Below are positions 1 to 64,000 of a stretch of DNA of 64,000 bases, one piece after another. How positions within the stretch are numbered: the first letter of the stretch is position 1; each line of letters begins with the position of its first letter. The position numbers and the translations under genes are program-made. A model generated the notes under the pieces. That model was not told the DNA's origin. It worked only from the letters and a program-made list of their open reading frames with translations, and ran no database searches. Location of the stretch: the sequence record NC_052654.1. One strand, written 5' to 3'. This DNA comes from Escherichia phage vB_EcoM-Ro121c4YLVW.

Positions 1-1758
1 ACCAGCTACACCGATACCGATACCCCAGTTGGACAGAGGAATAGGAGCGTTAGTCCCATCGATATTAGACAGGTAAATATTCTCAATCACACAACCATCG
101 TCATAATGTTTATTGATGACGTTCAGTTCTATTGCATCACCTTGCATATCCATGAAGGTAAGGTTACGGAAGACACCACGTGTTACTGGTTCCCCTGTTC
201 CTTGTTGAAGGATGCCATACAACCCGTTTTTAAAAGTACAATTATCAATTTCAAAAGTACCTGATATTGGGTTGCCTTGGAATACCAAGCTACCAACTTG
301 ACCTGCGCGAGGAGCACCGTCCCACAAACAATCGAACATGCGCACAGCACCACCCCAATACATAACACGAGAGTTACGGAAAGTTGTGCCTTCTACTGTA
401 GCATTTTGCACACGATAGTCGCGTTGACCACGGAACACACCCCCACGCAAAGTGATACCTTGAATATCAAAAGAGCTTGTCGTGAAAGTCATATCGCAAC
501 CGTAAGCATCGAGAATCTTGCTTTTCGAAGCTTTTGCTGCTAACAGTGCCGCTTGGAAAGCTGCTTCTGGTGTGGTATATGTTGTTGTGTTGTTAGCAAA
601 TTCTGACAAGTAGACAACATCGAATAAATCGTTGTATGTTCCACCACGAGGGGTTAACAGTCCTTCTGTATTGGTCAGAACCCATGCATTTGGACCTAAT
701 CCACCGCTTGTCTCCAATGTATCGGAGGCCAAAATACTTTTTGGTAAACTTCCAGCCCAACGATAACGACCAGCACCACGTCCAATCGTCTGATTTTTAG
801 CTGTCAGAGTTACGTTATTACCAAAGCTTGTAGGCAAATGAACAAACTGTCCACGTTCAACAGCTAGTGCAGAAAGATCTACAGACCCCCCAGAATAAGT
901 CATTACTCCAGAAACAGACAAGGATGTTAAAGTTCCTGTGATGTTAGGAGGTAATGTGTAGGAAGACTGTGCTACTGGATCATACAGAGCTTTAATCCCT
1001 GTTAATGATTGACCTGCTGTTGCGTAAGCCACCTCATCATCTAACAAACCATATTTACGAGCAATAGTTTGCAGAGGGACTTTATCCATGCTTTCTGTTA
1101 GTTCTTCCGTTTTTGTTTCTAAACTAACAAGACGGTTCTCTAGATTAGGATCTGTATCTGCTGAAGCTACGATTTTACCAATATAAGCAAAAAGCTTGTT
1201 TGGTAGTCCTGTTGCAGGATCGTGTCCCAAAGGTTCAGATAAGATGATCTTACTATCTTCTATACGGAAAGCTTCCCCCAGAACCTGAATAACACCATTG
1301 ATCGTAACAATAGCACTATCAAAGATGTAAGGAGGACTAATTACTGTTTCATAACCCGTTGCACCAGAGTATACCCACGGGGTGACTTCTGTTGCTAATT
1401 GTTCTGTTTTCAGTCCCCACAATACCCAGTTGTTATCTCCTACTGGAGTCCCTTGCATAGGGATTGGGTTAACCAATGTAGCGTTAGGGGCATAGTAATA
1501 ACCGCTCAATACTCCATTCTGGAAATAACGAAGTTGGTTAAAAACTGTTTCGTTTGTGCCTTGCGCCCAATCCAATGGGCTTTTAAAGAAAAAGTTGTCA
1601 ACAAGGGCTTTTCTCAGGGTTGGTATCAACCCTGATTCTGTTTCAATACTCTCTGTAGCACTTCCATTAATAACATCATGGAGTTGGTTAGATGAGAAAA
1701 TAACCAGGTCTACGCCCTGTTCGAGAGACGTTGCTGGATATGTTGGGAATGTTGCCAT
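1..1758 (-). CDS. tail fiber/tailspike-like protein, partial (C-terminus beyond window edge)
   Basis: ATG at 1756-1758 on minus strand opens a frame with no stop to position 1 (spot-translated 1-120 and 1381-1757); absent from ORF track because truncated; Gly/Thr/Asn-rich beta-helix-like sequence at distal end of tail module. Confidence 0.5.
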   Translation of the reverse strand, partial: MATFPTYPATSLEQGVDLVIFSSNQLHDVINGSATESIETESGLIPTLRKALVDNFFFKSPLDWAQGTNETVFNQLRYFQNGVLSGYYYAPNATLVNPIPMQGTPVGDNNWVLWGLKTEQLATEVTPWVYSGATGYETVISPPYIFDSAIVTINGVIQVLGEAFRIEDSKIILSEPLGHDPATGLPNKLFAYIGKIVASADTDPNLENRLVSLETKTEELTESMDKVPLQTIARKYGLLDDEVAYATAGQSLTGIKALYDPVAQSSYTLPPNITGTLTSLSVSGVMTYSGGSVDLSALAVERGQFVHLPTSFGNNVTLTAKNQTIGRGAGRYRWAGSLPKSILASDTLETSGGLGPNAWVLTNTEGLLTPRGGTYNDLFDVVYLSEFANNTTTYTTPEAAFQAALLAAKASKSKILDAYGCDMTFTTSSFDIQGITLRGGVFRGQRDYRVQNATVEGTTFRNSRVMYWGGAVRMFDCLWDGAPRAGQVGSLVFQGNPISGTFEIDNCTFKNGLYGILQQGTGEPVTRGVFRNLTFMDMQGDAIELNVINKHYDDGCVIENIYLSNIDGTNAPIPLSNWGIGIGVAG

Positions 1759-1761
1759 TAA

Positions 1762-2097
1762 TTACCCCTTATTCTGTGTACGTTTAACTATGTCATCTAG
1801 CATCATTTGGATAGTCGCATTCTTGAGGTCCATAATCTTTTCAATTTTTTGCTCAAGGGTGTTATTATTTGCCATTAATGTAGAGTTAATTTGATTTAGC
1901 ATCTGGGTAAGTTCGGCTTTAGTTGCATAAGTTGATTCAACAAAGACCAACTTCTTCTCTAGCTCTCGACTTTTCTCCTCCATTTCCTCAAGATCAGAGC
2001 CGAATTTATCCATTTTTTGTTTGAAAAAGAACCAGATGACTCCGATTAAAGGGATTATTGCATCCTTTGCAAGTCCCCATGCTTCTTGAAATTCCAT
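1762..2097 (-). CDS. hypothetical protein with N-terminal hydrophobic helix and coiled coil
   Basis: 111 aa ORF; hydrophobic segment IIPLIGVIWFFF then K/E-rich heptads; abuts next gene. Confidence 0.5.
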   Translation of the reverse strand: MEFQEAWGLAKDAIIPLIGVIWFFFKQKMDKFGSDLEEMEEKSRELEKKLVFVESTYATKAELTQMLNQINSTLMANNNTLEQKIEKIMDLKNATIQMMLDDIVKRTQNKG

Positions 2098-2106
2098 AGT
2101 GATCCC

Positions 2107-2652
2107 TTATTCTGTCGGTAATGTAGGCCAATCTATAGCGTAAGGATAGTCTTTTTGGAGCGGAACACGATTTAGTTTAACTACATAAACTTGAAGATTT
2201 TTAAGATAAGCTAATTCGTCTTCAGTAGCCATTTCTAAATCTTTAGCATACTGTAAAGGTGTTATAAGTGCTACCGCTGTTTCTTGTAAAGAGCGAATTT
2301 TTGCACTAGCTTGTGTCATCAACTCTTCACGGGAATACTCTTTATCCTTAAGAGTTAAGGTTTCTAAATCCAGAACCTTGTTCCTAATATCCTCAAAAGT
2401 ATCTATATTAAAGTCTACTTGTGCTATAGAAAGATCTTCAGGGCAAAGTAGTGTAGGATCAGTATTCCAAAACACAATACGATTTTGATCATCAAAAACG
2501 ACTTTCATTTTATCGTTATTGAATTCTGTGCTACGTAAATCATACCAATCGTAACCTTGATCGCAACGAAGAAAAAGAATGTTCTCTGCTTCTACCAATT
2601 CTTTTAGTTCAGGGTCTTCAGGAATATATTTTTTAAAGTTTGTAAATATCAT
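2107..2652 (-). CDS. putative tail fiber assembly/chaperone protein
   Basis: 181 aa ORF directly downstream of a fiber gene; function by position only. Confidence 0.4.
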   Translation of the reverse strand: MIFTNFKKYIPEDPELKELVEAENILFLRCDQGYDWYDLRSTEFNNDKMKVVFDDQNRIVFWNTDPTLLCPEDLSIAQVDFNIDTFEDIRNKVLDLETLTLKDKEYSREELMTQASAKIRSLQETAVALITPLQYAKDLEMATEDELAYLKNLQVYVVKLNRVPLQKDYPYAIDWPTLPTE

Positions 2653-3714
2653 TTAGCCTCCAATATCGTACCAGTTTCCGTTAACGTTGCGCTGGAGGCG
2701 TTTGAAGTAAACCCCACCGATGTTATCCGCAGAGCTACGTCCTGTTTCCTGTACGATAATACCAGAAAGAACATAACCAGAAGAACAGATATAAGTCCAA
2801 GAAACCTCGTTCCCTGGTGGATAATACACACCTTGGCTAGTATAACGAATATCTCTTACAAAGGTTCCGTTAGCATAGTTGTAGTTATTTGTAATCTGAC
2901 TTTGATGATTACTTTCTACATTGTTTATACGAGAAGAGAGGTTGTTGTTAACATTATTCAAGTTGTTTTGAACACTGTTAATATTCGTCTGCAATGTGTT
3001 CTGAAGGGAAGTCAAACGAGAGTTCAGATAATCTAAACGAACTAAAGCATTTCCGTTAGAAGTATCTTGTCCACTGTTCGATCTTGGATTATCTATTAGA
3101 ACATAACCTGCATCATATAAACGAACACCTGCCGATATACTACCTGTGCTAGGATTTCTACGATAGATGTAAAGCTGACCTCCGCTTTGATACTCGGCAG
3201 AAATCTCACCATTTGTTTGTCCTGCAAAGTTTTTGAAGAACAGTGTTGCAGGATCTGTTGTGGAAGTACCGTTAACATAAACATCGCCACCATAAATAGC
3301 ACCACCCGCATCACGTTTTACCAACACGTTTGGTGTTACTGTTGAACTAGTGGCATCTGTAATGTTTGCCGACAAGTGATTATGACTGTTATCTTGAACC
3401 TGGATAGATAAAGTAACTTCTTTGTTACCGTTCCAAGTAGCCTCACCCGTAGCATCACCTGCCATTGTAATCTTAGTTCCCACTAAAGGCAAGTAGGTAT
3501 TAGGTAAAGTTGGAAGAAAGTCATCCACCAAATAGCGAATCCATAAACCGATATTATTAAGAATCCAGTTCATTTCTTCGCAAGTCATGATTTGACCATA
3601 ATCCATACCAACTGTGCGGATGGTTTCTTTAGGTCTAATTTTGTTTGTGTTTAAAGTTCCTGGGAGCGTTACAGTTTGTGTAGCCCAGTCAGGATAATAT
3701 ATTGGCTTCGCCAT
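2653..3714 (-). CDS. tail fiber protein
   Basis: 353 aa; N/S/T-rich with NNVNNNLSSRINNVESN-type repeats typical of fiber shafts. Confidence 0.6.
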   Translation of the reverse strand: MAKPIYYPDWATQTVTLPGTLNTNKIRPKETIRTVGMDYGQIMTCEEMNWILNNIGLWIRYLVDDFLPTLPNTYLPLVGTKITMAGDATGEATWNGNKEVTLSIQVQDNSHNHLSANITDATSSTVTPNVLVKRDAGGAIYGGDVYVNGTSTTDPATLFFKNFAGQTNGEISAEYQSGGQLYIYRRNPSTGSISAGVRLYDAGYVLIDNPRSNSGQDTSNGNALVRLDYLNSRLTSLQNTLQTNINSVQNNLNNVNNNLSSRINNVESNHQSQITNNYNYANGTFVRDIRYTSQGVYYPPGNEVSWTYICSSGYVLSGIIVQETGRSSADNIGGVYFKRLQRNVNGNWYDIGG

Positions 3715-3723
3715 TTAAACTCC

Positions 3724-4353
3724 TTAATCTATTTGCTTGAGAAGCGTACACATGCGTCCTGTTTCATCCCCAGTAGATTCCATGTACAGGGAACCTAAAC
3801 CACCAATACCATGAGGCGGTTTGGTAGCATAATAAGAACTAAAACCAAAAGCTGATCCTGCTTTTGCTCCAAGACGGTAGCTACTAATAATAGGGAAAAC
3901 ACTTAGCAACTGCTCTAAAGCTTGATCAGATTGAAGACACAGGTTGTAGAAAAACACATCAAAGGTTTTATTCAAACCTACGTAAGTATTAAGCGTTTCA
4001 CGCTCTGTTCCTGTGAAACGGGCGAAGATATCAATTATGTCACCACGAGTCCCCGATGAGGCTACGCGGTAAGCCCTGATTTTTAATATTGTTCTATACT
4101 CTTCATCATCAGAGCCATTACGTTCGATCCCCATTTCTTCCCCTAGAATATCTAAGTATTTGCCTGTGGCTGTAGAGATCAAGCGGTGTTTAGCAAGATA
4201 GATCATTGCCTGATCTATCTTTTGCTTTTCACTGGATACGATGTAGAGGAGCTTGACAATGTTAGGAGAAGATTTAAAATCTTCAATCAGAAGGTTTTTA
4301 ACATCTTCATTGATACTGGCCCAAGTTGTTACATGGTCAACACTCACTGCCAT
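3724..4353 (-). CDS. putative baseplate/tail protein
   Basis: 209 aa ORF immediately downstream of baseplate J-like gene; gpI-like by position. Confidence 0.4.
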   Translation of the reverse strand: MAVSVDHVTTWASINEDVKNLLIEDFKSSPNIVKLLYIVSSEKQKIDQAMIYLAKHRLISTATGKYLDILGEEMGIERNGSDDEEYRTILKIRAYRVASSGTRGDIIDIFARFTGTERETLNTYVGLNKTFDVFFYNLCLQSDQALEQLLSVFPIISSYRLGAKAGSAFGFSSYYATKPPHGIGGLGSLYMESTGDETGRMCTLLKQID

Positions 4354-4355
4354 TT

Positions 4356-5843
4356 TTACACTCCATACTCGTAAGAAATGTTATCAAGGTCAAAAGAAGG
4401 GACAACATTATAAGCAGGAACTATATTATTCTCTGTATATTTACTGTCATCCTCAGTATTAAGTTTAACATAAACACGAAGAGAAGTCAAGCGTCCAAAA
4501 GCAAGTGCTGCATAAATAACACCTTTGATTTGATCGTTCGTTACTGAAGAACCTAATTCAAAGTAAGCTTGCAGGTTTTGTAAAGCTTCTACAATGTTTT
4601 GTTTTTCTGTTCCACTTAAAGTTGTTCCGTTGACAGTTTGATAAACAAGTTTTACGGAATACATAGCAGAAGCACCAGGAGAGAAGCGAATAATTTCTTG
4701 TCCTCCATCTTCTGTTGTAACTGTTATGTTAGTTGTTCCGTGTGTCAAAGTGTTGATTGGTTTGGTTTTATAGATAACATTTGCAATTTCTTCTGCACTG
4801 CCACCATAAACTATAGTCTGGAAAGTCATAGCTGGAGCGTGTTCTTGATCATGTAACGTAGGGTTATCATAAATCTTCACCTTAGTGACACCATCTGTAA
4901 GTAACAGAGCTTTCACAATAGCTGCTCGTGTCCCTGCGTTAGCTTCGTCAACGTTGTCATTGAAACGAGAGCGGAATTCTGCATCTGTCTCAACATCTCG
5001 ACCAGGAGAAAATGAATAGAAGTTACCACTGTCAAGATAACCTGTAAAGGTAGAAGATATCCCTGTAATAGACTCCACACCAACAGGATTGTATCCTTTC
5101 TCTGCTGCAACTACCGGAATCTCACTCCATTTGGTTCCAACCGGAACACTAGCATAAAATTTAATAGGAGTTACCAGCCCCACTGGAGTATCACTGGTTA
5201 AAGAAGTAAAACCAATTGATAAGTTACCTGAATCAGAAAATACAAGACTACGATCAGCTTCTGTTAAATTTGCCTTGATAAAAGTTTCAAGATCGGTTAT
5301 AAATGTAGAAGAACCAGGTGCAAGTGTTTTACTGTTTAGTCCTCCATCGACCGCACTTTGTGCATAAAAAGTAATATTCGGAACACCTGTAGCAGTTGCA
5401 TTAGCACGAGAGATTTGATAAGCTGCAATCTTAGCATTCAACATAGTTGGTGTGCTAACATAGTAGTTCATATCACTATCAGAGTTGAAGTAAATATCCG
5501 TGCCTAGCTCATAAGTCCAAGCTGCTTTGTTATTACTCTTAACATATGCATAACCTGTACTTGCTGCTGCACCTGCTCGATAGAAACCGCGTTTAGAAAA
5601 GATTTCATCAAGATAAATACCTTCTGCACCATCCAGTGTTTGAGTATTATAAACACCTTGCATACCTTCCCACAATGTGTAATCTGTGTATGCAATTATT
5701 CTAAACAGTTGTCCGATCACAGTATCTTCCGAAGTGGCTGCATCTGCACCAAATGTGTTTTTTACTGCTGTCATGTAGTTGTTTAAAACATCGTCAAAAG
5801 TCGGGATTACAAATCCCGCATCTGTCAAACCATATTCGTCCAT
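4356..5843 (-). CDS. baseplate J-like protein
   Basis: 495 aa; N-terminal region resembles baseplate J family as recalled; unverified. Confidence 0.45.
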   Translation of the reverse strand: MDEYGLTDAGFVIPTFDDVLNNYMTAVKNTFGADAATSEDTVIGQLFRIIAYTDYTLWEGMQGVYNTQTLDGAEGIYLDEIFSKRGFYRAGAAASTGYAYVKSNNKAAWTYELGTDIYFNSDSDMNYYVSTPTMLNAKIAAYQISRANATATGVPNITFYAQSAVDGGLNSKTLAPGSSTFITDLETFIKANLTEADRSLVFSDSGNLSIGFTSLTSDTPVGLVTPIKFYASVPVGTKWSEIPVVAAEKGYNPVGVESITGISSTFTGYLDSGNFYSFSPGRDVETDAEFRSRFNDNVDEANAGTRAAIVKALLLTDGVTKVKIYDNPTLHDQEHAPAMTFQTIVYGGSAEEIANVIYKTKPINTLTHGTTNITVTTEDGGQEIIRFSPGASAMYSVKLVYQTVNGTTLSGTEKQNIVEALQNLQAYFELGSSVTNDQIKGVIYAALAFGRLTSLRVYVKLNTEDDSKYTENNIVPAYNVVPSFDLDNISYEYGV

Positions 5844-6085
5844 TAGTCATCCTCTTTGGTAGATTGTGATCTGCCCCAGCGTAAATCAATAAGATTTTTC
5901 ATGAGGCGAGAAGGAGTTATCATGAAAACAAAAGCCCAACCCATCCATTCAGGAATTTCTTTTTCTATTCCTAAAAAGATAAACATGCCTGTCATAACCG
6001 ACATGCCTACAGCGTTCCAGACTTTCGTAGAACTGACTTTATTATCAGGATATGTACAGAACATACCTATTAAAAATTTTCTCAT
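5843..6085 (-). CDS. small membrane protein
   Basis: 80 aa with hydrophobic helices (VMTGMFIFLGI, WAFVFMITP); holin candidate by composition only. Confidence 0.45.
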   Translation of the reverse strand: MRKFLIGMFCTYPDNKVSSTKVWNAVGMSVMTGMFIFLGIEKEIPEWMGWAFVFMITPSRLMKNLIDLRWGRSQSTKEDD

Positions 6086-6390
6086 AGTGCGTTCTCATTA
6101 CTTTTTAAATCACAAGATATAGCTAATTCCCCAAGGTCTACAGAACCCGCTGAATGCACAAGTACAGCAGCACTAAGACTAATGGCAGTAGTACCTGGGG
6201 CAATATCAGCAGGTAGGGAATACGCCCTTTGCGTCTCCTTATCATAGATAACCTTATACCCACCCAAATCCACACCAACTGAGAAGTAAACAACCTCAGA
6301 TTGTTTAACTCCAAAGTGACGGGCTACTGCTTGTTTATTGGTTAAGATTCCGGTTGAACCTTTACCACCTTGGGAGAACATTTCGTTCAT
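6082..6390 (-). CDS. hypothetical protein
   Basis: 102 aa ORF, 4 nt overlap with downstream gene. Confidence 0.45.
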   Translation of the reverse strand: MNEMFSQGGKGSTGILTNKQAVARHFGVKQSEVVYFSVGVDLGGYKVIYDKETQRAYSLPADIAPGTTAISLSAAVLVHSAGSVDLGELAISCDLKSNENAL

Positions 6391-6617
6391 AACAACCTCT
6401 TTGTTTTTCTAAGTAAGCCCCTCTTTGGAGGGGCTTGCAGTGGTAGTGACAACACTTTGAGTTAGTACGATAGTAACTAAAGACAAGATTAACCCTGCTA
6501 CGATATGTTTTCATCATTTTATCACATGGCGATGACATGCACTTGCAGGACATAGCTTGTGTGGATTGTGCTGAATGCAATTTTGGCCTATTGTCATCAG
6601 TAAGAAAGCATTCATTC

Positions 6618-6638
6618 CCCCGCCGAAGCGGGGTTTTT
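6618..6638 (+). terminator. intrinsic terminator-like hairpin oriented on plus strand
   Basis: CCCCGC-CGAA-GCGGGG followed by TTTTT on plus strand, inside a minus-strand gene block. Confidence 0.45.
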
Positions 6639-6639
6639 G

Positions 6640-8928
6640 TTATATAACTGAAGTAACAACACCATTGATTGTTGCTTTTATCTGTGCAGTTGGATGAGGT
6701 CTAACATTAATGGTTCCTCTATTGCTTGATGCCCCAATGAATACATCATACCCTGAAGTTGCGTTGAAATCCGAGAACAGGCTAACCGGGCTTGCATTCT
6801 GAGTGGCAGGCACAGCAGATGATGTTCCATAACGCTTCAGGATACCTGGTGTTGCTAAGGATGATGCAGCATCGCGACGGCAAGTAACGTCAAGATCAAA
6901 TGTGTATCCATCAAACCCGTATTGTGTTGAATCCTGATAAAGTTTCATTACTTCTACTGTTGAACCTCCGACAGAAGAGTTATGGTTAAGTCCTGTGAAC
7001 TTCATTCTGGTAAATCGATTGTCCTGCGCAACTGTATCGAATGTCTTTTCAATTTTAAGGCTGCTTAAACCATATACACCGTTCAGAAGTATAGGGTTCT
7101 GAACACGCGTACTCATGCTTATATCAATAGTCGGCGCGTTATACAGGTCAATCCTGTCACCAATGGAACCTGAACGATCTTTGATATTTACGGCAATAGA
7201 AAATGTAGCATCATTATTATCAATTTTTATTGTCGATCTCTTATCTACCTCTATTGTCATAGATGGAGATGACTCTGCTACTGAAGTTCCTGTTATTGTC
7301 AAAGAACGTGGATATTTAGTTACATATATTTTTGCTTCTTCGCTATAGTTTCCCGCCACAAAGGTTGCCTGGCTGTCTCCTATGCGTATTTCACCAGTTT
7401 CAACAGTTGCAGCAATAACAGACGTTCCAATAATCGGAACCTCTACTTTAGTTCCGGAAGGGAAATCAGATGTCATTGCTCGATCAAGAGTAATGACGTT
7501 TCCCGATATTGCTGTAATTCTTCGAGTCTCAACACCGCCAGTCGAGTTTGTAAAAGCAATCTCAAACCAGGTATCAAAACCAGAGGCATCTGCAACAGTA
7601 ACAGTGTTGTCATTGATAGATGCTGGCGATGTTAGTGTGGTGCTCATACCCTCAATAGACAAAGTACATTGGGCTTTGTCACTACTACCAATGTAACCCA
7701 TCAACTTGATGGAGTTATTACGAACTCGAACACCGTATTTAGTAGCCGTCGAGCCGTTTTTTGTTCCCTGTGAGTGTCCATACCAATACATAACAAGATG
7801 TAAAAGATCGTAGTTGCTGATACGGTGATCAATTGATTTATTACGAACAGTAGCATAAGGCGCAGTATAGATAGCTCTGGCTGCTGCGCTGGCACCATTA
7901 TTAGAAATGTTGCCATTTACGGTGAACCCTTCGACGGTTTGGTGCCAGTGGAAACGGTCACGGTTCCTGTCACGCGGATCAATTCCGACATGGTGCAGTG
8001 AAATGTCAGATGACGTTGACATGATTATTGTTGCGTCATTTCCGGCACCGGAAAAAGTAAATCCTCGACGATCAACATCAAGGTTGATTGTATTTGATAG
8101 ATAACTTCCGGAAGGGAATGATAACTTAGATATTATACTGTTAGCCCTTGCAACCCTGTTTGCTTCATCTATAGCAACTGAGTTTTCATCTGCGTCTGCA
8201 CCGCCAAAACCGAATTCATCATACCCCATGCTCTCTCTTACAATTAAGTTGGCATTAAACCCGCCCGCTATTGGGATTGAGTATGTATCATCATTTTGTG
8301 TTGTTGATATTAACCATTCTGACTCAGATCTTATTCCATGTTTGTTTTTATATGTTTTTACAGTCATCCCTTCGCTGAATGTGGCACCATCCCCTGATGG
8401 CAGAATTCCAGATATTAACTCTGAAACGCTATTAAATATTATAGTTGTGTTTTTATTAACCCACAATCTCAAAGAAGCATCGCCAACACTAACCCACGCA
8501 CTAGGACCAACGCCACCAGTTGATGTAGGGGTTGATTTAGGTGGTACATCTTTAGGGAAACCAGACCCCCATGTGTAGCACTGAGCACCCGCTATGTACC
8601 AGACAGCATCAGTTACACTGCCCACTGTAGCCCCTTCTTCAAAACTACCATCAACAAGAGTTAACCCAGCCTCGGCAAGACTACGACGCCACTGTTCACG
8701 ATCATTAAGAAGATTGTTATTCAACTCTTCCTGAACAGTATTACCATTTGAGGATTGTATTAAATCTGCTCCATCTGTATCTTTCAACTGGGTGGCTAAA
8801 ACCACCCCAGTGTCAGTAAGAAAGTTGGAAACTGTGCTTTTAACAGTCTTATCAGGTTGGTCTAAAACCAGGTAATCAGAACCATTAACTTTTGATGTTT
8901 CGGGTAAATTAGTAATTGTAGTTGACAT
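6640..8928 (-). CDS. tail fiber/tailspike protein
   Basis: 762 aa, Gly/Ser/Thr/Asn-rich. Confidence 0.55.
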   Translation of the reverse strand: MSTTITNLPETSKVNGSDYLVLDQPDKTVKSTVSNFLTDTGVVLATQLKDTDGADLIQSSNGNTVQEELNNNLLNDREQWRRSLAEAGLTLVDGSFEEGATVGSVTDAVWYIAGAQCYTWGSGFPKDVPPKSTPTSTGGVGPSAWVSVGDASLRLWVNKNTTIIFNSVSELISGILPSGDGATFSEGMTVKTYKNKHGIRSESEWLISTTQNDDTYSIPIAGGFNANLIVRESMGYDEFGFGGADADENSVAIDEANRVARANSIISKLSFPSGSYLSNTINLDVDRRGFTFSGAGNDATIIMSTSSDISLHHVGIDPRDRNRDRFHWHQTVEGFTVNGNISNNGASAAARAIYTAPYATVRNKSIDHRISNYDLLHLVMYWYGHSQGTKNGSTATKYGVRVRNNSIKLMGYIGSSDKAQCTLSIEGMSTTLTSPASINDNTVTVADASGFDTWFEIAFTNSTGGVETRRITAISGNVITLDRAMTSDFPSGTKVEVPIIGTSVIAATVETGEIRIGDSQATFVAGNYSEEAKIYVTKYPRSLTITGTSVAESSPSMTIEVDKRSTIKIDNNDATFSIAVNIKDRSGSIGDRIDLYNAPTIDISMSTRVQNPILLNGVYGLSSLKIEKTFDTVAQDNRFTRMKFTGLNHNSSVGGSTVEVMKLYQDSTQYGFDGYTFDLDVTCRRDAASSLATPGILKRYGTSSAVPATQNASPVSLFSDFNATSGYDVFIGASSNRGTINVRPHPTAQIKATINGVVTSVI

Positions 8929-8936
8929 TTTTACTC

Positions 8937-11090
8937 CTATATATAAAATTTTTGTGTTGTTACTAAATCTTCTCCAGATTTAGTAGCTAATGTAATTCCA
9001 CTTATGGTAGCAATCTCAACATTTGCTTGTTTAAGAGTGATATCTTGCAAATAACAATTCAAAGGCACATTACCCATATAGAAAACTTGGGATTGAGAAT
9101 TAACTACCGTGATGGAATCATGCATTATTTGAGGATAGGCCCATATATATTGTGTAAGCCCATTGAACTTATTGGCGTTCAACACTATATTACCTATAAT
9201 CATTTTCCAAAGATACGTGCGGTAGTTTGATTCAGGATCGAAGCCATACAAAGGTGCAAGAGTAGCATCTGGAACAAAACCCGAAAGATAGTGAATATCA
9301 GAATATTCAAAACCTAATTTTTCATGTGGTATGGTAATTGCATCGAATGCTTTCATCATTTTACCTTCCAGAAGCCAGTCGTAACACTCTGAACAGTAAA
9401 AATCAAAAGTTTCAGGAATGTAGTAATCAGACGGAAAGTTAACTTTCTCCATCAAACCGTTGCCAATAATTGACGGTAAGAACGGAAGCAATGTTACTTT
9501 AGCCCCTGGATAAGTTGCTCTGGTGTCTGTTGCAAACTTTGTAACTCTTAACCCTAGTTTACGAGACAAAAATGCATAGTATTCGTCAAATGGTGTTCCT
9601 GTTTTATAATTATCTATTGTTCCTGCATCTTGTGCAAATAAGCCTGTTTCTGTATTGAATGCCAGTTTGGTAGTGTAATCATATATACAAGGCATTTTAC
9701 TTGCTGTATTATACCACCACCAAGGTTCACCAATTTGAATGACGACTGGAATATTGTTAGCTTGAGAAATAGATGCTATTTTGTTAATAACATTTTGCAA
9801 ATATTCCATGCCTTCGTCAATAGTTGGAGACAACACGTAACTAGGAGGCTTATACCCTGTTGCTGCAAGAGCATCGTTCCAATCATGCTGGACCCATTCA
9901 ACAGGACAAACTGTGCTCATCAACTCAAAACTTAAAGAGTTCATTATTGTGTAACCCTTCTCGTTCGCTATAGAATGGAAACTATTTAGCCAAGCTTCTG
10001 TAGCTGGATTCAGGAAGACAGATCTATTTAAAGCCCAAGATGTTCCGTTCCATGAGAACTCATAATAGTGAGACATTCCGTTGTAATGGTTAATCATTCC
10101 ACGATAACCTAGTGCATATGTATTATAAATAACTCTCTCTGGAGTCAGGTTATACATATCATCATAAGATGTGCACATGCGAATATCATGTTCAGGCTGG
10201 ACAAGGTTGCTGACTTTCATCATACTGTAACCAGAAGTAGGTTCAAGAAGAGTGAAAGTAAACCAAGCCTCTTGACTGGCAATAGGTACAATCTCTTCTA
10301 TTTCTTCATACCTTGCTGTAATCAAAGAGAAGAAAATATTATCTACAGCACTCATATCCAAAGGAATATCATTATTAGGGCCAGAAAAGATATTACCAAA
10401 ATCTAACTTTATTGTGGCTGTTTTACCATCTTCTGAAATATCTGAAGCGTAGAATCCTAAACTGACATAATGAACACTTTTATCCAGGAGAGTTACAGTC
10501 AAAGTCGGCACCAAAGGTTCTTCTTTAAAACCTGGCATGTTTTGACTAATTTCCATTTTAAACCAAAGTTTCTCTGAACTTAAATCTGTGTGAGGCAAAT
10601 ACCCAACACCTTTATGGTCATATTTGTCAACTGTGCTCCAAATAACCCCTGCCAAACCTGCTGTTGTTCTGTTTACAAATCTTGCAGTAAAAGAGTCTCC
10701 ATGAGATACAATAGAACAACTTTCCGTTGCTTGAGAATCTATTGTCCAATACATAGGAGAGAACATTTTAACGTCTTTTGTAGTCCAAGTTATTGGAGTA
10801 GTATTTTCTTGGATAGTAGTTATAATACAATTGATGGTTGTTTCAACCATCATGTTATTTTGACTAATCCCTGAAACTTGGAGGGAGAAGTTAAGATCTA
10901 TTGAGTTCTTTGGTCGTTCAAATACTTCAACCACAATAGTAGCAGAATCAGCATCATCAGGGAACACAAGTGTTCCCGATTTTGCAATATAATCTCTACC
11001 AGCGACTGCTGTTCCGTCAACAGTCGTGTAGTTAAATGAACTCGCATTTACTCTCTTGTCTCGCGTGACAGTAAATATAGCTTGTTTCAT
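8937..11090 (-). CDS. large virion structural protein (tail fiber/baseplate associated)
   Basis: 717 aa ORF in tail module. Confidence 0.5.
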   Translation of the reverse strand: MKQAIFTVTRDKRVNASSFNYTTVDGTAVAGRDYIAKSGTLVFPDDADSATIVVEVFERPKNSIDLNFSLQVSGISQNNMMVETTINCIITTIQENTTPITWTTKDVKMFSPMYWTIDSQATESCSIVSHGDSFTARFVNRTTAGLAGVIWSTVDKYDHKGVGYLPHTDLSSEKLWFKMEISQNMPGFKEEPLVPTLTVTLLDKSVHYVSLGFYASDISEDGKTATIKLDFGNIFSGPNNDIPLDMSAVDNIFFSLITARYEEIEEIVPIASQEAWFTFTLLEPTSGYSMMKVSNLVQPEHDIRMCTSYDDMYNLTPERVIYNTYALGYRGMINHYNGMSHYYEFSWNGTSWALNRSVFLNPATEAWLNSFHSIANEKGYTIMNSLSFELMSTVCPVEWVQHDWNDALAATGYKPPSYVLSPTIDEGMEYLQNVINKIASISQANNIPVVIQIGEPWWWYNTASKMPCIYDYTTKLAFNTETGLFAQDAGTIDNYKTGTPFDEYYAFLSRKLGLRVTKFATDTRATYPGAKVTLLPFLPSIIGNGLMEKVNFPSDYYIPETFDFYCSECYDWLLEGKMMKAFDAITIPHEKLGFEYSDIHYLSGFVPDATLAPLYGFDPESNYRTYLWKMIIGNIVLNANKFNGLTQYIWAYPQIMHDSITVVNSQSQVFYMGNVPLNCYLQDITLKQANVEIATISGITLATKSGEDLVTTQKFYI

Positions 11091-11098
11091 TTTACCCC

Positions 11099-13975
11099 TT
11101 ACTCGGTAACGTCCACACTAATGTTTGCCATTGTCAAAACAGTAAGTGCAGGAATATTGCTCGAATCCAAAACAGGTAATGCATTTTGGGGATTAAGTTT
11201 TTTGTATAAAGCATACAACCCAAAACCACGTAACAACTCTCCAGCGTGGAAGCCAAAGAAGACTCCGTTATCACTGTCTGGTCTAGGAGCAGCACTCCAA
11301 CAACCATTCATAACGTGATTAGGACCAAGAACAATATAGTTTTCCTGAATAAGTTCAAAACAGCGGTCTGCTACTATTTTAATGTTAGGAATTTCTGAAT
11401 CATATCCAGCCATCCCCATTATAGCACATCCCGCCATAAAGAGCGCAGACATGTGACTTGTAAAATCATCTACAGGCGCAGCCACTTCTCCATTGGGATA
11501 AAATATTGTTGGTGTTCTTCCTTCGTTGTTATCTTGGAACCACTTCAGATAGTTGATCCAGTTTTTACAAACTGTTAAAAGTTTTTCAGGAACTTCTGCT
11601 CCTCGTTGTTTCAGTTCGTATACTGTATGACACGCACAGAAGAATGCTCGTGCTTCATAACCATCCCAAGCTTTATCGTTCCAATGATACATTGTGAACT
11701 CATTCTTGTTTCCGTATTTATGAGCATCCCAACGATCCCAAACATAAGCTTGTGCCATTGGCCCAGGCATCACAGGGGCAAACTTATTATAAAACCACAT
11801 TTGTGAATCATATAAAAAGTCTATACTGTTGTTCATACGAACCCAGTCAATATCTCTCCCTTTAAAACAATATAAGGATGGGTATTGATAACCTGGGTAA
11901 GGAATACCACGCCAACCGTCATATAATGCTGTGTTAGGATCACTAATATTGGAAAATGGAATGATTCCTGGAGTATAATTCAAACTGTCAAGTTTATAGT
12001 CCAGTATTGTACAATCTCCAAGTTTTGCTGTATAAGGATTTTCAGATGAAACTGTAACCCTGAAATACATTGTGTAATCATCGCCAGCGGCTGAAGAATA
12101 CAAAGATGGGATATCGTTAACGCAATAAAAGTCGATTGCCCCTGTCAAGCCATTTGCAGGTTCAGAATCCAATGCAATGTTGATCTGATCAACAGTAGTC
12201 AGGTTTATTGACGAAGGTTTTGTCTCTGTGTCATTGTGATTAGGTTGCCAAGTGCTTAATTTGAAATCAGCAGGACTTAAAGCTTTAGTAACCCATGCAG
12301 AATTTGTTTTTTCTAACATGGCCCACCATCTCCAACCTGCGGAATCCGTAATAGTGATGTTAAAATCATCTGCGTATGAACGATATGTAATAGATTTTAA
12401 ATTGGCTGTTTTAGTTGGTGTTAACCAAAACCCAACAGTAAAACCACCATCTGAATCCATATTAGCAGAAACTATCTGATCACTATTTGTCCCAGCAATA
12501 CCAGTTGCATATTTATATTGTATCACAGTATTGCTTCCCCAGTCAACAATAATTCTGGGTTCAGCAATAATATATACACCACCTCCAGGAGGTTCGGTGC
12601 GCATAAAACTAGATAAAGGTATATCCATCTTAGTCATATTAGCTGCACCAAGAGGTAAGCCACAACGATATGTCACTGTGTCTGTTTCACTCTTAGTTTT
12701 GCTTAATTCTAGCTCTGGACGGAAAAGAACACCTTCCCCTGCATCATCTACACCTTGAAACTCAATACGCAGTTTTGAATTCTGATCTACTCTGAACCAA
12801 ACTGCCTGTTGTTCTAGAGTTGTTTGTGCTGAAACATCTTGGCGAATTACTGTGTATCCTAATTCGTCACGAGAATATTTAGGTATTGCTGTAGATGGGT
12901 ATGAGTAATCATACGAGATACCATCTGTAAAAGGAATTATTGCTGTCGTAGATCTACGGAAGAATTTATCAAACATATCGATGTTTGAGTAGTCTTGACA
13001 CAACAATAAAGAAGATTGCCAGCAAAGCCAGTATTTTCTCTCTCCTGTGATCTGATACATCAAGTAGTTTGCATCACACCACCACGTTTCAGCATCGGAA
13101 GCATTATCTTGATAGCCTAACTCTACCGGAACGTTTACAGGACGGTTATGCCACATCTCATTACGCTTAAGCAGATATCCACCGTGTTCTACAGGATTGC
13201 ATGTAGCGTAGTTGAATTTATAGTCCCCGTTCACAGAAGCATTTTTAAGTTGCACTGTTCCATATTCTGCAAAGCTATGACCAGTAGATAAAATGTTACC
13301 ATCCCAATCAACTTTACGTCCTAGACGGTCTATAATCCATTCAACGTCCCACTGATCTCCATATTCTTTCCAGTTGGTTGAACCATCTGGGTTAGTTGCA
13401 TAAACTGTTGCGTTAACGGAGTTCCAACCAAGATTGCCATTGAAAGCAAACCAAGCTTTATCTAAGTATTCCCCCCAATGCGGTGCACCTTTAGGAATAA
13501 CAGTCCTTCCGTTAATCCAAGTCATCATGCTACCTTTGAACCCGCCGTGCGTAGGATACCCATCATCTGTGAGAGGGTAATGTGCTAAACGTGGTTCTTT
13601 ACCATTGATGATCCAGTTGGGACGATATTTAGCTGGAGGATCAGGAATAGGTTGGCCCCCGAAGAAGTGATCTATGTAGGCTTGCCAATACTTCTCGGCA
13701 GATTCAAGATATTTTTTATCCCCTGTAGCCAAATATGTATAAGCAAAACCAGTGATAAGCACAGATTGACCTTCGGTAGTAGCGTCACCGTTTGGTTGCC
13801 CTTCCTGCGCTGTCCAGTTAATAAAGTGTCTGTTGTTCGCCAATACGTTTTGTGGGTTGATAATGTAATGCTGAACCGTAGGATCTATGGTAAGCCCAGT
13901 ATTTCTTTCCAAAAACTGAACCAACCCTTCAATCAACTGAAACGTGTTGTCAATATTGTGCTTAACTTTTGACAT
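11099..13975 (-). CDS. large virion structural protein (baseplate/tail fiber component)
   Basis: 958 aa ORF, Trp/Tyr/Asn-rich. Confidence 0.5.
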   Translation of the reverse strand: MSKVKHNIDNTFQLIEGLVQFLERNTGLTIDPTVQHYIINPQNVLANNRHFINWTAQEGQPNGDATTEGQSVLITGFAYTYLATGDKKYLESAEKYWQAYIDHFFGGQPIPDPPAKYRPNWIINGKEPRLAHYPLTDDGYPTHGGFKGSMMTWINGRTVIPKGAPHWGEYLDKAWFAFNGNLGWNSVNATVYATNPDGSTNWKEYGDQWDVEWIIDRLGRKVDWDGNILSTGHSFAEYGTVQLKNASVNGDYKFNYATCNPVEHGGYLLKRNEMWHNRPVNVPVELGYQDNASDAETWWCDANYLMYQITGERKYWLCWQSSLLLCQDYSNIDMFDKFFRRSTTAIIPFTDGISYDYSYPSTAIPKYSRDELGYTVIRQDVSAQTTLEQQAVWFRVDQNSKLRIEFQGVDDAGEGVLFRPELELSKTKSETDTVTYRCGLPLGAANMTKMDIPLSSFMRTEPPGGGVYIIAEPRIIVDWGSNTVIQYKYATGIAGTNSDQIVSANMDSDGGFTVGFWLTPTKTANLKSITYRSYADDFNITITDSAGWRWWAMLEKTNSAWVTKALSPADFKLSTWQPNHNDTETKPSSINLTTVDQINIALDSEPANGLTGAIDFYCVNDIPSLYSSAAGDDYTMYFRVTVSSENPYTAKLGDCTILDYKLDSLNYTPGIIPFSNISDPNTALYDGWRGIPYPGYQYPSLYCFKGRDIDWVRMNNSIDFLYDSQMWFYNKFAPVMPGPMAQAYVWDRWDAHKYGNKNEFTMYHWNDKAWDGYEARAFFCACHTVYELKQRGAEVPEKLLTVCKNWINYLKWFQDNNEGRTPTIFYPNGEVAAPVDDFTSHMSALFMAGCAIMGMAGYDSEIPNIKIVADRCFELIQENYIVLGPNHVMNGCWSAAPRPDSDNGVFFGFHAGELLRGFGLYALYKKLNPQNALPVLDSSNIPALTVLTMANISVDVTE

Positions 13976-14448
13976 TAAATAACTCCTGCTAAAACTAAGC
14001 TACCTGTCCAAGTTGCTCCATTATCATAACTGATAAACTCAAAAGTGTCTGTTGCACCTTGACGATAACTCAAAACTGGGGAACGACCAAAACTCCATTT
14101 TACAGAAGAAGGCCATACGACTTTATTTGCACCACTTCCTTGACGCAAAGCTAAAGTAAAGTTTAAAACTGCATTTGTTGCTACTGGAATATTAGTAAAA
14201 CTAATTGTGCACGTTGCAGAAGATAAAGTTGCTGAAAAATATTCTGCCGAACTAATATCTAATGCCAGGGTGCTAGTTACTGTTCCCCGTGCATTCAGAC
14301 GGTTTCTAGTTACCCCTGCACCACTCAACAACACTTTCAAAGAAGTTTTCTTTGTTATTCCAGCCTGATCTGTTACAAAGAAATCTGTATCAGACACAGA
14401 GGTTGTTTGTGTAAGATCAGAAATTTTGATCGTAGTTAAATCTGCCAT
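13975..14448 (-). CDS. putative baseplate protein
   Basis: 157 aa ORF, start overlaps upstream stop. Confidence 0.45.
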   Translation of the reverse strand: MADLTTIKISDLTQTTSVSDTDFFVTDQAGITKKTSLKVLLSGAGVTRNRLNARGTVTSTLALDISSAEYFSATLSSATCTISFTNIPVATNAVLNFTLALRQGSGANKVVWPSSVKWSFGRSPVLSYRQGATDTFEFISYDNGATWTGSLVLAGVI

Positions 14449-15074
14449 TACTCTTCTACTCCTGTCATAGCTGTTATACCGAAATTATTGTTTGTAGCTA
14501 ATGCATCACCTTTTTCGTTAACCATGATTCTTTCCACTGCTGACTCTGTAGACCATTCATTCCACCAAGTAGAGTAGGTATCACGTGGCAAACCAACAAA
14601 GTTGATAAAGCGATAAAGTCTATTCGAATTCTCAACAATACTGTAAGCTTCACAAATGATCGCTGCATTGTCTTCACCAGCTTCAGGGTAAATAAACTCT
14701 TCAGAAGGTTGAGTATTGAATATAGATGTTACTGTATCTGCTCCTACTGTTACCATAACTGTCATTGAGTAATAACGTTGATCCATATCATAAGCAGATT
14801 TATAACTGTTTATTGTATCTATGTAAACGTTTTTGGCAATCTCTGCTAAAAATATTCTGTCTACAATATCTTTCTTTCTAGCAACACCAATAATCTCTTG
14901 TAAGTAAGGAACACCGAAGTTAGTATTTAAAAACCACTCCCCACGATACGTGTTCAGAGTTATCCCAAGAGTTTGTGCTGCAATTTCTGTTCTGGTTGTA
15001 GTGAGGACCAAATCCCCATCATCCATGATGAGGTCGTTGTTTGGCCCAAGTTTTAAGTCAAAAGGGATTCCCAT
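14448..15074 (-). CDS. putative baseplate wedge protein
   Basis: 208 aa ORF between spike-like gene and wedge genes. Confidence 0.4.
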   Translation of the reverse strand: MGIPFDLKLGPNNDLIMDDGDLVLTTTRTEIAAQTLGITLNTYRGEWFLNTNFGVPYLQEIIGVARKKDIVDRIFLAEIAKNVYIDTINSYKSAYDMDQRYYSMTVMVTVGADTVTSIFNTQPSEEFIYPEAGEDNAAIICEAYSIVENSNRLYRFINFVGLPRDTYSTWWNEWSTESAVERIMVNEKGDALATNNNFGITAMTGVEE

Positions 15075-15075
15075 G

Positions 15076-15810
15076 TTAGGCTCCTGTTGGTTTTAAGGAC
15101 TCGGCACTTGAGTTACCGCTCTGAATGTTACGAACCGTGTGCGTGTGAGTATGGAATCCGATGCCATTACCATCTGTCATCAAACCGTTCTGATCTATTT
15201 TAAGACCATTGATATCTGCCACGCCGCCTTTGAAAGTTAAATTACCACCTTTTAGATCCAAAGTCCCTATGCCATCTGTAATAGTAATACCGGAGGTAGT
15301 AATATCTATTTTCATCCCTTGACTATTCCATATTGAAATATTACCTGTAGGGTCGAAAGAAGCGTACGTGTTTTTGTTATTAGAAATAACTACCTTTTCA
15401 GAATCTACAGCTTCTGTTGAATCTGTTCCTGTAGCTATTTTGGGAATAAAACAAATAGGGTATAATCCACAAGGCTGCATAAAAGTGGATGATGAAGAGG
15501 TTTCTCCACTAGTTTGCAGTGCATTAGAAGGATCTCTTTCAGAAAATATAACAGTTCCTAAATCGCCAGCTTTAATAGGGAATGAGATTCTTCCTGTCCC
15601 ACCCCCATTAACCATAAAAGGAACATCTTCAAAAGTAGGATAATCTATTTCATCTTCACTAGATCGTGTGTTTTTAACAATAGATTCTAAAGTGACAGTT
15701 TTAGCACCATAATTAACGCCAGTCACACGGACTGGCAGGGCTGTATGGACTTCTGCTAATTGTTCTGTCATTAAGCCACGCATTGCTGTGACAAAATTCA
15801 ATGCATCCAT
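15076..15810 (-). CDS. baseplate central spike protein (gpV-like) with C-terminal HxHxH motif
   Basis: 244 aa; Gly-rich C-terminal segment ending GIGFHTHTHTV, resembling metal-binding apex of P2 gpV-type spikes. Confidence 0.45.
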   Translation of the reverse strand: MDALNFVTAMRGLMTEQLAEVHTALPVRVTGVNYGAKTVTLESIVKNTRSSEDEIDYPTFEDVPFMVNGGGTGRISFPIKAGDLGTVIFSERDPSNALQTSGETSSSSTFMQPCGLYPICFIPKIATGTDSTEAVDSEKVVISNNKNTYASFDPTGNISIWNSQGMKIDITTSGITITDGIGTLDLKGGNLTFKGGVADINGLKIDQNGLMTDGNGIGFHTHTHTVRNIQSGNSSAESLKPTGA

Positions 15811-16820
15811 TATTTCTCCTTAGTCATTATTTCAGACACGGATACACATTCCACTTCAGTAACCCACTCTTTACCTTCTTTATCTCCGTTGTGAGAAACA
15901 GAAACTACTTTAAATGGACCATCATAATCTCGGCTTTTTAACCAGATTGTTTTTTCTGGTAATATTGCACCATTCATTTGGCATTTGAATTTAACACCAT
16001 CTGTAGGTTTCTTTGCCTTCTTAGAGGACTTGGTAACTTTTTTAGTAGGTTTTATATCGTTGTGGAATGGTTCTGGACTTCCTATCAGACCAGTTTCAGG
16101 GCTAATATAGGCGCTACGTGCACTAGACATTTGTGAACGAGGAGTGACATAAACAGATCCATCTTGTATTGACACATTGTGATCAATACTTTTACAAATA
16201 TGTTCTAGGTAATGTGAAGTGTTTCCACACATAGCTGTTGCTGAGGATAAGGTTTGATCATTATCTACGTGTATATTACCTTCTGTAGTTCCTAAATCCT
16301 TTACCAAATCTGTCACAACACGTTTGATTTTAGTTCCTTTTGGATAACTGCGGCTTGTTCTTGCTTCTGCAATGTTAATACCGCCATCCAAACAGTGTAA
16401 AGTGGTTTTCCTGTCTACCGAGTCAAAAGTGTCACTAACCCACTGGATAGTTCCTTTGAAGACCATAACCAACTCTTCACCTTCGTATCCTACCGCTAAA
16501 GCAACAGCCAAGTTATTTCGGATACCACGGTTTATATAGTTAACAGTATCATCCGAAAGGTTATAAACTACAATCTCTGCTTGGTTAGGATCTTTGTTAT
16601 TATCTTTCTTAATACTGAAGGTTATTTGATGGTCTTGCAACAAATACAAATTAGAAGAGGATTTTTCTGTTGTTCCTAACTTGGTATCCAAATCTACTGT
16701 AGATTTAAATGCCGAGTTCTTAGTTCTCTTCTGTATTGTGTTTGTGGCAGAACCAATTAATAATTTGTATGCCCTGTTTAAATTAGGGGCAGGAGCTTTT
16801 GTATACTCTCTTTCTGCCAT
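15810..16820 (-). CDS. putative baseplate hub protein
   Basis: 336 aa ORF upstream of spike gene; assignment by position. Confidence 0.4.
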   Translation of the reverse strand: MAEREYTKAPAPNLNRAYKLLIGSATNTIQKRTKNSAFKSTVDLDTKLGTTEKSSSNLYLLQDHQITFSIKKDNNKDPNQAEIVVYNLSDDTVNYINRGIRNNLAVALAVGYEGEELVMVFKGTIQWVSDTFDSVDRKTTLHCLDGGINIAEARTSRSYPKGTKIKRVVTDLVKDLGTTEGNIHVDNDQTLSSATAMCGNTSHYLEHICKSIDHNVSIQDGSVYVTPRSQMSSARSAYISPETGLIGSPEPFHNDIKPTKKVTKSSKKAKKPTDGVKFKCQMNGAILPEKTIWLKSRDYDGPFKVVSVSHNGDKEGKEWVTEVECVSVSEIMTKEK

Positions 16821-16829
16821 ATTATCTCC

Positions 16830-17243
16830 TTACGCCTGATTAGGTTTGTTATCAATATAAACCAATACAAAACGTTTATCTCGACCTGTAGTTGTATACC
16901 CAGGACGACCATTAATCTTAACTGTATCTACTATATACAATTGACCATCTGGCACACTTTCAAGATATTTATAAGGTTTAAGAAGATCTAAACCATTTGT
17001 AACTTTGAAACTTATACTTGGATCATCTCCAGATAATCCTATCTGACATTGCCAAGACTCGTCCCTCGTGTTCCACCTTAAACGAATGTCATAATCAACT
17101 CCATCCAATGTAACTGTATATGTTTGATCAGGGTACTCTTCAGTTTTCAGATACCATGCAAAATAAGTAGAATGGTCCTCCAGATAAACTGCACTGTAGC
17201 CAGTATTACTTGTAGACCTTGTTGTTTTAGAATAAGTTGTCAC
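16830..17243 (-). CDS. hypothetical tail protein
   Basis: 137 aa ORF. Confidence 0.45.
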   Translation of the reverse strand: MTTYSKTTRSTSNTGYSAVYLEDHSTYFAWYLKTEEYPDQTYTVTLDGVDYDIRLRWNTRDESWQCQIGLSGDDPSISFKVTNGLDLLKPYKYLESVPDGQLYIVDTVKINGRPGYTTTGRDKRFVLVYIDNKPNQA

Positions 17244-17245
17244 TA

Positions 17246-17947
17246 TTAACCTCCGTTGTTTGTTGGGGTATTAGTAGCTTCAGCAGTTCTTACTGTAATA
17301 TCTGACTTAGGACCATTAGAAGCGACTTGACCTTTCACATCACCACCAGTTGACTTATTTGGTGCTGTTTTTACAGCAATAGCATTAGTAGTGGCCTTAG
17401 AGACTAGACGAATTTGTTCGAACTCTAAATCAAATTGCATAGCAAATTCAGATTTATAATCATAAGAGTAGCCTTTCAGAATAACATTTTCAAAAGTCCT
17501 GTGTTCTGTCAAAAGAACTATTGGTTGTCTTGACTCAAATATTTGATCTAGATATTCTATTGCTTGAGAAATCCTTGCCCCATTTACACCTGCACTGTAT
17601 AATTGATCTCGCATAAGCCGAATTGGTGTTTCGGTAATTATACCTGAAAGTTTAAATCTGTTGTTTTTTATTTGAACGTGGTCACTTACATCCGATCCTG
17701 ATTCTACTGGAAAACTTGTAACATCTGCCTCACGAGTTACACCTACTTCAGGGACCGAATCGAAAGTAATTGCTTTAAAGTTTTGAATGTATTGATCACT
17801 TGAACTATTATAAACACTTGCTAAAATGCAGAAACCATTATCACCCTTTACAGTAGATGCCGAGGTATTTTTATTCTCGGTAGAGTTGATTTCCTGTTCT
17901 GCCTTATAGACGGCTCTCACCGACTGTTGTGGAGTCATTGCTGCCAT
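17246..17947 (-). CDS. hypothetical tail protein
   Basis: 233 aa ORF downstream of tape measure gene. Confidence 0.45.
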   Translation of the reverse strand: MAAMTPQQSVRAVYKAEQEINSTENKNTSASTVKGDNGFCILASVYNSSSDQYIQNFKAITFDSVPEVGVTREADVTSFPVESGSDVSDHVQIKNNRFKLSGIITETPIRLMRDQLYSAGVNGARISQAIEYLDQIFESRQPIVLLTEHRTFENVILKGYSYDYKSEFAMQFDLEFEQIRLVSKATTNAIAVKTAPNKSTGGDVKGQVASNGPKSDITVRTAEATNTPTNNGG

Positions 17948-18044
17948 GATAACCTCGTAGTAATGATAATGCCAAAAGGAAGATGCAAGATCTTCCCATA
18001 TTGATTATTGTAACACATATAGAAACTTCGTGTCAAGGGAAACG

Positions 18045-18066
18045 AAAAAACCCCGCCGAAGCGAGG
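18045..18066 (-). terminator. intrinsic terminator
   Basis: minus-sense CCTCGC-TTCG-GCGGGG followed by TTTTTT, downstream of tape measure gene. Confidence 0.6.
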
Positions 18067-18073
18067 TATTTTA

Positions 18074-20062
18074 TTAACCACCAGTGTTAGATTGTCCACT
18101 TAGAGTTGAAAGAGACAAACGTTGGAAAATGCTATTTCCGCTATTTTGAATTCTTGCATCAAGAATATTTCCAAACTCTGAAGAAGGGCTGATCGTAACT
18201 TTGATAAGATCACTTGGTATTGCTACCGTATTCTCAACAACAGGTTGATTACGAGCCAAACTTACGTTAGGTGTATAGGCTGATTCACGTAAATCTTCAA
18301 GAGGATTACCAAATCCAAAAGCACGTGTCCTTGTTTGTTCTCCTCTCCACATACGACCAATGTCTTGTGTATCAATACCTGTTAAATTGTACAACCAATC
18401 TGCTACAGGATTGCTGTCTCCACTTTGCGTTGCCTCGTATGCTTTTTGTGCCATAGATTTATTAGGATCTGTGTTGTCTCCGAATGTATCTGGGAATGTT
18501 TCTTTAAGCCAATTGGTAAAAGATCCGAAACCATCTCCCAACTCTTTAGCAAAACCTCCTAATTGAACTGTTGTCTTACCGAGTTCTTCACCTAAATCTT
18601 TGGCAAACTGATCTAGCACTTTAACGTTATCCAACCAAGAATCATCTTTAGGTAAGGCTTTCACAAAACCCTCTAAGAAGTGGTTCTGCATACCTTGACC
18701 TACAAGCTGAACTGTTGCAGCAAAACGAGTAAACTCTTTAGAAGCATCTATTTGTTCTTGAGTTAATGTTGCACCTGTTCTTTGAAGCATTTTCAATACT
18801 TCATTATACCCTTCGCCGTTTTTACTAAACATACGTTGGTAGTGCATAAGGTCATCACCAAGGTTTTCAAGAAGTCGCCCGATTTGAGCAGAGTTCATAC
18901 CTCGACGCTCACCTTCATTAACAGTAGCCTGAATAAAAGCTAAAGGATCGTTCTGTAAAGGTTTAAGCTGTTCTGGATTCCATCCAAACAAGTTCATAAT
19001 GTCATTTATGCCATTATCACCGCCTTTCCACTTCCCTTCTTTTTCATTCCACTTTGCAGCTAAAACGGTATTACCAAGACGTTCACGAACGTCTTTAATA
19101 TTATCTATTGATTTAATAATATTTGCAGAGTCTACACCGTTCTGTTCACCCCAAGCCGTCATTGCCAAAATAGCGTTGGCGTTTGTCTGAACGTTTTCAG
19201 CACCACGGCTTACAAGTTTAATTCTTTCGTTAGTATTCATCAACGTGTTACCAACTACAGAACCACCTGCAAACAGACCAGCACCTATCAAAGAGGATGC
19301 AATCATACGTGGATTAAGACCTGCTGCACCTTCTTTTAATTGTCCGTATCTACGATCACGATCACGTTTCTGTTGAGCTAATTCACGCTTACGGTTGCGT
19401 TCTATATCTCTAAGTTCACGATTTCGCATACGTATACGCATTTTAGCTTCTGCTTCTAGCTCTCTACGAATACGGCGACGACCGCGAACCTCGTCTTCTA
19501 TTTCAGCATTCTTTTCACGATGAGATCTGCGTAAAGCATCCAACTGGTGAGCAAGAGCTTGGTTCATACGTTGAAGAGTTATTTCACCCTTTTTGTATTG
19601 CTCTACAGCTTTACCCATAACGTCCCTAGCTTCTTGCATAGCGCCAGGACTGGCTTTACTAAATGCTCTTGCTCTGTAGTTAAAGTTCTGCAAACGAAGA
19701 TTACCTAAATCTTCCCTACGTGCTGCTGCTTTAGCTTCGCGTTCAGCAGCTTTACGAGCTTTTTCTTCTTCTCTTCCTTGCGGGGTTTTAGGAGTTCTAG
19801 GTCTACCAGATCCTCCTACAGGAGCACCCGCTCCAGCGGGAGTAGGTGCTCGCATAGGTTTTTGACTTTGAGTTTGAGCTTTCTTAAGTTCACGCTCAAT
19901 CTCTTTCATTTGTTGTCTAAACTTGGTCATGTTCATAGTGGGTTGCATTTTATTTGCAAACTTCTGAACACTCAACACGGCATCTTTTGCTTCCTTGAGA
20001 CTGTTCTTGTCCACCTTAAACGTAACCACGTTACTAATTTTGGAGGCGTTAATTTCTAACAA
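18074..20062 (-). CDS. tail tape measure protein
   Basis: 662 aa; Arg/Lys/Glu-rich coiled coil (RRIRRELEAEAKMRIRMRNRELRDIERNRKRELAQQKRDRDRR); located after chaperone pair. Confidence 0.7.
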   Translation of the reverse strand: MLEINASKISNVVTFKVDKNSLKEAKDAVLSVQKFANKMQPTMNMTKFRQQMKEIERELKKAQTQSQKPMRAPTPAGAGAPVGGSGRPRTPKTPQGREEEKARKAAEREAKAAARREDLGNLRLQNFNYRARAFSKASPGAMQEARDVMGKAVEQYKKGEITLQRMNQALAHQLDALRRSHREKNAEIEDEVRGRRRIRRELEAEAKMRIRMRNRELRDIERNRKRELAQQKRDRDRRYGQLKEGAAGLNPRMIASSLIGAGLFAGGSVVGNTLMNTNERIKLVSRGAENVQTNANAILAMTAWGEQNGVDSANIIKSIDNIKDVRERLGNTVLAAKWNEKEGKWKGGDNGINDIMNLFGWNPEQLKPLQNDPLAFIQATVNEGERRGMNSAQIGRLLENLGDDLMHYQRMFSKNGEGYNEVLKMLQRTGATLTQEQIDASKEFTRFAATVQLVGQGMQNHFLEGFVKALPKDDSWLDNVKVLDQFAKDLGEELGKTTVQLGGFAKELGDGFGSFTNWLKETFPDTFGDNTDPNKSMAQKAYEATQSGDSNPVADWLYNLTGIDTQDIGRMWRGEQTRTRAFGFGNPLEDLRESAYTPNVSLARNQPVVENTVAIPSDLIKVTISPSSEFGNILDARIQNSGNSIFQRLSLSTLSGQSNTGG

Positions 20063-20082
20063 AGTATGTTCCTCGTGTTGGA

Positions 20083-20831
20083 TTAAACAAGTTTCTTAAA
20101 CAAATCTGACATTTTATTTGTCTGGTTTTGATGTTTTCTCTTTATTGAAGTGTCTTTAACATACATGGCTTCAACATACTCTTCGTATGTTAAATACTCA
20201 TATAGTTTTAAAAGATAATCTACACCGTAGTTATCCAATGTTTTCAGTGTTTCCGAGGTATCTTTAACGACTTTGCAAAGAATAACCTCATACCACTTCA
20301 AAGTAAGGGTTTTCGTTGCTGTGTCGATAGCATGTTCAATCGCAGGTGTTAATTTGCTGCTAAACTCGTCATCGCCTGAAGCTGTGTGAACAGTTTTCCG
20401 AAACCTCGTTTGAAAAAAGGGCCGTAGTTTACCTCCAGAACTTTAGCAGTAAGATCTAACACTAGTTCTGGGTGAGCCATAAATAATTCATCAAAATTTT
20501 CTGCAACGTTATAACCGTCTTGCGTATAAACCTCATCTAAAATTTTACGCAAAAAGACAGTTAAATTCTTTTCTTCCAAACCTGCAAAAAGTTGGATCAG
20601 TGCCATAGCAATACGTGACTCAAGGTCTTCGTCTGCCGACATTGTTGCTGTGCTATACATAGTCATAGGAACAACCAGAACACTACCCAATTCTGGAATC
20701 CTGTCAAACACTTTAGATGGACTCCACTTCATAATACGGAAAGTAACAGATCTGTTTCCATCTAACGGAATCTCAACTACTTCTTCTGGTCGAGCATATT
20801 TTTGAATTGTGTTATCTTGTTCTTGTGACAT
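20083..20831 (-). CDS. tail assembly chaperone fusion product via programmed -1 frameshift (GT-like)
   Basis: hand translation shows -1 frame open from slippery heptamer at 20412-20418 through track ORF 20083..20301, no stops. Confidence 0.5.
20349..20831 (-). CDS. tail assembly chaperone (G-like, zero-frame product)
   Basis: 160 aa ORF between tube and tape measure; contains slippery U UUU UUC near 3' end. Confidence 0.6.
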   Translation of the reverse strand: MSQEQDNTIQKYARPEEVVEIPLDGNRSVTFRIMKWSPSKVFDRIPELGSVLVVPMTMYSTATMSADEDLESRIAMALIQLFAGLEEKNLTVFLRKILDEVYTQDGYNVAENFDELFMAHPELVLDLTAKVLEVNYGPFFKRGFGKLFTQLQAMTSLAAN

Positions 20832-20848
20832 ATTTTCCTCTCTAATGA

Positions 20849-20869
20849 TAAAAAGGGCATTTCTGCCCT
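20849..20869 (-). terminator. intrinsic terminator after tail tube gene
   Basis: minus-sense hairpin AGGGCA-GAAA-TGCCCT followed by TTTTT. Confidence 0.5.
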
Positions 20870-20876
20870 TTATTTA

Positions 20877-21356
20877 TTATTGAATTGTCAGAGCAGAGAT
20901 TGAGTTAAGGGTGCTCAAACCTACACCAACTTCATTACGCAGAAGGCTTGCATCTTTAAGACCAATAACCCATTGGTTCTCTGTAATCATTTCGCCAATA
21001 GTATCTTCAGGCTGACTTTGAATCCATCCAATCGTGCTAATGTAATAGCCACGTGGGTCTTCCAAGTAAACACTGAATGCTACTTGACGAGTAGAATACA
21101 TTGTTTGTGCATATGTTGCAAGTACTTCGTTAGCTGGAGATGTGCGTTGCAAAGACATTGTGAGTGTTCCCAAACGGTTACGACTCAAAGCTAGTGAAAC
21201 GTCGCCATCAGTCCCTGAATAAGGGTTGATAATATCGTTAGATTTAGCAATAACGATTTTAGTATCAGCCGCAAAACCCCACGGTTCCCAACCACCTAAT
21301 GAAAGGATAACTTGAGATGGGTCGTAGGCCATTACGCCAGTAAGCATTTTATCCAT
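20877..21356 (-). CDS. tail tube protein
   Basis: 159 aa ORF immediately downstream of sheath gene. Confidence 0.6.
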   Translation of the reverse strand: MDKMLTGVMAYDPSQVILSLGGWEPWGFAADTKIVIAKSNDIINPYSGTDGDVSLALSRNRLGTLTMSLQRTSPANEVLATYAQTMYSTRQVAFSVYLEDPRGYYISTIGWIQSQPEDTIGEMITENQWVIGLKDASLLRNEVGVGLSTLNSISALTIQ

Positions 21357-21380
21357 TATAGATCCTCTTTATTTTGATAA

Positions 21381-21397
21381 CGGGGGCTTAACCCCCG
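21381..21397 (-). other. GC-rich stem-loop in sheath-tube intergenic region
   Basis: CGGGGG-CTTAA-CCCCCG perfect hairpin, no U tract. Confidence 0.35.
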
Positions 21398-21402
21398 CCG
21401 TA

Positions 21403-22776
21403 TTAGTTTGCAGTACGGTTAGTCAGGACGTTGACCTGAACTTTAACGTAATGGAAGAAGCCAGCGTAAACATATTCAATCTTCATCCCATCAACCAGAC
21501 GAGCATTGATTTGCGCATCAGTCATATCGGCACGAGAAGGAATATAAACAATAGGTTTCAGATCGACACGCAAACCAGTCTCTTCAGAAGTAACAACTTC
21601 ATTAGCGATGGAACCGTTGAGGATACCTACTTGGATCGGGTTAGCCAGAACAGCTTGTCGAATCAAAGCCAGACCGTTTGAAGTAGCACGAACACCACCA
21701 CCCAGCATAGACTGTTGTTTAAACAGTGTAAACAGTGATTCTTCTGTGCGAGCTTTAAACCACAAAGCATGAACAACATAGTCAACAAAGAAACCGCTAA
21801 CCATCAATCCGTCACGATAGAACAGAGTTCCATGCTCTTTACGATAGATGTTACCGTTCTGTTGAACAATATTGTTTTCCGAAGTCTGATCCAGTTTCTC
21901 GATCTCTACACCTACCAGTGTTTTACCGTGAAGAGTAGTCAAACCAGGTTGACGAGAACAGATTGCACCAACAACTGCTGCTTCTGGGAATACAGAATCT
22001 GCATCGGTCATCCACAAAGCAAAGCAAGTGTTATTATAACCGAGGTCATTCAGTCGTTCCAGAACGTTGTCTTCTGCTTTCGTTTTAATTCCAGGTTCAG
22101 AGCTAGAGAAGAAGTAAACTTTATCATTCTCTTCTACCCATGCAGCCAAAGCTAGAACATCTTCTGTTTCATGGGAATCTGAAAGGGTCCAGAACCAGCT
22201 ACTATCAATATCATGCAGAGCAGCAATATCTTCCGTAATAGCATTAGCATAGACAGTTTCTTGAGTGAAACCTGTGCTGTCAATAGAACCAAACTTACCT
22301 TCTACTGGAGTGAAAGTCATTGCAGCGCCGTTGTTAGCTACTGTAAACAGTGGGCCATAAACAAGATCTGCATTGATCATTTCAGTCAGACCAACTACAA
22401 TCTCTTGTGCAGTTGCAGTGTCATCAGCAATGAATTTAAATTCTTTTTTCTTGGTACCATTTTTGATGGTAATTGTGTAAGTTGCACTATCTTCTACGAT
22501 TGGAGTTAGAGTAAAGTTTGTAACTTCACGCTTACCAACCATGACTTGATCTGGTGGGAACAAACCGTTAAACAGTTTGACTGCCATAATATACGCTGGA
22601 TCATTTAATCCATAACCTGCTTCCAAAAGTGCATCGGAAGAAGAGTAATATTGAATCGCTTCGCCAGTTACGTTCTGACCTGTAAGGATCAGAGGAATAT
22701 CGAACTGGGTTTCACGAATTGATGTAGCACCATACAGTAAAGTTACGGTTGCTACCTTTTCACGAAAAGTTGCCAT
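21403..22776 (-). CDS. tail sheath protein
   Basis: 457 aa ORF upstream of tube gene; size and position typical. Confidence 0.65.
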   Translation of the reverse strand: MATFREKVATVTLLYGATSIRETQFDIPLILTGQNVTGEAIQYYSSSDALLEAGYGLNDPAYIMAVKLFNGLFPPDQVMVGKREVTNFTLTPIVEDSATYTITIKNGTKKKEFKFIADDTATAQEIVVGLTEMINADLVYGPLFTVANNGAAMTFTPVEGKFGSIDSTGFTQETVYANAITEDIAALHDIDSSWFWTLSDSHETEDVLALAAWVEENDKVYFFSSSEPGIKTKAEDNVLERLNDLGYNNTCFALWMTDADSVFPEAAVVGAICSRQPGLTTLHGKTLVGVEIEKLDQTSENNIVQQNGNIYRKEHGTLFYRDGLMVSGFFVDYVVHALWFKARTEESLFTLFKQQSMLGGGVRATSNGLALIRQAVLANPIQVGILNGSIANEVVTSEETGLRVDLKPIVYIPSRADMTDAQINARLVDGMKIEYVYAGFFHYVKVQVNVLTNRTAN

Positions 22777-22810
22777 TTATGCTCCTGTTAGAAACTTAAT
22801 TCCAATGAGT

Positions 22811-23470
22811 TTATTCGGTAGGGTTGTTAAATAATGATCCATTTTGATTAACTGACGAGTATTCGCCTGGAACCAAAGTAATTGCATAAACCCTGTTTAG
22901 AATTAAATCTAAAGGGATAGGATCATTGTAACTATCTCTGAATGAACGGATGTGCATGTTGATTGCTTCTATTGGTGTAGTAGCAATATCTTCAATACTC
23001 ATACGAGTGTTGAACGTCATAACCATACGCGCTCTTAATTCAGTCTTATCTCCGTCTACAATCGTATTGGCTTGAGCTATATTAGAGGCTCCTAAAAAAC
23101 CAAGACCTTTAGAATAGAGATGTTTGTATTTTAATTCCTCTGCACCACGGAGAGCAGCCAGAACATAGCTCATCAAAGTGGTAGGTCTTCCACGATAGGC
23201 TACAAGTTCAATCTCGTAGGTATTATCCATCTCGTAGGAATACATATCATTTTGAATAGAGCTTCGGTAAGACCAACCTCCAGAATCGCTGGAAGTGATA
23301 ATACGTAGTGCTAGGTAAGGAGTATCCGGTTTAATGAATGGCTTATCCATAACATAGACTGGCAACCCCACTAATTCTTGAAGGAAGCCACCTATATTTA
23401 AGTAGATGGCATTTTCGTATGCTTCTATTTGTTGGTAAATATTAGCCAAAGTTTCCTCCTTCTGTTCCAT
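22811..23470 (-). CDS. putative neck/head-tail connector protein
   Basis: 219 aa ORF between capsid and sheath genes. Confidence 0.45.
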   Translation of the reverse strand: MEQKEETLANIYQQIEAYENAIYLNIGGFLQELVGLPVYVMDKPFIKPDTPYLALRIITSSDSGGWSYRSSIQNDMYSYEMDNTYEIELVAYRGRPTTLMSYVLAALRGAEELKYKHLYSKGLGFLGASNIAQANTIVDGDKTELRARMVMTFNTRMSIEDIATTPIEAINMHIRSFRDSYNDPIPLDLILNRVYAITLVPGEYSSVNQNGSLFNNPTE

Positions 23471-23891
23471 AAGACCAGGAGTTGTTTTGATCGTCTAATA
23501 TTGCAACACAGTGATGATGGACTAAGAAAGATGTTCTGGTCCAATCTTTAAGGGAATAAACAGAATACCATTTACCATCTATCAATATCTGATCTGATAA
23601 CTGTTCTGTTCCTTGTTGTAACCCCTTCATTTCTGTTTTAGTCCAGAAACTATATTGAGCCTTAGATCTGTAACCTTCAGGTAGTGCATTCAGTGTTTTA
23701 CCAGATATCGGTTGTAAGCTTGCCGCTTCAATAGTAAATGGTTCATATTCTACACTACTGTCTAAGTTAGCAATAACTGAATCAACTGCCTCTTTGTAGA
23801 TTCGTCTACGACCTTGGTATTCAGTTAGATCAAGGAGAGTAAATTGATCTAGTAACACTTGTATCTCCTTTTTAGTATACATCAAAAACAA
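23442..23891 (-). CDS. putative neck/head-tail connector protein
   Basis: 149 aa ORF. Confidence 0.45.
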   Translation of the reverse strand: MFLMYTKKEIQVLLDQFTLLDLTEYQGRRRIYKEAVDSVIANLDSSVEYEPFTIEAASLQPISGKTLNALPEGYRSKAQYSFWTKTEMKGLQQGTEQLSDQILIDGKWYSVYSLKDWTRTSFLVHHHCVAILDDQNNSWSYGTEGGNFG

Positions 23892-23903
23892 AGTTTATGC
23901 AAG

Positions 23904-24392
23904 TTATTTTTTAGACTTGCTTTTTGTGATTTTTGTTTCGATTGCATTTATCATGTGTGCCGTATCTATTAAGATATGATTAGAATAGTTGCCTTTATCT
24001 TGTCGTATCTTAATTGTCACAGGAGATAAAGGACGATAACGTTGCATTGCAATCGCTTGAGCTATTCCTTCTCTAGAGGCTCTCGCTATAGGCTCAAAAA
24101 CAGCTAACCCGACATTATTCATTAAGTAATTTGCAAACACCTGCTTCATCTTTTTAGCGATATTGTTCTGTGAGATAACAGCGCCATCTGTTATAAAAGG
24201 GCGAGCAGGTATGTTATTTGTTTCATTACCATATTGTTGAATAGCTGCTATTGCAGGAATAGTGAGATCTGATTCAGGATGCCTTTTGTTTGTTAAAAAA
24301 CCAGCTTCGATTTGAACTTGTTCAAGGTCCATCATCTTTTTGATAATGGTTTCCCAATCCGTATCATCACCTGGTAAGATCTCACTTTCCAT
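23904..24392 (-). CDS. putative head completion protein
   Basis: 162 aa ORF. Confidence 0.45.
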   Translation of the reverse strand: MESEILPGDDTDWETIIKKMMDLEQVQIEAGFLTNKRHPESDLTIPAIAAIQQYGNETNNIPARPFITDGAVISQNNIAKKMKQVFANYLMNNVGLAVFEPIARASREGIAQAIAMQRYRPLSPVTIKIRQDKGNYSNHILIDTAHMINAIETKITKSKSKK

Positions 24393-24940
24393 TATTTGTC
24401 CCTACGATAAAAAGAAACAGGTCCATAATTTCGCAAATAATTAACGTTGCGTGTATTACGATCAACACTTGCAACATTACCAAGACCATTTACAGAGTTA
24501 GGATCACTGTTTACTCGATCAATCTCACGAGCATCAACACCACCAATAAGAACTTTACTGGTTGCTCCTCGTCCTGCCGTGCACCCAGGAATGACCATAA
24601 GACCATTTAAATAGTTATGATAGATATCTTCCCACGGAGATTTATAAGTGACTTGACCGTTGTTAAATTTAACTTCAACTTCGACTTCACCCATCTTTTC
24701 TCTGCGGGACATAGCTCCTCCTGTTTGAGTACTGTTGTTAAGAACATCGTTGTTCCATAAATACTCTAAAACAGAAATCAAGCTGTTCCACAATACTGCA
24801 CACTTATCCTTATCTTCATTCCCTATAATATCAATCCAAGTTTGGATGATCTGAATCAGCATCGCATCTGGCAATACTTCTTGAGAAGGGTTATAAACAA
24901 GAATTCGGATCAGTGGTGCCAACTCTACCGCATTCAGCAT
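24392..24940 (-). CDS. putative head-tail joining protein
   Basis: 182 aa ORF. Confidence 0.45.
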   Translation of the reverse strand: MLNAVELAPLIRILVYNPSQEVLPDAMLIQIIQTWIDIIGNEDKDKCAVLWNSLISVLEYLWNNDVLNNSTQTGGAMSRREKMGEVEVEVKFNNGQVTYKSPWEDIYHNYLNGLMVIPGCTAGRGATSKVLIGGVDAREIDRVNSDPNSVNGLGNVASVDRNTRNVNYLRNYGPVSFYRRDK

Positions 24941-24949
24941 AAGCCCACC

Positions 24950-25348
24950 TTATTTTTTACGAAGGGAACGTTTTTTAGCTGGAGTGTCTACCGCTTCTAC
25001 TTTTAAAACTTCTTCTTTGATTTTTACAGGTGCATAGTCTTCGTAACTTACAAGATAGTAACCCATGTGTTCTTCACTTGCAAAAGGATGCACAAGAATA
25101 CCTGTTTCTTCTCTCAAACGCGTGAGGAAGTGAATGAAGTTTCCACCTAATGCAATACGACCATCTTTCAGATAGAAAGACATTGGTGGCGCAGATACTA
25201 ATGTTTTATCAGCATCAATCAGTGGTGAAAGCGATTCGAAATCACGAATCATTTCGTGATAACTAAAGTAACGTTTCAATTCTGGGTTTGACATATCAAT
25301 CTCCTCGTTGTAAACTCTTATTGTAAACAGAAAAGGCTCGCCCATCAC
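24950..25348 (-). CDS. hypothetical head protein
   Basis: 132 aa ORF directly downstream of capsid gene. Confidence 0.45.
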   Translation of the reverse strand: MMGEPFLFTIRVYNEEIDMSNPELKRYFSYHEMIRDFESLSPLIDADKTLVSAPPMSFYLKDGRIALGGNFIHFLTRLREETGILVHPFASEEHMGYYLVSYEDYAPVKIKEEVLKVEAVDTPAKKRSLRKK

Positions 25349-25378
25349 GGACGAGCCTCTAATCTTAACAGAGTTCTA

Positions 25379-26380
25379 TTAAGCCGTAGTCAGTTTAACT
25401 ACCAGTTCTGGACGGGTGTTAACTGCGAGCAGCGAGAATTCAGACTGAAGCTGAATAGTGCGGTGCTGGCTGATCATGAAGGTATACAGTTCACGAGCCT
25501 GGGTGTTAGCCAGTTCTGGAGTATCCGCAGGAGCGTAGTGCGCCTGGAACATACCTTCGATACCCATAGGCAGAACATATGCTTCACCAGCAGGGATGTT
25601 ACCGTGGATATCTTCAATGTAAGTTACACCATTCCATTCAAACACCTGAACATCCATGTTACCGCTAAGGCGGTCACGCAGAAGGTTAGGAGTTCCCTGG
25701 AAATACTGATATGCCTGGCGAACAAATGGAGAGTTAACCAGAGATGCGAAAAATTCACGAGAACACAGAGCTACGATACGAGTAGCGGTAGAGCCATCTT
25801 GTTTAGTATCGATGATGTAAGCACGAGCTTCTTGCTCGATAGTGGCTGCTGGAGAAACAGTGGTAGAAGCAAAGTCTACAGCAACAGATTTCTGGGTAGC
25901 ATTCCACTCGGTATACCAGTTGTATGCAGAGTTAGCTGCACCACCTACGCCGTTATAGGCACGACCCATAACTGCTTCTGCAAAGATTTTCTCTTTGGTT
26001 TTTGCTACGTCACGCAGAATCTGGGACATATAGCGGTTAACAACTTCAGCGTCTGTGCGCAGAGAGTCATTGATTCCTGCCATTGCAAAGCTACGGAAAG
26101 ATTGAATATCTTGAGCTTTGATGTTTTTATCCAGAGGGAAGAACGGAATGCGGAACGCTTTCAGTTCTGGATTTTTCATGGTCAGGAAGTTACGCTCACC
26201 ACCACGCTCACGAGCGGAGATCAGAGCATCTTCAGCTTTTTCTTTACCGATTTCAATAGCGGTAGTTGAATGATAGTCAACACTGAACAGATTCAGGCTG
26301 GCAATCAGTGTATCAGGGGAATCCTGAAGTTCGATCATAGGGCTGAAATCTACAACCTGATCTAAAATTACTGCTGGCAT
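25379..26380 (-). CDS. major capsid protein (lambda gpE-like)
   Basis: 333 aa, size and position after decoration and scaffold genes; family assignment by recollection. Confidence 0.6.
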   Translation of the reverse strand: MPAVILDQVVDFSPMIELQDSPDTLIASLNLFSVDYHSTTAIEIGKEKAEDALISARERGGERNFLTMKNPELKAFRIPFFPLDKNIKAQDIQSFRSFAMAGINDSLRTDAEVVNRYMSQILRDVAKTKEKIFAEAVMGRAYNGVGGAANSAYNWYTEWNATQKSVAVDFASTTVSPAATIEQEARAYIIDTKQDGSTATRIVALCSREFFASLVNSPFVRQAYQYFQGTPNLLRDRLSGNMDVQVFEWNGVTYIEDIHGNIPAGEAYVLPMGIEGMFQAHYAPADTPELANTQARELYTFMISQHRTIQLQSEFSLLAVNTRPELVVKLTTA

Positions 26381-26401
26381 TATATTAATCTCCTATTAAA
26401 A

Positions 26402-26800
26402 TTAAGAAGTGAAAACGACTTTTTCGGTCAGTTTCAGATCATGTGTTTCCAGTGCTGCTACGCCAGCGTCATCTACCAGGGAGCCATCTTTGTAGTATAC
26501 TGCAAAGCGGTTCAGAGTAAGATCACGTACGCCAACAACTGCGGTGAAAGTGTCACCTACTGCTACATCGTCAATACCGAACAGAGCATCAGTCCAAATC
26601 AGAACTTTAGCAGCATCGGCAGCTTCAGCTTTAGCAGCTTCAGTGTTGTCAGCTTTCAGGATAGAACCAATTTTCATGGTTGCTGTTTTAACCAGGTTAA
26701 CTTCACGTACACAGTGTCCAAGGTCAGAGCTAAACACTCCACCCAGAACCAGGTGTCCGAATTCCTGGCGAGAGTTAGATAAAGTAATTCCTTTAGCCAT
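26402..26800 (-). CDS. head decoration protein (gpD-like)
   Basis: 132 aa ORF immediately upstream of capsid gene. Confidence 0.5.
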   Translation of the reverse strand: MAKGITLSNSRQEFGHLVLGGVFSSDLGHCVREVNLVKTATMKIGSILKADNTEAAKAEAADAAKVLIWTDALFGIDDVAVGDTFTAVVGVRDLTLNRFAVYYKDGSLVDDAGVAALETHDLKLTEKVVFTS

Positions 26801-26819
26801 TTAATTTAATCTCCTAAGA

Positions 26820-27935
26820 TTATTGTTTCTGGGCTTTTTTAAGTTCAGCAGCTTTCTGACTAATCAGTTCAGAAGAAGATTTAGCTACAGGTTGAGTATT
26901 GATCACATCAACACCACGTTCTGTTCCAAATTCTTTCTTAACTGCGTCCACTTCTGCACGTGCTTTTTCGAATGCTTTGACGATAGTTTCAGCGATATCT
27001 TTATTGTCTACCAGATATTTAACGAGAGCTTCAACTTTGTCTTCTTCTACGAAAGAATAGGATTTAACAACAGTTGTATATTCTTCTTCGATACGAGCTT
27101 GTTCAGCTTTACGAAGTTCTTCTGCTTCCTGTTCTGCCTTAGCGATTTTTTCCTGTGCTTCAAGTTCTGCGGCTGCACGTGCATCTGCGGCTGCTTTTTC
27201 TACAGCTTCAGCGATCTGTGCTTTCATCAGTTCTTGGAATTCAGCAGATTTCAGGAATTCTTCTTTGTTGATATTTTCCAAAGGGGTTTCTCCTTTATTG
27301 ATTCCAGTTGTGTTTGCAGATTTATCACCTGCGGGGTTAGCCTCTGCATCCACAGAGTTTGTATTAGCTTTAGCGTGAGCTTTCACTAAATAATCTTTAA
27401 CTTGACTTTGTTTCAAGGAACTCTTAACGAGATTACTCAAAGCATCGTCTAAAACGTCCTCAAAGAAATCAATGGAGATCATTACATCACCATCAACAAC
27501 TTGATAATCAGTAACACGAACAACAGGTTTAGCAACCTCTTCAACTTCAACATTCAGTCCGTCAACTTTAAAGCCAACAGAGAACATACCGTTATCTGAA
27601 CAGAAAATTGCAACGTTCGCATCGAAGTCAGCATCAATAACGTAAACCCAATCCCAACCAGCTTCAAATTTTTCACGCACTTTTTCAGAAATGCGATCCA
27701 TCACTTGTTGAATATAGCTTTTACGTAACTCTGTAACATCTTCTCCCATTTTAGTGAGAGCTTCTAACTTTTCAAAAGTTATGTCTGGAGATCCGTCTGA
27801 CTTAAATAAAAGGGGGGTATTGTAACCAGATGCCGCTCCACCTTGAAAATCAAAAGTGTAAGCAATATGAGCACCTAGTGACTCTTCCGTAGCTTTTCCA
27901 GAAAAGTCTACGTTAGTTAAATATGTATTTGCCAC
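26820..27935 (-). CDS. head scaffolding protein (possibly protease-scaffold fusion)
   Basis: 371 aa; C-terminal Ala/Glu/Lys-rich coiled coil. Confidence 0.5.
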   Translation of the reverse strand: MANTYLTNVDFSGKATEESLGAHIAYTFDFQGGAASGYNTPLLFKSDGSPDITFEKLEALTKMGEDVTELRKSYIQQVMDRISEKVREKFEAGWDWVYVIDADFDANVAIFCSDNGMFSVGFKVDGLNVEVEEVAKPVVRVTDYQVVDGDVMISIDFFEDVLDDALSNLVKSSLKQSQVKDYLVKAHAKANTNSVDAEANPAGDKSANTTGINKGETPLENINKEEFLKSAEFQELMKAQIAEAVEKAAADARAAAELEAQEKIAKAEQEAEELRKAEQARIEEEYTTVVKSYSFVEEDKVEALVKYLVDNKDIAETIVKAFEKARAEVDAVKKEFGTERGVDVINTQPVAKSSSELISQKAAELKKAQKQ

Positions 27936-27937
27936 GA

Positions 27938-28417
27938 TTAGTCCTTCTTGACTTTAACGCCCATTGCGCCTATACTCAAACCTTTAAGAACGCCGTCTTT
28001 ACGAGCTTGATATAATTCAGGGTCGTTGAATTGGATTTTAACGAGGGGAGTTCCTTCCACAACGAGTTCGTCACCAATGTAACAATCGACTTCATTTACC
28101 CAAGCTTTAATTGGAGAAAACTTATCGGTGTTCTTCATGTGACCAAGATTACCACTAATATTGGTAATATTCTCATTGAAGTTGTCAACCATCTTCCTGA
28201 TTTCCAAATCAGACATGCGCTCTCCGTGGAGATCGTCTTCTTCAGGTGGACAATACAAGACCTCAATAACCTGCATCTTTTCTTCATCAAATTTATTTTG
28301 TTTGACTAGAGTTTCAGGTTTTTGAGATGGTATAGAATCTTGTTGGGATTCAGAATTCTCTTTAAAACCAGCGAAGGTTTTGAAGAGTTCCCACAGTGTA
28401 TCTTTATTGAGTTCCAT
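27938..28417 (-). CDS. hypothetical head morphogenesis protein
   Basis: 159 aa ORF between portal and scaffold. Confidence 0.4.
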   Translation of the reverse strand: MELNKDTLWELFKTFAGFKENSESQQDSIPSQKPETLVKQNKFDEEKMQVIEVLYCPPEEDDLHGERMSDLEIRKMVDNFNENITNISGNLGHMKNTDKFSPIKAWVNEVDCYIGDELVVEGTPLVKIQFNDPELYQARKDGVLKGLSIGAMGVKVKKD

Positions 28418-28453
28418 TTGAAACCTCTTAAAAACAGATATCCCATAAATCTT

Positions 28454-28482
28454 AGTCTACAGGATATTTGTTGTTTTGTCAA
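28454..28482 (-). promoter_or_regulatory. sigma70-like promoter (minus strand)
   Basis: minus-sense TTGACA, 17 nt, TAGACT upstream of gene 27938..28417. Confidence 0.45.
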
Positions 28483-28510
28483 TAGAAAAATTAAAAAATA
28501 TTAAATATTT

Positions 28511-30076
28511 TTAATTCGACAGGTTTTGTGCTGAAGGATCTAAAGCAGAAACAGTATCAGATGTTCCAGTTCCCGCTGTAGCTAAACCATCTCCTGATCG
28601 TGAAGTTTTATCAGGCATATAGTTATCCATGAATTCAAAGAATTTCTCTTTATTGGCAACAATATCGTCAGGGATGCGATATTCAAAACCAATTTTTTCA
28701 AGGAACTCGTTAATAACTTCTGGGGTTAAAGGTATTGCACCAGAGGCTACCAACTGCTGAATAGCTTTAGCATTTACTTCAATATCAGGATCACCCATTT
28801 CACCACTGACAAACTTAGGCATATCTTCATCAGAAAGGAAGATATTGTTTAGTCGTAGTGTTTGAGGGATCAGTTGAGAGTTTATAGCTTCTACAACAAT
28901 ATCTACATCTCGCTCAATAAAATGAGACAATAGTGTTTGTTTGTTGTCAGAAAGCGCAAAACTTCCTGCATCACCATCACCCATAATCAACACACCCGCA
29001 CCAAAGCGGTTATAAATATCTAGCTTGCGTTGTTTGATTAGTGCTTGAGTGTCAAACTGTTTACCCGTGCCATCAACACCTTGGAATACAAGATCGTATT
29101 GACGCATCACTGTGCCTTCATAAACGTCTGAAGGCAATACCATGTAGGCTTGCTCACCAGAGTGCAGGTTAGCGATGTTGGCTTGGAGAACTCGAAGAGA
29201 TTGTGCTTCATCCCCAGCAGGATCTAAAGATGCCCTGTTTAGAATGTCACTTGGAACCTTAAGAACTGGCATACCGCCTAAATCTTTAGATACCCCAATA
29301 ACCTCAAATTCCTGAATAAGAGATTTTTCACGCCAGCTACGATATACAGCTAAAAGCGGACTAACTCCTAGTGGGTTATTCTCTGTAATGTTACTACCAA
29401 CAAATAAAACTTTACTGAAAGGAATTTCTTTAATACCAGTTTCTAAAGTTGTATTACCTGGAGCTAACATCGTATTGGTGATATTCTGGTTAACAGATAG
29501 AATAGAACGTCCGTCTGCCGAATATGTAAAAGGTTGAGCCATGTGAAGAGTGTCTTGTGGTCTAAAAGCCAGTTTGGTCAATCGCCAATACCCAAAGTAA
29601 GGACTTTTAGGATCTTCATCCAACTCATAAACTTTCTCTGCGAATGCAAAACCATATTGCTTATATGTCAAAAGTGATCTAACATATTGACGTAGAGGGG
29701 CTTGCATATTGCGTAACATGTAATCAATAAACTTAGCAGCTTTTCTTGACTTTGCCGAGTTTACATTGTATTTTATCTTGAAATCAAAGAATGCTCTATC
29801 TACAAAGATATATGTAGCGTCAAGAGCAGTAGCTACATCAGGGTCTTCACCCATCTCTTTAAAAGTGCGAATACATTCTGGGAAACGAGTCTCATAAGGT
29901 TGCATGAAATTCGTAAATGCTTTGATTGAGTTTAATCCGATCGTTCCTATTTCAGGTGACAGGAGTAACGTTTTCTCTTTCTCTGCCTCTTTTGTTGGAG
30001 AGAGAGCAGCTTTATTTGCAGCACCTTTGTCCCAGTATTCTGACTTTTTAGTGTACGTTCTTTTTCCTGTTGACAC
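28511..30076 (-). CDS. portal protein
   Basis: 521 aa ORF directly downstream of terminase large subunit. Confidence 0.6.
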   Translation of the reverse strand: MSTGKRTYTKKSEYWDKGAANKAALSPTKEAEKEKTLLLSPEIGTIGLNSIKAFTNFMQPYETRFPECIRTFKEMGEDPDVATALDATYIFVDRAFFDFKIKYNVNSAKSRKAAKFIDYMLRNMQAPLRQYVRSLLTYKQYGFAFAEKVYELDEDPKSPYFGYWRLTKLAFRPQDTLHMAQPFTYSADGRSILSVNQNITNTMLAPGNTTLETGIKEIPFSKVLFVGSNITENNPLGVSPLLAVYRSWREKSLIQEFEVIGVSKDLGGMPVLKVPSDILNRASLDPAGDEAQSLRVLQANIANLHSGEQAYMVLPSDVYEGTVMRQYDLVFQGVDGTGKQFDTQALIKQRKLDIYNRFGAGVLIMGDGDAGSFALSDNKQTLLSHFIERDVDIVVEAINSQLIPQTLRLNNIFLSDEDMPKFVSGEMGDPDIEVNAKAIQQLVASGAIPLTPEVINEFLEKIGFEYRIPDDIVANKEKFFEFMDNYMPDKTSRSGDGLATAGTGTSDTVSALDPSAQNLSN

Positions 30077-30145
30077 TTGTTCCTCCAGTCAGGTATAAAA
30101 TCGTTAAGGCAAGGCTGTATTATATACAACCTCACCTATCTAGTT

Positions 30146-30174
30146 ATAATACACTTTAAAGTGACTTTTGTCAA
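30146..30174 (-). promoter_or_regulatory. sigma70-like promoter (minus strand)
   Basis: minus-sense TTGACA, 17 nt, TATTAT between terminase stop and portal start. Confidence 0.5.
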
Positions 30175-30177
30175 CAA

Positions 30178-32253
30178 TTATCTTTTACGGACACTATACG
30201 GTTGGTGAAATCCGCTGTTCATTCTACTGTATCCTGTAGGAGCATTTGTTGTTGCAGGGATAGCTACTGCTTTGAAAGTATTCTCTTTTGACAGAGTATT
30301 GAAACAAGAAGCAGCAGCATCGGGAATGTCATCTTTAATAGTGGCTGTAGATCTTTCACCATTGAAAGATTCCAATTCTTTATAAAAGTGGGTTAAAGTT
30401 TCCACATTAGGGAAAGAATCTTCAACAATATAAACAAAACCGTTTTGACACGCACTACTAAAAGGCATAAAACGCTGAAGCTTTTTCTTGTTGCCTGGCA
30501 TAGCATCTGGTTTAACAACAAAACCCTCTAGAATAAGTTTCTTTGCAGACTCTGTATATTCTATTGTCCCAGCACCAGATGGGTCTTTAGGAAGAACTAC
30601 TGTAACTTCTGGTCCATCAATCTTACATTGATTTAGAATCAGGTTATCCCTTTCCCCAGGTAATCTTCGAAACCTTCCGAAAATTTTACTTTTCTCATCC
30701 ACAGCATCATAATCATAGTCACCAAAGATGTAGATATTACCATCTTGGTCTTTACCCATTTTGACAGATGTTGTATAGTCTGGATAACGATAAGTTTCTG
30801 TAGGAACTGAAACAGCTTTATCCCATGCTCGCATTAGTTTAAGATTATTAGGAACATCTTTATAAGATATCTTATGCAACCATTCACGTTGGAAGAAAGA
30901 CTCTTTCTGTATACGTGCAAACCAACAGCCGTCCAAGAGTTGTGCTCTTTTGATTGCTGTTTGTGATTTAAGCTGTGCTAAATAATTAGGGTTAAGCCTA
31001 ATCAATTCTGGGTTATCAAATATTGTCCCACCGATAAATACGAAAGTTTGTGGTTCAATAACAACTGTCTCCCCTGTATTAGGGTTTTCCATGAAACAGT
31101 TTTCTGGATATTTTTCTTTCAGTTCTTCAGGTGTGTCAGCAAAAACAGGTTCATCGTTAACAATGATGAAATATTTTTGTTTACCACACATATCTTCTCT
31201 AGGATAACCGCCCTCATCGAGATAAGGTAGTACCCAATTCAAAACCCAACTATCTGCATCGGGGTTACATGTGCACAACATGAAGCTTGTTTCTGATTCT
31301 GAACGCATACGTCCCAGAAGATAGAGCATTTCATACTGTGTGAAGTGGGTTAACTCGTCAAAACCTACCATTGAATACTGTGTACCCTGATGGTTTGTTT
31401 CTGCGGTTACGTTATCGTTTTCCAAATGGTCAAATTTGAGGGTTCCGCCGCCAGTGGCTTCAAAAATGATATCCATTGTACTTTCTTTTACGTGTGGTTG
31501 TAAAGGAAGATACAAACGTTTTGCTTCTGTAAACAGACCACCTGGTTTACGGTGAGCAGTGGTGTTCTTACGGAAAAGTATTCCACCAAACAAAGGGTCT
31601 TTGTAGGCGTATTTTAAAGCTTTCAGCAATAGCAGACGAGACTTGCCGCTATTCCCAGTAACGAAGCAGTGATCGCCACGTCTAAAGACAATATAGCTGC
31701 TTGGAGTCTCAAAACAATATTTCTTATCATCTGTTGAAATAACCTCGTGTATTTTTAAGTAAGTGCTCTTTTTACCAGGTATGTTAAAAGGAACACGTTT
31801 ACCGAATGGATTTTCTACATAACCTTGCAGGGGTTTTCCTATTTGCTGTAATGCAATAAGATCTCCTACAAGAATCTCGAAATGTTTCTTTGATTTCTTT
31901 TTCTTATAGAATACAAAACGGTGTTCCATACTAAGTTCTTGGAACAATCCTACACCATTTGTTATTCTGTATAGATTATCTCCATTTAAATCGTATTCTA
32001 CAAAGTAAGGTGTTACCAATTCTAAACGCTTATTCTTAGGGTTGTATTGGTAAATATCCTCTCCCGAATATTCACTAATCTGTTTCCAACCATCTTTTGT
32101 AAGATATTCCGTTTCAGCAGAAACACATCCAGCGGCACCACCATAAATCATAACTTCTGGCATTAAATCCATTGCAAGAGTCTGTTTACCTGGTTGAGCC
32201 TTTACTTCAATATCTACTCCAGCTAAACTACCTGCTGCCTTTTTCTTTGCCAC
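30178..32253 (-). CDS. terminase large subunit containing a mini-intein in the Walker A P-loop
   Basis: 691 aa; joining exteins gives Walker A GGAAG-SGKS; Walker B VGFDELTHF. Confidence 0.85.
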   Translation of the reverse strand: MAKKKAAGSLAGVDIEVKAQPGKQTLAMDLMPEVMIYGGAAGCVSAETEYLTKDGWKQISEYSGEDIYQYNPKNKRLELVTPYFVEYDLNGDNLYRITNGVGLFQELSMEHRFVFYKKKKSKKHFEILVGDLIALQQIGKPLQGYVENPFGKRVPFNIPGKKSTYLKIHEVISTDDKKYCFETPSSYIVFRRGDHCFVTGNSGKSRLLLLKALKYAYKDPLFGGILFRKNTTAHRKPGGLFTEAKRLYLPLQPHVKESTMDIIFEATGGGTLKFDHLENDNVTAETNHQGTQYSMVGFDELTHFTQYEMLYLLGRMRSESETSFMLCTCNPDADSWVLNWVLPYLDEGGYPREDMCGKQKYFIIVNDEPVFADTPEELKEKYPENCFMENPNTGETVVIEPQTFVFIGGTIFDNPELIRLNPNYLAQLKSQTAIKRAQLLDGCWFARIQKESFFQREWLHKISYKDVPNNLKLMRAWDKAVSVPTETYRYPDYTTSVKMGKDQDGNIYIFGDYDYDAVDEKSKIFGRFRRLPGERDNLILNQCKIDGPEVTVVLPKDPSGAGTIEYTESAKKLILEGFVVKPDAMPGNKKKLQRFMPFSSACQNGFVYIVEDSFPNVETLTHFYKELESFNGERSTATIKDDIPDAAASCFNTLSKENTFKAVAIPATTNAPTGYSRMNSGFHQPYSVRKR
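31651..32127 (-). other. mini-intein (159 aa, no homing endonuclease domain) in terminase
   Basis: starts Cys (CVSAETEY), block B-like SMEH, ends FVTGN with +1 Ser; coordinates checked codon by codon. Confidence 0.7.
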
Positions 32254-32262
32254 ATTCCCTCC

Positions 32263-32607
32263 TTATTCAGCAATAATACCTTTTTCTTGCAGTGTTTTAA
32301 TATATGTTTGTAAACCTAAAACCTTTCGTCTATCTTGCTCCCAAAGAGCGTTGTTTTGAGTTTGGTTGTTAACAACTTCAGATCTACTAACCCCTTTTGC
32401 AATTTGATTTTTAGTGTATGGCACAGGTGTCGATACTTTATCCATCAAATCCGAATCTGGACCTTTAACCTTTTCTATGGCTACAGCCTTACACTCATCA
32501 ATAAGAACTGGGGAAACTTTTGTTGATGATGAACAACCCGTCATCATTAGGGGCAAAGCAAGACATACTGCCAGAATTAGTTTTTGCATAATTCGTTGTA
32601 TCCTCAT
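32263..32607 (-). CDS. outer-membrane spanin lipoprotein (Rz1-like)
   Basis: signal peptide with lipobox LMMTGC; gene overlaps 3' end of i-spanin gene in another frame. Confidence 0.6.
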   Translation of the reverse strand: MRIQRIMQKLILAVCLALPLMMTGCSSSTKVSPVLIDECKAVAIEKVKGPDSDLMDKVSTPVPYTKNQIAKGVSRSEVVNNQTQNNALWEQDRRKVLGLQTYIKTLQEKGIIAE

Positions 32608-32890
32608 TGATCGTTTGTTTCTTCTTCTCTAAATCTGCTTTTAATTGTGCATTGTTTTTAGACAAGTTGTTTATTTGGGTATTTAATAATGCTCTTTCTT
32701 CATCTGCTCTTTTTTGAAGAACATCAAAATCCTGTTTTGCTTTTGCTTGGGCTGCTTGATATAATTGCGCTTGATAGGCAACACCATCTTTGTAGCCAGA
32801 CTCATGTATCTTGTTATAAGCAAACATTCCGGCAAGAATAAGAACAACAATTAAAACAAAACCTAATACAGTTTTAGTCTTTAGATTCAT
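32498..32890 (-). CDS. inner-membrane spanin (Rz-like)
   Basis: N-terminal TM helix (VLGFVLIVVLILAGMFAY) followed by coiled coil; overlaps o-spanin gene. Confidence 0.6.
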   Translation of the reverse strand: MNLKTKTVLGFVLIVVLILAGMFAYNKIHESGYKDGVAYQAQLYQAAQAKAKQDFDVLQKRADEERALLNTQINNLSKNNAQLKADLEKKKQTINEDTTNYAKTNSGSMSCFAPNDDGLFIINKSFPSSY

Positions 32891-33089
32891 TATCTTCTAC
32901 TTCCTCATAAAATTTTATTTTAGGAAGAGAAGGGGCGTTGTTAACTATCTTCTTCACTTCCATCGGTTGAGCCTCCACTAGGATCTCTTCCCACGTCTTC
33001 TCTGTCATCATAAAGTTCTTCCTCCAAGTTCCAAGCCCGTGTGTAATCATTCTTTTTATCTTTATGATAAGAAGAACGGTTAAAATCAT
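32874..33089 (-). CDS. hypothetical small protein
   Basis: 71 aa ORF. Confidence 0.35.
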   Translation of the reverse strand: MILTVLLIIKIKRMITHGLGTWRKNFMMTEKTWEEILVEAQPMEVKKIVNNAPSLPKIKFYEEVEDNESKD

Positions 33090-33160
33090 TTTTAACTACA
33101 AAATTGCGCATATTTTATCCTCCTCATATCTGATCTTATCACAAAAGTATATACAATTGC

Positions 33161-33193
33161 AAGCATTAAAAATAAAAAGCCCCTAACCTTTCG
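33161..33193 (-). terminator. intrinsic terminator (second of two tandem hairpins)
   Basis: minus-sense hairpin ACCCCT...AGGGG followed by CTTTTTATTTTT. Confidence 0.5.
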
Positions 33194-33252
33194 GAGAGGG
33201 GTGTTAAAAATAACAAGGAGGAGGGGGGCAAAGCCCCAAGAGAGGAGAGGGA

Positions 33253-33549
33253 TTAGATTACGATCTTTTTAGGAACGTCATCTGTATTCTGCACGGCAGG
33301 AGTTTCTTCTTCCATAGCTTCATAATGTTCTTCTAACCATTCTTCTACTTGCTCTTTAATAGCTTTAGCTGCTTGGAAGCGGAGAGGTTTTGCTGCATCC
33401 TTATCATTAACAAGTTCAACAATATATCGCATAGCTTCTAAATAATGCTCTGCAAATAATTCTTTTACACTTGCTTGCGCCGCATCCATTGCGTAGATCT
33501 GTTGCATTTCGGCTGTTGGTCTTCCACGACCACGTTTTAGTTTAGGCAT
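33253..33549 (-). CDS. hypothetical protein (basic N-terminus KRGRGRPT; terminase small subunit candidate)
   Basis: 98 aa ORF with SD GGAGG; first protein gene after tRNA cluster. Confidence 0.5.
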   Translation of the reverse strand: MPKLKRGRGRPTAEMQQIYAMDAAQASVKELFAEHYLEAMRYIVELVNDKDAAKPLRFQAAKAIKEQVEEWLEEHYEAMEEETPAVQNTDDVPKKIVI

Positions 33550-33570
33550 AATAAAATCCTCCTAAACTTT

Positions 33571-33599
33571 ATCTTAACATATAAAAAATAATAAGTCAA
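33571..33599 (-). promoter_or_regulatory. sigma70-like promoter (minus strand)
   Basis: minus-sense TTGACT, 17 nt, TAAGAT upstream of gene 33253..33549. Confidence 0.4.
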
Positions 33600-33617
33600 G
33601 TTTTATTCAATAGATAG

Positions 33618-33641
33618 CAAAAAGCCTCCAATAAGGAGGCT
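33618..33641 (-). terminator. intrinsic terminator closing the tRNA cluster
   Basis: minus-sense AGCCTCC-TTATT-GGAGGCT followed by TTTTTG. Confidence 0.55.
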
Positions 33642-33756
33642 AGTAAATACTGTTAAGTTGAAATGCTTTATTATAATTGTGCGTTAATGAGTCGCACCCC
33701 TCCATCTTAGAAGGAACCAGGCAAGGTCTTCAAAGATACCGCTGGCAAGCGATATT

Positions 33757-33835
33757 TGGAGGCGGGAATCGGATTTGAACCGATGATCTCCAGCATATGA
33801 AACTGGCGAGGACGACCAGACTCCTCTATCCCGCT
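33757..33835 (-). tRNA. tRNA-Met (anticodon CAT)
   Basis: hand-folded cloverleaf; loop TTCATAT; T-arm ATCGG-TTCAAAT-CCGAT; CCA encoded; ends approximate. Confidence 0.7.
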
Positions 33836-33841
33836 ATTATG

Positions 33842-33913
33842 TATCCCGTGCTGGATTCGAACCAGCATCACAATAAGCTGTGGAACTCTTATCCTGTAAG
33901 TCTAACGGGAAAC
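33842..33913 (-). pseudogene. degenerate tRNA-like element
   Basis: canonical T-arm GCTGG-TTCGAAT-CCAGC and pairing acceptor strands but too short; no canonical anticodon arm; no CCA. Confidence 0.3.
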
Positions 33914-33987
33914 TGGTTGTTTCGACAAGAATCGAACTTGTGTCTCACGATTATCAGTCGTGGGTTCTACCATTGAACTACGAAACA
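33914..33987 (-). tRNA. tRNA-Ile (anticodon GAT)
   Basis: acceptor TGTTTCG/CGAAACA; stem CACGA/TCGTG; loop CTGATAA; CCA encoded. Confidence 0.8.
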
Positions 33988-33993
33988 TTTAAT

Positions 33994-34070
33994 TGGTCGG
34001 GACGGAGTGATTCGAACACTCGACCTCTCGCTCCCAAAGCGAGCGCACTACCAAGCTGTGCTACGTCCCG
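33994..34070 (-). tRNA. tRNA-Pro (anticodon TGG)
   Basis: acceptor CGGGACG/CGTCCCG; stem CTCGC/GCGAG; loop TTTGGGA; CCA encoded. Confidence 0.85.
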
Positions 34071-34163
34071 TGATAACATTCTAAAGGTACACCGCAAAAG
34101 AAAGTGTTCGGCGGCTCCTCGTTTTTAACTTCACACTTAAGGTAGTGACTCACCTTTGTTATA

Positions 34164-34239
34164 TGGCTGGTCTGTCTGGATTTGAACCAAACCTACGACA
34201 GTCAAAGTGTCGTGTGCTACCGGACTACACTACAAACCA
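34164..34239 (-). tRNA. tRNA-Gln (anticodon TTG)
   Basis: U1-A72 acceptor; stem CGACA/TGTCG; loop CTTTGAC; CCA encoded. Confidence 0.8.
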
Positions 34240-34337
34240 ATAAATCATTTAATGAAGGGCAACCAGAAGAAGTGTGAGAGAAGGAGAAAACCATGAGTAA
34301 AAGAGAAAGTTTTCTGGCAACCCTTTATTAAATAATT

Positions 34338-34411
34338 TGGAGCGTTCTACGAGGATCGAACTCGTGCCGCCGACTTGGAAGGACGGAATGCTACCGCTAC
34401 ACCAAGAACGC
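34338..34411 (-). tRNA. tRNA-Gly (anticodon TCC)
   Basis: acceptor GCGTTCT/AGAACGC; loop CTTCCAA; T-arm ACGAG-TTCGATC-CTCGT; U73; one stem mismatch. Confidence 0.65.
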
Positions 34412-34422
34412 CATATATATTT

Positions 34423-34452
34423 ACTATACTACATTTTACTATTTGTTGTCAA
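34423..34452 (-). promoter_or_regulatory. sigma70-like promoter inside tRNA cluster
   Basis: minus-sense TTGACA, 18 nt, TATAGT just upstream of tRNA-Gly 5' end. Confidence 0.5.
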
Positions 34453-34725
34453 GACTTTTATTGATTGGGACAGTGACGAGTATCCCGTTGGGTGACTAGC
34501 CCTACGTTCGGTAAGCTAACTTAAAATAATACAAAACCAAAGTCAAATATTATTCTTCGTTGCTGTCGATGGGAGAGCCGCTTCTCATTTTGCCCCATCC
34601 AACCCTACTCCGGTCAAGTTTCGGGTGACTCTTTTTGTGATCAACACAATACTAAGAACACTGTCTTTCGAGCAGACCTTGTGCACAGGATACGACGATC
34701 AATCACAGTGCTCTTAATGTTGTGT

Positions 34726-34800
34726 TGGTGCTCCCACACTGAATCGAACAGAGATCCACGGATTACAAAACCGTTGTAATAGCCATTATACTATAGGAGC
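34726..34800 (-). tRNA. tRNA-Thr (anticodon TGT)
   Basis: acceptor GCTCCTA/TGGGAGC; loop TTTGTAA; CCA encoded. Confidence 0.7.
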
Positions 34801-34806
34801 AATGCT

Positions 34807-34884
34807 GGGACTCGGCAGGATTCGATACCTGCAATTCCAGAAGCCTATTGGCGACTGGGGGGTTTACCTTAACTCTACAAGTCC
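34807..34884 (-). pseudogene. degenerate tRNA-like element
   Basis: pairing acceptor strands and T-arm-like GCAGG-TATCGAAT-CCTGC (8 nt loop) but no anticodon arm; no CCA. Confidence 0.3.
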
Positions 34885-34891
34885 ATAATTC

Positions 34892-34977
34892 TGGCGATGA
34901 GTATAGGATTCGAACCTATATTGTTCTTTCGAACACGGATTAACAGTCCGCCGCTTAAACCATTCAGCCAACTCATC
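34892..34977 (-). tRNA. tRNA with Asn anticodon arm (GTT) and long type-II variable arm
   Basis: 86 nt; acceptor GATGAGT/ACTCATC; arm GCGGA-CTGTTAA-TCCGT; extra arm GTTC-GAAA-GAAC; G73; CCA encoded. Confidence 0.6.
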
Positions 34978-34983
34978 TTAATT

Positions 34984-35071
34984 TGGTGGTGAGTGATGGA
35001 GTCGAACCACCCGAATCGCAATGATAACAGATTTACAGTCTGCCCCGCTACCCCTACGGAATTAACTCACC
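34984..35071 (-). tRNA. tRNA-Tyr (anticodon GTA)
   Basis: 88 nt type II; acceptor GGTGAGT/ACTCACC; loop CTGTAAA; A73; CCA encoded. Confidence 0.8.
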
Positions 35072-35201
35072 TAAATACTAATATTTAAATTCTTTTTAAA
35101 ATAGCCAGTGTTCACACCACTAACTATGAGGTATCGGTAAAGTGGTTACCGCCACTTGCCGAAGATTTACTCTGCTAAAGTAAGCTACATTAAAAAGAAC
35201 T

Positions 35202-35287
35202 TGGCGGTAGATGTAGGACTCGAACCTACACGCCGTTTCCGACTACAGTTTAGCAAACTGTCGTGGCTACCATTTCACCAATCTACC
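35202..35287 (-). tRNA. tRNA-Ser (anticodon GCT)
   Basis: 86 nt type II; acceptor GGTAGAT/ATCTACC; loop TTGCTAA; CCA encoded. Confidence 0.85.
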
Positions 35288-35292
35288 TAATC

Positions 35293-35383
35293 TGGCGGAA
35301 GGAGGGAGAGTCGAACTCCCAAGGCTCTTTCAAGCTCGGCGGTTTTCAAGACCGTTTTCGTCGCCACATCGATTTGCCCTTCC
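35293..35383 (-). tRNA. tRNA-Ser (anticodon TGA)
   Basis: 91 nt type II; loop CTTGAAA; T-arm GGGAG-TTCGACT-CTCCC; CCA encoded. Confidence 0.85.
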
Positions 35384-35391
35384 ATACTTAT

Positions 35392-35421
35392 AATCTAACA
35401 TAAAATAATGTTTGTTGTCAA
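35392..35421 (-). promoter_or_regulatory. sigma70-like promoter inside tRNA cluster
   Basis: minus-sense ATTGACAA then TTAGATT about 17 nt later, just upstream of tRNA-Ser(TGA). Confidence 0.45.
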
Positions 35422-35627
35422 TAGTTTTTTAAAACATTTTACCATGAATGGTGACTCCACCAACCCCCGTTCTCCACGAACGGTGCTCTTCGAGCATTTA
35501 TGTCTTCTAATATAACCGTGGCCTTTGTTTATAATGTCTGACATACTTGCCTCATTCTCTGCCACCATGATCAGTAGTGGGTTCAAATCACTTGAGCTAA
35601 TTCATGTTAAAATGTTCTGGTGTCTTT

Positions 35628-35702
35628 ACAAGGAATCGAACCTTGACTAAGAGTTTAGAAGACTCCTGTGCTATCCATTACACCATAAAGACTTTGGTGG
35701 CC
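35628..35702 (-). tRNA. tRNA-Arg (anticodon TCT)
   Basis: acceptor GTCTTTA/TAAAGAC; loop CTTCTAA; CCA encoded. Confidence 0.8.
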
Positions 35703-35704
35703 CT

Positions 35705-35779
35705 GGCTGGTTTCGATCCAGCTACCTATCGGTTATGAGCCGACAGCTCTCCCATTGAGCTACAGGGCCATAAATGTGG
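35705..35779 (-). tRNA. tRNA with CAT anticodon, tRNA-Ile2 (lysidine) -like
   Basis: acceptor GGCCCTG/CAGGGCC; loop CTCATAA; resembles E. coli tRNA-Ile2 as recalled; CCA encoded. Confidence 0.75.
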
Positions 35780-35978
35780 TAACAGAGACGCTGACGATTG
35801 TAGAGAACCGCTACATTCTCTAAGACCAAGCCCAACTTTCAGCGTAAAAGTTCTTGAGCCGAGACTATTCCTTTTCCTCTTTGGTAGCTAACCTCTGAAG
35901 AAGTAGTCTCTAACACTACCGCAGTGCAAGCCCCTCTTAACAAAAGTCAACGACCCTGTTACCACACTTGATGAACGT

Positions 35979-36008
35979 ATCCTAACATATGAAGGATACG
36001 TTTGTCAA
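35979..36008 (-). promoter_or_regulatory. sigma70-like promoter at head of tRNA cluster
   Basis: minus-sense ATTGACAA, 18 nt, TAGGAT; paralogous to promoter at 35392-35421; about 190 nt leader before first tRNA. Confidence 0.45.
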
Positions 36009-36015
36009 TAGTTAT

Positions 36016-36264
36016 TTAAGCATATTCTGCTACTTCTTCACTATCTTTCTTTTCCAGAAGAGCAACAACCAAAGCTTCTGCGTTAAAAGTGTTAATTTCA
36101 AGATCCATCTCTCGCATCAGAGCCAAGAAATCAATAACTTTAACATCTTTAGTGATTACAATAGAAGTTGTACCATTGTTTTCAGATGTGTATTTTTCTG
36201 GATGGAAAAGAAAAACTGCATTGCCGTTACCATCTTCAAACACGTGTTTTTCTAATAGAGACAT
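36016..36264 (-). CDS. hypothetical small protein
   Basis: internal ATG of track ORF 36016..36330 preceded by AGGAGG. Confidence 0.5.
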   Translation of the reverse strand: MSLLEKHVFEDGNGNAVFLFHPEKYTSENNGTTSIVITKDVKVIDFLALMREMDLEINTFNAEALVVALLEKKDSEEVAEYA

Positions 36265-36272
36265 TGTTCCTC

Positions 36273-36524
36273 CTAATCTGTTAGTTGTTCGTCCTCTACC
36301 AAGTTTGACACGAGAACGTCTGTTATACATTGATGCTGATAAACCCTTTCGGGACTATCATCAAAAGCCAAACCTGTGCAAATAGAACAGAGGTCTGATT
36401 CCTTGATGACTCCATTTTTATCACGTCTGGAGTGGTTTGTCAAATGCCTATTACAAGCACGGCACCTAAAATAAAAACTATTTTGCATATATCCTTCGAA
36501 CCCCAAATGGGGAGTGATCGGCAT
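36273..36524 (-). CDS. small Cys-rich (zinc-finger-like) protein
   Basis: 83 aa with CRACN...CSICTG cysteine pairs; start may be internal ATG. Confidence 0.45.
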   Translation of the reverse strand: MPITPHLGFEGYMQNSFYFRCRACNRHLTNHSRRDKNGVIKESDLCSICTGLAFDDSPERVYQHQCITDVLVSNLVEDEQLTD

Positions 36525-36561
36525 CTCCTCACTTCTAGTTTAGCACGAAGGATATCTTAAG

Positions 36562-36747
36562 TCAACTAGGAATAATTTTATCCTTTTTGGTTTCATAACC
36601 AGTCCAATCTAAATCCTCCCAGCCTTCATCATCGTCTAACACATTGTCATCGTCATAAGATGCAATGTTATAAATAGAACGTGGATTACAAGACATACAA
36701 TCTTTAATAGGTACATGATGCCATTTGCACGGATTCTCGCTAATCAT
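36562..36747 (-). CDS. hypothetical small acidic protein
   Basis: 61 aa ORF, first leftward gene next to control region. Confidence 0.45.
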   Translation of the reverse strand: MISENPCKWHHVPIKDCMSCNPRSIYNIASYDDDNVLDDDEGWEDLDWTGYETKKDKIIPS

Positions 36748-36774
36748 TGCACACCTCCATTCTTGTTAAGATGT

Positions 36775-36975
36775 TCCGTACTGTACTTCATACTGATCTA
36801 TAGATCAAGTATTATTTATAATAATTTATTATTTTATTTTTAATTGATAGAAGTTGATCTGTACGTACCAGTTCTGATACACTGTACCTGTTTGTTAGAT
36901 CTAATAATTATTTATTATTAATATTTAATAATTATTAATCTAGTACGGAGTACAGTACTTGAGTACAGAGTACTA
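36775..36975. promoter_or_regulatory. AT-rich palindromic control region, candidate replication origin / divergent promoter hub
   Basis: inverted repeats GTACTGTAC (36778-36786) and GTACAGTAC (36950-36958) flank AT-rich core; 14 bp palindrome TGATCTATAGATCA; several GATC and GTAC sites. Confidence 0.4.
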
Positions 36976-37227
36976 CATCAACAACCTAAAACCTTAACTC
37001 GCTGCGCTCGTTAATAGATTTCTAGGGTAGCATACTTCGAACACAAAAGTCAAGAGTTTTATTAAAATTATTTTCTGTGTGCAAAAACCTTGCTTAAACA
37101 GGTAGCAATAGTATAGCCTATAACATAAGCTTCATAAGAGGCTCGTAGAGCAAGTTCACTTACTAGGTAAGGTGATTTATCATCTTATATATAAAAAGTG
37201 CGTCAGAGACGCGTTTAGGAGGCTAGA

Positions 37228-37551
37228 ATGAGATTTACAAGACAAGAGGTAGTTGTGCTGGACGAAGCAATGACAATGATCGTCTTTTACTACGAGGATA
37301 TCTTCTGTGCAGCATATCATTTAAATGACATTCAGATCGAATGGCAGCAGATAGCATTTTTGTTGGACAAGAGTACTCATTTGGATGGCTTTGAGTATTT
37401 GGAATGGGATGGTGCAAAGGAAGTTAAAATTGTAGGGTTAAATCACGATCAGATTGTTGACATGCAATGTAAGTTGTGTCATTATCAGTTCTCAAACAAA
37501 GTCAAACTCGAAAGGCAATTGGAGGTGGTTAAAGATGATAGCACTAATTAG
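37228..37551 (+). CDS. hypothetical early protein
   Basis: 107 aa ORF with SD AGGAGG; first rightward gene. Confidence 0.55.
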   Translation: MRFTRQEVVVLDEAMTMIVFYYEDIFCAAYHLNDIQIEWQQIAFLLDKSTHLDGFEYLEWDGAKEVKIVGLNHDQIVDMQCKLCHYQFSNKVKLERQLEVVKDDSTN

Positions 37552-37651
37552 TGAGAATCCAGTCCTGACAACAATTGTTCTGATTTTTGCCATGTGTGTG
37601 GTTCACGATGTTCTGGTAAGTTATTTTGACAACAAAGGAGGTAAGAAATGA
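37535..37651 (+). CDS. small membrane protein
   Basis: internal ATG of track ORF 37454..37651 preceded by GGAGG; hydrophobic 38 aa. Confidence 0.4.
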   Translation: MIALISENPVLTTIVLIFAMCVVHDVLVSYFDNKGGKK

Positions 37652-37842
37652 AAGACGTTATTCAAATGGTATTCCGTGTAACTCTAGATGGTATACACGT
37701 TGTTAAAGGCACACAGAACTACACAGAAGCGAAAGAACACTTCTTAGAGTGGATTGATACACTGAAGACACAAGATGTGTCCTACAGCCGTGTTACGCTT
37801 ACTGGCGACCATACCCCAATCATGGAGTACGTAAAGAAATGA
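37648..37842 (+). CDS. hypothetical early protein
   Basis: 64 aa ORF, ATGA overlap with neighbours. Confidence 0.5.
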   Translation: MKDVIQMVFRVTLDGIHVVKGTQNYTEAKEHFLEWIDTLKTQDVSYSRVTLTGDHTPIMEYVKK

Positions 37843-38078
37843 GCAACTATCCAATTACAGGCGTAACCTATTCTTGTGTAGCAAAAGGTGGTTTATATAC
37901 GGTAGTGGAATTTCCAAAACCTGCCGGAATATCTAAAGTGTTTGATCCTGTGGTTATCTATGAAGATCTTAGAACAGGTCAACGTTACTGGAGATTTGTG
38001 AATGACTTTTTAGATCGTATGGAGGTAGTAAGTGGCGAAAACACCGAAGAAGTTATCAAAGCCAAAGAACGTTACTAA
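37839..38078 (+). CDS. hypothetical early protein
   Basis: 79 aa ORF. Confidence 0.5.
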   Translation: MSNYPITGVTYSCVAKGGLYTVVEFPKPAGISKVFDPVVIYEDLRTGQRYWRFVNDFLDRMEVVSGENTEEVIKAKERY

Positions 38079-38385
38079 GAAACCGAAAAACGAGGTTCTC
38101 AAAGTAGCCAAATCAGTTCCTAAGAAAGATAAATTTGATACGGAGGCATTCGTCTTTGACACACCAATCGAGAAGATTGAAGAAGCGTTGCAACGTCTTG
38201 AGGAGCAGGAGGCAGATCCAATGGCTGAACCACTCACGGCAGACCAAATTTATTGGTGGGGAATATGGACTTTGCAACTACCAGAAGCAAAAAGAAGGGG
38301 AATGACTTCGGTTCCTACTTGTGCAAAAGAAGCGGCTGTGTTAGGTTTGTATGAGAAATCTAAAAAGAGGAGCAAAAAGAAATGA
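38032..38385 (+). CDS. hypothetical Lys-rich protein (possible nucleic acid binding)
   Basis: GTG start with SD GGAGG; Lys-rich N and C termini. Confidence 0.45.
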   Translation: MAKTPKKLSKPKNVTKKPKNEVLKVAKSVPKKDKFDTEAFVFDTPIEKIEEALQRLEEQEADPMAEPLTADQIYWWGIWTLQLPEAKRRGMTSVPTCAKEAAVLGLYEKSKKRSKKK

Positions 38386-38663
38386 TCAAGACTTTCCTGA
38401 AGTGTGTAAAAGCAACAGATAACGAGTGGTACTCTGGATTATTCACTGCTGGCAAGAAATACGAGATCCTCAACGGGACAGGCAAGAAGTTTTCTCTCGT
38501 TGTAAACGATGAAGGCACGAAGCAAATGGTATTTGCTGAAAGTTCTGTTTATGGTATTTTTGAAGTAGTGCAAGAAGGCTCTCCAATGATTCTGGAATAT
38601 CATGGCACTAATAAACCATATACTACTATGGATGTTATCAACAATAAGAGGAATGCAAAATGA
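38382..38663 (+). CDS. hypothetical early protein
   Basis: 93 aa ORF. Confidence 0.5.
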   Translation: MIKTFLKCVKATDNEWYSGLFTAGKKYEILNGTGKKFSLVVNDEGTKQMVFAESSVYGIFEVVQEGSPMILEYHGTNKPYTTMDVINNKRNAK

Positions 38664-38842
38664 TTTTACTTTATTCCGGTAAGGCGAAATACATGCAAGG
38701 TGTTAAACGTGTAGAGGTTACTAAGACAGTAACAATCGGAAAATCTTTTATAGTTTATTATTTCATTATTAATGGGAAGGAGTATGCTGTAGCAAAAACC
38801 TTGGTTGATAATGGTAAAACGTGGAAAGTGGAGGCACTATGA
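38660..38842 (+). CDS. hypothetical early protein
   Basis: 60 aa ORF. Confidence 0.45.
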   Translation: MILLYSGKAKYMQGVKRVEVTKTVTIGKSFIVYYFIINGKEYAVAKTLVDNGKTWKVEAL

Positions 38843-39045
38843 TCCCTGTAGCTGGGTGGGTGGTATTGGCAACACTTAATGGGAATGTTACTGTGGAGAC
38901 TAAAACCATCTTCAAAGCACCAGAAGATTGCTATAACTCCTTGGTAACTTGGCCTCGTGATGATGATGATAAGGCAGAGTATCAGTGTTTTTACATTGAG
39001 GGTAATCCTGTAGAATTTGAGGTTAAAGTGAAGGAGGAAAAATGA
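38839..39045 (+). CDS. hypothetical early protein
   Basis: internal ATG of track ORF 38821..39045 with SD GGAGG. Confidence 0.45.
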   Translation: MIPVAGWVVLATLNGNVTVETKTIFKAPEDCYNSLVTWPRDDDDKAEYQCFYIEGNPVEFEVKVKEEK

Positions 39046-39512
39046 GAATTAAAGTAACTAAAGCTTACGATGATAACCCGAAGTTTATCTCTTTGAATAA
39101 GAGTTATGGTGTCGAAAACGGCGATGAGTTCGAGGTTATCGATCTTTTTGAGGACCACGGTTATATTGTCAAAGCCCCAATCACAGAGCAGGCTATTATC
39201 ATCTTACGCACAGAGGCTGTTGAGGTAGGTTCTGATGAGCCTCAATATGACAGCCCATACATGACAGAGTGGATCGTAGCTGTGGATGTTGGAGGTATGG
39301 TTTCTGTACTGAAGGCTCCTAATCTCCATCCTAGTTTTACAGAGAACGGTAAGACAGCTTTGGATTATGGGTTGCCAGAAGATGTTGAGAATACACCGCC
39401 AGGTATGTACCGTTGGATTTGCTCTTTCCATGAAGAGAAGGATTGGGAATCAGGGCTTGTTGATGATTGGCATTTTGAAGTGGAAAGTTCTTTTTTAATC
39501 ATGCCAGCTTAA
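39042..39512 (+). CDS. hypothetical acidic protein
   Basis: 156 aa ORF, Asp/Glu-rich. Confidence 0.5.
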   Translation: MRIKVTKAYDDNPKFISLNKSYGVENGDEFEVIDLFEDHGYIVKAPITEQAIIILRTEAVEVGSDEPQYDSPYMTEWIVAVDVGGMVSVLKAPNLHPSFTENGKTALDYGLPEDVENTPPGMYRWICSFHEEKDWESGLVDDWHFEVESSFLIMPA

Positions 39513-39522
39513 AGGAGGTTAT

Positions 39523-39867
39523 ATGAAAGTTTGGATAGATGATATGCGGAACCCAGCCGACTATGGACAGGAGGATGCAATTTGGTTTAAAACGTCACAA
39601 GAAGCTATGGCCTTTCTCAACGATCCTGCTAAACTGTATCGAAGAGTAACCGAGTGGTCTTTTGACAATGATTTAGGTATGGAGTCAGACCAAGATGGGT
39701 ATGATGTTTTCCTGTACCTGGAAGAACTTCTGGCGTTTGGTAAACCTTGCTTTGGTTCACCCACCATTTTCGTGCATACTTCTAATCCCGCCGCTGGGGA
39801 TAAATTCATGCTTGCAAAAGAATCTATGCTGCGTTATGGTATTAAAATGATTCGTGTGCACTACTAA
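39523..39867 (+). CDS. hypothetical early protein
   Basis: 114 aa ORF with SD AGGAGG. Confidence 0.5.
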   Translation: MKVWIDDMRNPADYGQEDAIWFKTSQEAMAFLNDPAKLYRRVTEWSFDNDLGMESDQDGYDVFLYLEELLAFGKPCFGSPTIFVHTSNPAAGDKFMLAKESMLRYGIKMIRVHY

Positions 39868-40026
39868 GGAGAGAACATGCATCATTCGGTTTGGTCGGAA
39901 CAAGAAGAGGACGAAGGTTACTTTATCTACCGAGAAGAAGAGGATTGGCCCGACACAAGTAATGATCTTTTACTTCCAGACACTAGTTTTTTCGAGGATA
40001 ACTTAAGAGAGGAGGATTAGGAAACA

Positions 40027-40383
40027 ATGAGTGGTATTGAAAACAATATTTGTTACCAACCTCTTACCTGGATGGGTGAGGGTCATTATGCGCAACGTGT
40101 TATCGTCTGTGCTGCAAATAAGTATATTTTGAATAATGGTGAAGAGTTAATTATTCCTTGTGTTCGACATGCAAATCCTGTACTATATGCACAGTTAAAC
40201 GTGTTGAAAGAAGCAGGTGTAATCAACAAAACTTTGTGCACACCAGATAATCAAGGCTTTATCGATCAGTATTACAATTGGTGGAGTCGTGCGGATGCTT
40301 ACATCATCGCGGAAAATGCTGACCAGATCGACCATGAGCGTAATGGTCACGACCATGAATTATTTAGCGAGGGATTATACTAA
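40027..40383 (+). CDS. hypothetical early protein
   Basis: 118 aa ORF. Confidence 0.5.
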   Translation: MSGIENNICYQPLTWMGEGHYAQRVIVCAANKYILNNGEELIIPCVRHANPVLYAQLNVLKEAGVINKTLCTPDNQGFIDQYYNWWSRADAYIIAENADQIDHERNGHDHELFSEGLY

Positions 40384-40934
40384 TGTTTATTACAAGCGAT
40401 TTGCATTTTATGCATAAACGTATTCGAGAGTTTGCTCCTGAATATCGTCCGTGGGAAGATATGGACCACATGACAGAAGCCTTGATCGAAGCATGGAACA
40501 AATGTGCTACTACTCCTGGTGTTAAGATGTGGCATTTGGGCGACTTCTGTTTCGGAACTGAAGAAGATACCCGTAAAATTGCTTCTCGTCTCCAAGGAGA
40601 TATCACCTACTGTGTTGGGAACCATGACTACAGCAAACACCGAGAAGTGCTTGCAGAGTATGGTGAAGTGGTGTATTATGACGAAGTGAAATATCAGAAG
40701 CTGTTCTTCGTCTTAAGTCATTACCCTATGGCCTCCTGGAATAAACAAGGTCGTGGATCAATCATGCTACACGGGCATTCCCACGGATCTTTCCCTGATG
40801 AAGCTTATGGTAAAATGTTAGATGTGGGTTGGGATGCACACGGAAAAATCTTGCATTTTGATGAGATAATTTCTATGATGAGTAAACGAGATATCGTGAC
40901 TGTAGACCATCACAAAATAATCAAAGGAGAGTAA
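40383..40934 (+). CDS. calcineurin-like metallophosphoesterase (putative 2',3'-phosphatase of RNA repair cassette)
   Basis: motifs HLGDFCFG, VGNHD, LHGHSHG; adjacent to ligase and kinase. Confidence 0.7.
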   Translation: MFITSDLHFMHKRIREFAPEYRPWEDMDHMTEALIEAWNKCATTPGVKMWHLGDFCFGTEEDTRKIASRLQGDITYCVGNHDYSKHREVLAEYGEVVYYDEVKYQKLFFVLSHYPMASWNKQGRGSIMLHGHSHGSFPDEAYGKMLDVGWDAHGKILHFDEIISMMSKRDIVTVDHHKIIKGE

Positions 40935-40935
40935 T

Positions 40936-41868
40936 GTGACTAAATTTAATTGCGACGATTTGGTTGAAAAAGGTTTAGTTCATAAGAAAACATATAAAGA
41001 AGGAGAGTATTCTGGTCTATCTGTTCTTAAGTATAAGAACAAAGTTTTCTGGGATAACTTATGGAGCATTGATTCTCGTCTTCTAGAATGTCGCGGAATC
41101 GTTGTTGATGCTGATGACAATGTTGTTATTTGGCCTTTCACTAAGATTTTTAATCGTTTTGAGAATGGCACAGATCTACCATTGGATGAACTTGTAGATG
41201 TGGTTCGTAAAGTAAATGGTTTTATGGCCTCTGTAGGTGTATATAAAGGTCAACTTATTGTATCGACAACAGGAAGCCTTGAATCAGATTTTGCAAGTAT
41301 TGCAAAGAATCGTATTGTTTCAGAGTGTGATGACATAGAACATTTCATCAAATGGACAGAGAGTGCAAAAGCAACTTTCCTTTTTGAAATCTGTGATCCT
41401 TCTGATCCGCATATTGTCGAAGAAGAACCAGGTGCATACTTAATTGGTGCCAGAATTCAAAATCCTGATGGGACAAGTTTTATGTTACCTGAAGGTGCTC
41501 TTGATGGAATTGCTTCTGTCACCAAATTTAAGCGTCCTGAAGTTCATCCAATGGTTAAGTTTTCAGATGTTGTTGAAATGTCTAAACATTGTAAACACGA
41601 AGGGTTTGTAGTTCGTGAAACAAACTATCCGTTCAACTTACTTTTAAAAATTAAATCACCACACTATCTTACTAAGAAGTTTCTTATGCGCGGTGGAGAT
41701 AAAAAGTGGGATCTGATTTGGGATAATCCAAAAAATGCCAAACAAATGGTTGACGAAGAATATTACGCTTTGTTAGAATGGATTCGAAATAATTTTACGA
41801 AGACTCAATGGGCTGCTTTAAATCAGCAAGAGCGACGTGAAAAAATCGAAAACTTTTTTGGAGGATAA
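40936..41868 (+). CDS. ATP-dependent ligase, RNA-ligase-like
   Basis: motif I KVNGFM (no Arg), III FLFEICD, IV EGFVVR, V LKIKS; GTG start with SD. Confidence 0.6.
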   Translation: MTKFNCDDLVEKGLVHKKTYKEGEYSGLSVLKYKNKVFWDNLWSIDSRLLECRGIVVDADDNVVIWPFTKIFNRFENGTDLPLDELVDVVRKVNGFMASVGVYKGQLIVSTTGSLESDFASIAKNRIVSECDDIEHFIKWTESAKATFLFEICDPSDPHIVEEEPGAYLIGARIQNPDGTSFMLPEGALDGIASVTKFKRPEVHPMVKFSDVVEMSKHCKHEGFVVRETNYPFNLLLKIKSPHYLTKKFLMRGGDKKWDLIWDNPKNAKQMVDEEYYALLEWIRNNFTKTQWAALNQQERREKIENFFGG

Positions 41869-42273
41869 ATGAAACAACTTATCATTTTACGTGGCGTTTC
41901 AGGTGCTGGTAAATCTACAGTAGCAGAAATTATTTCTGAAGGTTATTGGCCTATCTGTGAGGCAGATCAATATCATTACACAGAGAGTGGTGTTTACGAT
42001 TGGAAGCCAGAAAATGTAGGTAAAGCACACGCATGGTGTCAGGGTATTGTTCGTGATGCTATGGCATCTAATCTTAACAAGATTATTGTTTCTAATACTT
42101 CAACCACAGAGAAAGAACTTAAACCTTATCTAGCTCTTGCTGAAGAGTTTGGTTATCAAGTTATCTCTTTAATTGTTGAAAATAGGCACGGTAATGATTC
42201 AATTCACGAGGTTCCACAATATATCCGTGATCAGCAAGAGAAACGTCTTCGTGGTTCACTTAAACTTCAATAA
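41869..42273 (+). CDS. P-loop kinase, putative polynucleotide 5'-kinase
   Basis: Walker A GVSGAGKST; small kinase directly after ligase. Confidence 0.55.
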   Translation: MKQLIILRGVSGAGKSTVAEIISEGYWPICEADQYHYTESGVYDWKPENVGKAHAWCQGIVRDAMASNLNKIIVSNTSTTEKELKPYLALAEEFGYQVISLIVENRHGNDSIHEVPQYIRDQQEKRLRGSLKLQ

Positions 42274-42282
42274 GGAGAAATA

Positions 42283-42609
42283 ATGCAGATTTATACAGAT
42301 GATCGTAAATATGAGACAATTTTAGATGAAGATACTGGACGAATTACCGTTCTCCGTCACGGTGAAGAGTGGCGTGATGAAACGGGAGACAATTATATCT
42401 TGTCTCTGATTCATCTTATTGAACAAATGCGTGATGATTACGCTGAACTGCATTATGAAAATGAGGCTAATAAAGTAAAATTTGAAAATGAATTAGAAGA
42501 GAAAGAATCCGAAATGGTATATCTAAAAGAAGAGATCTCCCGTTTGGAGGAAGAGATTGATGCTCTTCAAGAAGAGATTTACGAACTCAACAACGAACTG
42601 AACGCTTAA
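42283..42609 (+). CDS. hypothetical acidic coiled-coil protein
   Basis: 108 aa, Glu-rich C-terminal heptads. Confidence 0.5.
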   Translation: MQIYTDDRKYETILDEDTGRITVLRHGEEWRDETGDNYILSLIHLIEQMRDDYAELHYENEANKVKFENELEEKESEMVYLKEEISRLEEEIDALQEEIYELNNELNA

Positions 42610-42618
42610 GGAGGGATT

Positions 42619-42810
42619 ATGAAAAAAGATATCGTTGTTGTTGGTTGGCTGACTTGCCCTTGTGGTAGTAATGACATAACTGTAAACACAGAGGGTGATA
42701 AAAATTATTTATTCTACGGGGATAAAATCACTTGCAATACCTGCGGACGTGTTGGTATTATAGAAACCGATGATTGTTGTGCTTTTGAATCTTGGGATGA
42801 AGAAGAATGA
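42619..42810 (+). CDS. small zinc-ribbon protein
   Basis: 63 aa with CPCG...CNTCG cysteine pairs. Confidence 0.5.
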   Translation: MKKDIVVVGWLTCPCGSNDITVNTEGDKNYLFYGDKITCNTCGRVGIIETDDCCAFESWDEEE

Positions 42811-43028
42811 GTACTGCATTTTATGTTCGTAGCGGAGACGAGGATTTTCTAGCTACTTTTGATGACGGTGATCTTGAAGATATGTATGAAGATATGCTTG
42901 ACTATGCCAAAGGGCAAGGTTTCACAAGCATTGATTATATGTTGGCAACATCTACAACGTTACTCGACGCAGATTTGGATGAAGTGTGTAACAGATTGAA
43001 AATTTCAGTTTTTAAATGGGAGGACTAA
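42807..43028 (+). CDS. small highly acidic protein
   Basis: 73 aa Asp/Glu-rich. Confidence 0.45.
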   Translation: MSTAFYVRSGDEDFLATFDDGDLEDMYEDMLDYAKGQGFTSIDYMLATSTTLLDADLDEVCNRLKISVFKWED

Positions 43029-44143
43029 TGCAACAAACAAATCAAACGCTGTATGGTAAAGATTCAAAAGGAAAACTTAAACAGTGGACAGTATATACAG
43101 ATGGTGCAGTTGTTACTGTAGCTCATGGAAGAGTAGGTGGAAAGATCACAGAAAAATCTTATACAGCAGAAGCAAAAAACATTGGTCGTTCCAATGAAAC
43201 AACACCGGAAGAACAAGCTGAACTTGAAGCTTTTGCCAAATGGACAAAACAGTTAAAGAATGGCTATTATAAAACAAAAGAAGAAGCTGAAAACCATGTT
43301 CCTTCCACACCAATGAAATGCCAGGATTATAAAGATTATCCTGAAAGGGTTGTGTTCCCTGGTTATGCACAATACAAACTGAACGGGTTACGTTCTATGA
43401 TTAACATGAAAGGGGAGTGTTTATCAAAAGCTGGGGAAGTGTATAACCTGCCACCTCATTGGAAAGGTATTCCAAACTTTATTAGTGAAGTTGTTGGTCA
43501 TCCTCTTGATGGTGAAGTGTTTGCTGGGTTAGGTGTCCTTAGTCTGCAACAAATTAACAGTGCTTGGAAGAAGCATAATGCAAATACACCTTTGCTGAAT
43601 TATTACGTATACGATATTCCAGTTCCAGGTCTACCGTTTGAAAAACGTGTTGATGCTCTTGCTGCTCTTAAGGCAGTAGTTGAAGATTATGGTCTTGACG
43701 AGCTTATTTGTGTAGTTCATACAGAGTATATTGAAAACCAAGAGCAGTTTGACGCTTTCTATGAAAAAGCTTTACTTGAGAAAGCTGAAGGTGTAGTATA
43801 TCGTAATGCTCACGGAGTTTACGAATTTGATAAACGTTCTTATGACGTTATTAAACGTAAGCCTCGCCACACCCTTGAAGTTAAAGTAACAAATTCAAAA
43901 AGCGATAAAAATGGCGATGGAGTGTTGACAGGTGAGATGGAAAATGGTAAAGTAGTCGAATTCTTAATGCGTAAAGATGCTCATGAGACTATCAATTATC
44001 GTAAAGCAGAGAATGCTTCTACCTTGATTAATCAGTTCGTTGAAATAGAGTATGAAGAATTTTCAGATGAAGGTATTCCAACAAAACCTGTTGGTGTTCG
44101 TATTCGAGAAATGATCCTAGGCACTTGGGAACCAGCAGAGTAA
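43028..44143 (+). CDS. ATP-dependent DNA ligase
   Basis: motif I KLNGLR, IV EGVVYR, V DVIKRK; ATG at 43028 with SD GGGAGG. Confidence 0.7.
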   Translation: MQQTNQTLYGKDSKGKLKQWTVYTDGAVVTVAHGRVGGKITEKSYTAEAKNIGRSNETTPEEQAELEAFAKWTKQLKNGYYKTKEEAENHVPSTPMKCQDYKDYPERVVFPGYAQYKLNGLRSMINMKGECLSKAGEVYNLPPHWKGIPNFISEVVGHPLDGEVFAGLGVLSLQQINSAWKKHNANTPLLNYYVYDIPVPGLPFEKRVDALAALKAVVEDYGLDELICVVHTEYIENQEQFDAFYEKALLEKAEGVVYRNAHGVYEFDKRSYDVIKRKPRHTLEVKVTNSKSDKNGDGVLTGEMENGKVVEFLMRKDAHETINYRKAENASTLINQFVEIEYEEFSDEGIPTKPVGVRIREMILGTWEPAE

Positions 44144-44152
44144 GGAGGAAAA

Positions 44153-44347
44153 ATGTTCTTAGCCATTTTAATCGTTTTCAGTGTACTTTCTTTTTATTGT
44201 ATGAATGCTTCGGAAAACTTTCCTAAGAATTCAAAGAAAAGAACCGTATGTGTTGTGATTGATTCATGTATGTCTGGAGTTGGGTATGCGGTAGTTTCTT
44301 GTTTCTTAGCTTATCATTGTTCAAAATACCTGGAGGCATTTTTATGA
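44153..44347 (+). CDS. small membrane protein
   Basis: 64 aa with hydrophobic helices. Confidence 0.45.
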   Translation: MFLAILIVFSVLSFYCMNASENFPKNSKKRTVCVVIDSCMSGVGYAVVSCFLAYHCSKYLEAFL

Positions 44348-44526
44348 TAATTTTAGCAACAATTCTTATGATGCTGATAGCAATTGCTATTGTAATTCTG
44401 GCATCTTTTCCAGCGGATAAATGGTATTTCAATATTCCACGTATGCTTGTTTTCGGTTTCGCAGGAATTTACATGGGTGAGACTGTAGTAAATATTAGCA
44501 ACTTTCTAGAAAGCTATTTTAAATAA
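44344..44526 (+). CDS. small membrane protein
   Basis: internal ATG (ATGA overlap); hydrophobic MIILATILMMLIAIAIVILA. Confidence 0.45.
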   Translation: MIILATILMMLIAIAIVILASFPADKWYFNIPRMLVFGFAGIYMGETVVNISNFLESYFK

Positions 44527-44535
44527 GGAGTTATA

Positions 44536-45261
44536 ATGATCGAGAATTTTTTTAAAGATATTAAGTTCGATACTGAATTTTTCAAAAATGCAGCGAAGCA
44601 CGTGATTGATTGGAATGCTAAAGCACGAGGTGGTGAACAACCTGAATTCACTCAAGAGCTATTTATGTCCCAAATCGGATTCGTTCGTGAAGAGCTTAAA
44701 GAGTATGAAACAGCCGCGAAAGTAAACGATCATGTAGAACTCTTGGATGCAGCAGCGGATATTTTTGTAGTATCCAGTTATCTGACCTACATGTTCTTTG
44801 GTGAAGAACATACGATGAATTTCTTGGACTATGCTGTAGGCGATGTTTTTACTCCAACTGTGTATACTGATTTTGATGCTTTGGAACAAACATTTACAGA
44901 GCCAGTTCAAATGGCACTAATGGCTGCTGGTATTATGCGTATGTCTCGTGACACTCTAATCCGTTCAAAATATCCAGAAAAGAAAGTTATTAAAGAGGTA
45001 TTGAAAAGTAATGATTCCAAGTATCCAACTAAACAACAGTTGCTGAAAACTTGGAAAACTTCGGATATCGATTCAGCCATTGCACAAGAATGCGCTGCAA
45101 TTGAAGAACGAAATGCCAATCGTCCAGAAGGGGCATACACTGGTGTTCATGCTGTTTATAATGAAAAACAGAAAGTGTATGTGTTCTTTGATGATAAAGG
45201 TAAGATCATGAAACCATCGACCTTTGTCAAACCTAATATTGCAGGTATTATTAACAAGTAA
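44536..45261 (+). CDS. hypothetical protein (possible MazG-like NTP pyrophosphohydrolase)
   Basis: 241 aa; acidic helices EELKEYE...ELLDAAAD; weak assignment. Confidence 0.5.
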   Translation: MIENFFKDIKFDTEFFKNAAKHVIDWNAKARGGEQPEFTQELFMSQIGFVREELKEYETAAKVNDHVELLDAAADIFVVSSYLTYMFFGEEHTMNFLDYAVGDVFTPTVYTDFDALEQTFTEPVQMALMAAGIMRMSRDTLIRSKYPEKKVIKEVLKSNDSKYPTKQQLLKTWKTSDIDSAIAQECAAIEERNANRPEGAYTGVHAVYNEKQKVYVFFDDKGKIMKPSTFVKPNIAGIINK

Positions 45262-45264
45262 TGT

Positions 45265-45290
45265 TGTAAGCCGCCCTTTACGGGCGGTAA
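45265..45290 (+). other. GC-rich stem-loop after gene 44536..45261
   Basis: CCGCCC-TTTAC-GGGCGG, no U tract. Confidence 0.3.
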
Positions 45291-45317
45291 TGTGAGATGT
45301 ATTAAATAGGAGGAAAC

Positions 45318-46196
45318 ATGTTTGTAAAATCTTTTAAATCCGCTCTGCCTATGGTTGTTGGTGACAATGCTTCTGTAGCATCCCTTAACAGCATTACAGA
45401 TATTCCTCTGGAATTTGTAACAGCAGAAGGCTCCCAGTCACACACTATCGGTCTTGTTCGTTTCGAAGATGACTCTAAATTTGTAAAAGAGTTTTCAGAT
45501 CTTGAACTGCTTAATGTAGGTCAATCTGTGAAGAAGGTAGATAAAAAGAAAGTTAAACGTATTCTGAATGAACGTCTAGAAGAAATGCGTCAGGACATGG
45601 AGAGCGAAGGTAAAGAGTTTTATGTCGATAAAGAAGTAGTCAAAGCAATGAAGGAAGATATTGAATTTGCACTATTGCCTGAAACAGAACCTGAAGATTT
45701 CTTTAACTATGTTGTCTTGGATAAAACTACGAATCTTCTTTATGTTCTTAATGGAAGTAAAAAGGTTGCAGAAGAGATTACTTCTTTCCTCCGTTCCGTT
45801 CTGGGGACTTTCCCTTCGGTAGGTTTTAGTGTGCACGAAGAAGCTATTGTAAAAGGTTTTGGTGAATTGCTGGAGAATCACGAAGCAGATCGTATTACTC
45901 TCGGAAATTATATCAAAATGGAGGATAGCGAGGGCGTTGTTGTTTGGAGTAAAGAATCCCTATACGAGTCTAAAGCTGTCGAACTAAAAGAAGATGGTAA
46001 AGATGTTGTTGCAATCGGTCTTGAATATGACGGTGTTGTAGATTTCGTAGTGGATAAAGAGTTTAAACTTTCTAAACTACGTTTTCCGAAATATTTTGCA
46101 GACGAAGAAGGCAGTATTGAAGCTTCAGTCCTTCTGTGCTTCAATGAGATTCGAGGTCTGATGGAAGATTTAACCAAAGCAACAATCCTTAAATAA
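45318..46196 (+). CDS. RdgC-like recombination-associated protein (tentative)
   Basis: 292 aa; segment NLLYVLNGSKKVAEEITSFLRSVLGTFPSVGF resembles RdgC as recalled. Confidence 0.5.
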   Translation: MFVKSFKSALPMVVGDNASVASLNSITDIPLEFVTAEGSQSHTIGLVRFEDDSKFVKEFSDLELLNVGQSVKKVDKKKVKRILNERLEEMRQDMESEGKEFYVDKEVVKAMKEDIEFALLPETEPEDFFNYVVLDKTTNLLYVLNGSKKVAEEITSFLRSVLGTFPSVGFSVHEEAIVKGFGELLENHEADRITLGNYIKMEDSEGVVVWSKESLYESKAVELKEDGKDVVAIGLEYDGVVDFVVDKEFKLSKLRFPKYFADEEGSIEASVLLCFNEIRGLMEDLTKATILK

Positions 46197-46200
46197 GTTC

Positions 46201-46229
46201 TTGACTTGCGGGATTAGTTATGATATTAT
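46201..46229 (+). promoter_or_regulatory. sigma70-like promoter
   Basis: TTGACT, 17 nt, TATTAT; immediately precedes terminator hairpin. Confidence 0.45.
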
Positions 46230-46258
46230 GCCTACCTACTTAATGAGGTAGGCTTTTT
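46230..46258 (+). terminator. intrinsic terminator
   Basis: GCCTACCT-ACTTAATG-AGGTAGGC followed by TTTTT. Confidence 0.55.
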
Positions 46259-46268
46259 AGGAGGCGTT

Positions 46269-46478
46269 ATGAAAAAGATTCTGACAGTCGTTCTTTTAGC
46301 TTTTAGTTTCACAGTAGCAGCAGGTCAAATTACTTTAATCTTGTCTGATTCTGAAGTTAATGGCAATACAAAATATTGCTACTATTCTAACGCTAACCAA
46401 GATGAAGTTATAGCAATCCCGAAAAGTCGTCAATGTCCGTATACTAAAACATTCTCAACAGAGGATGACGATGAATAA
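46269..46478 (+). CDS. small secreted/lipoprotein-like protein
   Basis: 69 aa with signal peptide MKKILTVVLLAFSFTVAAG; SD AGGAGG. Confidence 0.55.
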   Translation: MKKILTVVLLAFSFTVAAGQITLILSDSEVNGNTKYCYYSNANQDEVIAIPKSRQCPYTKTFSTEDDDE

Positions 46479-46919
46479 TTAGGGGGAAATATTAGCGGTT
46501 ATATTTTAATTAAACCTGAAGATCTTCATTTATATGTCAACGAAGAAACAATAGCTGCAATTGATTATGATCAGATCGCTTTCCAAGCAGCGTCTGCATT
46601 AGAGAAAAGAACAATCATTGCGAAGCACATCCCTTCAGGTGCTCAAAAGGAATTTAAAAATAAGACAGAGTTTTGGGGTAAAAGCAAGACTAAAATTGGA
46701 GGTTGGCTAGGAGATACAAATGCAGAAAGAGCCTCCAAAAACAAACGTCCCTTCACAAAGGAAGAGTTCGAAATCATTGATAAGCAATACCCGCCAGAAG
46801 ATATCGGACACACCTTCCAAGCAGCTAAAACAAAAGTCTTAGGTATTCTAAAACATCTACGTTTAGAAAAATATTGCGGAGTTATTGGCGTAGGAAAAAC
46901 TTTCAGACACGCCTTCAAA

Positions 46920-47609
46920 ATGCCTGTAGAATATAAGTCTGAACGATTAGATATCAAACCACTTCAGCTTTCAGAAACCAAAGATTATCTTGTGGAGTTC
47001 CACAATGGTGATGTTGTTACTGTAATAGAGGCTGATGATGAGTTAGAGAAGTATGGTTTCCAAGGTTATAAAGATTATAAAAGGACGGGTAAATTTTCTT
47101 ATATCGTAGTGTCTATAGATAAAGATAGTTTACATACTCCTAGTATCCTTTTTAATTTCTACAAAGAGGATGGAGTATTTAAAAATCCAGATATAATTCT
47201 TATTGACGAGTCTATTGGCGATATATGGATCGTAGATAAAGGTAAAAAGAAAGAAGTTAAAGGTTGGGGCAGTTACTGGTTAGCATATCAGATGCTAATG
47301 GGAGATAAAACAGATAGTATCCGACCTTATCAAGATTTTGATATTAAGTTCGGAGATATTACTTGTTTTAATCTTCTTTCAGCTTGTAAAACTCAAGCAG
47401 AACTTTTCCAAACAGTTAAAGATACTTACTACTCATGGTTCCCAGATGGTGTTAATTTTACTTCTTGGGATGGAGAAGAAGTCCATATGACAACAGATGA
47501 ATGGATAGAAACAATTTTCCAGTTGGTATACATGAAACGCTGGGATAATGACGATACAACATTTGAGAGTATGCTTCAGTCATACATCTCGCAACAGGAG
47601 GCAGAGTGA
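46920..47609 (+). CDS. hypothetical protein; coding frame is open upstream to 46479 without canonical start
   Basis: 229 aa from first ATG; same frame has 147 further sense codons back to TAA stop of upstream gene. Confidence 0.5.
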   Translation: MPVEYKSERLDIKPLQLSETKDYLVEFHNGDVVTVIEADDELEKYGFQGYKDYKRTGKFSYIVVSIDKDSLHTPSILFNFYKEDGVFKNPDIILIDESIGDIWIVDKGKKKEVKGWGSYWLAYQMLMGDKTDSIRPYQDFDIKFGDITCFNLLSACKTQAELFQTVKDTYYSWFPDGVNFTSWDGEEVHMTTDEWIETIFQLVYMKRWDNDDTTFESMLQSYISQQEAE

Positions 47610-48565
47610 GCAGATTAACAGAAGAGCAGAAAGCAGATATCCTTAGTATGAGTGCAGAGGGTATGTCTTCTCGAAATATTGCAGCAATTGTTTTAGGTAG
47701 CCCAACAAGAAAAAGCACAGTAAATGATTTCCTTGCACGTTTCAGTGGAAGTAAACAAGAACCCGTTAAAAAGAAACAACCAGTTATTAAAATTATTGAT
47801 GTTGAAACTGCACCAGAGATTGCATATACTTTCCGTCGATTCAAAGCCTTCATTTCTCCAGACCAGGTGATTCGCAGAGGTTATTTGTTATCCTACTCTT
47901 CTGCTGACCTGTATACTGGTGAAGTGGAAGGTAAGAACTTGTCTTCTTATCCTCTTTTCGATATTGATCATACAGATGATTGGGAGCTTTGCCAAGATCT
48001 TTGGAACCTTCTGAATGAGGCAGATGTAGTTGTGGCACACAACGGATATAAGTTTGACCGTGCATACATTAACCAACGATTTGCATATCACGATATGGCT
48101 CCTCCTTCTAATTATGTAGTCGTTGATACATTGAAGGCAGCTAAGAAACAATTTGCACTTCCTTCCAACTCCCTTAAAGAAATGGGAGCATATTTCGAAA
48201 CAGAAAGTGAAAAACTGGATAACGAGGGGTTCCCTTTATGGAAAGCATGTTGTGAAGGTGATCGTGATGCTTTTGAACGTATGCAGATTTACAATGATGG
48301 CGATGTTGTTTCACTCCGTGATTTGTATATGAAAATCCTTCCGTGGATTCCACAGCATCCTAACTTATCCGCTTATTACCCAGATGAGAAAGTCCGTTGT
48401 TCTCGTTGCGGCAGTGATCATGTTCACGTTGTTACTGGTAAGCAATACCACACTGCGGTAAGTTCTTTCGATATCATTCGTTGTGAATCTTGTGGAGGTT
48501 TGTCACGTAGTAGAGCAAACACCAGATCCAAAGATAAACGAGCAGCAACTATTATTGGAATCTAA
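47606..48565 (+). CDS. DEDDh 3'-5' exonuclease with N-terminal HTH and C-terminal zinc ribbon
   Basis: Exo motifs IDVETAP, HNGYKFDRAYI, YNDGD; C-terminal CSRCG...CESCG; GTG start with SD AGGAGG. Confidence 0.65.
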   Translation: MSRLTEEQKADILSMSAEGMSSRNIAAIVLGSPTRKSTVNDFLARFSGSKQEPVKKKQPVIKIIDVETAPEIAYTFRRFKAFISPDQVIRRGYLLSYSSADLYTGEVEGKNLSSYPLFDIDHTDDWELCQDLWNLLNEADVVVAHNGYKFDRAYINQRFAYHDMAPPSNYVVVDTLKAAKKQFALPSNSLKEMGAYFETESEKLDNEGFPLWKACCEGDRDAFERMQIYNDGDVVSLRDLYMKILPWIPQHPNLSAYYPDEKVRCSRCGSDHVHVVTGKQYHTAVSSFDIIRCESCGGLSRSRANTRSKDKRAATIIGI

Positions 48566-48571
48566 TAATCA

Positions 48572-48594
48572 GGGAGCTTATTGCTCCCTTTTTT
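48572..48594 (+). terminator. intrinsic terminator
   Basis: GGGAGC-TTATT-GCTCCC followed by TTTTTT. Confidence 0.6.
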
Positions 48595-48595
48595 A

Positions 48596-48624
48596 TTGAC
48601 AAAAATTTGATATTAGTGTATACT
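48596..48624 (+). promoter_or_regulatory. sigma70-like promoter
   Basis: TTGACA, 17 nt, TATACT. Confidence 0.6.
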
Positions 48625-48651
48625 CTGCTAACCACAATAAAAGGAGGAAAT

Positions 48652-48879
48652 ATGAGCATTACATTAACAGGTAACGAAATTTTTGAACTGTTTGAAATGT
48701 TAGGTTTGAACTATACCATCGAGAAAGACCCAGATTTACTTGATGTTGAAATAACAATTCAAGAAGATACAGCAATCTACAATAATGATGGTGATGTTAT
48801 CTATCAAGGTAGGGTAGCTTATTATACAGACTACCCAGAAGAAGGCGCAGTAGGAATTCAGGAGGAAAATTATGTCTAA
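48652..48879 (+). CDS. hypothetical protein
   Basis: ATG at 48652 preceded by AAGGAGG. Confidence 0.5.
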   Translation: MSITLTGNEIFELFEMLGLNYTIEKDPDLLDVEITIQEDTAIYNNDGDVIYQGRVAYYTDYPEEGAVGIQEENYV

Positions 48880-49273
48880 TGCTTTTGATAATCAGGTTGA
48901 CGGTGATCACTACACAAAAATGGCAATGCAACCTATTGAACTAGCTTATTTGGTTGGTGGCACACCTTGTTTTTGCAAATTGGCAAAATACGCAACACGT
49001 ATTAAAGGTGAACGTCAGATTAACCTAGATAAAGCTATTCATTGTATTGAACTAGAAAGAACCCTTATGCAAAATAACACGTATATGGTTCGTGAAAATT
49101 ACCCATCTATGACAAATGCAGCTAAACATGATCAAGCTATGCTTCTTATTGATTTCTTCACAAAAGATCCTTTAATCCGAGTGGCACTGAAACACATGTA
49201 TAACTCTTCTTATGTAGATGCAGTTGAAGCTATTAAACAACTTAAGGAACGTATTAGTGGCGAGCAATACTAA
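48872..49273 (+). CDS. hypothetical protein
   Basis: 133 aa ORF. Confidence 0.5.
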   Translation: MSNAFDNQVDGDHYTKMAMQPIELAYLVGGTPCFCKLAKYATRIKGERQINLDKAIHCIELERTLMQNNTYMVRENYPSMTNAAKHDQAMLLIDFFTKDPLIRVALKHMYNSSYVDAVEAIKQLKERISGEQY

Positions 49274-49363
49274 ACAATATGGAGCAGGAGAAGTTTATAA
49301 AATATTCAACCGAAAAGGTGATAAACTTTTACTAACTTTGACTATTCCAGAAACAATGTGCAA

Positions 49364-49391
49364 GGCGGGGTTAGACCGCCTTTTGTTTTTT
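49364..49391 (+). terminator. intrinsic terminator
   Basis: GGCGG-GGTTAGA-CCGCC followed by TTTTGTTTTTT. Confidence 0.55.
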
Positions 49392-49461
49392 AAACACAAT
49401 ATCCCACCAGGGGAATATACAGCTAAAAAGGTGAGCAATATTGGCAGGTGAACCAAAAATA

Positions 49462-50016
49462 ATGTGGGGTGAAGGAACACCCTGGAAAACACAAGCTGAA
49501 TTTTATACTTATCTTAGGGGATGTTTTAGAAAAGCATGGATGAGACACCCTAATAAAATTAAGGTTATCAATGCAAGGCGTTTTAAAGTTGATCGAGTAG
49601 ATAAAGACGGCAATGTGATGATAGACAAGAAAACTGGAAAACCAAAACAAGTTTGGAATTGTGAGTGCGAAATATGTGGACATAGAGGAGGAATGAAAGA
49701 CTTCCAAGTGGATCATATTCACGCAGCAAAACAACTTCAATGTTTTGATGATATTCCTCTTTTTGTTTTCCGTTTAATCTATGTGAAAGAAGAAGATTTG
49801 CGAATGGTTTGTAAATTGTGCAACTCTATTCTTGCTTATGCAGACAAGCAAGGCATATCTTTTGAAGAAGCAAAAGCTGAAAAAGAAGCGATAGCTTTGT
49901 GTAGAGCTAAGAAAGATAAAGCGTGGCTGAAGAAGCGTAAAATAGAACCTGAAAGCACAGTAGCAAAACGCCGTAAACAAATAGTCAAAATCCTATTGCA
50001 GGAAATTGAAAGTTAG
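49462..50016 (+). CDS. Endonuclease VII-like Holliday junction resolvase
   Basis: CECEICGH, VDHIH, CKLCN arrangement as in T4 endo VII; ATG at 49462. Confidence 0.55.
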   Translation: MWGEGTPWKTQAEFYTYLRGCFRKAWMRHPNKIKVINARRFKVDRVDKDGNVMIDKKTGKPKQVWNCECEICGHRGGMKDFQVDHIHAAKQLQCFDDIPLFVFRLIYVKEEDLRMVCKLCNSILAYADKQGISFEEAKAEKEAIALCRAKKDKAWLKKRKIEPESTVAKRRKQIVKILLQEIES

Positions 50017-50052
50017 TATAAGATAACTATACTGAAAGAGAGAGGAGGTTTT

Positions 50053-50661
50053 ATGCAGATAGTATGTGATTGGGATTTAGTTGTGGCTCCATTAGATGTT
50101 GCTTGGTTAGAATGGTTGAATAAGATTAGTGGACTTGGTGTTAAGATAGATACATTCACAAAAAATGCAGACTATGATCTTACCAACTACTTTCCTGGTT
50201 TCAGGGAGGAGTTCAATATAGATCCTTACGGATTTCTGGATAATCCTCATCTCTATGATACAATGGGTTTTGTTCCAGGTATGCCAGATTTCTTAAAGTA
50301 TGTTTCAAGGAAAGGTAGCAATCTTTTGATCGCAAGTGTGACAAAAGGTGGTCACTTAAGTTCTAAACATAAGCATGTTTTAAGAACGTTAGATACGATT
50401 GATTTTAGCAAAGGATCTGGTAACGGCTTTTTTGCTACGAAAGAAAAATACTTATTGCCTTGTGATATAGCAATAGATGACAGGGCTGATAACCTACTAT
50501 ATTTTCCAGATGAAGTGGTTAAAATATATTTTAATACGCCTTATAAAGATAACCATCTAGAAGAACTAAAGAAAAAACCAAATGTTGTGATCACAGGTTT
50601 AGAAGATCAGTGGCTAACATGTTTGGATGTTTTTAACACTTTGAACAATTTTAAAAACTAA
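50053..50661 (+). CDS. HAD-family 5'-(deoxy)nucleotidase
   Basis: motif I VCDWDLVVA (DxD), motif IV IAIDDRADN. Confidence 0.5.
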   Translation: MQIVCDWDLVVAPLDVAWLEWLNKISGLGVKIDTFTKNADYDLTNYFPGFREEFNIDPYGFLDNPHLYDTMGFVPGMPDFLKYVSRKGSNLLIASVTKGGHLSSKHKHVLRTLDTIDFSKGSGNGFFATKEKYLLPCDIAIDDRADNLLYFPDEVVKIYFNTPYKDNHLEELKKKPNVVITGLEDQWLTCLDVFNTLNNFKN

Positions 50662-50670
50662 GGAGAAAAA

Positions 50671-51669
50671 ATGACAAAACAGATTTCGGCTAGTATTATT
50701 GCGCATTCCATCACTGAAGACGGAAAAGAGATTGTAACTTTCGAACTTGAATATCCACGTATTATTCATTCAGAACTGATGACTCACCGCCTGTTCAGTC
50801 GTAACGCTGCTTCTAGCCGTGCTATACCTGTTAAAACATTGATCGAAATGGTGCGAAATCAGCCTGCTCGTCCTTATCGTTTTGGGGCTAACCAACCTGG
50901 TATGCAGGACAAAGGTGTTGACCATGATGCTCTTATTGATGCAGGTTATACTGCTCAAGAGTGGTGGGATCTTGCCGCGCTTAGTGCAGCACGTTTTGCA
51001 GAAGAATTCTCTTTGGCAGGGTACCACAAACAAGTTGCAAACCGTCTTCTGGAACCTTTCCAACGAATTAAAACAGTTCTGACAGCAACAGAATATGAAA
51101 ATTTCTGGTGGCTACGTGATGACAAAGAAGCCGATCCTACTATCGAAGCTTTGGCTAAAGAGATGCACAAAGAGTATGAAGGATCTACACCAGAAGTGCT
51201 GAAACCAGGGCAATGGCACACACCTTATGTAGACCATTTCTATGATAGTATTGGCACAGAAGGTGACGATCATTTTGTTTTTGGTGGATACTACGTTCAA
51301 GATGAATCTGGAGAAGTTGTTGTGCTTACTTTGGAAGAAGCCAAAGCTATTTCAGCTTCGTGTTGTGCACAGGTTAGCTATCGTCGTTTAAATGCAACTA
51401 AAGATAAAGCTTTAGATATCTATGGTCGTTTGCTGACTGGGCGTAAGGTTCATGCTTCTCCGTTTGAACATCAAGCTACTCCAATGCAAGAAACATGCGA
51501 ACAATATGGAGAGAACTGTTTTGAAGATTTGTTTATCAATGCTCCTTGGGATTTTAACTCTTGGGAACCAGGTATTACCCATGTAGATCGTAATGGTAAG
51601 TTTTGGTCTGGCAATTTCAAAGGCTGGATTCAACATCGTCAACTTTTAACAAATCATACTAAATGGTGA
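50671..51669 (+). CDS. thyX: ThyX-like flavin-dependent thymidylate synthase (atypical)
   Basis: ThyX-like THR-x7-SSR where RHR-x7-S is expected; 332 aa, longer than typical ThyX. Confidence 0.5.
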   Translation: MTKQISASIIAHSITEDGKEIVTFELEYPRIIHSELMTHRLFSRNAASSRAIPVKTLIEMVRNQPARPYRFGANQPGMQDKGVDHDALIDAGYTAQEWWDLAALSAARFAEEFSLAGYHKQVANRLLEPFQRIKTVLTATEYENFWWLRDDKEADPTIEALAKEMHKEYEGSTPEVLKPGQWHTPYVDHFYDSIGTEGDDHFVFGGYYVQDESGEVVVLTLEEAKAISASCCAQVSYRRLNATKDKALDIYGRLLTGRKVHASPFEHQATPMQETCEQYGENCFEDLFINAPWDFNSWEPGITHVDRNGKFWSGNFKGWIQHRQLLTNHTKW

Positions 51670-51685
51670 TCTGTTTAAATAGTTA

Positions 51686-51713
51686 TTGACTTTAGTATTA
51701 GTTTTAGTATAAT
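51686..51713 (+). promoter_or_regulatory. sigma70-like promoter
   Basis: TTGACT, 16 nt, TATAAT; followed by 5' UTR hairpin at 51727-51746. Confidence 0.65.
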
Positions 51714-51767
51714 ATAGCACAATACTGGGAGGAGGTGAGTCCTCCCATTCAAAATGAAGGAGAAAAT

Positions 51768-52178
51768 ATGTCATTAGTAAATACTACAACTTGGGCTACC
51801 GTAAGCATGTCTACTGTAATGTCTACCCCTATCTGGAAACTAGAATCAAATAAACACAATGGCAATATCCCACACGAGAAACAAAATGCTGTTATTAGAG
51901 CGTCGCTTGTAATGCTGGGTATGGCTGAAGATTCACACTATTCTGTTGAGCGTAATGTGAATATCCGAAGCAATAACGATAAGCGAGTAGTGTTTGCAAA
52001 TACAACGCTTTTCACTTTCCCTGTTTCACCTAATTGTGGTTTTAAACGAATCTACCAAGAAAATGATATTTTTCATTTTGGTGATGAAGAATTTACAGGT
52101 TGGGGTGCGTCACATATTAAGATGGATGATTTCGGTAACTCTTATGATCCTGCGAAAGCAGATGATACTAATCAATGA
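51768..52178 (+). CDS. hypothetical protein
   Basis: ATG at 51768 preceded by AAGGAG; track GTG start at 51735 lies in UTR hairpin. Confidence 0.5.
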   Translation: MSLVNTTTWATVSMSTVMSTPIWKLESNKHNGNIPHEKQNAVIRASLVMLGMAEDSHYSVERNVNIRSNNDKRVVFANTTLFTFPVSPNCGFKRIYQENDIFHFGDEEFTGWGASHIKMDDFGNSYDPAKADDTNQ

Positions 52179-52429
52179 GAGGGACAATGACTGATAATAA
52201 ATATGAAGGCTGTGAAATCGAAGTCTATTTTGATGAAACTGTTGGTTGTAATGTAACTGTAATTCTAGACACTTCAAAACGTTTATCTCCTAAAAGACAA
52301 GAAGCAGACCGTCGAGCAAAAGCAAAAGGGTTTGATGACATAACTCATTTTGAAGGTTTTCTATATGCTAATGGACTTTTTAATGAAATGAAGTTCGGTT
52401 ATGATGTAGATGTTTTGAATATGCATTAA
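52175..52429 (+). CDS. hypothetical protein
   Basis: 84 aa ORF, ATGA overlap. Confidence 0.5.
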   Translation: MRGTMTDNKYEGCEIEVYFDETVGCNVTVILDTSKRLSPKRQEADRRAKAKGFDDITHFEGFLYANGLFNEMKFGYDVDVLNMH

Positions 52430-52445
52430 TAATAGGGAGGAGAAG

Positions 52446-54686
52446 TTGATTCGTTTTGTAACTAAATCTAACGGTAAGACAGAGGAGTTTAATCCAGAAA
52501 AACTTCGTAAGTGGTCTGAATTTGCAGCAGGTAAACTAAACTGGTCTGAAATTGAATTAGAAGCTGTGAAGCGGTGTTATGACGGTGTGTCTACACGTGA
52601 TCTGCATAAAGCAATGATTGCAGCGTGTATTGACAAGAAAACACAAGCTTACAGTGATATGGCAGGAAGACTTCTTCTGGGTATGATTTACAAACAGGCT
52701 CATGGGGGATACCACAGTATCCCTTCACTGAATACCTTTTATCATGATATGGTAGAACGTGGACATTGGGCTAAAATGGATTATACCGATGAAGAGATCA
52801 AAGAAATCGGTAAGATTGTAAAGCATAATAAAAATCTAACTTATGGTTATTCTGTTTTACGTCAGATGGTAGATAAATATCTTATTCGAGATGCAGTAAA
52901 CGATGTGGTGCATGAGTCTCCACAGTTTCTTTTCATTGGTATCGCAATGAAGGTTATGGAGATCCAACCAAAAGAACGCCGTATAGAAGATATTAAAAAA
53001 CTTTATACTTATGTTAGCGATCTTAAGATTAATCTGCCATCGCCGTATCTGACAACTCTACGAACTCCAATCAAAGGAAGTGCGTCTTGTTGTTTATTCC
53101 GTGCAGACGATACGGCAGAGTCTTTAGCCATTGCTAATTACTTAGCTCATGAGTATACGTTGAATAACGCAGGTATTGGTGTTAATCTTCAAACTCGTGC
53201 CACAGGTCAAGGTGTTAAGAATAATCGTATTATTCATGGTGGTCTTCTTCCGTATCTGAAATGGATGGAAGATAGTGTTGGAGCTTCAAAGCAAGCAAGT
53301 CGTGGAGGTAGTGCTACAGTTACCTTTACCATACTTGAACCAGACTTCGACGATCTGATTCGACTGAAGAATCCAACAACACCTATAGATAAACGAGTAG
53401 ACAAACTGGATTATTCTATTGTTGTTAACCGTTCGTTCTTGCGTCGAGCAGCTAAAAACGAAGACTGGATGTTAGTTAGTTGTGATGATGCTCCTGAACT
53501 TTATGAAGCTTTGTATAAAAGTGAAGAAGAGTTTGATGCAGTTTATGACAAAGTAAGCCGACGTCGCATTAAGAAAAAATTCGTCAAGGCTCGTGATCTT
53601 CTTACAGAGATTATTGTTCAACGTGCAGAAACAGGACGTATTTACATGTTCTTTGCTGACAACGTTAACAACCATACACCTTTCTTGGATACGGTGTATC
53701 AATCAAACCTGTGTCAAGAGATCTTCTTACCAACTAAAGCTTTCCACAGTATGCCGGATCTCTTTACTGGTGAAAATACAGAAGATCAAGAATTGGCTTT
53801 ATGTTTCTTATCTTCTATTGTTGCTGGTCGTGTATTACCTGAAGAATATGAGGATGTTGCATACTACACTGTATTGACAATTGACAACGTTATTGAAACA
53901 ATGGATTATCCATTTAAACATAACGAAATAACTGCTAAAGCACGTAGATCTATTGGTGTAGGCATTACAAACTTAGCACATTACTTGGCAAGTAATTTTG
54001 TAAATTATTCAGATGATTATGCTAAAAAATTAATGCATGAACTTGCAGAACGTCATTACTTTTGGTTGGCAAAAGCCTCTTTGCGTCTGGCTAAGGAAAA
54101 AGGTAATGCAGAATGGATCGATAAGACCAAATGGCCTCAAGGTTGGCTACCAATTGACACCTATGCTAAAGCAGTAGATAGTGTCGGTAACTTTGATCTT
54201 AAAATGGACTGGGAAGGTTTACGTGCTGAAATCATTGAACAAGGTGGTATCCGTAATAGTGTCTTGGCTGCTATTGCACCTAATGAGTCCAGCAGTTTGG
54301 TAAGCAATACTACTAACTCTCTGTACCCTGTTCGTGATACTATTATGTATAAACAAAGTCAGAAAGGTAGTGTATTATTTATTGTTCCAGACTACGAAAA
54401 ACTGAAAATGTTCTACCAATCCGCCTGGGATACTCCGGCTAAAGATCTTGCAGAAATGTATGGTATCTTTACCAAGTTTACGGACCAAGGAATTTCTTGT
54501 GATTCTTGGCTAGATTATTCTAAATTGGTAGGTGGACGTTTATCAGTGAAAGCCGAGATGCAGTTTATTCTGAATTTTGCTAGATTGGGTGGCAAGTCAT
54601 TGTATTACCTTAATAGTAGAACAAAATCAGCAGATTCTTTAGCACAAGAAGATTCTGATGGTGGTTGTGAAGCTTGCAAGATGTGA
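52446..54686 (+). CDS. nrdA: ribonucleotide reductase class Ia alpha subunit
   Basis: 746 aa; N-terminal ATP-cone-like VTKSNGKTEEFNPEKL; C-terminal Cys pair; TTG start with SD GGGAGG. Confidence 0.85.
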   Translation: MIRFVTKSNGKTEEFNPEKLRKWSEFAAGKLNWSEIELEAVKRCYDGVSTRDLHKAMIAACIDKKTQAYSDMAGRLLLGMIYKQAHGGYHSIPSLNTFYHDMVERGHWAKMDYTDEEIKEIGKIVKHNKNLTYGYSVLRQMVDKYLIRDAVNDVVHESPQFLFIGIAMKVMEIQPKERRIEDIKKLYTYVSDLKINLPSPYLTTLRTPIKGSASCCLFRADDTAESLAIANYLAHEYTLNNAGIGVNLQTRATGQGVKNNRIIHGGLLPYLKWMEDSVGASKQASRGGSATVTFTILEPDFDDLIRLKNPTTPIDKRVDKLDYSIVVNRSFLRRAAKNEDWMLVSCDDAPELYEALYKSEEEFDAVYDKVSRRRIKKKFVKARDLLTEIIVQRAETGRIYMFFADNVNNHTPFLDTVYQSNLCQEIFLPTKAFHSMPDLFTGENTEDQELALCFLSSIVAGRVLPEEYEDVAYYTVLTIDNVIETMDYPFKHNEITAKARRSIGVGITNLAHYLASNFVNYSDDYAKKLMHELAERHYFWLAKASLRLAKEKGNAEWIDKTKWPQGWLPIDTYAKAVDSVGNFDLKMDWEGLRAEIIEQGGIRNSVLAAIAPNESSSLVSNTTNSLYPVRDTIMYKQSQKGSVLFIVPDYEKLKMFYQSAWDTPAKDLAEMYGIFTKFTDQGISCDSWLDYSKLVGGRLSVKAEMQFILNFARLGGKSLYYLNSRTKSADSLAQEDSDGGCEACKM

Positions 54687-54694
54687 TGAAACTA

Positions 54695-54716
54695 GGGGCT
54701 TCGGCCCCTTTTTATT
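54695..54716 (+). terminator. intrinsic terminator/attenuator between nrdA and nrdB
   Basis: GGGGC-TTCG-GCCCC followed by TTTTT. Confidence 0.5.
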
Positions 54717-54730
54717 GAGGAGAATTTTAA

Positions 54731-55816
54731 ATGGCAGCAATTAATTTACACAATGAAGTTTACAAAACAGGAAAATATCCAGTATTTTTAGGGGAACAAT
54801 TAGGGATTTTTGATTCTGTTAACGTAACTTATCCAGAGATGCACAAACTCTACAAACTTCAAAAAGCACAAGATTGGGATGAGAATGAAGTCAATCTGGA
54901 TCAAACACGTAAAGATTTCGTAGCTTGTTCTAAAAACAACTATGATGTTATGATTAAAAACTTATCGTTCCAATGGGAAAATGATTCTCTTGCAAAATCA
55001 ATCATCACTTTGTTCTCTCCATTCTTGAGTAACAATGAAGCCTGTGCTATGATGATGAAGCAGAGTGAAATGGAAGTTCTCCATGCGTTAACGTATTCTG
55101 AAATAATCCGTCAATGTACTCCAGATCCAATCGAAGTCATCAATCAGATTATGATTAATGATAAAATTTTCAATCGTATGGGTATCATTGCTGATATCAT
55201 GGGTCAGTTGGAAGAAGCTGGTCATAAGTATGCTCTAGGATTGATTGAAGCTAACGATGAACTTCGACTGCTGATTCTTAAAGGGATGGTAGCCCTGATT
55301 GGATTAGAAGGTATTCAGTTTATATCTTCCTTCTCTGCTACTTTTGCTATGGCAGAACAACAACTGTTTGTTGGGGCTTGTAAACTGATCCAGAAAATTA
55401 TGCTAGATGAAATCTTGCATGTTAAGATGGATTACGCTGTAATTGATGCATTGATGCATGACCCAATTTGGCGTAAAATTTACGAAGATAATATTGAAGA
55501 GTTGACTTTGATCCTCGACACTGTTGTTGAACAAGAGGAACAGTGGTGTGACTACCTGTTTAGTGAAGGGCGTTTTATTGTAGGTCTTAACGCCGAATTG
55601 TCTAAACAGTGGGTTTATTTCAATGCTGCTCCTATTTATCGTCGATTGAAAATGAAAGCCAAGTTTAAAGCACCTAAACATAGTCCTTTAGCTTGGATGG
55701 AAAAATGGTTGAATCCTGATTTGATTCAGTCAGCAGCCCAAGAGATTCAGTTAACTAATTACAAATTGAATTCAGCTAACAAAGATCTCTCTGATGATGA
55801 GGAGCTTGACTTCTAA
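54731..55816 (+). CDS. nrdB: ribonucleotide reductase class Ia beta subunit
   Basis: 361 aa ferritin-like; immediately downstream of nrdA. Confidence 0.8.
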   Translation: MAAINLHNEVYKTGKYPVFLGEQLGIFDSVNVTYPEMHKLYKLQKAQDWDENEVNLDQTRKDFVACSKNNYDVMIKNLSFQWENDSLAKSIITLFSPFLSNNEACAMMMKQSEMEVLHALTYSEIIRQCTPDPIEVINQIMINDKIFNRMGIIADIMGQLEEAGHKYALGLIEANDELRLLILKGMVALIGLEGIQFISSFSATFAMAEQQLFVGACKLIQKIMLDEILHVKMDYAVIDALMHDPIWRKIYEDNIEELTLILDTVVEQEEQWCDYLFSEGRFIVGLNAELSKQWVYFNAAPIYRRLKMKAKFKAPKHSPLAWMEKWLNPDLIQSAAQEIQLTNYKLNSANKDLSDDEELDF

Positions 55817-56025
55817 TGATTTTGAGATGTGTTGGTATAATCGACACATTCAAAGACGTTTTTGATAAAGGGGCTTCTTATGAAGCCTCTGAAATGAAGA
55901 ATGGTTTTTGTGATGTATTCGGTAAACGCCTGAAGAAAAACGGCGATCCTTGGCTAGGAGTTATGTCTTGTGGTCATATTATTGTAAATGGTGTTGCCAA
56001 ATTTGAAATAATTAAGGAGGAATAG
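55816..56025 (+). CDS. hypothetical small protein
   Basis: 69 aa ORF. Confidence 0.45.
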   Translation: MILRCVGIIDTFKDVFDKGASYEASEMKNGFCDVFGKRLKKNGDPWLGVMSCGHIIVNGVAKFEIIKEE

Positions 56026-56177
56026 TGGCTGAAAAACTTATTTTTTGTCCTGTGTGCGGTGGGACGGGACAGATGGAAGTGGAAATTATGGTAACATTTC
56101 CTTGCCTGAATTGTCATGGTGAGGGGCGAGTAGTAGTCTTTGAAAAAGAAGGGTTGGAGGTAGAAGATGGAGAGTGA
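56025..56177 (+). CDS. small zinc-ribbon protein (50 aa)
   Basis: GTG start after AAGGAGG; CPVCGG...CLNCHG; below track size cutoff, hand translated. Confidence 0.4.
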   Translation: MAEKLIFCPVCGGTGQMEVEIMVTFPCLNCHGEGRVVVFEKEGLEVEDGE

Positions 56178-56320
56178 AAAAGAGTATGTCCGCATTCCAC
56201 GAGAATTAACAGATCACATTGCAGAAGCAATAGCTTTCGAAGCTAGATGTTGTGGAGGTATTGCTTACGATATTTATGAAGCAATTATTAAAGCTGCTCA
56301 AGAAGAGGAGGAGATGAATA

Positions 56321-56647
56321 ATGGGTATTGATATCGAATGGCGTATGTTACAGGGTGCACCATATGATAAATGGAAAGAAATATTTGGAGACGACCCACA
56401 AGTTGAAGACCAGTTCGATGGGGACTTTAATTGGTTTCTCTGCGAAGGTTTGGGCTTGGAAAACATTTCCCCGTGGTACGATGCAGATCCTGAAGATTGT
56501 GTCTTCGGTGTCAAGCTGTGTAGCGGCTGTGGTGCTTGTGCCATAGACCTCACAAGCTTAAATAAAAAAGCGAATGAGATCTATTTTGAACTGCTTAATA
56601 AGTATAATATTGAAACTGAAACATTAGTATCACAAAACGTCTGGTAA
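56321..56647 (+). CDS. hypothetical Cys-containing protein
   Basis: 108 aa ORF with CSGCGAC. Confidence 0.5.
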   Translation: MGIDIEWRMLQGAPYDKWKEIFGDDPQVEDQFDGDFNWFLCEGLGLENISPWYDADPEDCVFGVKLCSGCGACAIDLTSLNKKANEIYFELLNKYNIETETLVSQNVW

Positions 56648-56656
56648 GGAGAACTG

Positions 56657-57649
56657 ATGCGCTATCTGGTAACAGGTGGTCTTGGTTTTATTGGGAGTGC
56701 CGTGGTGCGCTCTCTTTGTCAAGATCCTAATAACGAAGTTTTTGTCGTTGATAAGATGAGCTATGCAGCAGATATTGAGAATGTAGGCGATATCACTCAC
56801 GTTAAACTAAGCATGACAGATTTGGCAAACGAAGCCCAAGTAAAAAGTTTAGTAGTAGAGTGCAATCCCGATTTCATCATTCACTTAGCGGCAGAGAGTC
56901 ATGTGGATAATTCTATCAAGAATCCACGAGTTTTCATCGACTCCAATATTATTGGTACATACAATTTATTGGAAGCTGCAAGGCTCCTCCCAAAGAATAA
57001 ACTGAAGATGTTCGTACACGTCTCCACAGACGAAGTGTACGGCGATATGGCAGACTCTGGCGTTCCCTTTACCGAAGAGACAGCTTATGCCCCTTCAAGC
57101 CCATACAGTGCGTCTAAGGCAGCATCTGACCATCTTGTGAAAGCTTGGCACCGTACCTACGATTTGCCTGTTGTGATAACCAACTGCTCCAATAACTTTG
57201 GACCTTATCAACATCCAGAAAAGCTGATCCCAAAAATCATCACAAGTATTTTGACGAATAAAGAGATTCCGGTGTATGGTAAAGGCGATCAGGTGCGAGA
57301 CTGGCTTTTTGTTGAGGATCATGCGAGAGCTATTCTTCAAGTGGCAACAGGTGGAGAACCAGGCCAAACGTATAACGTTGGAACACGTAATCCCAAAACC
57401 AATATGGAGATCATCTATATGGTTTGTGACTACATGGATGCTGTACATCCAGAAGCAGGAACCTACCCTTCTTCCAACTTGATAACTTTTGTTGAAGATC
57501 GTAAAGGACATGACTTGCGTTATGAAATCAATCCTTCTAAGATAGAGTCTGAACTGGGTTGGAGTGCAAACTCTACATTTGAACAAGATCTCTACTCAAC
57601 GATTGAATGGTACTTAAACAACCCTCAATGGTGGAGTGAGAAGATTTAA
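56657..57649 (+). CDS. rmlB: dTDP-glucose 4,6-dehydratase
   Basis: Rossmann GGLGFIGS, catalytic YSASK; close to E. coli RmlB as recalled. Confidence 0.9.
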
Positions 57650-57657
57650 GGAGGGCT

Positions 57658-58536
57658 ATGAAAGGTATTATTTTGGCTGGAGGAAGTGGAACCCGCCTTC
57701 ATCCGGTAACACGCAGCGTGAGCAAGCAATTGCTCCCTGTGTATGACAAACCCATGATCTACTACCCTTTATCGGTATTGATGTTGGCTGACATTAAGGA
57801 TATCTTAATCATCACCACACCAGGCGATCAGGAAGACTTTGAGTATCTTCTCGGAGATGGGTCTATGTTTGGGATAAAACTCACTTACGCAATCCAATCC
57901 GAGCCACGAGGTCTTGCGGACGCTTTCATCATCGGTAAAGATTTTATCGGAGAAGACTCTGTTGCTCTTATTTTAGGTGACAACCTATTCTTCGGACAAA
58001 GCTTTGGTAAACTACTGATTAACGCCAGTGAGATGGTAGATGTTTGGGGCGGAGCTTGTATCTTCGGGTATTTGGTGAAAGATCCTGAACGATTCGGTGT
58101 GGTTGAATTTGGGAGTAATCGTCAAGCTATTTCTATTGAAGAGAAACCTGAAAATCCTAAATCAGATTACGCTGTCACAGGTTTGTATTTCTATGATAAC
58201 TCTGTTGTTCAACGTGCATTAGAAGTAACCCCTTCCGCGCGTGGAGAACTGGAGATCACAGATATCAATCGCAGCTACCTCGAAGACAGGAAGTTACAAG
58301 TGGAAGTTCTCGGACGAGGATTTACTTGGCTTGACACAGGAACACACGCCAGTCTGATGGAAGCTGGTCAATTCGTGCAGACTATTGAGAACCGGCAAGG
58401 ATTGAAGATTGCGTGCCTGGAAGAAATTGCTTTCAAAAAAGGGTGGATTTCTTTAGAGACTTTGGTGTATCATGGAAACTCACTGAAGAAAACAGAATAC
58501 GGGCAATACCTACTCAAATTAGCGGAGAGAAAATGA
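57658..58536 (+). CDS. rmlA: glucose-1-phosphate thymidylyltransferase
   Basis: N-terminal [16 protein letters not shown] signature. Confidence 0.9.
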
Positions 58537-59099
58537 AAGTAGAAAAAACAAAAATTGAAGGTGCGGTAATTATCAAACCAGACGTTTATAAAGATGATCG
58601 TGGTTTCTTTTTAGAAACATATAATGAACAAAAATACGAAGATATTATTGGTAGACAAACTTTCGTTCAAGATAACATGTCTAAATCAAACTTCGGTGTT
58701 TTGCGAGGAATGCACTTTCAAACAAATAATCCGCAAGGTAAGCTTGTTCGTTGTGTAAGTGGGGAAGTATTGGATTTCGCTGTAGACCTACGTAAAGATA
58801 GTCCTACTTACGGTGCTTGGGACGGTGTTGTTCTTCGTGCACGACACCATACACAGTTCTGGCTTCCACCTGGTTTGGCACATGGTTTTATAGTGTTGAG
58901 TATGGATGCTATCTTCGAATACAAATGCACAACTCCATACGACCCTTCCAGCGAACAAAGTTTACGTTGGGATGATCCTGATATAGGGATTGATTGGGGC
59001 TTCGATATGATTTTTGACGAAGATTTTAAACCTATCTTATCAACAAAAGATGCAATGGCTAAGTCTTTTCAACAGCTACGTAGCGAGGGTGTATGCTAA
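58533..59099 (+). CDS. rmlC: dTDP-4-dehydrorhamnose 3,5-epimerase
   Basis: [11 protein letters not shown] and LRGMHFQ motifs; ATG at 58533 overlaps rmlA stop. Confidence 0.85.
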
Positions 59100-59935
59100 C
59101 ATATCTGGTATTGGGCGGTAATGGACAACTGGGACAAGCTTTACGTAAAGTGGCTCCTTCAAATGTATCTTTAATTTATCCTAAAGAACGTGTAGATATT
59201 ACAAATTTTGAAGCTGTGCGAAACGCTATTGTTGAAGATTATGTAGATGGTGTTATTAATTGCGCTGCTTATACGGCTGTAGATAAAGCAGAACATGATT
59301 TTGCTACTGCTTTGGCTGTTAATTCCTACGGCCCTGCAAACATTGCAGCAGTGTGCAGTAAACTTAAAATTGATTTTGTGCATATTTCTACAGACTATAT
59401 TTTTAATTACTCTCATCCTATTTTTGAAGATACTACACCTAACCCAATAAACAATTATGGGTATACGAAAGAACTTGGTGAAAAAATGGTGCGAGGAGTT
59501 AACCCAAATGCATATATTATTCGAACAGCCTCGGTATATAGCGAATTTGGAAATAACTTTCTAAAAACCATGTTGTCTCGCTATAATGATGGACAACGTG
59601 ATTTTATTATTGTTGCTGATCAGTTCTCTTGTCCAACATATGCTCCAGATTTAGCAGAAGCTATTTTTGAAGTATTAAAAACAGGTTGGTCAAGGTCTGT
59701 TAAGACTTACCATTTTGCAGGAAGCCATCTTATTTCTTGGGCGGAGTTTGCGGAAAAGATCTTGACACAGATGCCAGAACCTGTTAAGATATCGGCGGTA
59801 TCAGCTTCAACCTATAATGCTCCAGCAGCACGTCCGGTGAAGTCACAATTAGTAACCAGTCACTATCTTACAAAATCAGATTTAAATAAAGGTATTGAAC
59901 GGTCTTTAGCAGTATTACTTAATAAGGAGAGGTAA
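59093..59935 (+). CDS. rmlD: dTDP-4-dehydrorhamnose reductase
   Basis: LVLGGNGQLGQAL and HISTDYIF motifs. Confidence 0.85.
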   Translation: MLTYLVLGGNGQLGQALRKVAPSNVSLIYPKERVDITNFEAVRNAIVEDYVDGVINCAAYTAVDKAEHDFATALAVNSYGPANIAAVCSKLKIDFVHISTDYIFNYSHPIFEDTTPNPINNYGYTKELGEKMVRGVNPNAYIIRTASVYSEFGNNFLKTMLSRYNDGQRDFIIVADQFSCPTYAPDLAEAIFEVLKTGWSRSVKTYHFAGSHLISWAEFAEKILTQMPEPVKISAVSASTYNAPAARPVKSQLVTSHYLTKSDLNKGIERSLAVLLNKER

Positions 59936-60195
59936 TGGAATTTGTAATTTTTGGTAAACCTAACTGTCAATTTTGCGAAATGTCAAAACAACTATTAACC
60001 ATGCGCAATAAACAGTTTGAATATTTAAGTCTTGACCAAGACTACGATTTAGAATCAATGACTAAAACAGTTGTTGATCTTACCGGAGTTCCTCCACGCA
60101 CATTTCCACAAATTCTGTCTGAAGTGAACGGGGAGGTAACATACGTAGGCGGTTTTACCGAACTGCGTGATCTCATGGCTCAAATTGCGGAGTAA
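59935..60195 (+). CDS. glutaredoxin/NrdH-like redoxin
   Basis: 86 aa with CQFC active site. Confidence 0.7.
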   Translation: MEFVIFGKPNCQFCEMSKQLLTMRNKQFEYLSLDQDYDLESMTKTVVDLTGVPPRTFPQILSEVNGEVTYVGGFTELRDLMAQIAE

Positions 60196-60357
60196 CACTT
60201 ATGAAAAGTAAACAGAAACGTAAGATCTTTTCTCGTGCTTTGGCAAATGAGCTGAAGTCCAACATAAAGAAAACGAAACCAAAACGTGAAACTTCTCCAG
60301 AACATCTGTTGTTTAATGAGTTGGATCACGGAGTAGGAGACGACGAATAGGAAGTAA

Positions 60358-60858
60358 ATGGCTAAAGTAGTAGATGAGTTTGATATGCTACGAGTCGATG
60401 AAGGACTGAAGCTTACTGTTTATCAAGACCATCTTGGTTATTGGACAGTCGGCATAGGACACCTTCTGACTAAAATAAAAGATAAAGCAAAGGCTATTCA
60501 AATCTTAGATAATCTCCTTGGTCGTAAGACCAATGGAGTTATCACAGAAAAAGAAGCCCGTCAAATCTTTGCTGACGATGTTGCAAAAGTGAAGAGAGAC
60601 ATAAAAAACAGTGCTATCTTATCACCAATCTATGATAAGGTGAGTGATACTCGTAAATTGGGAATAATCAACATGGTTTTCCAGTTGGGGTTAAAAGGTG
60701 CTGAAGGGTTTAAAAATAGCTTGACTTTAATCAGCAATGCATATTATACTCAAGCAGGTAAAAACATGCGTAAAAGCCGATGGTATAGCCAGACGCCAAA
60801 CCGTGCTGAACGAGTAATTAAAGTTCTGACTTCTGGAACTTTAGATGCTTACAACTAA
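60358..60858 (+). CDS. T4-type lysozyme (endolysin)
   Basis: MLRVDEGLKLTVYQDHLGYWTVGIGHLL, near-identical in pattern to T4 e N-terminus. Confidence 0.9.
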   Translation: MAKVVDEFDMLRVDEGLKLTVYQDHLGYWTVGIGHLLTKIKDKAKAIQILDNLLGRKTNGVITEKEARQIFADDVAKVKRDIKNSAILSPIYDKVSDTRKLGIINMVFQLGLKGAEGFKNSLTLISNAYYTQAGKNMRKSRWYSQTPNRAERVIKVLTSGTLDAYN

Positions 60859-60862
60859 TAAA

Positions 60863-60880
60863 GGGGCTTCGGCCCCTTCT
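60863..60880 (+). other. GC stem-loop after lysozyme gene
   Basis: GGGGC-TTCG-GCCCC followed by TTCT, no clean U tract. Confidence 0.35.
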
Positions 60881-60895
60881 AAAAGGAGTGCTACT

Positions 60896-61654
60896 ATGGG
60901 AAATAAAACCGCAGCTAAAACACAACGGCAGAAACTGGCTAATTCAGCAAAGATTGAAAGCCGTTATGCAGCAAAAGCGGTAGGTAATGACGATTACCGT
61001 TTAGATGAATTTATGCCTGAAGGGGACCAAAATAAGATTGTTCAAAGCATGATTTGGAATGATCTGACTGTTGTAAATGCTCCGGCAGGGACTGGTAAAA
61101 CCTCTGTTGCTTTATGGAAAGCTTTGCAGATGCTTCGTTCAGGAGACTTCCGTAAACTACTTTTTATCAAGAACCCTACTGAAGTCGGAGATGACCAGAT
61201 TGGTTTCTTGTCTGGGGATAAAACAGATAAACTAGCAGCACACTATGAATCTACAAAACGTATTTTCCAGCAATTCATGACAGCCAACAAATTGGAAAAC
61301 GATATTGGATCAGGTAAGATCGAATTGAATATTCCTAACTATTTGTTGGGGGCTACCCTGGATAATACAATCGTCATTATTGACGAAGCACAACTCATGT
61401 CAACAGAAACACTTAAACTTCTTATTGAACGTGCAGGTATTAATACGCATGTTATTGTATTAGGCGATGTTCGCCAGACATATGCAATTAAAAAACGTAG
61501 CAATGGTCTGCATCAAATTTTGGAACTTTTATATCCAGAAAATGAAGAAGGTGTTCGTGAGCCAATTGTAGATTTTATTGGATACGTTGAACTGACAACG
61601 GACGATAATAAACGTGGACGTTTGTCTAAACTGATTACTGAAGTGTTTATTTAA
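60896..61654 (+). CDS. phoH: PhoH-like ATPase
   Basis: Walker A APAGTGKTS, Walker B VIIDEAQ; ATG at 60896 with SD AAGGAG. Confidence 0.8.
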   Translation: MGNKTAAKTQRQKLANSAKIESRYAAKAVGNDDYRLDEFMPEGDQNKIVQSMIWNDLTVVNAPAGTGKTSVALWKALQMLRSGDFRKLLFIKNPTEVGDDQIGFLSGDKTDKLAAHYESTKRIFQQFMTANKLENDIGSGKIELNIPNYLLGATLDNTIVIIDEAQLMSTETLKLLIERAGINTHVIVLGDVRQTYAIKKRSNGLHQILELLYPENEEGVREPIVDFIGYVELTTDDNKRGRLSKLITEVFI

Positions 61655-61686
61655 TAATGTGGCAGGGAAGCCATTTATAAGGAGGA

Positions 61687-62190
61687 TTGATGGGTGTAGC
61701 AACAATAGCTATCGGAAGAAGCGGTATAGATGAGTGCTATCAAACGGGACTCGTAAAACCTAACGAATTTCGTCAAATTTGTGTAAACCATATTGAAAAA
61801 GAGATTGCTCTTACTTTAGAGAATATGACCCTCCGAGATAAACTGGAAATGTTTAAATGTTGGTGTCTAGGAGAAGATTGGCTTTTAAACCATTTTCAAG
61901 AACTTTCTGATAGTAAAGAAAGCTTGTTTGATTGTATAATAGGAATAGCTGGCTCCGATCCTAGCCTTCTGCACATAACAGAAGAAGAGGCGAAGTTACT
62001 GTTCTTAAGTAATTTGTTTAATAAGAAAGCACTGCTTGTTCGTGATTGTAGTGATCTTCTTAATAACCCGCTCGCAACGTCTGATCAAATTTTTGTTGAC
62101 AAAGAGACACTACGTGCGATAGAATACATCTGCAAATATGTGAATGGCGGGAAAGCGGTTCTTAAAACATTAACAGAGGAGGAAGAATAG
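61687..62190 (+). CDS. hypothetical protein
   Basis: 167 aa ORF upstream of HslV-like gene. Confidence 0.5.
   Translation: MMGVATIAIGRSGIDECYQTGLVKPNEFRQICVNHIEKEIALTLENMTLRDKLEMFKCWCLGEDWLLNHFQELSDSKESLFDCIIGIAGSDPSLLHITEEEAKLLFLSNLFNKKALLVRDCSDLLNNPLATSDQIFVDKETLRAIEYICKYVNGGKAVLKTLTEEEE
62096..62125 (+). promoter_or_regulatory. possible internal sigma70-like promoter upstream of HslV-like gene
   Basis: TTGACA, 18 nt, TAGAAT inside 3' end of gene 61687..62190. Confidence 0.3.
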
Positions 62191-62882
62191 TGACGACAAT
62201 TATTGCAACCAAAAATAAGATTTTGAGTGACGGTAAGGTAACTTTTGGTGGACGTGTAGATTCTATTAATTTCAAAAAGGTCCGAAAAATTGGAGATTAC
62301 CTTGTAGGTGGTGCTGGTCGTCTGACCTCCGTGCTTTCTTTCTTTCAATGGTTTGAACAAAATCTACAGTGCGAAGCAGCACGTGATGCTGTCCCTGGTT
62401 TGATGATTCACTCTGATCCAGATAAAGAAGATGAAGAGTTTATTGCACTTGTTGTTCATCCAGACGGACGTATTTTCCTGCACGAAGGTAATAACCCAAC
62501 ACGTGCATATCCGATTGATGAAGAATATTATGCGGTAGGAAGCGGGTCAGACTTTGCTTTAGCTGCTCTTGATGCAGGGGCAACACCAGAACAGGCTATG
62601 GAAGTAGCTAAAAAGCGAGATGCTTTTTCTGGTGGTGAAACATTTATTGAAGAACAAGACGAGATTATTGAATTAACAGATGATGATTTAGAAAACTTCT
62701 CCAAAGAAGAATTGATCAATCTTTTGAAATTCGGTAATCCCTACGGTGAAGAAGAACCTCGTAACGTGGCAGGTAACGAGGCGGATACTGAAGAAAAATC
62801 TGTTGCAGAAAACAACTTGACTTCTAAATCTGAAAATATTAATCTCGTAAATGTGGCGGATTTCGAAGGAACCGCTATTTAA
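62190..62882 (+). CDS. HslV/ClpQ-like Ntn-hydrolase protease with acidic C-terminal extension
   Basis: N-terminus MTTIIA (Thr after initiator), KKVRK, GGAG and GSG segments align by eye with E. coli HslV; 230 aa. Confidence 0.65.
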   Translation: MTTIIATKNKILSDGKVTFGGRVDSINFKKVRKIGDYLVGGAGRLTSVLSFFQWFEQNLQCEAARDAVPGLMIHSDPDKEDEEFIALVVHPDGRIFLHEGNNPTRAYPIDEEYYAVGSGSDFALAALDAGATPEQAMEVAKKRDAFSGGETFIEEQDEIIELTDDDLENFSKEELINLLKFGNPYGEEEPRNVAGNEADTEEKSVAENNLTSKSENINLVNVADFEGTAI

Positions 62883-62888
62883 CAAACT

Positions 62889-62902
62889 GCCCCTTCGGGG
62901 GC
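62889..62902 (+). other. GC stem-loop after HslV-like gene
   Basis: GCCCC-TTCG-GGGGC. Confidence 0.3.
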
Positions 62903-62927
62903 ATTTCTTAAACATAGGAGATTAATA

Positions 62928-63362
62928 ATGTTACAAGTTCCTGCTAAGTTTGTTGAAGGCGCTATCCACTCTTACCGTCAAACATGTAAGAGGGCAAGAA
63001 ACTGTTTAGATGGTCTGGTGGCAAAAACCTATACTGTTGAAAAGAAGAAACGTTGGTTTGGCAAAGATGTTTACGAAGTTAATATTTTTGGTGAACATAA
63101 ACTAAACCACGATACTCCTGAAAACATGTTAGAAATATTTCTAAGAGATGACAAAATATCTCCTATGGATTACCAACTTTTAAAATTTTATGATTCTTCT
63201 TTGGCTATTGATAAGTTTGTTGAAGATATTCTGTCTAGAAAAACAGATAAAAACACTTATCCTCTAGAGGCTGATCAAATAGGATTATTAAACGAGATTT
63301 CATCCTTTAAAGAGTTGGATAATATTACAAAAGAGGAGATTTTAGATGGCATTAGATTATGA
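62928..63362 (+). CDS. hypothetical protein
   Basis: 144 aa ORF. Confidence 0.5.
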   Translation: MLQVPAKFVEGAIHSYRQTCKRARNCLDGLVAKTYTVEKKKRWFGKDVYEVNIFGEHKLNHDTPENMLEIFLRDDKISPMDYQLLKFYDSSLAIDKFVEDILSRKTDKNTYPLEADQIGLLNEISSFKELDNITKEEILDGIRL

Positions 63363-63855
63363 TCGCCCAACGAGCGATTATTATCCGACACCGCAAAAAG
63401 CAATCAATAGTTTGTTTAGTGTTATAGATTTCAAAAATCTAAAGGAAGAAGGTTGGGTTTTTGCAGAACCTTGCAGAGGTGAAGCTGAAGCGATTTATCG
63501 CCATTTTCCTGAAGGTTCAGAATATTGCGAACTTGAAGAAGGTAAAGATTATTTTAGTCATGAATGGGAAAATCGTCCCGACATTATAATCACAAATCCT
63601 CCATTTAAGTTAGCAATGGAGTTCTTGGAAAAGAGCTTAAAAGAGGCGGATGTTTGTATTTATCTTCTTCGGTTGGGCTTCTTGGAGTCAAAGAAACGAC
63701 GAGAGTTCCATCAAAAGAATCCACCAACAAACCTTATAGTCCTTTCAGAACGGCCTTCGTTTGTTGCAGGTGGAACAGATAAGACAGCATACGCTTGGTA
63801 TGTATACGACCCAAAGAATCGTTTGGGCCTCTCTCAACCATTTTATTTTGTTTAA
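63346..63855 (+). CDS. small DNA N6-adenine methyltransferase (phage Dam-like)
   Basis: 169 aa with catalytic IITNPPF motif. Confidence 0.65.
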   Translation: MALDYDRPTSDYYPTPQKAINSLFSVIDFKNLKEEGWVFAEPCRGEAEAIYRHFPEGSEYCELEEGKDYFSHEWENRPDIIITNPPFKLAMEFLEKSLKEADVCIYLLRLGFLESKKRREFHQKNPPTNLIVLSERPSFVAGGTDKTAYAWYVYDPKNRLGLSQPFYFV

Positions 63856-63866
63856 GGAGTGTGAAC

Positions 63867-64000
63867 TATGGGTAAACTAATTATGACAGTGGCTATTGAT
63901 TTTGATGAAGTAGATGAAAGCCTCAACCTTTCACTTTCTACTGACGTAGATGGCGAAATGGATAATATTGAAGCAGCTACTGCTCTTTTCTTCAAAAAAG
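63867..64000 (+). CDS. hypothetical protein, partial (continues beyond window)
   Basis: ATG at 63867 after SD AAGGAG; open to window end. Confidence 0.4.

Follow-up and report, generated by a model that had tools for sequence, protein, structure and literature searches.

Proteasome homologues have been catalogued in phages, and none has been characterized. What a virus gains from encoding a proteolytic chamber of its own is therefore at issue, and one locus of Escherichia phage vB_EcoM-Ro121c4YLVW (NC_052654.1) allows this question to be approached. The window analyzed here, a 64,000-nucleotide stretch of that genome, belongs to Phapecoctavirus and is 99.9% identical to phage Schickermooser. 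Its plus strand carries a complete open reading frame (ORF) at 62190–62882 that encodes a 230-aa proteasome/HslV-like Ntn hydrolase, and the boundaries and length given in the original prediction agree exactly with the ORF list. The basic finding is not new. An identical RefSeq CDS (HOV53_gp078) is named "peptidase HslV family," another existing annotation of the gene reads "putative proteasome component," and phage proteasome homologues have been published (Fuchs et al. 2021; PMC8665760). What is new is the two-part nature of the C-terminal tail, the sharing of this tail with ClpP-fold proteases, the coupling of the gene to a 166-aa ORF, and the deletion of this gene pair in phage VEcB. For the family of phage proteasome homologues, our literature search returned only that bioinformatic catalogue and genome notes, and it found no functional literature on the phAPEC8, phi92, or ICP1 proteases.

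The gene resides within the nucleotide-metabolism and replication block of this phAPEC8-like E. coli myophage, where RefSeq annotation lists RNR, ThyX, ligase, PhoH, and lysozyme genes as its neighbors. This location suggests early or middle expression. Homologues were identified by tblastn in 232 phage records, and the host genera that could be identified in the tblastn lists are proteobacterial in every case; five "Campylobacter phage" records among them are mislabeled and consist of E. coli-phage sequence. When membership in a defense or anti-defense system was examined with PADLOC, neither the protease nor either of its flanking ORFs gave a match.

The start codon of the protease ORF is GTG rather than ATG. 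It is preceded by a ribosome-binding site, read from the sequence as GAGGAGG (62176–62192 with the start codon, plus strand), whose GGAGG Shine–Dalgarno element lies 7 nt upstream. The GTG shares 1 nt with the TAG stop codon of the preceding ORF (TAGTG), and this overlap indicates that the two genes are translationally coupled. Homologues begin with ATG, GTG, or TTG, each followed by Thr-Thr-Ile, and the layout from Shine–Dalgarno element to start codon is alike. Because Thr-Thr-Ile follows the start in all homologue loci checked, the N-terminus is placed correctly, and the earlier suggestion that a threonine is exposed once Met is removed is supported. The ORF ends with TAA at 62880–62882, and 5 nt beyond it a terminator scan and the sequence itself reveal a hairpin resembling an intrinsic terminator, TGCCCC-TTCG-GGGGCA, and then a T-rich run (62888–62910, plus strand).

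The likeness of the protein to HslV and the proteasome is far above chance. A significant profile match to the Ntn-hydrolase proteasome family, which the original prediction had proposed as its own test, was obtained with both Pfam (Proteasome, PF00227; 25.6 bits vs. a gathering score of 22.4, E = 1.1e-5) and PHROG (1040; E = 1.6e-63). A phmmer search of the PDB matches T. maritima HslV (E = 4.9e-9), and Foldseek matches the protein to HslV/proteasome with a probability of 1.0. Its fold is the alpha-beta-beta-alpha Ntn fold of the proteasome/HslV superfamily (MEROPS T1-type).

The catalytic core spans residues 2–155 (62193–62654, plus strand) and includes Thr2, Asp14, Lys30, G41-A42-G43, G117-S118-G119, and R143-D144-x-x-S147-G148-G149. 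Thr2 (Thr1 once Met is removed) corresponds to the N-terminal Thr nucleophile of the superfamily and Asp14 and Lys30 to its Asp17 and Lys33, and the Gly-Ser-Gly segment is present as well. These three residues and G117-S118-G119 are invariant across 39 homologues that are 26 to 80% identical to the query, and the invariance extends to tail-less homologues. The claimed alignment with E. coli HslV at the KKVR, GGAG, and GSG segments was confirmed. Where the phage protein has RD-x-x-SGG, E. coli HslV has GDICIYTN; we take the phage motif to resemble that of 20S beta subunits, and its residues are presumably the equivalents of Asp166 and Ser169 in the beta-subunit sequence.

Despite this likeness, the phage protease is probably not an orthologue of HslV (ClpQ), because its identity to E. 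coli HslV (b3932) is 27%, its scores with the NCBIfam equivalog models NF003964 and TIGR03692 (32.2 and 31.4 bits) are below their cut-offs (137 and 157.75), and an acidic loop appears to replace helix H2. The description of the protein as HslV/ClpQ-like thus holds for a proteasome/HslV-type Ntn hydrolase but not for an HslV/ClpQ orthologue. The acidic loop comprises residues 68–83 (VPGLMIHSDPDKEDEE; 62391–62438, plus strand) and stands in the place of HslV helix H2 and the pore loop. In an AF2 monomer model, a single long helix (residues 45–67) is followed by loop up to the strand at residue 84, and H2 is predicted to be lost. The loop has a net charge of −5, and its residue D81 is almost invariant among homologues.

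Among published proteasome homologues, PPH (representative WP_042125023.1) and RPC (representative WP_140207863) are described by Fuchs et al. (2021; PMC8665760) as being without helix H2, and BPH as having an acidic pore loop and being unfoldase-free. By likeness to this description, the modeled protease would belong to the PPH/RPC-like group, a phage branch whose members are compact and lack H2. Its presence in a Phapecoctavirus agrees with the tailed-phage or prophage context of PPH. The description of PPH also fits tail-less relatives, ∼140 aa long, that occur in metagenomes and in phages of Caulobacter and Rhizobium; those nearest to the protease are 139–146 aa long and 35–40% identical to it.

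Beyond the core, residues 156–230 form an extension of about 75 aa that is 27% Asp plus Glu and has a net charge of −15. An acidic extension had been predicted and is present; however, it is longer than the ∼60 aa that had been given, and it is not uniform. Residues 156–181 (QDEIIELTDDDLENFSKEELINLLKF; 62655–62732, plus strand) comprise an acidic linker and a conserved two-helix motif, whereas residues 182–230 (62733–62879, plus strand) form a variable acidic distal tail that is predicted to be disordered. In the AF2 model, the helices of the motif (164–169 and 172–181) have pLDDT values of about 90, and the distal tail has values of 44–56. The two-helix motif (residues ∼162–181) is conserved in every tail-bearing homologue. 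Column conservation falls to 0.12–0.23 for residues 191–230, compared with 0.65–0.87 for most of the core, and the distal region of homologues differs in length and includes additional domains. A Pfam scan of the protease yielded no match beyond the core, including at the tail motif.

A profile of the motif alone, used to search 1.84e9 sequences, found a ClpP-like protein (E = 2.7e-5). The same profile also drew the repeat proteins P0138, P0139, P0144, and P0146, which have a generic "S/T-K/R-E-E/Q-L-L" helix, and the short motif by itself is therefore not diagnostic. Our case for a putative tail module is built on long tail alignments instead. The tail of the metagenomic ClpP-like protein P0142 is 87% identical (E = 2e-85) to the tail of the HslV-like protein gp211 of Aeromonas phage 2L372D. 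Likewise, one and the same locus encodes a ClpP-like protease in Vibrio phage PWH3a-P1 (VPIG_00091) and an HslV-like protease in qdvp001; the two tails share 43% identity (E = 1e-27), and the ORFs upstream of the two genes share 65%. Tails of the PWH3a-P1/qdvp001 type are present in 13 Vibrio phage records. The core is of the ClpP type in two of these phages (three records), and of the remaining 10 records, nine bear the annotation HslV-type or nucleophile aminohydrolase.

Direct comparison of the window tail profile with the ICP1 and PWH3a-P1 tails gives only weak scores (4–6 bits). Given this weak match, the tail of the window protein is linked to the ClpP-type tails by a chain that runs through the HslV-like tails of Vibrio and Aeromonas phages. 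Taken along this chain, the alignments suggest that the tail is a portable module, found at a syntenic position on cores of the proteasome fold as well as of the ClpP fold. Judged by sequence, the chamber would have the proteasome fold in phAPEC8, phi92, qdvp001, and 2L372D and the ClpP fold in ICP1 and PWH3a-P1. The ClpP-type cores retain Ser and His within the expected motifs. Their best match is the NCBIfam model "head maturation protease, ClpP-related," at 68 bits and thus below its cut-off of 120. ClpP-related head-maturation proteases work without unfoldases.

The best explanation for this pattern, to which we assign a probability of roughly 55%, is that the gene encodes an accessory, HslU-independent chambered Thr protease that uses its tail to recruit a partner or substrate. 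Removal of Met would make Thr1 available as the nucleophile, and the subunits would assemble into a ring-shaped, self-compartmentalizing particle that functions without a dedicated HslU-type unfoldase. The tail, consisting of the linker, the two-helix motif, and the variable part, would be an autonomous module that gives the enzyme a role specific to the phage, and it most likely does so either through docking of a partner or substrate or through control of access. Here we infer the enzymatic activity, the oligomeric state, the independence from an unfoldase, and the recruiting role of the tail.

Alternatively, rings of the phage HslV-like protein might dock host HslU and redirect ATP-dependent degradation to targets chosen by the tail. 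The identified hosts are all proteobacteria, which generally possess HslU, and yet we consider this arrangement unlikely. Clp ATPases bind ClpP through contacts other than those between HslU and HslV, and in sister phages this locus encodes a ClpP-fold core joined to a homologous tail, so a mechanism shared by both types and dependent on HslU is improbable. The proposal in the original prediction that the protein pairs with host HslU is weakened by these sister phages. The low identity to E. coli HslV and the acidic loop at the pore-loop position, a BPH-like, unfoldase-free pattern, also argue against docking. The pocket that receives the HslU C-tail in HslV of E. coli and H. influenzae involves Phe54, Phe57, Ala79/Lys80 on H2, and Gln114 (PMC6429459). 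In our alignment, Phe57 corresponds to Phe and Phe54 to Leu in the phage protease, but H2, the bearer of Ala79/Lys80, is predicted to be missing.

The earlier observation that no HslU-like ATPase lies nearby was borne out, since tblastn with E. coli HslU found none in the window or in positions 7722–151194 of the 99.9%-identical reference genome. The remaining 7.7 kb of the reference genome has only ORFs of ≤261 aa. One AAA ATPase, HOV53_gp174 (PF00004, E = 8.7e-7; PHROG 2376), was considered as a dedicated phage unfoldase and judged unlikely, because its distribution is opposite to that of the protease family. Its relatives come chiefly from phages of Enterococcus, Bacillus, Staphylococcus, and Lactobacillus, and neither Vibrio nor Caulobacter is among the 10 commonest genera. 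HOV53_gp174 is encoded ∼105 kb from the protease in the reference record, outside the window, and inspection by eye revealed no canonical pore-loop motif in it.

The coupled ORF (61690–62190, plus strand; PHROG 14834) encodes a conserved, all-helical protein of 166 aa, a candidate partner or regulator of the protease. A gene for a PhoH-like P-loop ATPase (60896–61654, plus strand; RefSeq annotation) precedes it. The gene order lysozyme–PhoH–ORF–protease recurs in Aeromonas and Vibrio phages, in ICP1, and in metagenomic contigs, and the PhoH-like gene is always one or two genes upstream of the protease. This synteny may merely reflect common ancestry of the phages. Homology of the E. coli-phage upstream ORF to the 153-aa ORF at the same position in Vibrio phages was not supported by profile comparisons; hhalign gave probabilities of 0.2% (single sequence) and 1.7% (profile-to-profile), and hmmsearch gave E > 0.03. 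We regard as doubtful a system independent of host HslU and ClpX in which the tail docks a phage partner, such as the coupled helical protein or PhoH, and the chamber is interchangeable. If true, this would be the first case of two unrelated chambered proteases that can be exchanged, like cartridges, within a single apparatus for targeting or activation, and the widespread phage PhoH might gain a function.

There is also a small chance that the protein is a non-degradative proteasome-fold enzyme, either a monomer or a small oligomer, that carries out, for instance, site-specific processing or acts as a connectase-like peptide ligase or as an amidase on a small molecule or a modified protein.

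Prohead proteases with C-terminal targeting tails are known, which raises the question of whether the phage enzyme is a morphogenetic protease for head, scaffold, or internal virion proteins, with its tail serving as an HK97-type capsid-targeting signal. The preference of the ClpP-like counterparts for the head-maturation model, albeit below its cut-off, points in this direction, and one tail on two protease folds would suit a common capsid docking. However, the gene is >30 kb away from the head module and sits amid nucleotide-metabolism genes. An XkdF/S78_2 protease (PF14550, E = 1.4e-11) is already present between the portal and major capsid genes, and ICP1, 2L372D, and further phages whose proteases bear the tail encode such a second protease as well. 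In phage VEcB, moreover, a deletion has fused PhoH with the protease at residue ∼63, with loss of Thr1 and the upstream ORF, and VEcB was isolated as a plaque-forming phage despite missing this N-terminal catalytic half. The deletion could be a natural loss or, as it is seen in a single record, an assembly artifact or a laboratory-acquired lesion. The location of the gene, the separate XkdF/S78_2 protease, and the VEcB deletion suggest that the protein is an accessory factor rather than a head-maturation enzyme, and a morphogenetic role seems very improbable.

Least probable of all is a noncatalytic decoy or poison subunit, also raised in the original prediction, that would disable host HslVU either by titrating its HslU or by entering assemblies of its HslV: The strong acidity of the protein (pI 4.35) and the precedent of phages inhibiting host proteases, as T4 PinA inhibits Lon, would be in keeping with it, but a decoy does not need the catalytic residues that are invariant throughout the family, joint assembly with host HslV is improbable in view of the predicted loss of H2 and the low identity, and the ClpP-core counterparts keep their Ser and His.

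If the gene does encode an accessory chambered protease with a recruiting tail, then a bare annotation becomes a testable design composed of a Thr core, a helical motif, a lineage-specific distal module, and a coupled gene. The replacement of the core with retention of the tail is a natural experiment. Because a proteasome-fold core has been exchanged for a ClpP-fold core while the tail was kept, the tail rather than the chemistry of the core would define the biological role. The well-studied Vibrio cholerae phage ICP1 offers a second system that is tractable. Should host defense or regulatory proteins prove to be the partner or substrates, these proteases would constitute a new class of factors for take-over or counter-defense by phages. 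Otherwise, the phage protease would still inform the evolution of self-compartmentalizing proteases.

Compared with bacterial HslV (E. coli b3932, T. maritima 1m4y), the phage protease has a first hairpin that is 4 residues shorter, an acidic loop for H2, the RD..SGG motif, and the 75-aa C-terminal extension. Unlike in the hslVU operon, no hslU is adjacent, and none was found in the genome. The archaeal and eukaryotic 20S beta subunits differ in having a propeptide, an alpha partner, and H2, whereas the phage-encoded protein has none of these and is much smaller. BPH proteins (5ovs, 5ovu) are bacterial, are ∼185–200 aa long, keep both helices of the first pair, have no C-terminal extension, and form heptameric rings; the acidic loop at the pore-loop position of the phage protease resembles their unfoldase-free pattern.

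PPH and RPC are Group I compact homologues in tailed phages and are H2-less, as is predicted for the phage protease. PPH has ∼140 residues and no extension, whereas the 230 aa of the phage protease comprise a ∼155-aa core and the 75-aa extension. RPC is reported only in Proteobacteria, and its extension is described only as an unknown domain. The text of PMC8665760, as searched, contains no mention of a conserved tail motif, its sharing with ClpP, the coupled ORF, or the PhoH-linked locus.

In the ClpP-like counterparts, the core is unrelated in both fold and mechanism (ClpP-type Ser/His; PF00574), and their tails include an extra C-terminal domain with a helix-extension-helix-like end that is absent from the window protein. 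Nevertheless, VPIG_00091 of PWH3a-P1 and the "ClpP ATP-dependent protease subunit" of ICP1 fill the same slot in the lysozyme–PhoH–ORF–protease block, and in these counterparts an LT-x-E-x-L-x-x-x-S/T-K-E-E-L-I motif is located directly past the protease core.

The ORF at 62190-62882 (+) encodes a 230-amino-acid product that is truly proteasome/HslV-like, as the original prediction had observed. The match to the Ntn-hydrolase Proteasome profile of Pfam is significant (25.6 bits; gathering score 22.4), PHROG 1040 is matched with E=1.6e-63, and thirteen HslV sequences in the PDB match with E values from 5e-9 to 3e-3. An AlphaFold2 model computed with 39 homologues as input has pLDDT >90 across residues 1-155, and Foldseek concurs with a proteasome/HslV-like fold. 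Public annotation already includes this basic identification, and the protein is ordinary in that respect. RefSeq and PHROGs name it 'peptidase HslV family', and depositors have used 'putative ATP-dependent protease subunit', 'putative proteasome component', '20S proteasome' and 'nucleophile aminohydrolase'.

In an alignment of the 39 homologues (26 to 80% identity to the query, tail-less forms of 139-186 amino acids included), residues M1, T2, T3, I4, D14, K30, G117, S118 and G119 are invariant, and the G41-A42-G43 segment and D144 are nearly so. T2, D14, K30 and G117-S118-G119 correspond to Thr1, Asp17, Lys33 and Gly-Ser-Gly in proteasome numbering (Fuchs et al. 2021, PMC8665760). The protein also carries R143-D-A-F-S-G-G149 at the place where E. 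coli HslV aligns GDICIYTN. We take this motif to resemble the Asp166/Ser169 motif of 20S beta subunits. A threonine at position 2 permits removal of the initiator methionine by methionine aminopeptidase, and E. coli HslV matures in this manner.

The protease gene begins with GTG, which shares one base with the TAG stop codon of the upstream ORF at 61690-62190 (+) in the sequence TAGTG, and the 3' end of a GGAGG Shine-Dalgarno sequence lies 7 nt ahead of the start. Across nine homologous loci the gene starts with ATG, GTG or TTG; in all nine, Thr-Thr-Ile comes next and a good Shine-Dalgarno sequence lies ahead. Because these features are constant, the N-terminus is correctly placed. Several GenBank annotations, including one for vB_EcoM-Ro121c4YLVW (homologue P0023), begin the protease at the internal Met72 to give a 159-amino-acid product. 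These annotations miss the GTG and therefore lack the catalytic threonine. A terminator scan and the sequence show a G+C-rich hairpin, and after it a T-rich run, starting five bases past the protease stop codon. The upstream ORF contains a sigma-70-like promoter match at 62096-62125 (+) (TTGACA-18-TAGAAT, 11/12 positions), ∼65 nt ahead of the protease start. This match may be due to chance, since promoter-like sites in the region total 12 compared to 11.1 in shuffled sequence.

An acidic tail of ∼60 residues had been predicted. The acidic extension is present, but it spans 75 amino acids (residues 156-230; 27% Asp plus Glu, net charge -15) and is divided into a conserved two-helix part and a variable, disordered part. 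The proximal tail (residues ∼156-181, QDEIIELTDDDLENFSKEELINLLKF) is modeled by AlphaFold2 as an acidic linker and two short helices at 164-169 and 172-181, with pLDDT ∼90. All tail-bearing homologues have in common the pattern [L/I]-T-x-E-x-L-x-x-[F/M/L]-[S/T]-[K/R]-E-[E/Q]-L-[L/I]-x-[L/M]-[L/I]. The distal tail (residues 182-230) is predicted to be disordered (pLDDT 44-56), and column conservation is 0.12-0.23 at residues 191-230 versus 0.65-0.87 in most of the core.

Among homologues, the distal part ranges from almost nothing (P0059, 183 amino acids) to extra domains of 100-200 residues, and it appears to serve as a site where individual lineages add their own domains. Vibrio and Aeromonas phage homologues carry a distal helical domain that ends with a helix-extension-helix-like motif. 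Metagenomic homologues P0061-P0071 (264-379 amino acids; L012 5001-6140) have the tail and a Cys-rich segment, then a Trp-rich beta domain. The segment contains Cys-x-x-Cys and the C-terminal domain ends in W-[RK]-L-x-x-[AE]; neither region has a Pfam match.

The main new result is that the tail is a portable module that this family shares with ClpP-fold proteases. A 40-position profile made from tail motifs only was searched against 1.84 billion representative proteins, and 15 matched at E<=0.001. Most are family members with the motif at the expected position, and a few are generic repeat proteins. Another match, P0142 (E=2.7e-5), has a ClpP-like N-terminal half (PF00574, 31.4 bits; cut-off 20.2), and its final 144 residues match the tail of gp211, an HslV-like protein of Aeromonas phage 2L372D, at 87% identity (E=2e-85). 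By tblastn, Vibrio phage PWH3a-P1 and Pseudaeromonas phage KLEP7 encode full-length ClpP-plus-tail proteins, and in the ICP1 group a ClpP part is joined to the beginning of the tail. The tail motif immediately follows the protease core in the ClpP-like proteins, with weak motif-only scores of 4-6 bits for ICP1 and PWH3a-P1.

The two types of protease occupy the same locus. In PWH3a-P1 the order is RNR-beta ... lysozyme, PhoH, a 64-amino-acid ORF, a 153-amino-acid ORF, the ClpP-like protease with tail, two small ORFs, DNA ligase and rIIA. Phage qdvp001 has this same order with an HslV-like protease and tail in the protease place. ICP1 has lysozyme, PhoH, a 210-amino-acid ORF, a 60-amino-acid ORF, the ClpP-like protease with tail ... 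and DNA ligase. The cores of the PWH3a-P1 and qdvp001 proteases have no similarity; their tails align across 137 columns at 43% identity (E=1e-27), and their 153-amino-acid upstream ORFs are 65% identical. When the PWH3a-P1 tail was the sole query, 13 Vibrio phage records were retrieved, three of which (two phages) have a ClpP-type core. Of the remaining ten, nine are annotated as HslV-type or nucleophile aminohydrolase and one is without annotation. VnaP, among the records without a ClpP-type core, has the same host species as PWH3a-P1 and a nearly equal genome size.

These sequence comparisons indicate that the catalytic chamber was exchanged in place during evolution and the extension was kept. 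This implies that the extension serves a separate function, one that can work with either of two unrelated chambered proteases. The best model for the ClpP-like cores, with a score below its cut-off, is a ClpP-related head-maturation protease. Such proteases act without AAA+ unfoldases, which suggests that both cores come from unfoldase-independent lineages. The 60-64-amino-acid ORFs located between PhoH and the protease in qdvp001 and ICP1 (L003 3328-3522, L011 4276-4458) are 42% identical and carry a similar L-x-x-[Y/L]-S-x-E-E-L-F helix motif.

Over the 4 kb surrounding the protease gene, identity is 99.9% to Escherichia phage vB_EcoM_Schickermooser and 99.4% to phAPEC8, which are ∼150 kb myophages (Stephanstirmvirinae, Phapecoctavirus). 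The gene is within a long same-strand block for nucleotide metabolism and replication (RNR, ThyX, ligases, exonucleases, dTDP-rhamnose genes, glutaredoxin, lysozyme and PhoH, the last at 60896-61654 (+)), and head and tail modules are >30 kb away. A full dTDP-L-rhamnose pathway (RmlB, RmlA, RmlC and RmlD homologues; window 57658-59935 plus an upstream gene, L001 16658-19936) lies directly upstream of glutaredoxin, lysozyme and PhoH, and several glycosyltransferases are encoded elsewhere. These genes suggest sugar modification of DNA or another target. Records for 'Campylobacter phage B15, C3, A145' (MG065650, MG065656, MG065645 and others) are 99.8% identical to E. coli Phapecoctavirus/Justusliebigvirus genomes, or 100% at the protein level. 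It is likely that their Campylobacter jejuni host labels are wrong or that the lysates were contaminated.

The 166-amino-acid upstream ORF, a member of PHROG 14834, occurs in 132 phage records, the same number as have a protease homologue at at least 60% identity (62+1+6+63), and the two genes adjoin in every record whose coordinates were compared. Three divergent metagenomic contigs, with proteases 55-61% identical to the query by BLASTP and upstream ORFs 30% identical, preserve the order glutaredoxin, lysozyme, PhoH, ORF, protease with differing downstream genes; the ORF is immediately upstream of the protease or one small gene off. The product is predicted to be all-helical (pLDDT 91). A structure search found no informative neighbor, no relation to the proteasome fold was seen, and homology to the 153-amino-acid Vibrio phage ORF taking its place could not be shown. 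Aeromonas phage 2L372D (NC_048769, L002 3432-3983 and 4001-4885) has two adjoining HslV-family genes. The tail-less gp210 (183 amino acids) keeps Thr1, Asp and Lys with Gly-Cys-Gly for Gly-Ser-Gly, and gp211 (294 amino acids) is tail-bearing. They may form a two-subunit particle or be two separate proteases.

We propose that the protease would carry out Thr1-dependent proteolysis in a ring-shaped particle with no need for a dedicated unfoldase, and that its gene would be expressed in the early or middle phase. The conserved two-helix motif and lineage-specific distal module could recruit a partner or substrates or regulate access, and the coupled helical 166-amino-acid protein is the first candidate partner. 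An AAA ATPase encoded outside the window, HOV53_gp174 (379 amino acids; L008 31164-32303, NC_048196 132886-134025), matches PF00004 (E=8.7e-7) and PHROG 2376 and has Walker A GTKGSGKT, Walker B DEFD and a C-terminal domain. It is not favored as a dedicated partner, since its relatives, widespread in large Firmicutes myophages and jumbo phages, are mainly in Firmicutes phages that lack the protease; Vibrio and Caulobacter phages fall outside their ten commonest genera.

Rivals to unfoldase-independent proteolysis are use of host HslU, a decoy role, a non-degradative Ntn enzyme, and a morphogenetic protease. Head maturation is disfavored because a separate XkdF-type S78_2 protease (PF14550, E=1.4e-11) lies between the portal and capsid genes, with homologues in 2L372D, in further phages that have a tail-bearing protease, and in ICP1, where the annotation reads 'capsid protease'. 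RefSeq names this S78_2 gene (L007 11769-12248, NC_048196 63491-63970; portal-scaffold/capsid interval) 'DNA methyltransferase', as do many related records. This is probably a propagated mis-annotation, since the gene matches Peptidase_S78_2 (XkdF-like prohead protease).

An essential role is also disfavored. In the single record of phage VEcB (Justusliebigvirus, NC_052663, L009 1501-2304), a natural in-frame fusion joins PhoH, truncated after ∼112 residues, to the protease at residue ∼63, and RefSeq names the product 'peptidase HslV family'. The deletion takes out the C-terminal part of PhoH, the helical ORF upstream of the protease and the protease N-terminus with catalytic Thr1, and leaves flanking genes intact. 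Unless this lesion is an assembly artefact or was acquired in the laboratory, the protease cassette is dispensable for plaque formation, and hence accessory. PADLOC gave no match of the protease or either flanking ORF to a known defense or anti-defense family.

A literature search found no experimental work on any member, and the only systematic description is a bioinformatic survey (Fuchs et al. 2021, PMC8665760). Neither the modular shared tail nor the coupled partner gene was found in prior descriptions. This tail, shared with ClpP-fold proteases at a conserved locus, and the conserved coupled gene are what raise the system above routine, and with them the function can be tested directly in E. 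coli phages and ICP1.

Pairing with host HslU, or a decoy role, had been suggested, with no HslU-like ATPase recognized nearby. That absence holds: tblastn with E. coli HslU gave no match within the window, nor across positions 7722-151194 of the 99.9%-identical reference genome, and the remaining 7.7 kb has small ORFs only. However, the protease is probably neither an HslU client nor a decoy. Its identity to E. coli HslV is 27% over 157 residues, and it scores 32 bits with the HslV NCBIfam equivalog models, whose cut-offs are 137 and 158. In the AlphaFold2 model, one long helix (45-67) leads into an acidic loop of 16 residues (VPGLMIHSDPDKEDEE, net charge -5) that replaces helix H2. The pocket for the HslU C-terminal tail in E. 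coli and H. influenzae HslV includes Ala79/Lys80 on H2, Phe54, Phe57 and Gln114 (PMC6429459), so part of it is predicted to be missing. Loss of H2 is a trait of the phage-associated PPH and related RPC groups of proteasome homologues. A long acidic pore loop marks the BPH group, which works without an unfoldase, whereas HslV regulated by HslU has a very short pore loop (Fuchs et al. 2021, PMC8665760). The protease is thus a phage-branch proteasome homologue and not an HslV orthologue.
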